Source: Vermamoeba vermiformis
Taxonomy: Eukaryota
DNA: 37,306 nt
Assembly (NCBI GenBank): GCA_045837725.1
Contig: JBEWZL010000124.1
Coordinates: forward strand, 620,001 to 657,306
Reading direction: 5' to 3'
Shown here: positions 1 to 37,306 of the stretch, piece by piece
Layout of the letters: every line of letters begins with the position of its first letter
How positions within the stretch are numbered: position 1 is the first letter of the stretch
Position numbers and translations under genes: made by a program
The notes under the pieces: model-generated
What the model was told of the DNA's origin: nothing
The model's input: the letters and a program-made list of their open reading frames with translations, nothing else
Databases searched by the model: none

Positions 1-1657
1 CTTGCTATTTTGCTCATGGTTCATAGTATTGATACTGCCATTGGAATTGAACGAGTAATGACAAGATTGTACGATCCTAGACACACTTTTGTCATCCACG
101 TCGACGGGTATGAATCTGAGCGTTATTATATTTATTTAATTAATTCCTTTCGGTAATTATTAAAAATCAAGTATTAACATATTTTTGCAATTGTAGAAGC
201 GCTGATTTCAGGACTTTAACTCTGATGCGCACAATTGTCCGTCAGTTCGATCCACAAGGAACAAATACGTTCATTATCAGAACTCAACACAACCTTTGGG
301 GAGGTATTTCTTTGGTACGTAGCTTTATAATAATTACGGGTAATAGAAAAAAATTTAATTTATCCTAATTTTAGATCCAAACTTATCTTGACATGGTAAA
401 CAAAGCCTTGACCTCTGGTCGCGAGTGGGACTTTGCTATTAATTTTAGTGGCAATTGCTACCCGATCAAGACTTTGTATCAGATTGAGACTCGGTTGAAC
501 AATTTAAAGGGTCGCAATTTTATGGATATTGACGGTAAGTAACGGCCTTAATCGTGGCTATGTTTTTTTCTGCAAGGTACTTAGCTAAATGAATCTTGCA
601 ACAGGTTTGTCTGGCTACCAAGACCTAGGTAAGACTGACGACCGATGGGGCCGATTTTGGATCGAAGTCGAACGAATGCCTTCACTGCCCAACACTCATC
701 GTAGCAGCACTCTTCGTGTCGAGGACATTTGTCCCTCTTGCTACAAAGAGCAAGCTAACAGCTGGGGATGGGTCAGAACGGTGAGTGACACGCCTGACGT
801 TGACTGCACGGAGCAGTTCACTGAACAAATCCTCAATTAGGTTACTGGAGCTGATTTCAAGCGCATTTATCCCACTTCTCCGGGTTTGACGCGCGAAACT
901 GTGCGTCAAGGCTCTCAATGGGTGACACTGACTCGTGAGTTCTGCGAGTTCATGATGAGCGGTATGTGTCCATAGAAATAAGTGTATTTAAGCACTAGTA
1001 TTCTTTATCATGATGTTTTGTCGTGTGTCCTGACCTCTGAAATACCTTGAAGTCGACTTTTACACGTTCTGATCCACCTAAATTATGCACCCGTTGCTTT
1101 CATTCTAAATGCCGTTCTGTTGCTAATATTGTTCTTTAGACCCTCTCGCACGTGACTATTTGGTCGCTTTTGGTACCACCTTCGTTCCCGATGAGTCCTT
1201 CATTCCAACTTTGCTTTACACTACGGAATGGAACCGCACTTTGTTCGATGCCGCCACAGCTTCTGCAGCAGAAAAGAAACAAGCACTGATGCGTCACATT
1301 GTCTGGACCCCCGGTCAATGGCATCCTGACGTGCTCAAGTCCAAGGACTTGCCCAAGATCTTCGCTAGCAATGGTCTCTTTGCACGCAAATTCGATCCAT
1401 GGGCTTCGCGTGTCTACGAAGATATCGACTTTGTTATTGACTCTACGGTACCTGAGCACAGCAGGTACTCAACCTACAATAGTACTATTACTATTAAGAA
1501 GCCTGATATCGATGAAGAGAACAAGAACAATAACGGCGAAGACAACAACGGCACGGGAAATAATAACGGGCACGGAAATGAAGACGTTGATGTGACGTAC
1601 CGCAAAGAAAATACGCGGTCTAGAAGGAAAATTCATTTTGCTGGGCGATCCGAGTAA
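1..1657 (+). CDS. GT14 (Core-2/I-branching, xylosyltransferase-like) glycosyltransferase, multi-exon, 5' end outside window
   Basis: Spliced translation (first intron 108-196) gives LAILLMVH...YDPRHTFVIHVD, WGGISL, WDFAINFSGNCYPIK, GSQWVTLTREF, PDESFIPTL and LFARKFD, the ordered motifs of the GT14/Branch family. Stop at 1655-1657. Confidence 0.88.
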
Positions 1658-2108
1658 ACAGAGAGCTCCTTTTCTGGTTCGGATGTAGATTTGTAAAGTA
1701 GTCGCGCGAATAAATTTAGCTGGTAAACTAGCATCATATAAATACTAAGGCTATTCTTATTGTTGTTTTGAAACGTTGCAAACTCGGAAGAATTTTATTG
1801 GAGCCCGGCCGGTGATTTAAATGAAAAAAAACCCGAAAGAAATAAAAGATAAGATTAATTCAATTAAAGCAACACGTCAACACTTAATCGGACTTAACCT
1901 GCTTGGTATCAACGTAAATAGCAGGTAGTGAAGGTAGTCGAAAGAAAGAACTCTGATCGACGACGTTGCACCTACGAAATACGTTGAACAAGCAGATCGA
2001 TTGTTTGGAAGCATATTTATATTTATATTATATATTCACTTATAAAGTAAGTCATAGCGAATACCTGCAAAATAATTTACTAAATTATATAAATTAGGTT
2101 ATCTCCCA

Positions 2109-5100
2109 ATGGAAGCTCAACAAAAAGATCCGGAAGGACCTTATGTATATTATCGAGAAGGCTTGACATTATCACAGTCCGAATATTTAGATAATAATTA
2201 CAAACCATACACCGCCTCATCAAGCTCCGATAGCGGTGAAGATCCTCCGTTGGGCTTGTCGCACTCCAGCAATTTTTCTTCCGGCTATGGAGATGTAAAA
2301 AGAGAAAGCACCGACAACATAGAAGCAGATGACATTACAAGACCAGTTTCACCTGACAGTCGATCGTCGAATTCCAGCGTTGATTTGTATTTGCAATCAA
2401 TTGCCAGAAACGAACAAATCATAAAAAATGTAAGGTTGCGTGATAGTCTATTCAGTCCTGCTGGATCCCGTGCTTCCGAAATTCGGCAGTCAATGGATGA
2501 AGAAGGATTCAAACTGCGCAAAAAGTTCGAATCAACCGTAGCAATCACTCTCGACGAAAATGCTAGTGTAATTCAACAGCAACAAGAGTGCGTTACATTA
2601 GCGGTTCAAACAGGCACCTCATTGATCAATCAATTTGAAAAGTTCCTCGACAAAGGCGAAATTGATAACGAAAATCAGGAAAAAATTCAACGCCAAATTA
2701 GTAAATCGGTAATGATGCCACGACATAGTTTTGTAACAAGGTGTCCATACTAATGGCCTTGTTAAACAGAAAAGTATATTCGAACAAGTTCAAAAACTCA
2801 GCCACTCTCTCGGCGCTGATTTGGGAGAGCCACGTGATTGGAACGCCGAATACCAAAAGTGCGTTGAGATGCCGGCAGATACTCTCGAACAAAGGTTGAA
2901 ACGATGGACGGAGATTGCACGTGTTGCTCAAAACTTTGCACAAACAGGTGAGTTTACTGAATGAACTTCATCGAAGACTTTTTTTGACACTGATTTTTTT
3001 AGCTCAAATGTACGGCAAGATTATTATTTCGGAGGTATTTTTGCCTTTAAAATATCGCACGATCAAGCCGTTCATGGATATTGGTGGAAATGCTGGTGGT
3101 GAAAAGTATATTTACAACGGTATATTGTTCAAATTCGCTACTGATTGGAAGAAAATCTACGACGGAGATCAAATGGCCATGAAAGCAGCTAGCCACGAGC
3201 TTCTCAGTTTAGTCAGAATTCAAGAATGTCATGTCGATGGCATTTACACACCGTTGATGACTTTGGTAAGGAGGAATTTCATTGATATCAATATATTATA
3301 TTGACTAACGCTATATAGATCGACTTTTTGGGCTTCAGATTGACGGCAGTATCATTGTTGCCAATTTCGAACAAGACAATTGTTTACGGATCAAGCGATG
3401 GTGGAGTGTATGTTTGACTCAAAATACTTCTTATCGCAAATCTAACACCTGATTAATAGAACCGTTCACGCTGACGACGAGAAAGCTAACGTGTTGATGG
3501 ACGAGGTAATAACTTTTGATAGGCCACGTGTCCCGAGTACTAATGCTTCAATAGTTGGCTCGCAGACTTAACCTTGCCAAGCACATGGCTGGTGCTGTAG
3601 CTCATACGGCCAAACAACTTCCATTCCCTGTAGATATTGAAGGACACTTGGGCAAAGACGGACGATTTTATCTTATCGGTACGCGATGACTATTTTCACT
3701 GCGTTCATTCAAAGTCTCATATTTAAATACAGATATGGCACGTTTGATGCCGCCCACATTGCCCGAAGGAAAGCTTCGCGGTTGCTTTTTGTATCGATTA
3801 TTGCGACCTGAATTCGTTCGTCAGTACAAGAAGCCCTTGAGTTCTGGTAATTACAACGATTAGCACATAATACAATGTATTAACGGAAATGTTAGATGCT
3901 TGGAGTCCTAGATTTGACACGCACGAGCCCCAACGTGCTGAACACCGTGCCGATGTTCACATGGCCACGCAGTCACTGTTGAATGTTGCTATTCCGAAAT
4001 TAGCAAATACACTGCAAAAACATTTCCCCGAAGATGGTCAACCTGCCGAGTTAGTCGAATGGGTTCACAGCGGAGGAGTTAATTTGCGCTACTTGTCTCT
4101 GTTGCGCAAGTGCATTGTCTCGGCTTATCTTCGACAGATCATCATGCTGGAGATGGTCGCTCGTGGAATCAAGAATCATTTCCGTGAATTACTGCGGACA
4201 GCCAAACGATCAATTCGTGCAATGTCCATGCAACCCTACCGCGAGGTGATCTTTGAAGCCTCGAATATCGTGCTTGGTAACACTCACGAGTACAAAGAAA
4301 AGTCAGTGCGATTTTGGGAACAATTGCATCAAAAGCTCAAAGTGCAGTTCCCTGGCTTCCCTAACAACGAGGAACTGATCGAGGACTATAAAACACCGAC
4401 GTCACGAGCAGGTACGCATTCCTTAAAAGGCGTTTGTTGCGACCATAACTAACGTGATTACTAGGATTCGCATTGTGCAATCACATCTGCCCCACTTTGT
4501 TTGTTGGTGACAAGCAAGTCGCGCAATACTCGTACGAGTGTTACACGTGCGGTTTGACGGACATGCAAGGACTGTGCTTTGTCTGTGCGCGCAAGTGTCA
4601 CAAAGACAAAGGTCACCATATCTCACAAAAGCCGGGCTTCAGAGTTCATTTCTTCTGCGATTGCTCTCAAGAAATGAGCTGTTCGTTTAGCAGCATGCCG
4701 CGTCACGAGCACGACTCGATATTGGAAGTCCAACAGTTCATGCAGCTCCCGCTCAAGTACTTTATTTCAAAGATTGGCTTCGTGAAGCTGTTCAAGCGAT
4801 TAGAGGTACGCTAAATGACGTTCAAGTGGCATTCCTAATGTGTCTTCACAGACGCTTGCCGGCCTCAGCTATTCAGCGGGATCTTTGAAAGAATTGGAAG
4901 AAGATCAGAACTACTTTGTCTTCGTGCTTCCCGATATTGAAAAGTTACATTCACGCACACGTCACATGCCTGTCGTGACTGTCGCGGAAGCACAAGCGTT
5001 GCACTTAAAGGCCAAGCAGATCGATCAACACCAAGAGAAGATGCGACTGTTCAAGCGGTGTATTGAGCTGCTCGAAACATCGATCAAAATCAATCCGGGC

Positions 5101-6232
5101 AGGTGAGTACATTCCTTCTCAGCTGTATCAAGCGACGTCTAATTGTTCCTTTAGCGAGGAAATTCTCAATTTGTACGCGAAGATATGCGCGGACATTGCG
5201 TTCAGCGTTGACATTGAGACGAATGACACGATGTTGCAGAAGTCAATCAAAGCCTTCAAACGGTTGAGGAACACTGACAAGATCAAAGAGCTCGTCAAAG
5301 AGCTGAAGAGCAGCAACAAGAAAGTGAAGGAGTCAATTCTGAGGAGTTGTTTCGACTTCATTTTGTCCAAGCCCAGCATCAAGAATCTCAATTTTGTGGC
5401 CGACTTCGGCGATTGCTTAGAGCACTTGAAGCTGGACACGTTCTGTTTCTTGGACGACGACATCTTCCACCGCTTGTCATTGAAGTGCAAACGAATCGCT
5501 TCATTGGTCTTACCTTACTGCGGCACTGTTACAGGTATTGAATTGATTGTACATGTTCGAGCACGCGAGGCTAACGAACTTCCGTTTTCAGACAATGGAT
5601 TGGCCTACATTGTCGACGCGTGTTCTTCGACTCTAAGAGATATCGTGCTCGATGGCATCAACACTATAACAGGTATATAGTCCCTCTACCTTGCATCTAG
5701 AGCGTGACTAATGTTGAGTGCAGATGACGCGATCATTAACATCACGCGCAAATGTTCCAACTTGCGCAGTCTCAGCGTGATGGCGTGTGACAGCTTGACC
5801 AACAACGCGTTCAGATACATTAGACAGCTGCGCGTGTTGACCAGTTTGGCAGTCAGTTGGACTGAGGTCAACGCTGCCGAGTGGTTGTCAAATCCAAATC
5901 TGCGACTGCTGTTCGTGCGTAGCTGCAAGATCGACAACCAGGGCGTGATCCACATCGTCAACAATTGCCCCTTATTGAAGTCATTTGACATTGGAAACTG
6001 TCCCAACATTGGAGACGTGGCTTCGCTCTTGCAATATTTTGTGCGCAATTGCAAGGGTCTGAAGTTGCTGAATATGGACGGACTCACTATCAATGTCGAC
6101 GATCGCGTGTTCTTCATGCTGAAATGGTTGCAAGGAAAGAAACCAACACTGATTATCAGCGGCAATCATACAACGGATCGAGATATTACGCGGTTGACTG
6201 AATGTGGCTTCACTTTCCAAGAGCATACGTAA
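2109..6232 (+). CDS. Clu-domain protein with inserted UBR-box zinc finger and C-terminal leucine-rich repeats, multi-exon
   Basis: Joined exons give RDWNAEYQ, GGEKYIYNGILFKFA, PLMTLIDFLGFRLTAVSLLPI, VYGSSDGG, DIEGHLGKDGRFYLID, RLLRPEFV and HSGGVNLRYL (Clu/CLU-central motifs). 4473-4680 encodes C..QYSYECYTCG...LCFVCARKCHK..GH...FFCDC (UBR-box type). 5400-6150 encodes FBXL/AMN1-like LRRs (CSNLRSLSVMAC, NCPLLKSFDIGNCPNI). Confidence 0.8.
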
Positions 6233-6446
6233 TGTCGTACTTGTAAGTGATTCTCTTTTCGATTTTGCGTGTTGTATTTTAATTTCGAATTAAATTGTAA
6301 AAATTTGCGAAAATTTGATCAAATCGCCAGCAAATTCATGGTAAATTTAGATCGCAGTGCGCTACTGTCATTTTGCTAAGCGACATTAGTTGCTCTTAAC
6401 CATTATTGTTCACTAAGCCCACAAGTGCGTAAAAAATCTTAATTTT

Positions 6447-9400
6447 ATGGAAACATCGAGTGTGCATCAGCAACCAAAGATCGACCCTTCGGTCACCAAA
6501 CCTCCCGTTCAGGTTGTAATTGACGATTCTCCTGCGTCTCTGAATGGATTCAAATTGAATCTCGCTCAGTTAGACATCATTATGGCAGGTAGAGACGCCA
6601 ATAGAATCAACGAGGTTGGTGGCGTGGAGGCAATCGCAGCTGCACTGCACACGGATTTGAAAACTGGTCTCGGCGAAGATGAAGCTAAAGTAGGCTTCAA
6701 TAAGCGAATTGAAACGTAAGCGCACTAAATTTCTCGTTTTAAGGCTCAGATCGGCTAATTGATCTTGAACAAAACAGATTTGGCGTAAATCGCTACAAGG
6801 AACCTCCTCCAAAGAATTTTTTTCGACTACTATGGGAAGCACTTACTGAATTAGTACTTCTCATTCTGCTCGGTGCAGCAATTATTTCAATTGTTCTTGG
6901 AGTATTGCCTTTCAGTCAAACAGACACAAGTGCACCACCATGGCTCGAGGGTGTTGCTATTTTGGTCGTCATTATTGTTCAAATATTTGTTTCGGTAAGA
7001 AATTTTACAATGCGGCGATTTAGACTAAGTTTTCTCAGGCCATCAATGATTTCTCTCGAGATCGGAAATTTAGAGAGCTAAATAAGGCCCGTACGGACGT
7101 CAAAGTACGAGTCATTCGCGCTGGCACAGAAGTTGAAATCAACATCGTCGACCTTTTAGTTGGAGATGTTGTTGTTTTGGATCAAGGTGATAACATTCCG
7201 TCTGATGGTCTATTTATAGAAGGATTTAATTTAAGAATCGACGAGTCAAACATGACAGGAGAATCAGATACAATCAGGAAAAATAGAGAGTCAGATCCAT
7301 TTTTAAGTAAGCAAATCAAATAAATTCGAGAATTATTTTGATACGAAACTAACTTTCCTTAGTCTCTGGTAGTACGGTAGCAGAAGGCACTGGTAAAATG
7401 CTATCCGTTCAAGTCGGCAGTCATTCTGAATGGGGTCGAACAATGGAACAACTGCAACAAGAGCCCGAAGAGACTCCGTTGCAAAAGAAATTGAAAAAGA
7501 TGGTGTTTTTAATCGGTTGGATTGGTACGTACAATATTCTTCAATAATAAATAAGTTAGAATACTTACTAAACTACGTTTCTGTCGATAGGTCTCATCGC
7601 TGCCGCCGTTAACTTCATCGCACTGCTGATCTACTGGGGTGTGCAAGAGGTCGCTGGCCAGCCGTGGGAGTGGAGCAAACTCCAAACCGTTGTAGGCATT
7701 TTTATCGAAGCCGTCACTATCTTCGTAGTGGCTGTCCCTGAAGGTCTGCCTCTTGCCGTTACAATCAGTCTTGCGTAAGTCCAGAATGAACACGTGACGC
7801 ACGGAATAGGCTTTTAACGTTGCACTTGATAGGTATTCGATGCGCCGTATGTTAAAAGACAAGAATTTGGTGCGTCATTTGGCTGCTTGCGAAACAATGG
7901 GCGGTGTGACCAACATTTGCTCTGATAAGACCGGAACTTTAACTGAAAATCGTATGACAGTAGTCGAAGTAAGTTATTGAACTCACGAAAATGAGATTTT
8001 TAAGGAGTTAATCATGACCAAATAATTAGGGCATCGTCGGCAACTCTCACTTCGATCAAGTCCCGCCCAATGAAATGCCGAACAAATCAATCTACGACTT
8101 ACTTTGCGAAGGTAATAATTGCCTTTATAATCATTGTTGTGTACTAACAAACGAGTTCCACAAAGGTATCGCTGTCAACTCAAAGGCTCACATCAACGCG
8201 AAAGAAGATCACTCTTTTGAGTTCATCGGCAACAAGACTGAATGTGCTTTGTTAGTGTTCAGCTCCAATTTAGGATACGACTACAAAACCACAAGAGAAA
8301 GCAACAAAACTTTGCAAATGTAAGTTTTCTCGAGCAATACGAAATTCGATGTAAACTAACTGATCGAAAAGGAATAACTTTTCTTCCGAACGAAAGAGAA
8401 TGTCGACTTTGATAGCTTCTTCAAATAGACAACGATTGCACGTCAAAGGAGCTTCTGAAATTATTCTGAAACGTTGCGACACTTACCTTGACGGTGACGG
8501 CAACCGTGTTGAAATGACAACAGAGGTCATGGACTATTTCAATGAGATGATTGACAACATGGCCGACAAAGGTACTAATATTCTCAGTTAAAATAATGAA
8601 GGCTAATCCAACGTTTCAGCTCTTCGTACACTGGCCTTGGCTTATCGCGAGTTCAAGGACGGCGAATACAATGCCGAAGCAGTGGACGCACAAGAACAAC
8701 ATCTCACTCTCATTGGTATTGTGGGCATTGAAGACCCATTGAGAAATAACGTCATTCAATCCGTCGCTGATTGTCACAAAGCCGGCATCTTCGTGCGCAT
8801 GGTCACTGGTGACAGTAAGTCGAACTGTTCAAACATTAATAGTTCTTACTCACACTGTCAACCAGACATTAAAACAGCCCGTAAAATCGCCGCTCAGTGC
8901 GGCATTCTGACACCTGACGGCGTTGCCATTGAGGGACCCGAATTTGCCAAGTTGACGGACGAACAAGTTGACGACATTCTTCCGCGATTGCAAGTGATGG
9001 CTCGATCTGCTCCTCAAGACAAGTTCAAGCTCGTTCACAGGTACGATAGTATTGTGCGTACTGAGATTAGTTCTAACGTCACAATAGATTGCGCATGAAC
9101 GGTGAAGTCGTCTCTGTCACTGGCGATGGCACGAACGATGCTCTCGCACTTAAAGAGGCTGATGTCGGTTTGGCCATGGGTATTGCTGGCACAGCTGTTG
9201 CTAAACAAGCTTCAGATATTATTATTCTCGACGACAACTTTGTGTCTATTGTCAAGGCTGTCATTTGGGGTCGTTCGGTTTACGACAACATCAGAAAATT
9301 CTTGCAATTCCAACTGACCGTCAACTTGGTACGTCTGATGCTCAACAGTATGATGAGTCCCAATCTAACGGTAGCTGCTATTATAGACTGCCCTTGTCGT

Positions 9401-10202
9401 TGCCACAATCGGTGCTGTGTCAAACTCGGGTACGCCTTTAACAGCCATCCAACTGCTGTGGGTGAACTTCATTATGGACACTATGGCCTCACTCGCGTTG
9501 TGCACTGAATCACCGACCCCTCGCTTGTTAGATCGTCGTCCTTATGGCAAACAAGGCAGTTTGTTGTCTCCTATTATGATCCGAAACATTCTGTCGCAGT
9601 CAATCTATCAGGTACGCCACTTCTTTTAAAACAAAGGACCTTACTAAAAGAGTTTAGATTGCTATTTTGGTCGCCGCTCTGTTTGCAGCCGCAGATATCT
9701 TCAATATTCCTTCTGGCCGCGATGTCCCAGCCCCGACCCAACACTACACCTTCATCTTCAACACCTTCGTGTTCATGCAGATTTTCAACGCGTTCAACTC
9801 TCGCCGTGTGAACGATGGTACGTTAGAACAAATGATTAAATTAATTAAAGCCACTAACATTCTCGTTCAGAGAAAAATATCTTTTCGAATTTGCACCGCG
9901 ATTGGTTGTTCTTAGTGCTGCTCGCCATTATCATCGCCATTCAAGTGATCATCACAGTGTTCGGCGGCGTTGTCTTTACAACTGTCAACATGACGTGGCC
10001 GATGTGGATATCTTCAATAGTCTTAGCGTTGTTGTCCATTCCGTTGGGCTACTTGTTCCGTTTGATTCCCGTGCCCAAGGAGAAGTTCGAGCGCGAAGCG
10101 ATTGCCGATGAAAAGCTGCGTCAAGAAGCTAGAAATAAGCAATTCAAGGAACACGAAAAGCTTCATTCTAACCCCAATCAACAGCAAATGGAAGCTGCTT
10201 AA
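6447..10202 (+). CDS. P-type IIB (PMCA/Pmc1/PAT1-like) Ca2+-transporting ATPase, multi-exon
   Basis: [21 protein letters not shown], phosphorylation motif [10 protein letters not shown] (7915-7944), [46 protein letters not shown] and [16 protein letters not shown]. The C-tail is short, with no obvious calmodulin-binding domain. Confidence 0.95.
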
Positions 10203-10449
10203 TTTATTGTGAATAGGCGTATTAAATTATTAAAGAATCAGCGTTGCCCTTTGTGTCAGAGAATGTACATAATAGCAGGTTTGCTATGGCTGACCGCACA
10301 TGCAATATACGCTTTCGGGATGTTGACATGTCATCTGTCATTATTGACGAGTGACGCACAATACTGCAGGCAAATCTTTGTCGTGATTGCCTTTTTACCC
10401 GACCTTTTTATCCTTTTTATTTTTATAATTCAACGACACCCACAATAAC

Positions 10450-13281
10450 ATGCGCACGTCCTTATTAGCTACGATTTGTGTAATCAGCTGCGTGCTCTTG
10501 TGTCAACAATTCTCGGCGGTTAATGCACAGACAGCGGCAGATCTGCCCTTCTTGCGCGAACAATCTATTCGTGCTATATTATCCAGCGTTGGTTCCGCCT
10601 ATCAGATCAAGTTAATTCAAAATACACTCCAATCTGACGGATCTTTCAGTGATATCAATTACGTTTGTAAGTATATTAATTTTTTTAGCATTCAATCGTA
10701 ACATAATGGTTTACAATTATATTTATTAATTTAATCCAATAATTATCGGATTTGATTCGATTTTTTAGTCCAAAGCCTAAAATGGAAACCAAGATTCCCA
10801 TTTCTTATCATTACTAGCTAATTCCGAATGCGCACAACATAAATCAGCCTTCCTTCTTACAATCCTAGAATGCGGATGATTGATTACGTTTCAACAGCAC
10901 AGGATCGAGTCGCTTGGCCTGCTGCGGATCACTGGCAGCGCTTGATGTACATGGCTGAGGCTTATAGTCTTAACACATCTACGTGGTACCAGAGCAGTGG
11001 CATGAAAGCGAACTTCTCAAAGGCTTTAGACTATTGGTTCTCTGGCTCATTCGTTAACACGAATCCAAACTGGTGGTTCAATCAGATTGGTACGAAGAAG
11101 TCTCCTAATAAAGACTATTACTCATATAAATCCCCACAGGTATTCCAACTACTGCAGGACCTGCGTGTTTGCTGATGCGCAACGACATCACTCAAACTCA
11201 GCGTCAGAACTGCTTGGTCATTGGTGCGCGAGCCAATTGGACGGATTGGACGGGTCAGAATGTCATGTGGCAAGCTGAGGCTCGATTGTTCTTCGCGCTC
11301 ATGACTGATGACTTCGATCTGGTGATGGCATGCGTCGAGGCCATTAAGAGCGTGCTTGTCATCACTCCTGGTCTCGAAGAAGGCATCAAAGTGGTACGTA
11401 TATAGATAATGCCAGCCACATGCTTGGCTAATAATACGCACTCAAAGGACGGTGCTTTCTTGCAACACGGACCTCAGATCTACAACGGAGGTTACGGCAC
11501 TGCTTTGACGAGTGACATTTTGAACAACGTCATTCCTACGCTGAGTGGCACTGCTTTTGATCTTTCGGGCTCGAGCATCGAAGCGTTTGCAAAGGTGTTT
11601 CTCGACGGCCACCAATGGATGATCAACACTTTCGGCTCTAAAAACACGTGGCACACCATCCCTCTCGGAAGGTACGAACTTGTAGCCTATGCACTCAACT
11701 ATTAACACTTCTATTTAGACAAATCTCGCGCTACAACGGAGTGACTGCCAGCATGCCTCCAATAAACTACGTGCGATTGGTCACGGGTTCACGTTCGTCG
11801 GAGTGGGTAGCATTCGCCGATAGATTCCAACGTGTCAACAACACTGCACCTTTAGTTGGTAACAAAGCCTATTGGACTGCTGACTACGCCATTCACAATC
11901 GCGAGAGTTACTCGATTGGTGTCAGAATGTACTCAAAGCGCACTTACAATGCCGAGTGTGTCAACGAAGAAGGCAAGAAATCTATGAAACTTTCTGACGG
12001 TTCAATGTTCATCTACACGGGAGGCCTCGAGTACACTAATATCTACGGTGCATTTGATTGGGAGAAAATCCCCGGCATTACTTCCGAAGTCAATTCGATT
12101 CCGTTCATTTGTAACAGCACTTCAAACAACATTCAGGTTCGAAACAGCAAAATTACTTTTGCCGGAACTGTCAGCAACGGCAATTACGGTCTCAGCGGCT
12201 ATTCGTATTTGCCTCCTCCAAGCTTGTCGAGCACCCTTAAATTCAAGGTACAGCCCTGATTCATAATGTTATTGTATTAACTCCCGTTAGAAATCGTGGT
12301 TCTACTTTGACAACGAGATCGTTGTGCTTGCAAGTGGAATTTCAACGAACAGCTCCTATCAGGTCCTCACAACACTCGATCAGCGTCGCGTCAACGGTCC
12401 AATATACACGTCAAGCTCGTCAACTCCGCTAGTCAAAGGCTTGCACGATTTCACCAGCGATTGGTGGATCCATCATGACAGCGTTGGCTACGTGTTGCCT
12501 GAGATCAAGAACGGCAGAAAGGACTTGACATTGCACGTGGAGAATGTCAACAAGACTGGCAGCTGGTCAGCCATCAATAGTAGGTGTATTCATTCTTCAT
12601 GGCTAGCTCGTACTAACGATTCATAGTTGACGGTACTGCCAACGACAATGTTGAGCTCTTTACTACCTGGATTGAAGGCCAATCTCCGAATGCACAAGAC
12701 GATTACCATCAACTGATCGTGTTGCCTGGTGTGTCGTACTCTGATTTCCCAGCGAGACGCGATAGTGCCGTGAACGACATTCAAATCCTGTCCAATACAC
12801 CTCAGCTCCAAGCAGTCTATCACAAGTCACTCAACATTCTGTCCGGCTCTTTCTTCTTCGCTGGCAACGTCAGTGCTAATGACTGGACCGTGACAGTCGA
12901 TGCCCCGTGTTTGGTGATGCTTTCTGCGAGCTCTAACGGCTTGTCTCTTTCCGTTGCGGATCCTACTCAGAACTTGACCTCAGTCACGATCTACATCGAC
13001 TCCAATCAAGCCTTGCAATGCAATGGTTGCACTACAAATGGCTCAACAACTTCGTTGACTGTAACTCTTCCTTCCGGCGATTATGCTGGCAGCAGTGCTC
13101 TCGTTAGCTTGCAATCAGTTGGGTAAGTTCGAGCCATATTAATACTAGTTTTCTCATTTATTACAGCAACAATGGTGGCCAACCAACTACCGGATCTGTT
13201 CCTGGACAAGTGTCATCTTCTGCGGAAAGTTGCACATTATTGGTCAGCCTTGTAGCATTAATCATTAGTTTGTATATTTAA
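10450..13281 (+). CDS. Polysaccharide lyase family 8 (chondroitin AC/hyaluronate/xanthan lyase-like), signal peptide plus GPI-type C-terminus, ~7 introns
   Basis: N-terminal signal peptide; NWWFNQIGIP, WTGQN, DGAFLQHGPQIYNGGYG (catalytic His/Tyr region), GRQISR, ECVNEEGKK, FDWEKIPGIT, KSWFYFDNEIVVLASGI and TTLDQ. The last exon (13167-13281) encodes NNGGQPTTGSVPGQVSSSAESCTLLVSLVALIISLYI*. Confidence 0.9.
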
Positions 13282-13532
13282 TTTTAGAGCTCTAACAATT
13301 AAACGAGCATAGCTCATAGATTCTCTTCACACAATTAGGCCTAAACAGACATAACGTTATACACGACCTTTCGTCTTAAGGTATGTACCATTAATAAAGT
13401 TATCAATAAATCAAGTGGCACACAGGTTCAAAGATGGGTCCGGACTTTTGGACACGATTCGCGTCCGGTCCTCTGAAAAACCCCATTTAAATTTTTAATT
13501 TAATTTATTTCAAGGCATTACTAACACTACTA

Positions 13533-14804
13533 ATGGCAGCAATGACTCATAGATTTATTATTGCTTCATTAGTGCTTGTTTTGGCTATTTTAACTCTCCC
13601 GAGCCGCCAGCACGGATTTGACACTTCGGGATTGGAGCGCCTTTCTTTCAGCCCAAATGGTACTATTCTCCTGCCCAACGGCGAAGAGTTTCGCGCAGGA
13701 GGATGGAATTGGGGTCACTGGACGTTGACTCAGTATGGAGACGCGGAACTCAACGTTGCTGAAGGCGCGAATATTGTGCGAATTATCCCTCGCTGGTGGG
13801 GCCTCTACAGCGACCCGACAATCGATGCCTACGCTGACGGCGCTGAAGGACATTTTAATACTACAAACATTGACCGCTTGGACAAATTAATAGCTTCTGC
13901 GGTTCAAGCCGGATTGTGGATCAACTTGGCTTTAGACTCCAACTGCGGTCAAAATGGTGCTCAAGATCCAGATACAGAGGTTTATTGCACGGTGGATGGC
14001 CAGCCAGCGCAGAACTTTTTCAACAATCTCGGCATGCGCACCAAATTCAAAGAGGCGTGGACCTACCTTGTCAACCGTTACAAGAACACCACGCGCATCG
14101 CATGGTATGAAATCATGCCTGAACCTAGTCCCCCCGGCTACACTGACGCGGACGTGAAGAGTTTTTACGCCGATATGATTCCTGTATTGCGAGCAGCGGA
14201 CCCGATCACGCCAATTCTCATCGGTCCAAATAACGCTTATTTTGCGAACAAAATCGCCACCGTTTACGATGCCAGTTTCACGAACGTAGTCTACACGGCC
14301 GATTTCCTCGCTCCTGTGGTGCTCAACACGACCAAGATGCAATCAAAAGTTGACTTTTTGACCTCGCTCAGGAGCACGGCAGGTGTGCCAGTGTTCGTCC
14401 AACAATTTGGCATTACAATCGATCAAGACCCTACTGGCGAGCTACTCGATGCAGGAATGCAGTTGTTGATCGACAATCATATTGGCTTTACTGGTTGGGA
14501 GTACCGTGGTCCTACATACCCCGAGTACAGCGTGTGGTACCAGAACAAGACGGATTGGGTGCTCAAAGAACTGCCGTACGATATCTACAAGAGCAAATTC
14601 GCACAATGGAACTCTCCGTTAGGCACAAACTCCGCGCCAAGCAGTGCACCTTCATCGCTTGCACCTAGCACTGCTCCGAGCACTTCACCCTCGGAGACAC
14701 CGAGTGCGGCCGTTGCTCCATCTCAATCTACCAAGTCTAGCGCTCATCGTTACCTTCCTTCAGTATTGTTAGCTTCGATTGTAGTCGTTGGTCTATTAAA
14801 CTAA
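13533..14804 (+). CDS. GH5 (cellulase-family) TIM-barrel protein, intronless, signal peptide, Ser/Pro/Thr linker, hydrophobic GPI-type tail; catalytic residues atypical
   Basis: 423-aa ORF with GANIVRI, LDKLIASAVQAGLWINL, AWTYLVNRYKN, IAWYEIMPEP, LRAADPITPILIG, PVFVQQFG and IGFTGWEY in GH5 strand order. The C-terminal PS/PT-rich linker is followed by LLASIVVVGLLN*. Confidence 0.82.
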   Translation: MAAMTHRFIIASLVLVLAILTLPSRQHGFDTSGLERLSFSPNGTILLPNGEEFRAGGWNWGHWTLTQYGDAELNVAEGANIVRIIPRWWGLYSDPTIDAYADGAEGHFNTTNIDRLDKLIASAVQAGLWINLALDSNCGQNGAQDPDTEVYCTVDGQPAQNFFNNLGMRTKFKEAWTYLVNRYKNTTRIAWYEIMPEPSPPGYTDADVKSFYADMIPVLRAADPITPILIGPNNAYFANKIATVYDASFTNVVYTADFLAPVVLNTTKMQSKVDFLTSLRSTAGVPVFVQQFGITIDQDPTGELLDAGMQLLIDNHIGFTGWEYRGPTYPEYSVWYQNKTDWVLKELPYDIYKSKFAQWNSPLGTNSAPSSAPSSLAPSTAPSTSPSETPSAAVAPSQSTKSSAHRYLPSVLLASIVVVGLLN

Positions 14805-15106
14805 CTTGACCACAATCCAATTATTTACAAATCTTAGATAAAACACCACCTAACATCGGGTATAACTGATGTATACACAGCATAATTGAATATGTTAAAA
14901 TATGCTACTACTGTAACAGTACTGACGACAAAGCTATCCGAACGGATGCGTAAATCTAACTGCAACAAAAAATTTGCGGAATAGAGTAAGTATTTTTATT
15001 ATAATGTTACGGTTAAAATTGTTGCACTTGCAGTTATTTATTAATTTTAAAAATTAATTTTATTTCATATTTACATTTCTTTACAACAGCACCAAGCTTT
15101 TACAAT

Positions 15107-16502
15107 TTACTCAGTCTGGTTAGCGGTGAATATTTTAAAGACGTGGTTGGTGCCGTGCAGACCTTTTCCACTCACGTCACACTGTTCACACACGTCGAAG
15201 GCCTTGCAGTTCAAGCACGAGAATCGAATGCCCACAATATCGTTCTTGCAAACGTCGCACTTGTAGTACTCGTGCACGACGTTCTCCATCAGTTTGGGCT
15301 CGGGAATTTTGAATTCTTCTTGGCGCAAGGTGACGCTCGAAGGTACGTAGGCAGGGGCCTCACTCCACTTGAATTTATGACCGCAACCATTTTGAGTGTT
15401 GCCGCCGTGATAATCTGTGCCACATTTCATGGCATCGCAGCCTTCTAACTTTTCAATGACTCGTGCGCAGTTTGGACACGTCTTGCACGAGCCTTGTTTG
15501 TACGCCTCATCTTTGTTCAGCTCTTCGAATCGTTGTTTTAGCTCTTGGTTAGCCCTGATGCCACAAAGATGTTATTATTGCCTGCTACAATGTTCACGGG
15601 TAATGGAGCTTACTTGGCGTGTCGTTGTTTGGCCTGCTCGTACTCTGTTTCTAGTTGCTTCAACAGAGCGGCTTTTCGTTGCCAGTGCTGTTGTCGTCCT
15701 TGCAAGCACCAGTTCAACCACCGCTGTTCAATGTTTGGCACGTCGGTGCACTTGCTTCGCCAATGGTATTCTCTCTTGCACTTGGAACAGAAGTCAATCT
15801 CGCACTGGGGACATGGACACGGCTCGCAGATTGTTTCGTCCGAGGGGTAAATGAAGACCTTGCAATCTTTTCCAGGACAAGCGATCTGATTTAAACGAGT
15901 GAGTATCGAGGAATAATTGGTATGTAGTGCGGCTTACTGCTTTGCTTTCGATAACCTTCTTACTGAGCCATTCTTCATAGTTTTCGATTTCTTCGGGGTG
16001 TCTACCAATCTCGGCCAAATCCGAGGGTGTTAGTTGATACTGACATTGTGGAGCAGGGCAGGATATAAACTGCGTAAGTCATTATTAGTATACATTGCAT
16101 CTGTCAATTATCGGTTCAATTCTTACGGTTTTGTCTCTCAATTTTAAATCAACGTGACCAGCCACACAATCGTAGCAGAATCGATGAGAGGAGTCGCAAC
16201 TAATAGTGTACATTTCCGAGACCTTGAAGTCTTCTAAACAGATCTGGCAGGCGAATTCACGTTCCTTTGGTTTTTCATGCTGCAACAGCCATTTTTCTGT
16301 GCAATACAGGCCTTCAAATAGCAAGGTAATAATTTCATTGACCTCACGGGATTCAAGGCTAATTTCGGGGTGACAGTTTACTATTCTTTCTGTTCATCTG
16401 ATCAGATTGAAAAAGAATAAAAAATTAAAACTCACCGACTAGCTCTCTTTCTGACGATGTTGCTTCAGTAATGAAGTCGACGATAACTTGACTATCAGCC
16501 AT
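15107..16502 (-). CDS. RBR-type E3 ubiquitin ligase with C-terminal ZZ zinc finger, multi-exon
   Basis: ATG at 16502. RING1 CQICLE...CDSSHRFCYDC...CPAPQC; IBR CPGKDC...CPQCEIDFCSKCKREYH..KC; RING2 CPNCARVIEKLEGCDAMKCG; ZZ CDVCKNDIVGIRFSCLNCKAFDVCEQC...HGTNHVF. Confidence 0.88.
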
Positions 16503-16698
16503 TTGTGTTGCTCTGTGTGCTTCAATGAATGTTAAAAATTAAACCTAGCTTTTTTCTTTGTTGCGTAGAAAGAATGTGATTCGCAAGAGAATTGATTAAA
16601 TACTGAAATTCGATTTCAGATTGTTCCAGATTTCGAGCGCGGACAATCCGCTACGAATGCGTCAAGGCACAAAGAATAGAAAGGAAAATGTTAATTCT

Positions 16699-17552
16699 TT
16701 ATTTCGCTGGGGCTTCAATAGGGAAGTAAAATCGACAAGTTGATTTATGAAAGTGATTTCCGTCTTTCCTGATGGGAGCGAAGTCGGCCAAGCAGCTCCA
16801 GCAAAATTCGAAATTGCATCCACGAGCACCGCATTTCATGTGGTCGCATCCATCATTTTTCTCGATTGGAACGGTGCATTTAGGACAAGGTTTCGTATTT
16901 TGTTGCTTCCAAGCTTCGTTTTGATTGTCTTCGGTTTCGGCCAATTCTTTGTCGTATTCAAAACAACTTTTTCCTTCGTGCATCCGTACGCGATGCTTCA
17001 TGCAAGTGCGCTTTTTACCTACAATTGCAATCAGGCATATTATCATCGATTTACCAACTATAGTTGCTTACATGTGGTGCAAGAGAAAAAAGTATTTTGA
17101 TCCTCTCCTCCTTCCACGAGTTGTCCAGCACCGCATGAATGAGCACACCAACGAAATTCGGGCAGTGTTTGTAAGAAATCACTGGCTGTCAGAGAGTCCT
17201 AAGCGCCGACAATTAGTTCAAGTTTTAATAAAATTTAATGTAAATGCGTACCCAACGATTGAATTGGTTTGGCGTTAGTCGTCTTTGGATGTCTTTATAC
17301 TCAAATGGCTTGTTGCAGTTTCTGTTAATGCAAAGAATCCTCGCTAACGTAGATCCCTCTCTTCTTCCGCTACCTCCTGAAATATACTCGTTCAAGTACT
17401 CCGCAATGCACTAAAAATATTTAGCTAAGCAAATTAAATGCAGGTGGAATGCTTACTTGATCGCACGTATCGGCAGTGTGAGTGCAGGAGGCCGTAGGAG
17501 TTGTTGTGATTACTTTCATCTCATAACAAACGGAGCAAGCAGTTTCAGCCAT
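16699..17552 (-). CDS. Compact RBR-type E3 ubiquitin ligase, 4 exons
   Basis: ATG at 17552. [11 protein letters not shown]...[15 protein letters not shown]...CINRNC (RING1); [12 protein letters not shown]...[22 protein letters not shown] (IBR); [32 protein letters not shown] (RING2 with catalytic Cys/His). Confidence 0.9.
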
Positions 17553-17741
17553 GACGTATGGTCGTAATGTTGGTTTTGATTGTTGAATATTGAATTATGT
17601 AATCTGGACAGGTATCTCTTTTTTATTCTTTTTTACTTTTGGCGTGAAATTTCCTTCAATGATTCAGAAGAATTGAATTTTTGCTTGTGCAATTCGTTCA
17701 TTAATTGTTAAATTACTTGCTCAAACTCGAACACGAAGAGT
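17553..17741. promoter_or_regulatory. Probable bidirectional promoter between an RBR ligase and the otubain gene
   Basis: 189-bp AT-rich gap between divergent start codons. Inferred from geometry only. Confidence 0.45.
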
Positions 17742-19383
17742 ATGGAACATCAAATCGTAACATCTTTATCCGAGCTCTCCGGCATTCCCGTTGAGGTGCT
17801 TTGTAAGTTTAATTTTCAACTGCAGGCAAGTCGCTAACGTTTTTAGATCAATTTTTCCAAGATCGATACATATCCATCACAGAGGAATTATTGACGGATC
17901 AGAGATTGCTCAACAAGCTACTGGATGTAAGATTCGATCGAAGATCAAAATCAATTCTTTACTAAATTTTGATTAGGATAAAGACCTTATAATGAACCGA
18001 CTACAAAAGACTATTAGTGAAAGAGAAGCCGACAAAAACTTCACCAAGAGCCTCAACAACCTCGATCGAGAAAATCGCTATTCCGTTGATAGGAGAAAAA
18101 AACGCCATGGTTCACCTACGAAATGAATATAAGAACCCCACTATCATATCCAAGATTGAGGAATTTGAGCATCAAGGTTTCAGCCAATTTCGCTCGATCC
18201 GTGGGGACGGAAATTGTTTTTACCGTTCTGTTGCCACTGGCTTGATCGAGTGCATCATCAAAAACGAAGAGCTTTACGAGCATATATTTGCCGTATTGCA
18301 GCACCAAAAAGAAGGTCTTGACGAAGAGACTTACGGACATCTGCTGGAATTTATGGCAGTAGTCAACGATATTCATCACCCTCAGCACAAAGAAGAGCCG
18401 AATCTCGACGCTACGGATTCTTATAGTGCAAGCAATGGATCGCTTCCAGAGAGAAGTATATCTGATGCCCTTCCTCCGAGTGACAGAAGCGTCAATTGTT
18501 TCCAAGTGCCGGATTCGAGAGACAGCGGCGAAGAAGAATCTCTCGTGGAGTCTCATCGCGATGAAGATTCCATGGTTATTGTGGACGACAAAGATGATGA
18601 ACGAGAGCCGCTTATACCCAAAGCGACGAGGATCAGGAAGACTTGTTGCACGAGGATAGAATGGTGCACGATGCTGCTCCTGTTGAACTCAACTACGATA
18701 GTGATCGTCGTGTTCCAAGCGAACTTCCACCAACTTCATCAGTCAACGATTGGACATTGATTAACCCAGATCTGACGAAGGCAACTAATAACAGCCACGT
18801 GTTGAACGGCACTCAAGAAACTTCGCCGTTGTCCCGCGAAACTGAAACCAACGAGATACCTTTGCCAGCCGTGCAAATCAATGGTGATGCAGCCCAAGAA
18901 ACTCGAGAAGATGATCGTGTTGCGGTGCGAGATGAGCCTGAACAACGTGCAGACCAAGTAGTGGCGCACGAGGATTTGACGAAAAAGGAAGTGCCCAAAA
19001 GCGAGCCAGCTGTTCCTGTCGCCAAAATAGACATCGATGAATTGTCCGAGAAGTACGCAACTGATATAGAATTGAGCCAATGGTTTGTCAAAGCGTTCAG
19101 ACAACTCTCCGCTTTCGCCCTGCAACGCGACCCAACTTTTTCTTATTACCTTTCGGAGGGTCAAACTATTGATTCCTTGTGCGAAACAGCGTTGAAAATG
19201 GGCGAGGACGCGGAGCAGTTGCAAATGATTGCGTTATTTTCAATTTTAAAGATCGGTTGTCAAGCTTTTCAACTAGACCGAGAAAATAACAACGCATCGT
19301 ACATCTTACCTGATGAATCGGCCACACCACTCATCTACTTGTTGTTCCGTCCAGGGCACTACGATCTTCTCTACAAAGCCTAA
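17742..19383 (+). CDS. Otubain-like (peptidase C65) deubiquitinase with long acidic insertion; two apparent frameshifts (assembly error or pseudogene)
   Basis: PLIGEK...RSIRGDGNCFYRS (catalytic Asp/Cys) lies in ORF 18017-18760. AEQLQMIAL...LLFRPGHYDLLY (catalytic His) lies in ORF 18643-19383. Upstream exons are 17742-17802, 17848-17926 and 17977 onward. Frame changes near 18020-18083 and 18601-18640 have no plausible intron. Confidence 0.78.
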
Positions 19384-19892
19384 ACAAAAAATTAATATTA
19401 ATAAATTAATAATAAAGGTTTGCATGGAAAAATTGCGTATCAGTGTCCTTAAATTTATTTTAAAATTTTTACTGATAGTCCGATCAGCGAAAGATCACAA
19501 TCTACACATAATCTGTCTCCTACCTACCTACAGAGGCTAAGGCCCTAGCCCAAACTCCGAGCAAGTGTCGGGTAAAAAATATCAAAATAATGCACGTTGT
19601 GGTCTCTGCTTGTGTGAAATTTTCACTTTTGTTTACGTGAAGATCCGAGCGCATAGGACCACTTGCGATTTTTTGGCAAAAGACCAATGTTGTTTTTTAA
19701 TAGTAAATATAGTATGCTTAACAGTATTAAAAGCTGCAAGGCTCGACAGATCACTCGAGTTAATGGTAAGTTGTTGCACTATTTAGAATAAATACTAATA
19801 AATTTTCTTCCATAACTATATTTAACACAAGCGCAATACAATTATACGCGATTACTAATAAAAAATTGGTATTTATAATTTAATTAATTCCC

Positions 19893-22800
19893 TCAGGTAT
19901 TTAAGAATGACCGCTCTGTTGGGACCCAATCTATTATTTTTGCTTAGTTTGGGTCTCGCCATATTCTACACGGGTCCAAACCGAACCAGATCTCGCTAAT
20001 GGTGGCAATGCGGTGTGCTGCTCTAACTTGATTGGACAACCTGAAATTGGATAGCGCTGAGAGGATGACGGAACGCTAAGTGATATTACGGCGTAGAACG
20101 TTCCAGGTGATCCTTCTGGAATGAACGTGAAGACTCCAAACGACTCGTTGGTCAAACCTGCGCGAATTATTAAGTAAGTCTTGCTGATATCATTATTGCC
20201 CGCGCACTTACTCAATTCAATACGTTGCGAGTAGAGTATGTCGGCTGACTTCAGCACTTCTCCGCCAGTGAGGTAGACCACGCCGAATTTCTTCGTGACT
20301 TTTGGAGTGACGATGTCGAGCTGTAGACTCACGTTGTTGAGCAATACTTGCTGGCGAATGATCTCTCTAGTTCTCACGACTGACAGTCTCGAATTGACGG
20401 TAAACCCGTAACGACCATTCCAGGACACGTTGCAGTAGAAAACTGGTACGAACATTAGATTGAATCCATATATGGCAACGAACTTACGTTTTGCCAGCAG
20501 CATCTTCGCCGTGTCGTGAAGCTTCTGATCGTTATCTTGGATGTACTTGAGGGTGTCCATCTCGAGCTGGCTCATGTCCTGGGTCGCGGAATCCAACGAG
20601 ACACTGTAAGTCATAGGAGGATCAAATCTAGAGTAATACACAGTCGACTCGGGCAGGTGATGCTGCATGTCCAGCTCTTGATGCGTGCATTCGGAAGTGT
20701 TTGTGATTTCCGCAAATTTGTTGATCCATTCGAACATCGATTCGGGACTCTGACTTGGTTTCATTGCAGGTTTGATTCCTCCGCCTAGCGACATCAAAAT
20801 ATCGGGATCAGTTGCCCAGATGCGCTTTGCCTCTTCCATGCCGATGTTTGCAGGATTGTTGGTAATGACGCCTCCATCTACGAATTTCAGTTGTCCAACG
20901 CCTTTGACCGCGCGAAGGTAAGTGGGTATCGCCGAAGTAGCGGTGGCTGCGAAGTACAATTGCGTGTTAACGACGTACATTGTATTTGCATCGTTGCTGC
21001 ACGGAGTGTAAGAGCAGAAGAGAACTCGTTTGTTTCGTGAAGTCTCCACTGACAGGACAGCGACCTTCGGATTGTCGCGAACTGCTCCAATTTCTAAAAG
21101 AGTCTTTGGAGGCAACTGTCCTTTGACCGCTTTGGTCAGTTTTGTCATGGAGTACTTGGGACCACCGAACGCTGATTTGACGCTTCGTTTCCAAAACACC
21201 AGTTTAACGATATCGTTATAGTAGGCCTTGCACAGTGATAGATTGACACCGGAAGATAGCGATAATGCAACCAATCCTCCGCTGCCCGTGCCGATCACAT
21301 AGTCGAACAGCTCCGTGACGCTTTCGAAAAAGAGGCAAGTTAATAAGAATATCATAATGAATCAAGACTTACCGAGCACAGGTCAACTTTTCAATGTGCT
21401 GAAGAATGATGATTGGAACGAGTCCTCTGTGTTCCGCACCGTCCAGCGAAAGAACACGGGGCGCAGCACTTTTTGGCACCTTGGATGCGTCGTCTGCAGG
21501 TTTGGGTAAGTCAATATTACGTTAGAGCTATCCTTACCGAGATAAGTCACTGTCTTTCCGTCGAACGGGCAAACGATTTCGTTGGCTGAGTGTGAGCATT
21601 TCCTGCAGAACATGTGTCCGCAGCTGTACATCGCTCCGAGACCCATAGGTGAGAAGCAGAAAGCGCAATACTTCGCGCAGAATTCATACTCAGTGTTGCG
21701 TGGCCAGCTTTGGACGAACTCGGCGCGTTCTTGCTGCAACTTGTCGGCAGATAACTGAGGCACGAGTTAGTAAATCAAAGACGTTACAGTACTGCTCGAC
21801 TTGCCGAAATCAAGTGATCGATCTTGTCTCTGAACAATTGCTCGAGAGTGACTGAGTCATCGGACGCTGTTATCTCTTGGCTGCCACCGAAAAGATTTTT
21901 GAAGACTGACGCGATGTTAATGAGTCCTTTGCGAAGAGGGTTTTGGAAGTTGTGCGACGAATGAACGATTCTCTCTTGCATGCAACAGCCGTTCTTGTCG
22001 TGCTCTTCGCAGGGTTGGAGTTGATTGACGATAGTGAGCAATGGTTTCAAGTAACCATCTCGTAGAAGTTGGTCGATGTTCTCGCCCTATGAATTCATAA
22101 TGTAGTAGTGCTTTCAACCTGATTGCTGCAGGTACCTTTTGAAGACTAGATACGCCAAGATTCTCTTTCAATGAATTGATGTAAGCGAAGCAGTAGGCCG
22201 TTACTGCAAGCTCGCGCGCCTTTGCGAATCGTTCCGTTCTGCTCTTCACGTATTCAGGTATTGTGAGGCCAGCAGGCTTTGGCAAAAGAGCCAGCGTTTC
22301 TTTAAAGAACTTAATTCTAATATTGTTTGTCAGTTTTTGTACAGTGGTTGATTCGGTTGCGACTTACACTGCCTTGAAACGCGAGTCCTTTTTGGGCAAG
22401 TTGACGTCGAAGAAGATCTCCGAAATATTGACCTCTTGCTGAGAGTTTACGATTTGCAGTACTCTTTCAGCTACACGGTACCACATATAGTCAGTGAACA
22501 TATTGGCAACATTAAGCGTGTAGCTAACTTTCTCGACGCGCATCCGCTGAATTTCTCGATGAACAATTCCCTAACAGTGGTTGGTCAGAAAGTGGTAATT
22601 ATTCACTATAGTTACCTTTAATTGCTTCAGCTGTTCGCAGTACTGAGTGGGGAAGATTCGACCGTCTGGAATCTTTATAAAGCAAAAACCGGAAAAACTG
22701 TTGCGAAGCAGATCTTTCACGTCGTGACCGTCAGACTCCAAACTGCGCAGGAACAGACTCGTGCTGTTCTCAACATCGTATGGATCCTCGCCAGTATCTG

Positions 22801-23973
22801 TACGTTCTGAGGGCGGGTTGCAGAAGTTTTGAACCACGATGAGGTACGGCAAATTTCGCGATTGTTGATTGGCCACACTACGCATCGTAAACTGTTCGAT
22901 TCTAGCAATGTATTCTCTGTTTGCCAAGGCCTGGCGATTGGTGAATATAATGACATTGCTGAGAATGTAGAACAGTTGCGGAAAGGTCTTTGAAACGTAG
23001 TCGGTGCGATTTTTGGTGAACGCATCCAGTTGTTCAGGCTTGAAGATCGCCGACAGCTTGTGCTTTAGTGCCTTGAAGAACTTCAACGGAATACGACCGT
23101 CAGCACCTTCTCCGTCCAAGAGCACCACTCGTTCGTTGTTAACGTTGCCAACATACTGATTAATGTTGCCGGTCGTTGGATGTTCTTGCGAGGGTAAAGC
23201 AGTCGAAGGGCCCCTAACAAGCGTCAGTACCGTTAATTTTAAGACATTGATTGCTTTTACCTTTGCTTGATGATTCGCTCTTCGAACTCCATCATTTCTC
23301 TCGCCAAGTGACTTTTACCGCACTGGGTGGGTCCGACAAAAGAGACACGTGGCAGATACTTGTTTCGGTCTGCAAGTCGTTTAAATTCTTGCCAATTAGC
23401 GTCATTCTTTTCAAGGCAAAAGGTAGTCTTATCTTCAGGGATTTGCGGAACGCAGATCAACTCTGATTTCTGCGACGGATAATTAAAAAATTTTGTTGTG
23501 ATTCACGAATGACTTACATCCTCGAGTTCGTTTTCTTCTGTTTCTTTACTGAACACTTGTGTGGTTCGTTTTAACTCTTCTATCCAAGACCAGACTTCTT
23601 TTCGTTGTTTTAATTTCATTCCCAACTCGTCGCGCAAGTCATCGTTTGTCATGCGCAGTAATCCCGCTCCGTTAATCCCCATCTTTTCGAATGAGGAGAT
23701 TAATTCTTTGTCTTGCGTCTTCGTCTTCAACCATTTGCTAACGTCTTCTGTTGTCCACAGGTGCGCTGGCCGGGACGTGTTTCGTCGTTGCTGCAATTCC
23801 ATTAGCAACTCGATCTTGGCCTGTGGAACATCAAGCTCTTGAAGGTCGCTTTTGGTCAGTTTGAGAAGTTCGTCCAAGGTAGTTATCTCGTTGTCGATAA
23901 ACTTCTGTTTGTCGAGGCGGAAATACTCCATCACCACGTTGTACGTTAGGTAAGCATCGTCTAGCGGTTGCAT
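19893..23973 (-). CDS. SAM-SAM - GBP/atlastin-like P-loop GTPase - RING-like finger - patatin-like domain protein, multi-exon
   Basis: Two SAM domains (LTKSDLQELDV; WTTEDVSKWL...INGAGLLRMTNDDLRDELGM). GTPase motifs G1 VSFVGPTQCGKS, G2 PTTGNI, G3 LLDGEG. RING-like CAFC...CGHMFCRKC...CPFD. Patatin motifs RVLSLDGAEHRG, FDYVIGTGSGG, ATSAIPTY and FVDGGVITNNPA. The 3' end is either the stop at 19934 or a last small exon ending at 19893. Confidence 0.82.
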
Positions 23974-24146
23974 TTCACTATAGTAACAAATATCGAGCTC
24001 GGTGGTCCTTGATGCAATTCGTTTTTAAACACAAAATGGTGAAAAGATTTTGTGGTGTTTAAATCACTGTGTCGGACTTTCACCGCTGCTTAAATTATTT
24101 GGTTGGCTGATAATTTTAGTAGATTTTATCTTTAGTAACGGTCACC
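23974..24146. promoter_or_regulatory. Probable bidirectional promoter between the two GTPase genes
   Basis: 173-bp gap between divergent ATGs (23973 minus, 24147 plus). Inferred from geometry only. Confidence 0.45.
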
Positions 24147-26352
24147 ATGAATCCCAACCCAATCGCAGGCGACGATACCGCTGAAGTGGCACGTAAAAGT
24201 GGGTGGATCGTGAAACAAGGAGGAAACCCGAAGGATGCTTGGAAGAAGCGCTTTATGGTTCTCTCTGGGCAAAGTCTTCATTATTACACTGACGCCGTAA
24301 GTTTAATTGTTTTATTGATAAACTCGAGCTGATCTTGTACGCAAAGCCGAAAGGAGAGATACCGTATTTATCCGCGACTCATATCGAGCCAGAAGACTCT
24401 CCACAATACAAAGGGCGTCCATATTGTTTCCGTATAGCTACACCTGACAGAGTGTATCGAATCTCATGCGACTCGGCCGATGAAATGAATTCTTGGTTGA
24501 AATTGCTTCAAGACCGAAAACAAGCACACGACAAGCTTGAAGATGACAAAAGAAAGTCACTTATGATGAAGGCAAAGCTAAAACGCCAGCTAACGGTAAG
24601 CGAAACTGATCGGGTTTTTCCGTCGCAGATCCTGAATTTTCTATTTCAGGACATGTATGACATTGTTATTGACATAGACAATCTCATCGATTTAGAAGAG
24701 GGATGGAAGATTTATTTTGCGCAACGACTTCTCAGCCGGATCGAAGGCGCAGCCGTTATAAACAAGCCGCTTGATCCGGAAACAGTGAACAATTTGAGCT
24801 TGAGCACTACTAAAGTGGTCGTTTCCGTTCTTGGTCTGTTCAACAAGGGTAAAACGTTCTTGTTGAACAAGATCTGCAATGAGAACTTCGACAGCGGCTA
24901 CAAAGTAACGACCCGCGGTTTAAGCTTCAAAGAGCCATACGATATGAACAATATCATTTTATTGGATACTGCGGGAACATCGTCTCCGTTACAAAGTAAG
25001 TAAATCCAAATTCAAGCAACATTAACTAATGCGGATCCCAGTCAAAAACCCGAAATCTACATTAGCTGTGAAGAAATCCACCGAAGATTTCCTTCAAAAG
25101 ATGTCGTTTCTCCTTTCCGATATCATCATTGTCGTCGTTAATGAGCTCACTTGGCCCGATCAAGAGTACATGACTGCACTAGCTGAGCAAGTTCGTGAAC
25201 GACCAAACGATGCCGTGGACAACAAAATTATCGTCGTGCACAACTATAAGGATGCCGAGACAGTTGAGGATTATTTGATAATGAGACAGGTACGTACTTT
25301 TTTACTGTCCGTTGACTTGTTAACCAATGCTTCGATTAGAAATTCTGTGTCAATTGTTTCGAGGGCTCGCAGCGTTTTACGGACGTGCAGCTAAGAACAG
25401 GCCGTGAACGTGCAGATTTCTTCTTGAGCAATGGTGGTGCTCTACAGCATGTCTTCCTTGCAAAAGAAGGGTCTCCTGCTGGGAACATGTACAACGAGAG
25501 GACTCTGGAGTTAATTCGAATGTGGATCCGAACGAGAAACATCTCATCGTCACAGCCCCTTATCAGCAAATTCTGCACCTTGGCTGCTGCCGAGCTTCGC
25601 ATTTACTTCTCAAAGATTAAATCGCTCTACTTGGTATGCATTACACTTGGATCGAACCAATATTCTAACTTGTGTTCAGGTCCACACACCAATCAATCCA
25701 AGACCCCAGTCAGTGCGCATTGCAGTGAGAAGGATTAACACTAATGAAGGATGGGGTGATACGCCGACAAATTGGGAAGAAGAAACAGAATCTACTCCGT
25801 ACAAGATCAAAGCAGTATCGATTAATGGTGATGACTTGGGTTACATCCACAATCACATAACGTTTGAAGGTTTCCATCTTGCCCTGTCAAGCACTATCTT
25901 TCAACCAAAGGTAGGTATCAGTTCTTGTGCATTTCTTGTACTAACACTTGCTGCAGTTTGATGTGATTGAGAGAGATGACCATTTCATTGTTGCTGTTGA
26001 GTGTCCTGGAATTGAGCGTGAAGTCAAATTGGTAGACCTTCGTCAACTCACAGAGGACACTACTTCATCATGGATTGGAGCAACAGTTGGTTTGATCAAG
26101 AATGTGCGTCATCTTATCATTCAAGGGCACAAGTCTCTTTCATTTCCAAGTCCCAACAACGCCACTGATATTCCTTACCGCTTGCAACCCAGTGAAGAGG
26201 TAAAACGGAGGCAGCTGCCCAGTGGCTCATTTACCCAAGCCTATCCTCTGCCAGTTTATTATAAGTCAGAAATCACAAAAACTGTTTTGAAAGGTGGACA
26301 GTTTTTCATTTTCATTCAAAAAGACAAACATCTTGTTAGTCATAACAATTAA
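24147..26352 (+). CDS. PH domain - P-loop GTPase - HSP20/alpha-crystallin-like domain protein, multi-exon
   Basis: PH: KSGWIVKQGG...WKKRFMVL...KPKGEI...FRIATPDRVYRISCDSADEMNSWLKLL. GTPase: VSVLGLFNKGKTFLLN, TTRGLS, ILLDTAG, IIVVHNYKD. C-terminus: FDVIERDDHFIVAVECPGI...LIIQGHK...GSFTQAYPLP...LKGGQFFIFIQK, resembling an alpha-crystallin domain. Confidence 0.8.
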
Positions 26353-26865
26353 AATAAACAACATTTCTTTTTGTTTATTGGGGTACCCAGCAAACAAGAA
26401 ATCAAACTGCGCGACTTTAAATTTGTTTGCTTGTGCCCATTTTAGGAATTGACTACTTGGTCTCGATGCAGTGCAGTGCATTGTGAAGAGGGAATCATTC
26501 CTTCTTGTATTATTTGACGAACCTGCTCGTGATACTTGTGTCCAATAATTCCGCAATGTTTGAAGTAATTTTCGATTGATTGTTCTGAGAGCATTTCTCC
26601 ACCATTGACATCTTATTTTGTGTTGAAGAGTTGGAGCTTTATTTTGTATAAGCATTAAATTCACTAAGTTTTTATTGATTGTCTACAATTTCAAAATAGC
26701 TCGTGTGAGATCCAGACACGTTCTAAAAAATAGCGAAGTCTTGATCCGTCAGTCTGAAATGCATCCAGCAAATTCCTGCTGAATTTTATATATACTTGGG
26801 GTTGACGGACGTTTGGGTTATGGAAAAAATACTAAGTCGAATGGCCAACACATGAAATATCCTCT

Positions 26866-27180
26866 GGACAACACCAGAGGACGTTACCTCCAAGGCGACA
26901 ACATTGGAGGTCGTTACCTTCAAGGTGAAGACATTTAAAGTCAGGCAGGTTGTTACCTTCAAGGCGACAACGTCAGAGGTCGTTACCCTCAAGGCGACAA
27001 CGTCCATCGTCAGGGAGTTTGTTACCTTCAAGGCGACAACGTGAGAGGTCGTTACCCTCAAGTCGACGACATCCAAAGTCAGGGAGGTCGTTACCTTCAA
27101 GGTGACAACGTCAGAGGTTGTTACCTTCAAGGCGACAACGTCAGAGGTCGTTACCCTCAAGGCGACAATGTCCAAAGTCA
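26866..27180. repeat. Tandem satellite of 30-bp units (some 42-bp variants) with an imperfect palindromic core
   Basis: About 9 copies of GAGGTCGTTACC(T/C)TCAAGGCGACAACGTCA, some with an extra TCCAAAGTCAGG. The core GTTGTTACCTT-C-AAGG(T/C)GACAAC is self-complementary. Confidence 0.9.
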
Positions 27181-27204
27181 GGTTAGGGTTTAGGGTTAGG
27201 GTTA
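27181..27204 (+). repeat. Short interstitial telomeric tract (TTAGGG/TTTAGGG)
   Basis: GGTTAGGGTTTAGGGTTAGGGTTA directly after the satellite. The G-rich strand is +, so it points rightwards as a chromosome end would. Confidence 0.8.
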
Positions 27205-29106
27205 TACGATGGGCATGAAACGCTCAGGATTGATGCGAAAACCATGCCCAAAAAATCGTGGTAAAAAATCGAAGCAAAATAGCCAAAAAAGAACATGAAC
27301 ATTGATTTTTGAAGAATTTACGATAGGAACAGATAGATCAAACAGAGATCTATCTATTGAAGGTAGGGTCGCTATATTACTCGATGAGGTAAGGTAGTTA
27401 TCGCTATAATCCCACGCGGGCACAACCATGCCCAAGATCGCGAATTTTGCCTGATTAATTTTGATTGATTTAATTTTGATAAATTTCGTTACTAGGTGCC
27501 AACTAACAATGCGTGGAGTGGTTGGTTTTTTTTTCGAAAGCGTTGGTGGTCACAGAACGTCGCGCAGATCTGACAACTCGGATTGGGTCAGCTTTGGAGA
27601 AATTAATGGCAATAAATGGCTTAATAACGCGTAAGTACAAGTAATTAATTGATATTTTATTTTTGCTCGCGGTTCTAAGTCCGATCTAGAAGTTCGAACG
27701 GATTTAAATCCGCGAGAAGTGCTTAATCAGCAATAATTATAGTCAATAACGATTTGCAATAATATAATAACAATCCCTATTCAATATCACGTCATTTGTT
27801 CGTTATTTACGGTCGCTGTCATTGATCGAAATTCTCGATCTTGACTGTCATTTTTTTATCGCGACCAGACGAACGACCACAAAGGTCTTTTATTTATTTT
27901 TTGATTATTTAGATAATAACAACACGCGCCCAACGATATTCAGCGTCGTTGCATAATAGAATGAAAGAAGAAAAGGAGAAAGGAGAATGAAATTTCATTG
28001 TGATGAAGGAATCAATGTTAGTTAACTGGTATGTGAATGCTTTAAGATGATAGAAGCATGAAGGGTATCATGCTTCATACAATCAGATCGGTCGCGGAGT
28101 TATTAGACGAATGACCGAAGACAAATGAACGGTAAGTAGAAGCATACTATTATTTTAATATCATTAAATTATCTAATTTGGTTTATTTAAGTCTCACAAC
28201 TTGGCGATGACTGATCGATCTTCTCGCGGAATAAAGTTCGTTCACACGGGTATTGAGCGAAGGTAAACACATCAATAATATTTCACTGATGGTTATTAAC
28301 GTGTTATATTATTAGATTTAATTAAAACGATCTTTTTATGAAGTCGAGGAACGAGATCTCTCGATCCGCGAAACTAAGTGGAGGGGTCGATGGAATAGTA
28401 AGTGGTCCCTTAATTATATATTAATTAGTTAATTTAAGCTAATTTGTTAGTACAAGGGCCGATGAAAATTTAATGAACCGCTGACGCGCGATCTGGTGTC
28501 TCTATCCGTCATCGTCCTCACGAGTAACGCTATTAAGGTTTAAACAATCACCGTAAGTGCACTAAGGGGAATGTTAGTCGAAACGTACTAATAGTTTTTT
28601 TTACAGTTTCAGCGTGTCCTTTCTGATTTTACGAATTCGGTGCACGCATGATCTGACAGCCCTCAAATCTCGGAGTTATACGAAGATGGTAGGACGTAAG
28701 AGCATATATTGGTTTAACGATACAATTACTAATATTCTTTACTAATAGACGGCATGAAATAATCCAAATAATTGAACCGCAACTGAGCTCCAACATTCGC
28801 AATCTTTCCGTGACTGGCTGGTTTCCGTTATGCAAGTACTTTCGTACTATTTAATATATATTTGATATTAACCCTTTATTCAGGCTAGGTAAAAGCACGA
28901 GAAAGGATATCGATCTTCACTCCTACTTGATAGCGTAAGTTCGCTGCATCAACGAGTGTTAATAGGTTGATACTAATAAATTATTAATTCAGAGAGTAAA
29001 AGAAATCTTATTATTTTTGCCGCAGTAAGTACGTAAATGTCTTTATAATATATTTACTAACACGAGATAATTAGAGAAGGGTTTAGCGTTGAATTCCGCG
29101 TTACAG
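27205..29106 (+). ncRNA. Putative spliced, hairpin-rich non-coding transcript or non-autonomous element (copy 1)
   Basis: Eight intron-like segments of 50-60 nt (28132-28191, 28263-28315, 28398-28450, 28553-28606, ~28689-28748, GC-AG 28832-28883, 28935-28992, 29025-29074) with donor, branch-like and acceptor signals. The joined exons give no long ORF. Many stem-loops; paralogous to 35200-36650. Confidence 0.5.
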
Positions 29107-30855
29107 TCACGAGTTTGACAGGCACTCCATATACAGGCCACTCCATCTCGTTCTCTACACATGACAGCGGCAAGCAAAGGTTATTTTCCTTTGGATGTAC
29201 TTCACCGATCGAGTCACTCACTCTTCGCTGCAGAAAGAAGTCCCCGAGTACATGCCGCCCACCTTGTCGCAGCACCAGTGGCGAGTGCTGAGATGGAGTA
29301 TGAAATGAGTTCTCCTGACAGCGATCAGCAACCAGATTACAGCGAGCCATTCATTCAGCTCCGCGAGAAGTCAAAGGTAAGTTCGGATCTAGATTGAGTG
29401 TCGTTTGTGCTCACCAGTGCGGTAAATTAGAGGAGCCTATTGAATGCACAGCCCCGTGGAGAAGAAGCGCAAGTAGGATCTGATCCAAGAGTCGCCAGAG
29501 AGGGCAGGCTTCGATCACGTAGTCCCAGGTTCGCTGGATGTGTCGTGCGCGCCAAAGGGCTACTTGCAGTACAGCGACATACGCCTCAAGACTAACACCG
29601 AGGACATTATGGACGCCCTCGATATTGTGACTCGTCTGCAAGGCAGGTGCTACCAGGGGAAAGACGAGCTGGTGGCAAATGAACTCGGAGGATGCAAAGT
29701 GATTGGTCTGACCACATCAAGTGCGTCGTGTGCTGCCTGAAGTGAGGACTGCAATGGCTATCTCTTGGTTGATTACGCAGACCTGGGGCCGATCTTGGTG
29801 GAGGGTCTGAAGCAACACTTGAAGAACTAGTTCTCGAGAGCGACAAGAGCGAGATGAAGGAACAGATCAGCAAACTGCACAGCAACATTAAGTCTTGAAG
29901 CACAAGAGCGACAGCGAGACGCGCAAGATGAGTCACGAGCTGGAACCGCTCAAGTTCAGCAACAACAACATCTTGGACTCTTCTTGCACCAGTCACCTCC
30001 TATCGACACACTCCCAGCGCACCTTTCGCGCTCAGTCACGAACACGAACTCATGCTCGCAGCACTGCAGAACATTTTTTGGCTACGGCGTGACAGTCACG
30101 TGCTTGGCAGGCTACGGCGATCACGTGATCGATCTGTACGATGCCGCGGTGGACAATCTGCAACACAGTCACCTGTTGCACGTGCTGCACATGGACAAAA
30201 AGTACCGCAGTCAGTTCGATCCCAACATCACCTGGAAGCCGACCAACTTCATAGAAGAGATGATCTTGTTCGCGCTGCTGCTCAAGAACTTGCACGAGGA
30301 CGCAGATCTGCTACTTTGTAACCCCCAACGCCCTGAAGTGATCTACTAAATGCCCAAGAACTTCTTCAAGTACCTCTTGCACCACAAGCTGCATCAAGTG
30401 CTATTTGGACATGACGGACTCGCAGCACTCACCAACTTCAGCACCTTCTTTGTCTACGGGCTTGCCACTATCGCTCATGTCTCCCTGGGGCTACAAGTTC
30501 TATCGTGCTTGCGTGCAGTTGCGCCAAGCCTTCGAAGTGCACCGCACCATCACAGCGTGTCCTAAAGTCTATCGCGTGGGACTCCTCCACACCTGCACCG
30601 CTCTTGCAGCACACGGTGTTCGACACGGACACACATACCCTGCTGCAAAAACTGTGCGTGTTTGAACAACAAGTGCGTTGCGTGCCCATCCAGTACAAAG
30701 AGGCATTTACTACTGCCTACAGTGCATTCAAGTATTGGAAGCCGAGCAACAGTTGCGAGGAGGCTATTCAAAAGGCACTTAAGAACGACCTCACGTTCCG
30801 GAACGTCAACATAGCTGTTAATATCAACTTGACGAAGTCGAATCCGGAGATCTAG
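29107..30855 (+). pseudogene. Pseudogene of a peptidase S74 (intramolecular chaperone autocleavage, MYRF/MrfA-ICA-like) domain protein
   Basis: KGYLQYSDIRLKTNTEDIMDALDIVTRLQGRCY...KVIGL, then after frameshifts RRVLPEV...VDYADL..ILVEGLKQ. The SDxRLK motif and following helices typify S74/ICA. Multiple frameshifts and in-frame stops; GC-richer than the flanks. Confidence 0.78.
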
Positions 30856-31525
30856 CGCGAGCCTTTTATTAATGCCTGATAAGTAATACCTGTAAGTAAT
30901 ACAAAACTATTATTCGCGTATTCTAATCTAATATATTAAATCAAAGCTGCTGAATTAGGCGACATTATGGAGAAATCGGTTTGCCGCAACTTTAATACTG
31001 GATTTGCAAGGTGAAAACCAAGTTGGCAGCATGAAAATGGTTTGATCAGCGTTTTTATTTATTTCTATTCGTTTACTAACACGGTTTTATTAATAGATTC
31101 CAGGAATATTTGTTTACGTCGCCGATCCTCGCGCAATGCTTTGATACGCGACACCTCAATCCTATTCCTTGCCTACAGAGTGTTGTGTGCCCACACCCTC
31201 ACTCACCTTGGATAAAGCTGTTCTGTTGCTCAAATACAATATGAATAATAAAAACTAATGCAAAGTTTTCAACAATGAAGGTGTATTTGCAATAAGTAAA
31301 ATGTGTTTGAATTTTCTAACAAGCAGCTTTGTCTTATTCAGGCTGCATGTGGTAAGTTAAGTCTATTTTGAGCACTCTAAATCACATTACTCATCCTACA
31401 AAGGTGCATGTTGCATATTTCTTAATGATATCTAAATCAACTAACCTGGGATATGGTGCTTGCACTGGTTTGAGTGGTAATAGAATCTGTTTGTATTTAG
31501 TTTGTGATATCCTTGTAATTGGAGA

Positions 31526-31766
31526 CTACTTTGGAATCAATGTTTGATCAATAATCATAGCGAATAGGAAGCTCCCACACGGTGATAGAATCCATTCGTA
31601 TTTGGTACATGATGTCCTTGCTATTAGTTATATATGCTGCATCAATAAGACCCCTTGATCTGCTCAAGTCTCTGACAGCCAAAATCCTGTCTCAGAATTT
31701 GCCCAAGTTCTCACCAGACCTGGATATCAGCTTCTTCAGCTCAGAATCAGCTCATACTTGGATCAT
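31526..31766 (-). pseudogene. Decayed ORF fragment of unknown origin
   Basis: MIQV*ADSELKKLISRSGENLGKF*DRILAVRDLSRSRGLIDAAYITNSKDIMYQIRMDSITVWELPIRYDYDQTLIPK*. Both internal stops are TGA (possible CGA>TGA) in a CpG-poor stretch. Confidence 0.35.
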
Positions 31767-31953
31767 AGTATATTCATATGAATTGTTATTGATCCATACC
31801 ATATTTGCAAAGATGGCATATTAATATAGCTTTAAGGTTTGGGGGTGAGAGGGTTAAAAATAAAATATTGTAAAAAGTAGCTACAAAGTTTCTATAGCTG
31901 TTTTTTTAATGTCATATGATAGGCGTACGAAAATATGATGATATTATATAGCC

Positions 31954-31977
31954 TTTTAGGGCTTAGGGGTCTTAGGG
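31954..31977 (+). repeat. Degenerate telomere-like tract
   Basis: TTTTAGGG-CTTAGGGG-TCTTAGGG, in the same orientation as 27181-27204. Confidence 0.45.
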
Positions 31978-32039
31978 CAAATAAAAAAATCCAGATACCC
32001 TTAGATTTTGCTTTATTTATGCAGCTACAACCCAGCTGC

Positions 32040-32696
32040 TAGGCATGACCAATAGGTTACAGGGAGGGCCATAGGCAGAAGCGTGACCAGCAGGTCACAG
32101 GGGTAGAGACTAGGTGTGACCAGCTGGTCACTAGGACATGGAGCGTGACCAGAGGGTCATAGGCGCAGAGACTGAGTCACAGGGGCCATAGACAGAAGTG
32201 TGACCAGCTGGTCACAGGAGAAAGAGCGTGATCGGCTGGTCACAGGGAAGAGCGTGACCAGCTGGTTGCGGGACAGAGAACGTGACCAGCTGGGACAGAG
32301 AGCGTGGCTGGTCACAAGGGGCAGACAGTGTGACCAGCTGGGACAGAGAGCGTGACCAGCTGGTCACAGGAGAAAGAGTGTGACCAGCTGGTCGTGGACA
32401 GAGAGCGTGACCGGCTGGTCACAAGGGGCAGGCAGTGTGATCAGCTGGTTGCGGACAGAGAGCGTGACCGGCTGGTTGCGGGACAGAGAGTGTGACCGGC
32501 TGGTCACAGGGAAAGAGCGTGACCGGCTGGTCACAGGGAGACAGGGAGAGCGTGTGACCGGCTGGTCACAGGGAGAGAGCGTGACCGGCTGGTCACAGGC
32601 AAGAGAGCGTGACCGGCTGGTCACAGGCAAGAGAGTGTGACCAGCTGGTCACAGGGAGAGCACGTGACCGGCTGCTGGTCACAGGCAAGAGCGCGA
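32040..32696. repeat. Tandem satellite (~27-30 bp) with palindromic core GTGACC(A/G)GCTGGTCAC, left part
   Basis: Roughly 20 copies of GAGAGCGTGACCGGCTGGTCACAGG. TGTGACCAGCTGGTCACA is a perfect 18-bp palindrome. Confidence 0.92.
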
Positions 32697-33951
32697 CACT
32701 ACAATTTCTAAAGGGGCAAATCACACCCGTGATTCTCATCTCTCATCTCGTCGGATCTCATGTGATGAAAAATGGCCACACCGTGATTTTTATCTCGCCG
32801 TGAACAAATCAACAACGCACGCATTTTTAATAGGTCACTTATTAATACAAAAGAAAATGATAATAATGAACAGCATAAGTGGTGTAAATAAATATTTATT
32901 AAACAAATACCTTCAAGAGTTGTTCTGGCAAAGTTAACTACGGACTTTAGTTCGTTCAAATATTGGTCATCAGTGGCACGGAGCTTCGGCATTAAGTGGC
33001 ACTAAATATCTCTATAAATATATTAGTTAAATGCATCTTGGCTTGTGTTACAATTAATTGTAAAAATTACATACGTGGATGAGTTAAAACTTTGATCCAC
33101 TGCCAGAATGAAATTTCACTCGTTAAGTCGCCTGCAGCACAGCGACTTAACTGCAAAGAGATTTCTTGCTGGTCGCGTATCTGGAAGACTAATTAGTTTG
33201 AGTATTTATATATTAATATGCACTCTTAATACTATAATTACCTTGATTAAATGCTCCTCAATACATTAAAAGTATAATCCGAAACGGATTAAATCCTAAA
33301 TTAATTTTTAAAAATTAATATTTAATGCTATTACTTATGTAATGATATTATTATTAATGTACTAAATATTTTGTGGCATTTAACCCAAAAACCTACCCAC
33401 ATCTGAGATGTTCCATCCGAATTACAAGTGAAGATAATTTGGCATTACGGAAGTGCTGTAGTTATCTATTTATATTGTAAGCACTAGCTAATTGTTAACA
33501 ATTACTCACCGTTTGTGTTAAACATACGTGCCACAGCAGCGATTTGATATTTTGTTTTCGTTTTCATTTTTTAACTTCTTCCTCAAAATATTAGCATGCT
33601 ACATTCGCTGTCGCTGTTCCTGCAGGCGTGCAATTGCGACATTTTATGAGGCTGTCTTGTCTGCGATCACTAGCAACACCGTTTTACTTCACCCCCCATG
33701 GCTTTGCTCTCTTTGACCTTCCACGGTCGAATGGAAGGCTCAACCTTTGAACGGTAGACTTCGTGGTGCTTTTGCTTTGTCATTCGTATGTACCTTTCAT
33801 TAAATTGTCATTCTCTGCATAGAACCAGATGCTTATTAATATCACTAGTGACAAAAATCACACCGTGGAGCTAAATCTCGCGTGATCTCCCACTGAGATC
33901 TCGGTGAGAGGCAAATATCGCCGAGATTGGCAGTTGTTAGTTTTTGTAGTG
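32697..33951. mobile_element. Non-autonomous CACTA/EnSpm (CMC superfamily)-type DNA transposon, 1255 bp
   Basis: Left end CACTACAATTTCTAA; right end TTAGTTTTTGTAGTG (reverse complement CACTACAAAAACTAA). Subterminal CACACCGTG/ATCTCG repeats at both ends. It interrupts one satellite unit with a 2-bp GA duplication (gagcgcGA|...|GAccggtcaca). The interior holds only decayed minus-strand exon/intron fragments. Confidence 0.82.
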
Positions 33952-34030
33952 GACCGGTCACAGGGAGAGCGCGTGACCGGCCGGTCACAGACAGAGAGTG
34001 TGACTGGTCACAGGGAGAGCATGACTCCTG
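33952..34030. repeat. Right-hand continuation of the GTGACC(A/G)GCTGGTCAC satellite
   Basis: GACCGGTCACAGGGAGAGCGCGTGACCGGCCGGTCACAGACAGAGAGTGTGACTGGTCACAGG resumes immediately after the CACTA right end. Confidence 0.88.
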
Positions 34031-34760
34031 GACACTGGGCAGGTGAGTGTTAGATCGAGTTAAAAAAAGCACACCGAACCTGACTTACCTTAGGCAGACC
34101 AATATAAGCCCATGGGACGTGTGGTGTTTATAAAGAGGCCAGCTGCAGCAGTGCGTGCACTGGCATCAAAGTGATGAGGTTGTGTTGGACTTGACGTGTC
34201 ATGAAACGCTGCACACAACGGGTCAGATTCGTGATCGAGGTTAAAATCTACCTGACTTACCTCACGCAGGTTGCTCACTATCCAGCAGTCCTGTTGAAGC
34301 TCGCAGAACGTGTGGCACTTATAAGGAGGCAAGCTACACTACACAAACGATAAAAATTAGATGCCGCGCATCTAAAGTTCCAGATTTAAAAATTCTTTTA
34401 CTTACCAAATGTCAGGTACTTGTTGGCTAGCACCCTATAAGCATGTGTCTTTGCATTGTGCCGCAGAGACATTTTGAATTAAGTCCTACGCAGCAGTGAG
34501 CGCGGAGAACAACAACGCGTGACCACGATCTGATGAAAATCTAAATTAAATATTATTAAGATAAATTCTGCTCCGAGTTATTAATGAGGGAAAACTCACC
34601 GCAGTGCACTACGCACTGTACGAGCATAAGTTAGTGGAGCAGACAGCCGATCAGCTCCCGGAACCTTGGTGTTGTTAATATTAATTCAAAACGCAACACA
34701 GCTGCTTTCGTTGGACCAAGAAAATAATAAAATTAATTCCACGACCATTGTGGTGTGGTG
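34031..34760 (-). other. Minus-strand series of short exon-like blocks with splice donors, partly internally duplicated, no ORF
   Basis: Donor-like GTAAGT/GTGAGT on the minus strand at ~34088, ~34259, ~34405 and ~34599. Block GATCGAG..TTAAAA..ACCTGACTTACCT is duplicated (34052-34091, 34233-34262). Confidence 0.35.
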
Positions 34761-34930
34761 CTCGTAGTTAGTGGGTTAGTTATGAAAGCAGTGCGGAGCT
34801 AAAATTGTCAGCCGTGCCAGGATTTATCCCAGCACAGAACAATTTTTTGGCAGCACGTGCAGTCGACACACGTCGGTTTTCTAAATCAGGAAGTGACCGT
34901 TACGCAGATTAAGCATTGTTTAAATACTTG

Positions 34931-35350
34931 GACAGATCGACCACTAGGGTTATTTATTTTTACAGCTTAAAGTAACGCGCCGCGGCACCAGAGCCGTTTC
35001 AGCGCGAGATATTTCGGATCTGAGCTGATGCGAAAATGGCACACGGGCTATTTCGCATCAACAATTCAACAGATCGACCACAAGGGTCGATATATTTATT
35101 ATTTAATGATTAATAACAGCAGATAGTGCCGCGCCACGGTCAACACGGCCGTTCAGCGCGAGTTATTTCGAAGATTGACAGTAGCGAATCTCGGATTCGC
35201 AACAGATCGGCCACAAGGGTCGATTTGTTTATTTAGATGGCTTATTTTTTATTCATACACACGCGCCAAACGACAATCAGCGTCGTTCCAGCGCGGCTTT
35301 AAGATCGCGATCAAAACGCGATCAAATCTCGGTGCAGTGACCGAGATAAT
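34931..35350 (+). repeat. Three diverged ~135-bp structured tandem units
   Basis: Units start ACAGATCG(A/G)CCAC(A/T)AGGGT at 34932, 35069 and 35202. Each has an AT-rich linker, then CGCGC-[inner hairpin]-CAGCGCG, then a further hairpin. Confidence 0.75.
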
Positions 35351-36530
35351 TTAAGGTAATAATTTTTTTAATATCCTTTCACCATGTATATTATTTTAAC
35401 ATCGTAAATTCAATTTCTAAATTTTGGAACCAAAATCAATCAGATCCGGATCGAGCTTCGTGCTCGGATTTTATCTGGATTTTTAACTTATATTTATCAA
35501 ATTATACTAAATACAATATTCTAACGCGTAATTTTTTTATTTAGATTATTGTTACGGTTTTTTAGCGCGATCGAAAGTTCCAGTCACTTTCGATGCGCGA
35601 GATCCAGACCACCAATGGTCGTTTCACGGTATACTGGCTTTTTCCGTTCGTGTCCCGCTGTAGGGATGGTCGCCACTGCTCGGTGACGGATTCGGTAACT
35701 TGATGCCAAGATCGGATGCGTTGGACGCATCGAAATATTCCGTAAGTTATTTTTCAATAATAAAAACATTCAATTAGACGCAGGGAACGCGTCATTTTAA
35801 AATTTAAAATTACTCTTAAATAATTACGAGATACGAATCGAGCTTCGTGCTCGTTTAAAATATAAATTACTGTTTATTTTATTATTAACATAATATATTA
35901 ATCATTATTTAATAGTAATTTGAACATCAGAACTTTGGTGCGAGTTTTAGATCGAGCGCGAAACCGATCTCTCGATTCCCAATAATGAAGCAACCGTAAG
36001 TAGTTTAAATCGTTTATTTTATTATTGTTTAATAGTCTAAAGCGTTTTATTTAGGCGGTACAAGTTACTCAACACGGATCTAGATCGTCGACTTCGCGCG
36101 TTGAAAAATCCTGGTTAAAGTCAAAGATATCGAAGGTAAGCACATAATCACGATTAACAAGCCAAGTACTAACGCGTTATATTAATAGGAATACTCACAC
36201 GAACGATCGAGCCCGATGAAGCTGATCGAGAAGTACCGGGCTCGATCCGCTAAATTTTACTTGGCGGGACCATTAAACGCATAAGAGTAAGTTATTTACA
36301 TTTTATAACACATCGAATAATTAATCTAATATCTTTTTATTGTTTAGGTGGCCCGACGCGTTGATCCAGGACTTGGCGATCTTGGATGTCGAACAAAGTA
36401 CGGATGCGGCTAACAGGTAAGTTAATTTACACTTTTCCAATTAATATTACCAATTATTAACTCCTTAATATCACTAGTGTTAATGCGTGATTGAGTTCAT
36501 CGTAGATCCCCGCGGGGCCCAAATAAAAAT
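35351..36530 (+). ncRNA. Putative spliced, hairpin-rich non-coding transcript (copy 2)
   Basis: Introns at 35742-35777, 35996-36054, 36136-36188, 36287-36347 and 36417-36477; AATAAA at 36522. Exons carry perfect stems (e.g. GATCGAGCCCG...CGGGCTCGATC, 36205-36247). Intron positions and flanks match copy 1. Confidence 0.5.
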
Positions 36531-36674
36531 GAATGAAATGATGAGGATAACAGAATGAAATTTCATTGTTAATTCTTAATCAATGAATGTTAATTGGTAA
36601 ACGAATGCTTTAAATGAACGGAAGAATGAAGGATGTCATTCTTCATCATTGGTACAGTAATCAATGTAAAGTAA

Positions 36675-37306
36675 CAGCAACACGTGCTTTAAATCCGGGA
36701 TAGTCGCGCTAACGCGCGTAAATCCCGTCATTTTCGAGTAAAAAAGAGCATAAAGAACGCGATTTGGATCTAGTCGCGCTCCGCGCGCGTTCTTTCTGGG
36801 GATCAATCCCCGCAGGGGGTAAGTTAAGAAGAAAATCAGTGAATTATTTGATGATGATGATGATGATCATCATTACGATGGTATCCATGCTGGTTCTCTG
36901 GTACACGTACGCTTTAAGCTTGGGATAATCGCGCTAACGCGCGTAAATCCCATCATTTTCACGCGTAAAGAAGAGCATAAAGAATGCTGTTTGAATCTAA
37001 TTGCGCTCCGCGCACGTTCTTGCTGGGGATCAATCCCCGCAGGGGGGTAGATTTGAAAAATTGATGAAAATTGAAATAATTTGATTGTGATGATGATGAT
37101 GATGATGACAATGATGGTGATGATGACATCATTATTGCAATGGTATCCATGTTGGTTCTCTGGTAAACGAATGCTTTAAGTACGGGATAGTCGCGCTGAC
37201 GCGCGTAAATCCCCTCTTTTTACGCTTAAAAAAGAGCAAAAAGAACGTCATTTGGATCTAATAGCGCTCCGCGCGCGCTCTTTTCCGGGGATCAATCCCC
37301 GCAGGG
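36675..37306 (+). repeat. Tandem structured repeat, period 225-262 bp, at least 2.6 copies, runs off the window
   Basis: GGGAT starts at 36697, 36922 and 37184. Each unit reads GCTTTAA - GGGATA(G/A)TCGCGCT(A/G)ACGCGCGTAAATCCC - AAAGAAC...TTCTT stem - GGGGATCAATCCCCGCAGGG - variable (TGA)n - ATGGTATCCATG(C/T)TGGTTCTCTGGTA. Confidence 0.9.

Follow-up and report, generated by a model that had tools for sequence, protein, structure and literature searches.

Two diverged copies of a putative intron-dense, apparently non-coding transcription unit in subtelomere-like DNA of Vermamoeba vermiformis

Results

The genomic context of the two copies

The window, i.e., the whole 37,306-nt stretch of DNA analysed here, changes character at about 26.4-27.2 kb. 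The last Pfam-supported gene is at ~26.35 kb, and both copies lie beyond it. Ordinary genes stop here and are followed by a 30/69-nt minisatellite (26867..27168; Tandem Repeats Finder, repeat family D6), whose overlapping minus-strand ORFs have no Pfam match, and by a short TTAGGG tract; the remaining 10 kb is a mosaic of satellites, a repeat common to another organism, a gene fragment and two units. The short tract, ITS-1 (27181..27204), is a telomere-like cluster of three TTAGGG/TTTAGGG units with its G-strand on the plus strand (hexamers at 27183, 27190 and 27196), and its exact sequence, TTAGGGTTAGGG, occurs once in the window. A second, degenerate cluster of the same orientation, ITS-2 (31953..31978), has hexamers at 31956, 31963 and 31972. 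Together, both clusters account for six of the seven plus-strand TTAGGG hexamers of the window. Unit 1 (27205-31950) is enclosed on both sides by these tracts, and both units are oriented like the telomeric G-strand. The initial annotation had named subtelomeric elements as one option, and the two clusters agree with that context; the context is probably subtelomere-like, judging from two short internal tracts in a window without a terminal array and assuming that TTAGGG is the telomere repeat of this organism.

Two paralogous units sharing three modules

Three patches of similarity connect the units: module a (27871-27953 and 35205-35290; 75% of 87 positions, blastn E 7e-9), module b (27960-28078 and 36528-36646; 75% of 122, E 4e-16) and module c (28128-28448 and 35992-36335; 60% of 350, E 4e-10). 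A repeat finder also listed these similarities, as D10, D13 and D19. The earlier proposal of two paralogous regions is upheld by these above-chance matches, which support true paralogues, old and diverged, of a family with further members, since RNA reads 90-95% alike to the window bear other spacers and other exon-2 starts. The copies open to study are two each of modules b and c and four of module a. The units share these three patches only and not a whole element; the flanks at 27205-27870 and 31100-32050 show no similarity to anything near copy 2.

Module a is a CpG-rich, hairpin-forming unit of ~135 nt. Copy 1 (27871..27953, plus strand) contains a GACC-N5-GGTC hairpin, an AT-rich spacer and a CGCGCC core with an inner hairpin, is truncated where module b starts, and has a folding z-score of -3.0. 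A match between 27875-27950 and 35208-35287 had been described before; it is real, but the alignments show that in copy 2 module a consists of three tandem plus-strand units, R1, R2 and R3, of 137, 133 and about 158 nt (34928..35355), the last of which runs into the splice donor 35355|35356. Their z-scores are -4.0, -3.4 and -6.0, and the CpG observed/expected ratio of module a in copy 2 is 1.78 (range 1.63-1.78 vs 1.12 elsewhere). Copy 2 contains 13 perfect GC-containing hairpins vs 3.41 +/- 1.92 expected from order-3 Markov simulations (0/500 as high), and seven of these 13 are bracketed by ATC...GAT vs 0.43 expected (0/500 simulations), an arrangement absent from all 53 hairpins of the remaining 27 kb. 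Copy 1, with four perfect hairpins (2.6 per kb), is close to the background of 2.0; therefore, only copy 2 shows a hairpin excess. The word GATC is common to the stems, and an enrichment of 10-26 times is seen for CpG words, among them AGCGCG, CGCGAG and AGATCG. An inverted GACC...GGTC element lies 180 nt upstream of unit 2, where it heads a minus-strand unit.

Module b of copy 1 (27960..28078, plus strand) carries a 14-nt palindrome and a 9-bp terminal hairpin (fold z -2.6). Its counterpart in copy 2 (36528..36646, plus strand) is the degenerate first unit of a satellite array of 227-262-nt units (36650..37306; repeat families D8, D9, D11, D12 and D17), at least 2.6 of which are present before the window end interrupts the array. 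Within the satellite there are three palindromes and a tract of (ATG)n (fold z -3.0). Since 27995-28046 has further matches in the satellite units (36867-36918 and 37129-37180), module b is a variant piece of the satellite that follows copy 2, with a solo piece in copy 1. The previously noted palindrome, AATGAAATTTCATT, is exact at 27986 and 36554, and a third copy with one mismatch is found at 33107 (0.04 matches expected by chance; none of 100 shuffles reached three). The module order a-b-c in copy 1 and a-c-b in copy 2 was correctly reported, yet shuffling as a property of the RNA is not supported, since module b is part of the adjoining satellite.

Exon-intron architecture

In module c, a MAFFT alignment places three introns at the same positions, with the common flanks described earlier. 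Copy 1 (28079..28450, plus strand) comprises three short exons with introns 28132-28191, 28263-28315 and 28398-28450; copy 2 (35916..36347, plus strand) comprises exons 35916-35995, 36055-36135 and 36189-36286 with the corresponding introns 35996-36054, 36136-36188 and 36287-36347. Intron lengths are 60/59, 53/53 and 53/61 nt (copy 1/copy 2). Identity between the copies is 63.5% in introns (3 gap columns) and 54.1% in exons (33 gap columns); the GC content is 44-49% in exons vs 24-26% in introns. Donor pairs are preserved in all three shared introns, and at about 40-46% divergence these donors, like the other 8 predicted ones, remain good.

Predicted introns extend this architecture in both units. 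Unit 1 continues with five more predicted short exons and introns (28451..29074, plus strand; introns 28553-28606, 28689-28748, 28832-28883, 28935-28992 and 29025-29074), proposed from donor, branch and acceptor signals and GTAAGT sites; this segment has no counterpart in copy 2 and no similarity elsewhere. Its predicted 3′ part (30811..31350, plus strand), based on sequence reading and an intron scan, includes introns 30892-30946 and 31040-31106 and an AATAAA at about 31246. In unit 2, all on the plus strand, a 189-nt intron 1 (35356..35544) is followed by exon 2 (35545..35741), which contains a 13-bp hairpin with ATG, a further GACC...GGTC hairpin, a GATGCGT hairpin and a motif match at 35609, and by a predicted 174-nt intron 2 with splice signals (35742..35915). 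Introns 1 and 2 each hold a small CpG island, at 35442-35466 (a hairpin island) and 35829-35853, respectively, which form the repeat pair D20 (92% identical, pair z 6.9). The last predicted exons (36348..36527) are accompanied by an intron at 36417-36477 and an AATAAA at 36522. The hexamer GTAAGT occurs 47 times in the window vs 16.2 +/- 4.6 expected (0/100 shuffles reached 47). The plus strand carries six sites within 28132-29382 and five within 35742-36819, and no site lies on the minus strand of either interval. These signals support plus-strand, intron-dense units built of short exons and canonical short introns.

Transcripts from paralogues

Three RNA-seq runs, from libraries without strand information, gave 221, 210 and 350 mapped reads, nearly all 90-95% alike to the window. 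Expression of either locus was not seen in these runs (at most 2 reads per run were at least 99% alike), and the depth was 0 on bins 28154-28807 and 35675-37306. Paralogue reads cover bins 35021-35347 of module a and exon 2 from 35597. In X11, two reads connect 35355 with 35560, and 15 different letters stand in place of the 15 nt of the window at 35545-35559; therefore, they represent a paralogue transcript without intron 1. A further joint links 35346 to 35597 with 12 other letters, and joints across the spacer of module a carry 25 and 32 other letters. Through these paralogue reads, the family is shown to be transcribed and its intron 1 removed; RNA support for splicing covers only intron 1 and comes only through paralogues. 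The reads include the GACC...GGTC palindrome itself, which requires transcription either to read through from a preceding tandem unit or to begin further upstream.

Coding potential and a captured gene fragment

Spliced copy 1 has stops in all frames and no supported ORF. Exon lengths differ between copies 1 and 2 by 10 and 16 nt (71 vs 81 and 82 vs 98), and the mismatches by codon position (37/68, 25/69 and 33/70) show no third-position excess. In copy 2, a frame of about 97 codons is kept across four exons and is interrupted by one stop, for which we estimated about a 3% chance per frame. Its codon score, 0.063, lies within the null of chance open stretches (0.019 +/- 0.083; 21/80 as high), while real genes score 0.152 +/- 0.053. 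A 31-aa exon translation had no match among 1.84 billion representatives and none in Pfam. These results support the view that both copies are non-coding, although, given its frame, copy 2 may have a lost or small coding function.

The sole Pfam match to the right of 26.35 kb is a decayed Peptidase_S74-domain gene fragment (29086..30810, plus strand; PF13884, 24.9 bits), into which copy 1 runs; no such captured fragment accompanies copy 2 within the window. Based on a tblastn map, the fragment corresponds only to residues about 166-453 and 725-998 of a 1051-aa relative, P0001 (80% identical over 86 aa), and is truncated and internally deleted; it changes frame several times and contains in-frame stops. 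Upstream of the intact relative (on L004), the sequence is plain and lacks modules a, b and c, and the fragment is foreign to unit 1. RNA reads on it are 90-95% alike with loose ends of the P0001 type and therefore come from the parent gene.

Discussion

Alternative explanations

The two copies could be dead relics of a multi-exon protein-coding gene, with a 5′ UTR and small coding exons, left in a chromosome-end graveyard without present function. This is unlikely, even though a clear pseudogene fragment lies alongside, the three RNA runs show no expression of either locus, copy 2 retains its long frame across four exons, and the exons are GC-richer than the introns, as in coding genes. The exon length differences, the lack of a third-position excess and a codon score inside the null argue against it; no relative of the exon translation was found, whereas the parent of the S74 fragment was identified immediately; the shared and the other predicted donors remain good where unconstrained decay would be expected to erase them; and the hairpin excess of copy 2 is left unexplained. 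Non-autonomous telomere-associated mobile elements, copied via RNA or DNA to chromosome ends and acquiring gene fragments, would account for the exact position of unit 1 between two tracts of the same orientation, its captured fragment and the further family members. We regard this origin as improbable because a scan of 110 of the 113 ORFs of at least 80 aa gave no match to RT, transposase or integrase families, the three shared patches showed neither terminal repeats nor sharply defined common ends, and introns are retained in both copies, which goes against passage via spliced RNA. The RNA mobilisation suggested in the initial annotation is not borne out by these results.

The remaining two explanations concern the hairpins. 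A true structured-RNA family, with conserved folds in a, b and c kept by compensatory evolution, is the less probable of them and very unlikely, and the case for a specially folded RNA is thin. In its favour, all four copies keep the inner a-core helix paired (100% of cells) vs at most 44% with the partner slid, the a units have strong z-scores, and the 9-bp b stem (28053-28076 and 36621-36644) is perfect in both copies amid 25% surrounding divergence. However, the earlier claim of compensatory changes stands weakly: although the b stem does show a pair-keeping double change, this affects a single pair (1/9), as in the a core (1/11), where 77 of 500 shuffles reach the observed score. Most c exons fold no better than shuffles. 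Outside the a units, z is above -2 for 11 of 16 exon or module folds. Both stems proposed as counterparts, TCGGTC/GACCGA (28088-28118) and ATCGAG/CTCGAT (35951-35976), are present, but with their 3′ arms offset by 6 alignment columns, and their exons fold no better than their own shuffles (z -1.15 in copy 1 and -0.38 in copy 2). The Rfam scan returned nothing at gathering scores and two chance-level matches (E 2.4 and 4.6); no snoRNA or mirtron was found, and introns of 50-61 nt are unstructured. Alternatively, the hairpins and palindromes could act at the DNA level, as binding sites of dimeric proteins, or could arise there when quasi-palindromes template mutations in unstable repeats of the subtelomere, with the RNA being incidental and the "compensatory" changes arising from repair rather than from selection on RNA. 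Perfect palindromes are indeed frequent in all local repeat families, those of the 28-nt and 227-262-nt satellites among them (in 31.1-34.9 kb, 10.8 per kb), and the GATC and CpG words, the inverted element upstream of unit 2 and two well-folding homologous c exons that pair differently (exon 36189-36286 has z -3.2) fit this proposal. Nevertheless, it is doubtful: hairpins are confined to predicted exons and a units, with none in introns; paralogue RNA exists; and one-sided a-core changes, few as they are, all lead to G-U on the plus strand (one at pair 11-27 and two at pair 15-23), which RNA tolerates and a DNA palindrome does not.

A proposed model and related systems

The explanation that we favour, to which we give about an even chance, is that both copies represent an ORF-less, intron-dense transcription unit of RNA polymerase II, of which they are old and diverged paralogues, and that this unit belongs to a small family in duplicated DNA of the subtelomere type. 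Transcription would start in the module-a unit, which from its layout (GACC-N5-GGTC palindrome, about 38 nt of AT-rich spacer, CGCGCC core) we infer to be a putative promoter. The first exon would form short GC-rich hairpins, as suggested by its strong predicted folding excess. Short canonical introns would then be removed, intron 1 as in the paralogue transcripts and the rest by prediction, leaving a product with no supported reading frame. Since exons have diverged to 54% identity while introns, lengths and splice signals are kept, selection seems to act on transcription, splicing and the leader hairpins and does not seem to constrain the exon sequence itself. This pattern would fit a cis-acting or low-information lncRNA of the type known from chromosome ends. 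Module b, a solo satellite fragment in copy 1 and the array head in copy 2, accounts for the order difference at the DNA level, and an exon of copy 1 has acquired the rearranged Peptidase_S74 gene fragment.

Several known systems share some of these characteristics. The telomere-specific retrotransposons HeT-A/TART, SART/TRAS, MoTeR and Athena have telomere-repeat flanks in a fixed orientation, as here, but the present units have no RT or detected poly(A) tail or defined ends and contain spliceosomal introns throughout. Yeast Y′ and similar telomere-associated elements are separated by internal telomeric tracts, like those that bound unit 1, which lacks the helicase or any other long ORF and shares with unit 2 three patches instead of a whole element. 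In GAS5/UHG-type snoRNA host genes, the transcripts are multi-exon and ORF-less, with introns and splice sites better kept than exons; the two units resemble them in these respects and differ in their short, unstructured introns, in which no snoRNA or other Rfam family was found.

In general, degenerate telomeric tracts separate subtelomere domains, and TERRA promoters at human subtelomeres are CpG-island tandem repeats (PMC7374410). Module a similarly provides CpG-rich tandem repeats upstream of probable non-coding polymerase II transcripts that point toward the telomeric G-strand. TERRA is defined by UUAGGG repeats in the RNA. The units here are densely spliced, and the module a units, a putative promoter, share no sequence with the human repeats. 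The human DDX11L family is multi-copy and lies in subtelomeric duplicated DNA adjoining telomeric repeats; its members have several exons, are spliced canonically and have no established protein product (Costa et al. 2009, PMC2705379; PMC7374410). Its exons are described there as derived from a parent gene, whereas here the exons of modules a, b and c show no relation to the captured gene; the lack of such a fragment in copy 2 within the window and of observed expression from both loci are further differences from that description. Like DDX11L as reported there, the two units are multi-copy, multi-exon and protein-less in subtelomere-type DNA, presumably at a chromosome end, and one of them includes a rearranged portion of a protein-coding gene, the S74 fragment of copy 1.

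Paralogy and module order of the two units

Comparison of copy 1 (unit 1, the plus-strand region from 27871) with the window by blastn returned exactly the three matches claimed in the initial annotation, together with a match of part of module b to two units of the terminal satellite. Module a (27871-27953) aligns with 35205-35290 (E 7e-9), module b (27960-28078) with 36528-36646 (E 4e-16), and module c (28128-28448) with 35992-36335, where 60% of 350 nt are identical (E 4e-10). Copy 2, or unit 2, opens with module a at 34928; its last predicted exons, in 36348-36527, are followed by module b and the satellite. Exact copies of the 14-nt palindrome lie at 27986 and 36554, and one with a single mismatch at 33107; the quoted 9-bp stems and both 6-bp stems of the 45-nt block also exist. 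In the MAFFT alignment, three introns occupy the same positions in both copies, with the flanks that had been described. Past module c the two copies have no similarity, and modules a, b and c are absent from the first 27.4 kb of the window. Pattern scans of viral contigs for more copies gave two matches, both due to chance and without similarity outside the pattern.

The 227-262-nt satellite occupying 36650-37306 has a part, (ATG)n - TGGTA...GCTTTAA, to which module b aligns. The motif preceding b in copy 2, ATCCCCGCGGGG (read from the sequence), is similar to the final part of a satellite unit, which places the effective start of the array near 36505. Module b is thus a fragment of the satellite: in copy 2 it heads the array, and in copy 1 it stands alone, flanked by a and c. 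The 9-bp stem of b pairs perfectly in the two copies and shows one double change. The order of the modules is a-b-c in copy 1 and a-c-b in copy 2; since b belongs to the satellite, this difference requires no RNA-level explanation.

Conservation of introns and exons

The donor word GTAAGT is about threefold over-represented in the window (47 occurrences against 16.2 ± 4.6 expected; none of 100 shuffles as high). On the plus strand, six occurrences fall in 28132-29382 and five in 35742-36819, where the minus strand has none and about 0.3 per stretch would be expected from the shuffle mean. A branch word resembling CTAAY, with a YAG, lies 50-61 nt downstream of each donor, the first two introns of copy 2 being longer (189 and 174 nt). 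Predicted exons have a G+C content of 44-49%, and introns of 24-26%. In addition to the three introns common to both copies, whose lengths in copy 1/copy 2 are 60/59, 53/53 and 53/61, eight further introns are predicted.

Identity between the copies is higher in the introns (63.5%, 3 gap columns) than in the exons (54.1%, 33 gap columns), and the homologous exons on their own score hardly above shuffles (z 2.2-2.7). All shared donors survive such divergence, and the eight remaining predicted introns still have good signals, which suggests that selection has acted on splicing rather than on exon sequence.

Repeat-induced point mutation as the cause of the exon divergence is unsupported, since transitions and transversions number 66:93 in module c; between the pseudogene and the reads of its parent they number 52:39. 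A derivation of all exons from one repeat unit was also rejected: only 7 of 171 pairs reached z > 3, and pairwise scores were not significant except among R1, R2 and R3, the tandem a units of copy 2, and between two intron islands. These 25-nt CpG hairpin islands (35442-35466 and 35829-35853) are 92% identical, lie one in each long intron of unit 2, and have the appearance of skipped or lost micro-exons.

Coding potential

The units had been described as non-coding, and the present results support this. After splicing, copy 1 has stops in every frame, and in copy 2 one frame of ~97 codons is interrupted by just one stop. Between the copies, homologous exons show length differences of 10 and 16 nt, and mismatches are evenly spread over the codon positions (37 of 68, 25 of 69 and 33 of 70). 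The codon-usage score of the copy 2 open frame, 0.063, falls within the null given by open stretches that arise by chance in this region (0.019 ± 0.083; equalled or exceeded by 21 of 80); 18.6% of simulated stretches scored at least as high, and the window's real genes have scores of 0.152 ± 0.053. Pfam gave no match. The 31-aa exon translation had no relative among 1.84 billion representatives, a weak test with so short a query. Given the lack of a frame kept between copies, of codon-position bias and of database relatives, a protein-coding gene is rejected as far as testable. A 13-bp hairpin at 35568-35601 surrounds the first ATG of exon 2. One expressed paralogue has a 1-nt difference just after this ATG, and the short ORF that follows is therefore not conserved.

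RNA evidence for splicing in related copies

Three RNA-seq runs with the same species label were used, ~46-48% of each being read, from libraries without strand information. They placed 221, 210 and 350 reads on the window, distributed over the likeness classes of 99% or more, 95-99% and 90-95% as 0/18/203, 2/7/201 and 0/17/333. The placed reads stem from relatives and not from the two loci themselves, which had just 0-2 reads per run at 99% or more likeness. In the three runs, depth was 0 on the bins 28154-28807 and 35675-37306, and no reads fell on bins 31097-32077. Reads on 29.1-31.1 kb have loose ends that match the intact 1051-aa relative of the Peptidase_S74 fragment (P0001), and thus come from the parent gene.

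A few reads cover 35021-35674 (depth 0.2-1.2). In two reads of run X11, 35355 is joined to 35560, the window's 15 nt being replaced by 15 different letters; this is exactly the predicted junction of exons 1 and 2 (intron 35356-35544). A joint from 35346 to 35597 was found in all three runs (1, 3 and 5 reads), with 12 other letters ending in AAG, followed by ATG. Further reads span the spacer of module a, in which they have 25 or 32 different letters, and one of these reads links a copy-2-like palindrome to a copy-1-like core. These reads indicate that the family has more members, weakly transcribed, from which intron 1 is spliced out. The claim that the units are spliced is supported by the introns shared by both copies and by the removal of intron 1 at the predicted sites in paralogue reads. 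None of the sequencing runs listed as containing the stretch was an RNA run. Water and synthetic metagenomes contained small shares of its words, from which no claim is drawn.

Hairpins of module a and of copy 2

Copy 2 has module a three times in tandem, in units of 137, 133 and ~158 nt. Each a unit has a GACC-N5-GGTC palindrome, an AT-rich spacer of ~38 nt (only 20 nt in R1), an outer stem CGCGCC...CAGCGCG with a small hairpin inside it, and one or two additional hairpins of unrelated sequence. The units fold far more strongly than shuffles (z -6.0, -4.0 and -3.4 in copy 2, -3.0 in copy 1). The palindrome motif has seven matches in the window, six of them in or beside the two units; one match lies in exon 2 and one is inverted, at 34743-34753.

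The initial annotation had proposed a structured RNA with compensatory changes. Pairing is kept in module a: in the alignment of the four a sequences, 90.5% of cells pair, as opposed to at most 44% with a slid partner. The case for a structured RNA with covariation is weak, as only 1 of 11 pairs changed on both sides and 77 of 500 shuffles reached the observed score with these four sequences. The inner helix has three one-sided changes, all G-U-compatible on the plus strand. In the extended stems, G-T and A-C mismatches, counted to tell RNA from DNA, numbered 0 and 0.

Copy 2 (34925-36650) contains 13 perfect GC-containing hairpins of at least 6 bp, against 3.41 ± 1.92 under an order-3 Markov model (0 of 500 as high), and every one of them lies within an a unit or a predicted exon. 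ATC...GAT brackets seven of these hairpins (0.43 expected; 0 of 500 simulations), a feature found in none of the 53 such hairpins across the other 27 kb. Copy 1 has four perfect hairpins only, equal to the background density. The observed/expected CpG ratio is 1.63-1.78 in these exons and 1.78 in the three tandem a units, compared with 1.12 elsewhere, and the words AGCGCG, CGCGAG, GCGATC and AGATCG are 10-26x enriched. The feature most deserving of follow-up is this hairpin grammar in copy 2.

The Peptidase_S74 fragment of unit 1

A Peptidase_S74 gene fragment (PF13884, 24.9 bits) is located at 29086-30810, in an exon between acceptor 29074 and donor 30892 of unit 1. P0001 is 80% identical to the fragment over 86 aa. 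Only residues ~166-453 and 725-998 of P0001 are covered, with frame changes and in-frame stops. The P0001 gene was found on two metagenome contigs, L003 (1-1830) and L004 (513-2726). These contigs, retrieved with P0001 as query, carry the S74 gene and lack modules a, b and c, and the intron density of L003 is not comparable. On L004, the intact gene has a plain upstream region without modules a, b and c and without an intron at the start of the window's homology; the S74 fragment is thus foreign DNA in an exon of unit 1. The Peptidase_S74 domain of P0001 is at residues 325-384; its large C-terminal part is of unknown family, with a weak UvrD_C match below the cut-off. This intact relative is expressed in the three RNA runs. 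A search of the protein atlas with P0001 returned no usable match.

Possible chromosome-end character of the window

The window is eukaryotic nuclear DNA that shifts from gene-dense to gene-poor DNA rich in repeats and pseudogene, with satellites and minisatellites. Its first 26 kb are gene-dense; Pfam-supported genes extend to ~26.35 kb, to the right of which the S74 fragment is the sole Pfam match. A 30/69-nt minisatellite (26867-27168) directly precedes ITS-1, the first telomere-like cluster (27181-27204, GGTTAGGGTTTAGGGTTAGGGTTA), where the ordinary genes end. ITS-1 consists of TTAGGG/TTTAGGG units; a second, degenerate cluster, ITS-2, lies at 31953-31978. Both have the TTAGGG strand (G-strand) on the plus strand, and of the window's seven TTAGGG hexamers on that strand, six fall in these clusters. 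The interval between the two clusters is exactly where unit 1 lies, and both units run in the G-strand direction. To the right of ITS-2 follow, in order, a 28-nt palindromic satellite, a 1.1-kb repeat, a minus-strand intron-rich unit, unit 2 and the 227-262-nt satellite, within which the window ends.

In subtelomeres, domains are set apart from one another by degenerate telomeric tracts (PMC7374410). The right part of the window has this layout, and we infer that a chromosome end is nearby. Of the features of a subtelomeric duplicon, telomere-type repeats as borders in a single orientation are present, and the further paralogues of a and exon 2 that the RNA reads revealed may lie on several chromosome ends. 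The earlier guess of a subtelomeric location was unexpectedly strengthened by ITS-1 and ITS-2, TTAGGG being assumed to be the organism's own telomere repeat.

Comparison with known systems

The Rfam scan yielded no assignment to a known RNA class. The whole window had no match at gathering scores, and at E up to 5 the region 27500-37306 gave only mir-9256 (21 bits, cut-off 80) and bxd_1 (16.9 bits, cut-off 75), both chance matches with E above 2. No tRNA was found in the window. A snoRNA host gene was rejected because Rfam detected no snoRNA, the 12 folded introns (50-61 nt) having z of -2.0 to +1.9, and a mirtron cluster because none of the 12 introns forms an end-to-end hairpin (minimum free energies 0 to -8.5 kcal/mol). 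RNA-mediated mobility, the other half of the original proposal, is unsupported: no reverse transcriptase, transposase or integrase family was matched by Pfam in 110 of the 113 ORFs of at least 80 aa, the three ORFs left out being alternative frames within the S74 fragment, and introns are present in both copies. A telomere-specific or other retroelement is likewise rejected by the absence of a reverse transcriptase gene among these 110 ORFs and by spliceosomal introns in place of intron-less copies.

As described in the cited texts, human DDX11L is subtelomeric, beside telomeric repeats, canonically spliced, on a rearranged gene fragment and of unknown function (PMC2705379; PMC7374410). The DDX11L family is the closest counterpart of the units. 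The exons of DDX11L come from a rearranged protein-coding gene, whereas here only 29086-30810 of unit 1 matches P0001, and the a, b and c exons gave no tblastn match to it even at E 10. As the leader exons are not from the captured gene, the likeness to DDX11L is one of resemblance and not of membership.

TERRA promoters are CpG-rich tandem repeats with the same orientation toward the G-strand as module a, here a putative promoter. TERRA is defined by telomeric UUAGGG repeats in the RNA, whereas the likeness here concerns the repeats and their orientation. We consider it improbable that the units are telomere-directed, TERRA-like leader RNAs built from a ~130-135-nt tandem repeat composed of a CpG-rich hairpin exon and an AT-rich intron. 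Under such an origin, each repeat would give an exon with an AUC...GAU-bracketed hairpin and one short intron, and a protein of the chromosome end, or an enzyme of RNA processing, would dock repeatedly at the bracketed hairpins. An exon and its intron together measure 82-159 nt (mean ~130), compared with 133 and 137 nt for the a units, and the AT-rich spacers of the a units end in acceptor-like tracts. If this TERRA-like origin is true, introns multiplied through tandem duplication within a non-coding gene.

At the chromosome ends of many organisms, duplicated patchworks yield non-coding and chimeric transcripts and at times new genes; the locus represents this theme in an organism whose introns are short and have strong signals. 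Three traits are unusual: a very high intron density without ORFs, a conservation of introns above that of exons, and a leader dense in ATC...GAT-bracketed perfect hairpins. If the family maps to chromosome ends and is transcribed, it offers a compact system for what selection preserves in a spliced lncRNA and for testing a possible chromosome-end function of the leader hairpins; if not, it is well-described subtelomeric debris.

Other features of the window

The 28-nt-unit satellite occupies 32040-32700 and 33940-34020, the latter a short inverted remnant beyond the next element, and every unit carries the perfect palindrome TGTGACCAGCTGGTCACA (everted TGACC/GGTCA half-sites). The ~1.1-kb repeat at 32697-33826 also occurs at ~99% identity (12 of 954 letters differ) in contigs from run X3, which has another organism label, and is probably a shared mobile or repeated element; it includes the third module-b palindrome (33107), and its ORFs are without Pfam match. 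The minus-strand intron-rich unit runs from 34740 down to ~33990 with donors at 34405, 34260 and 34088; it contains two tandem exon-intron repeats, and its ORFs also lack a Pfam match. An inverted GACC...GGTC element heads this unit; as the element is 180 nt upstream of unit 2, the two units are arranged divergently.

The Pfam-backed content of the first 26 kb comprises CLU/eIF3_p135, UBR box, LRR, P-type cation ATPase, family-8 polysaccharide lyase, GH5 cellulase, ZZ/IBR ring-between-ring pieces, otubain, patatin, SAM, and PH with GBP. The otubain gene (17996-19380) is in two overlapping frames, 17996-18757 and 18601-19380, reflecting an intron or a frame break. At 10843-14801, the polysaccharide lyase, with three Pfam domains and short introns between them, adjoins the GH5 cellulase amid typical eukaryotic genes; these two genes may be of bacterial origin.

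Follow-up and report, generated by a model that had tools for sequence, protein, structure and literature searches.

What kind of genetic element keeps its hairpins while it changes their letters? The question is raised by a short tandem array near the end of the window, i.e. the whole stretch of 37,306 nucleotides of Vermamoeba vermiformis DNA that was analysed. The window is eukaryotic nuclear DNA with short introns, and its genes encode a Ca-ATPase-like protein, a GH5 cellulase, a patatin-like lipase and an otubain. Its G+C content per kb is between 0.36 and 0.53, compatible with the 41.7% published for the Vermamoeba genome (PMC10980511). The GH5 cellulase gene (13533-14804) is intron-less, and its product has a tail rich in Ser and Pro and ends hydrophobically. 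Its nearest relatives share 79% identity (from a Logan assembly) and 78% identity (a Vermamoeba vermiformis transcriptome protein in EukProt). The initial annotation had taken the array for a set of structured RNAs with a constant processing or protein-binding handle and variable parts. We put the probability at about 40% that its units are structured modules, repeated within the 5' portion of a non-coding transcript from the plus strand.

The array (34931-35355) comprises three head-to-tail units of about 135 nt which have in common a 20-nt motif and a CGCGCC...CAGCGCG stem (Table 1). The sequence CAGATCGNCCACNAGGGT occurs exactly three times in the window, at 34933, 35070 and 35203. With up to three mismatches four matches were found (the fourth at 5927, with three mismatches) compared to 0.16 expected, and none of 100 shuffles reached four. 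Similarly, CGCGCC-N10-30-CAGCGCG is present three times compared to 0.01 expected (0 of 100 shuffles). A repeat finder reported a 34-nt block in three copies, spaced by 137 and 133 nt, with 65% and 91% identity to the middle copy. The ~135-nt array itself was missed by Tandem Repeats Finder because the likeness from unit to unit is only about 70%. The single ORF of at least 40 amino acids in the array is a 59-aa frame starting with TTG (35175-35354). Because this is the sole ORF and periods of 137 and 133 nt are indivisible by three, the array is not coding, and a protein-coding tandem repeat was rejected. All hairpins quoted in the initial annotation were located in the sequence at the positions it had given. 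One of them, GATCGCG/CGCGATC, can also be read as an 11-nt direct repeat. The supposedly constant hairpin which punctuates the units turned out to be constant in part: copies 2 and 3 form a 7-bp stem, copy 1 lacks the 3' arm and has GGGTTATT in place of GGGTCGAT.

Table 1. Positions in the window of the array units, of related modules and of the adjoining predicted transcription units.
Feature	Position	Strand	Description
Unit 1	34931-35067	+	motif copy 34932-34950 (without 3' arm), A/T spacer, hp1 34976-35006, hairpin 35026-35060 (10-bp perfect stem)
Unit 2	35068-35200	+	motif hairpin 35073-35091 (ATCGACC/GGTCGAT), A/T spacer, hp1 35130-35160, hairpin 35184-35200
Unit 3	35201-35355	+	motif hairpin 35206-35224 (one G-T pair), A/T spacer, hp1 35262-35295, hairpins 35303-35323 and 35326-35347
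Outlying module	27866-27958	+	motif GACCACAAAGGTC, A/T spacer, hp1 without closing GCGCG arm
Inverted module	34686-34762	-	ACCACAATGGTCG, A/T spacer, hp1-like CCAACGA..TGTGTTG; 0 of 300 shuffles
Candidate decayed fourth unit	35554-35621	+	17-nt match to 3' half of hp1 (35554-35570, 76%), 9-bp hairpin 35570-35594, motif variant 35607-35620
Relative of second hairpin of unit 1 with 3' flank	32750-32815	+	stem kept with other letters (GATGAAAA/TTTTTATC), loop similar
Multi-exon non-coding stretch beside inverted module	33800-34760	-	3 donors on minus strand, 0 on plus strand
Downstream multi-exon non-coding stretch	35356-36477	+	5 GTAAG[TC] donors on plus strand, 0 on minus strand
Predicted long introns	35356-35544, 35742-35915	+	splice-signal prediction
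Predicted short introns	35996-36042, 36136-36188, 36287-36347, 36417-36477	+	47-61 nt

The array is far more structured than its composition would predict. On the plus strand units 1, 2 and 3 folded better than dinucleotide shuffles with z-scores of -3.5, -3.1 and -4.4; on the minus strand the effect was weaker in each unit (-2.1, -1.2 and -3.2). The complete array reached z = -8.4 (plus) and -6.0 (minus), and on neither strand did any of 100 shuffles fold as well. Perfect hairpins, counted as stems with 7 or more bp and three or more G/C pairs, numbered five in the 425-nt array stretch compared to a shuffle mean of 0.18, and none of 200 shuffles reached five. In the first 26 kb of the window, which are mostly coding, 11 such hairpins were present versus 13.0 expected, i.e. 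the chance level. The unit-specific stems are perfect Watson-Crick palindromes of 7-10 bp devoid of G-U pairs, which fits palindromes at the level of DNA.

Pairing in hp1, the first hairpin after the spacer, is of a different make-up. Across an alignment of five copies 85% of 34 cells were paired compared to 24-56% with slid partners. Two of the seven pairs had changed on both sides, and on the module strand four G-U cells were seen versus a single A-C cell, the latter at the outermost position. A control for covariation with these five sequences was less clear-cut: the score was reached by 31 of 500 shuffles and the number of two-sided pairs by 150 of 500. Such statistics are weak because the family is known from five copies in one 37-kb window. 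Unit 3 and the copy at 27866-27958 have the hp1 loop AWTCAGC in common; the closing arm of the outer stem is absent in the latter copy, which counts against our preferred reading. The structural half of the earlier inference was borne out by folding far beyond shuffled controls and by an hp1 pairing which is kept in five copies through two-sided changes and G-U pairs.

The entity that recurs is not the whole unit. It consists of the motif, an A/T-rich spacer and hp1, and was seen in five clear modules. In full, a module contains a 20-nt constant motif with the core ACCACAAGGGTCG, 25-42 nt of A/T-rich spacer, hp1, and one or two unit-specific perfect hairpins. The motif precedes hp1 in five of five modules at distances of 36, 53, 52, 49 and 40 nt, and the spacers contain 76-87% A+T. 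In the outlying module, 27871-27953 matches unit 3 at 75% identity across 87 nt (E = 7e-7 in a search of the window), with a local alignment score of 57 versus a null maximum of 25 (0 of 300 shuffles). The inverted module and unit 1 are arranged head to head about 180 nt apart, at the starts of a minus and a plus strand multi-exon stretch, respectively. A decayed fourth unit may lie at 35554-35621; this weak candidate is suggested by three collinear short matches, and the shuffle-tested local alignment of the segment to the modules was not significant. Its motif variant reads GACCACCAATGGTC / GACCACCAATGGTCG. A covariance model built from the five hp1 rows detected no sixth copy in the window: its five hits were the rows used to build it, and the next best reached 13.5 bits (E = 0.31). 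A metagenome scan for motif plus hp1 returned one locus (L001), a GC-rich, bacterial coding-like stretch and a chance match. What the initial annotation called a constant handle is more aptly seen as a module head of motif, A/T spacer and hp1, which recurs outside of the array. Instead of serving as a handle in RNA it could be an element of a promoter.

The surroundings of the modules point to splicing. The regions from about 27.2 to 29.07 kb and from about 32.7 kb to the window end are without long ORFs and rich in splice signals on one strand. For GTAAG[TC] the plus:minus ratio is 6:0 in 27500-29075, 5:0 in 35356-36640 and 0:3 in 33800-34760; in the array this word is absent. Units of 47-61 nt of the type GTAAGN...CTAA[CT]...YAG recur in the non-coding stretches, and the same 47-61-nt GTAAGT...ACTAAC/T...AG introns interrupt the coding genes of the window. 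The predicted spliced exons of the non-coding loci have stops in every frame. From their sequence, 27500-29075, 33800-34760 and 35356-36640 look like spliced non-coding RNAs, or like a long, uORF-laden leader before an ORF near 29160. Because the outlying module is located between predicted donors at 27631 and 28132, it is probably exonic. All six motif-like copies are oriented with the local splice signals. The 3' end of unit 3 coincides with a candidate splice donor, AAG/GTAATA at 35355/35356; GTAATA is weaker than the usual GTAAGT, and this counts against our preferred reading. Three RNA runs labelled with the same species yielded 4, 0 and 2 reads against 33000-36640, 95-99% alike and mostly as partial fits. 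Given these values the runs may stem from a diverged strain.

How could these elements be connected? A module of about 135 nt would have been triplicated locally, possibly with a fourth unit which has since decayed. It would belong to a small family of hairpin elements residing in spliced non-coding transcription units of this amoebozoan. The three units would constitute the first exon or the leader of a plus strand non-coding RNA which continues into short exons from 35545 onwards. The reiterated hairpins with U-rich linkers between them would then provide repeated protein-binding sites, that is, a scaffold-type RNA domain, and the constant motif would be either a part of this RNA or the promoter element at which it starts. 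The Xist A-repeat is built similarly from GC-rich hairpin cores which are separated by U-rich spacers with a period of about 50 nt. Common to both are GC-rich hairpin cores and U-rich linkers towards the 5' end of a (here predicted) spliced non-coding transcript, and a likely reiterated binding of protein. The differences are a period of about 135 instead of about 50 nt, the unit-specific part in each unit, the amoebal host and a transcript which here is predicted from sequence. The elements fit no described family and may constitute a lineage-specific structured non-coding repeat or a family of ncRNA genes. Our literature search retrieved no study of ncRNAs in tubulinean amoebae, the group which includes Vermamoeba; the module family would offer a first handle on ncRNA genes or promoters of these organisms.

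The hairpins at the 3' side of the units had been called entirely different from each other. Their letters do differ, yet some kinship is visible. ATC or GAT opens four of the array's five perfect stems, and relatives exist at 32750-32815 and 33898-33927. The former segment aligns with unit 1 with a local score of 33 (null maximum 25, 0 of 300 shuffles). Between the unit 1 hairpin and its counterpart at 32764-32794 the stem has changed on both sides, and the loop ATGGC.CACAC is kept between the hairpins at 35036 and 32772. At 33898-33927 the arms ATCTCGG/CCGAGAT of the last hairpin of unit 3 are found again. Two further segments, 27960-28078 and 36528-36646, are related over 122 nt (75% alike, E = 3e-14), and here a 9-bp hairpin displays a two-sided change, GAAGCATGA/TCATGCTTC (28053-28076) versus GAAGAATGA/TCATTCTTC (36621-36644), by one exchange of C-G for A-T. 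The first of these segments directly follows the outlying module on its 3' side, the second is 1.2 kb downstream of unit 3; the palindrome AATGAAATTTCATT is located within them. Perfect hairpins which start with ATC or GAT account for 9 of 18 in the non-coding loci (27200-29075 and 32700-37306) and for 0 of 12 in the remaining window. In these loci GATC is enriched 3-4 times, and the observed/expected ratio of CpG is 1.7-2.0 compared to 1.1-1.2 in coding DNA, with a range of 1.5-2.0 for 27200-29075 and 32700-37306.

These properties allow for a reading without RNA. The array could be a palindromic repeat of DNA, either resembling a satellite or left by a small mobile element that has decayed, which is transcribed incidentally if at all and has no RNA function; the pairing of stems would be maintained by template switching or by gene conversion between the arms of quasi-palindromes. 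We regard this as rather unlikely. A DNA-level origin is favoured because the unit-specific stems of 7-10 bp are perfect and free of G-U, because the minus strand folds nearly as well as the plus strand and both far beyond shuffles, and because the ATC/GAT start together with the GATC enrichment suggests a common origin or a common mechanism. In addition, modules recur in shuffled combinations across about 10 kb. Conserved hairpins of a similar type are also found in the predicted long introns (35442-35466 and 35829-35853), therefore hairpins do not track exons. Palindrome-rich tandem repeats are close by (32083-32637 and 33973; 36680-37306). When G-T and A-C mismatches were counted over all hairpins of the loci, the numbers were 9 versus 5 in the plus strand loci and 4 versus 2, in the wrong direction, in the minus strand locus, i.e. 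there was no strand signal. Several observations run counter to such an origin. The mismatches in hp1 favour G-U over A-C on the module strand (4 versus 1), the plus strand has the better z-score in three of three units, the loops of related hairpins are conserved, and all motif copies are co-oriented with the splice signals. The last point amounts to about three independent events, or about 1 in 8 by chance. Together with the two-sided changes in hp1 these features favour a role as RNA, or at least a strand-specific one. Moreover, an informal look around the units revealed no target-site duplications or terminal inverted repeats.

Bacterial REP/BIME clusters and the small, hairpin-bearing mobile elements of eukaryotes are the nearest known counterparts of a DNA-level repeat. 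There, too, short GC-rich palindromes with common stem anchors cluster in non-coding DNA and copies are shuffled between loci. In contrast, the present locus is eukaryotic nuclear DNA with spliceosomal introns, and its copies are few, local and all oriented with the predicted transcription. The window has no associated transposase gene. If the elements do operate at the level of DNA, the perfect palindromes anchored by ATC/GAT would show small palindromes being maintained in a eukaryote, which is unusual.

Alternatively, each unit might be a separate small-RNA gene. The motif would be an upstream promoter element of the snRNA type (PSE, USE or DUSE-like), the spacer would contain a TATA-like box, and an RNA of about 90-110 nt would start near hp1 and end with a 3' hairpin domain which is free to vary, analogous to the Class I RNAs of dictyostelids. 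We consider this unlikely. It is equally doubtful that the units represent a new class of small structured RNAs in tubulinean amoebae, namely tandem genes, each with its own DUSE/PSE-like element some 50 nt upstream of a conserved 5' hairpin and with a freely diversifying, ATC/GAT-anchored 3' hairpin. Such a class would combine a constant handle with a variable cassette and would match the dictyostelid Class I RNAs in a lineage beyond Dictyostelia. The arrangement of the modules is compatible with this: the motif is followed by hp1 in all five and is not necessarily preceded by hp1, the spacers are 76-87% A+T, and the head-to-head pair 34754(-)/34940(+) resembles a divergent promoter. Runs of 6-7 T follow 115 nt (unit 2) and 101 nt (unit 3) after the start of hp1. 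However, no run of at least four T is found for 269 nt in unit 1 and for 228 nt in the copy at 27866-27958. Pol III genes were rejected because a T run is missing after unit 1. The motif-hp1 spacing varies between 36 and 53 nt, the motif variant at 35607 is inside a predicted exon, and the modules precede a spliced multi-exon structure, which is absent from snRNA-type genes.

The comparison with dictyostelids is instructive in this respect, and the closest named relative of a window protein (GH5) is from Vermamoeba, likewise an amoebozoan. DUSE is [AT]CCCA[AT]AA, located about 60-63 nt upstream of dictyostelid ncRNA genes, with two Cs only in some species (PMC3188802, PMC7919456). The motif core ACCACAA is close to DUSE, yet this likeness of a 7-mer with one mismatch is a lead only, and neither DUSE nor its spacing was expected by the authors to hold outside Dictyostelia (PMC7919456). 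Class I RNAs are described there as molecules of 42-65 nt which have a terminal stem and in which an 11-nt motif is conserved (CCUUACAGCAA-like; PMC7919456, PMC3188802). They are reported as restricted to Dictyostelia; they, too, keep their stem structure without keeping its sequence, have a variable region and cluster (PMC7919456). The likeness to our modules comprises the amoebozoan host, a motif with a CCA[N]AA core which precedes a small structured element by some tens of nt, a stem structure maintained without its sequence, a variable region thereafter and clusters formed by duplication. The terminal stem, that 11-nt motif as well as CM-type features of Class I RNAs are missing here, the spacing is 36-53 instead of about 60-63 nt, and spliced exons follow the modules. 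Expression of Class I RNAs has been demonstrated, whereas that of the modules is predicted. The 8-mer CTTACAGC, taken from PMC3188802, was not seen when the sequence of the units was read. Assignment to the dictyostelid Class I RNAs was rejected, since no terminal stem joins the unit ends and CTTACAGC was not seen; a DUSE-like ACCACAA is present at 36-53 nt. If the motif should be a promoter element of the snRNA type, ncRNA genes of these amoebae could be predicted across whole genomes, as was done with DUSE in Dictyostelium.

Could the array contain a processed small RNA of a known class? This would comprise snoRNAs with 13-nt mini-exons of the form AG/ATCGACCACAAGG/GT, spliced-leader genes, ribozyme repeats or a miRNA cluster, and we consider it highly improbable. 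Some local features are suggestive. The constant 13 nt are flanked by AG and GT in all three copies, unit 2 reads hairpin-ACAGTA-hairpin-ACA, and in its order of stem, single-stranded A/U-rich linker and stem the array is similar to Sm-class RNAs in their 3' domain. In the spliced-leader form of this reading an exon ending in ...ACAAGG/GT would be followed by a hairpin, the Sm-like AUAUUUCGG and a second hairpin. The checks largely argued against it. With Rfam no match reached the gathering score in the whole window, snRNA genes included. Among the four matches with E of at most 10 in 33000-37306 (best E = 2.8) neither a snoRNA nor a ribozyme mapped to the array; the sole one inside the array was to a bacterial antitoxin model with 21 bits versus a threshold of 60. 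A tRNA search of the window was negative.

In box C/D snoRNAs a terminal stem brings together the C box (RUGAUGA), close to the 5' end, and the D box (CUGA), close to the 3' end. On the plus strand we found one C-like word, in a spacer, and no C..D pairs at 45-130 nt; the minus strand had a single pair with 0 terminal base pairs. H/ACA snoRNAs have the order hairpin-ANANNA-hairpin-ACA, and each hairpin has a pocket about 14-16 nt from the box. This box order exists in one of three units (unit 2). The stems of the array are continuous, 7-10 bp with loops of 3-15 nt, and have no pocket, and an Rfam match is absent. Self-cleaving ribozymes (hammerhead, twister, HDV-like) had no Rfam match at the gathering score and were not among the four matches with E of at most 10 in 33000-37306. 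The hairpin stems of miRNA precursors are about 20 bp or longer; with a longest stem of 10 bp and others of 4-9 bp those of the array are too short. Mini-exons of 13 nt (ATCGACCACAAGG) were rejected as well: their donors would be GTCGAT and GTTATT and an ACTAAC branch site is absent, unlike the regular introns of the window. Spliced-leader genes have an invariant leader exon that ends at a GT donor and an Sm site flanked by two hairpins, and the leader is carried at the 5' ends of many mRNAs. A GT follows the motif in six of six copies, but the would-be exon differs strongly between copies and Rfam has no spliced-leader match. This variation and the ordinary introns downstream of the modules make a spliced leader unlikely. 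The linker AGAUAUUUCGG is presumably not a canonical Sm site. In the literature ATCGACCACAAGG was met only in an unrelated occurrence, and GACCACAAGGGTC was not found in the papers retrieved. Regarding its layout, the locus is reminiscent of snoRNA host genes and polycistronic snoRNA clusters, in which a multi-exon non-coding gene repeats its exon-intron units and small structured elements stand in tandem. It differs in that C/D or H/ACA boxes and an Rfam match are missing, that most introns are 47-61 nt long, too short for a snoRNA, and that the hairpins are largely outside the predicted short introns.

Several further repeats were noted in the window. The two hairpin-forming blocks in the predicted long introns (35442-35466 and 35829-35853) are 25 nt long (..ATCGAGCTTCGTGCTCG) and 92% alike. 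Each is located about 87 nt past a predicted donor, and the predicted introns around them are unusually long, 189 and 174 nt, respectively. A tandem array with a period of about 28 nt (32076-32695 and 33954-34007) is based on the perfect 16-nt palindrome GTGACC[AG]GCTGGTCAC, of which 10 exact copies and 16 copies with up to two mismatches are present at 32083-32637 and 33973; its GACC/GGTC half-sites resemble the constant motif. At 36680-37306 about three copies of a tandem unit of 220-270 nt, 78-88% alike, continue past the window end. This repeat is rich in hairpins (GGGATA..TATCCC-type, GGGGAT/ATCCCC) and has (TGA)n runs between the copies. A 69-nt tandem repeat (26867-27168, 3.7 copies, 84% matches) is part of a minus strand open frame of 145 amino acids (26786-27223), and at 27181-27204 an internal run of about four TTAGGG-like, telomere-type repeats is present.
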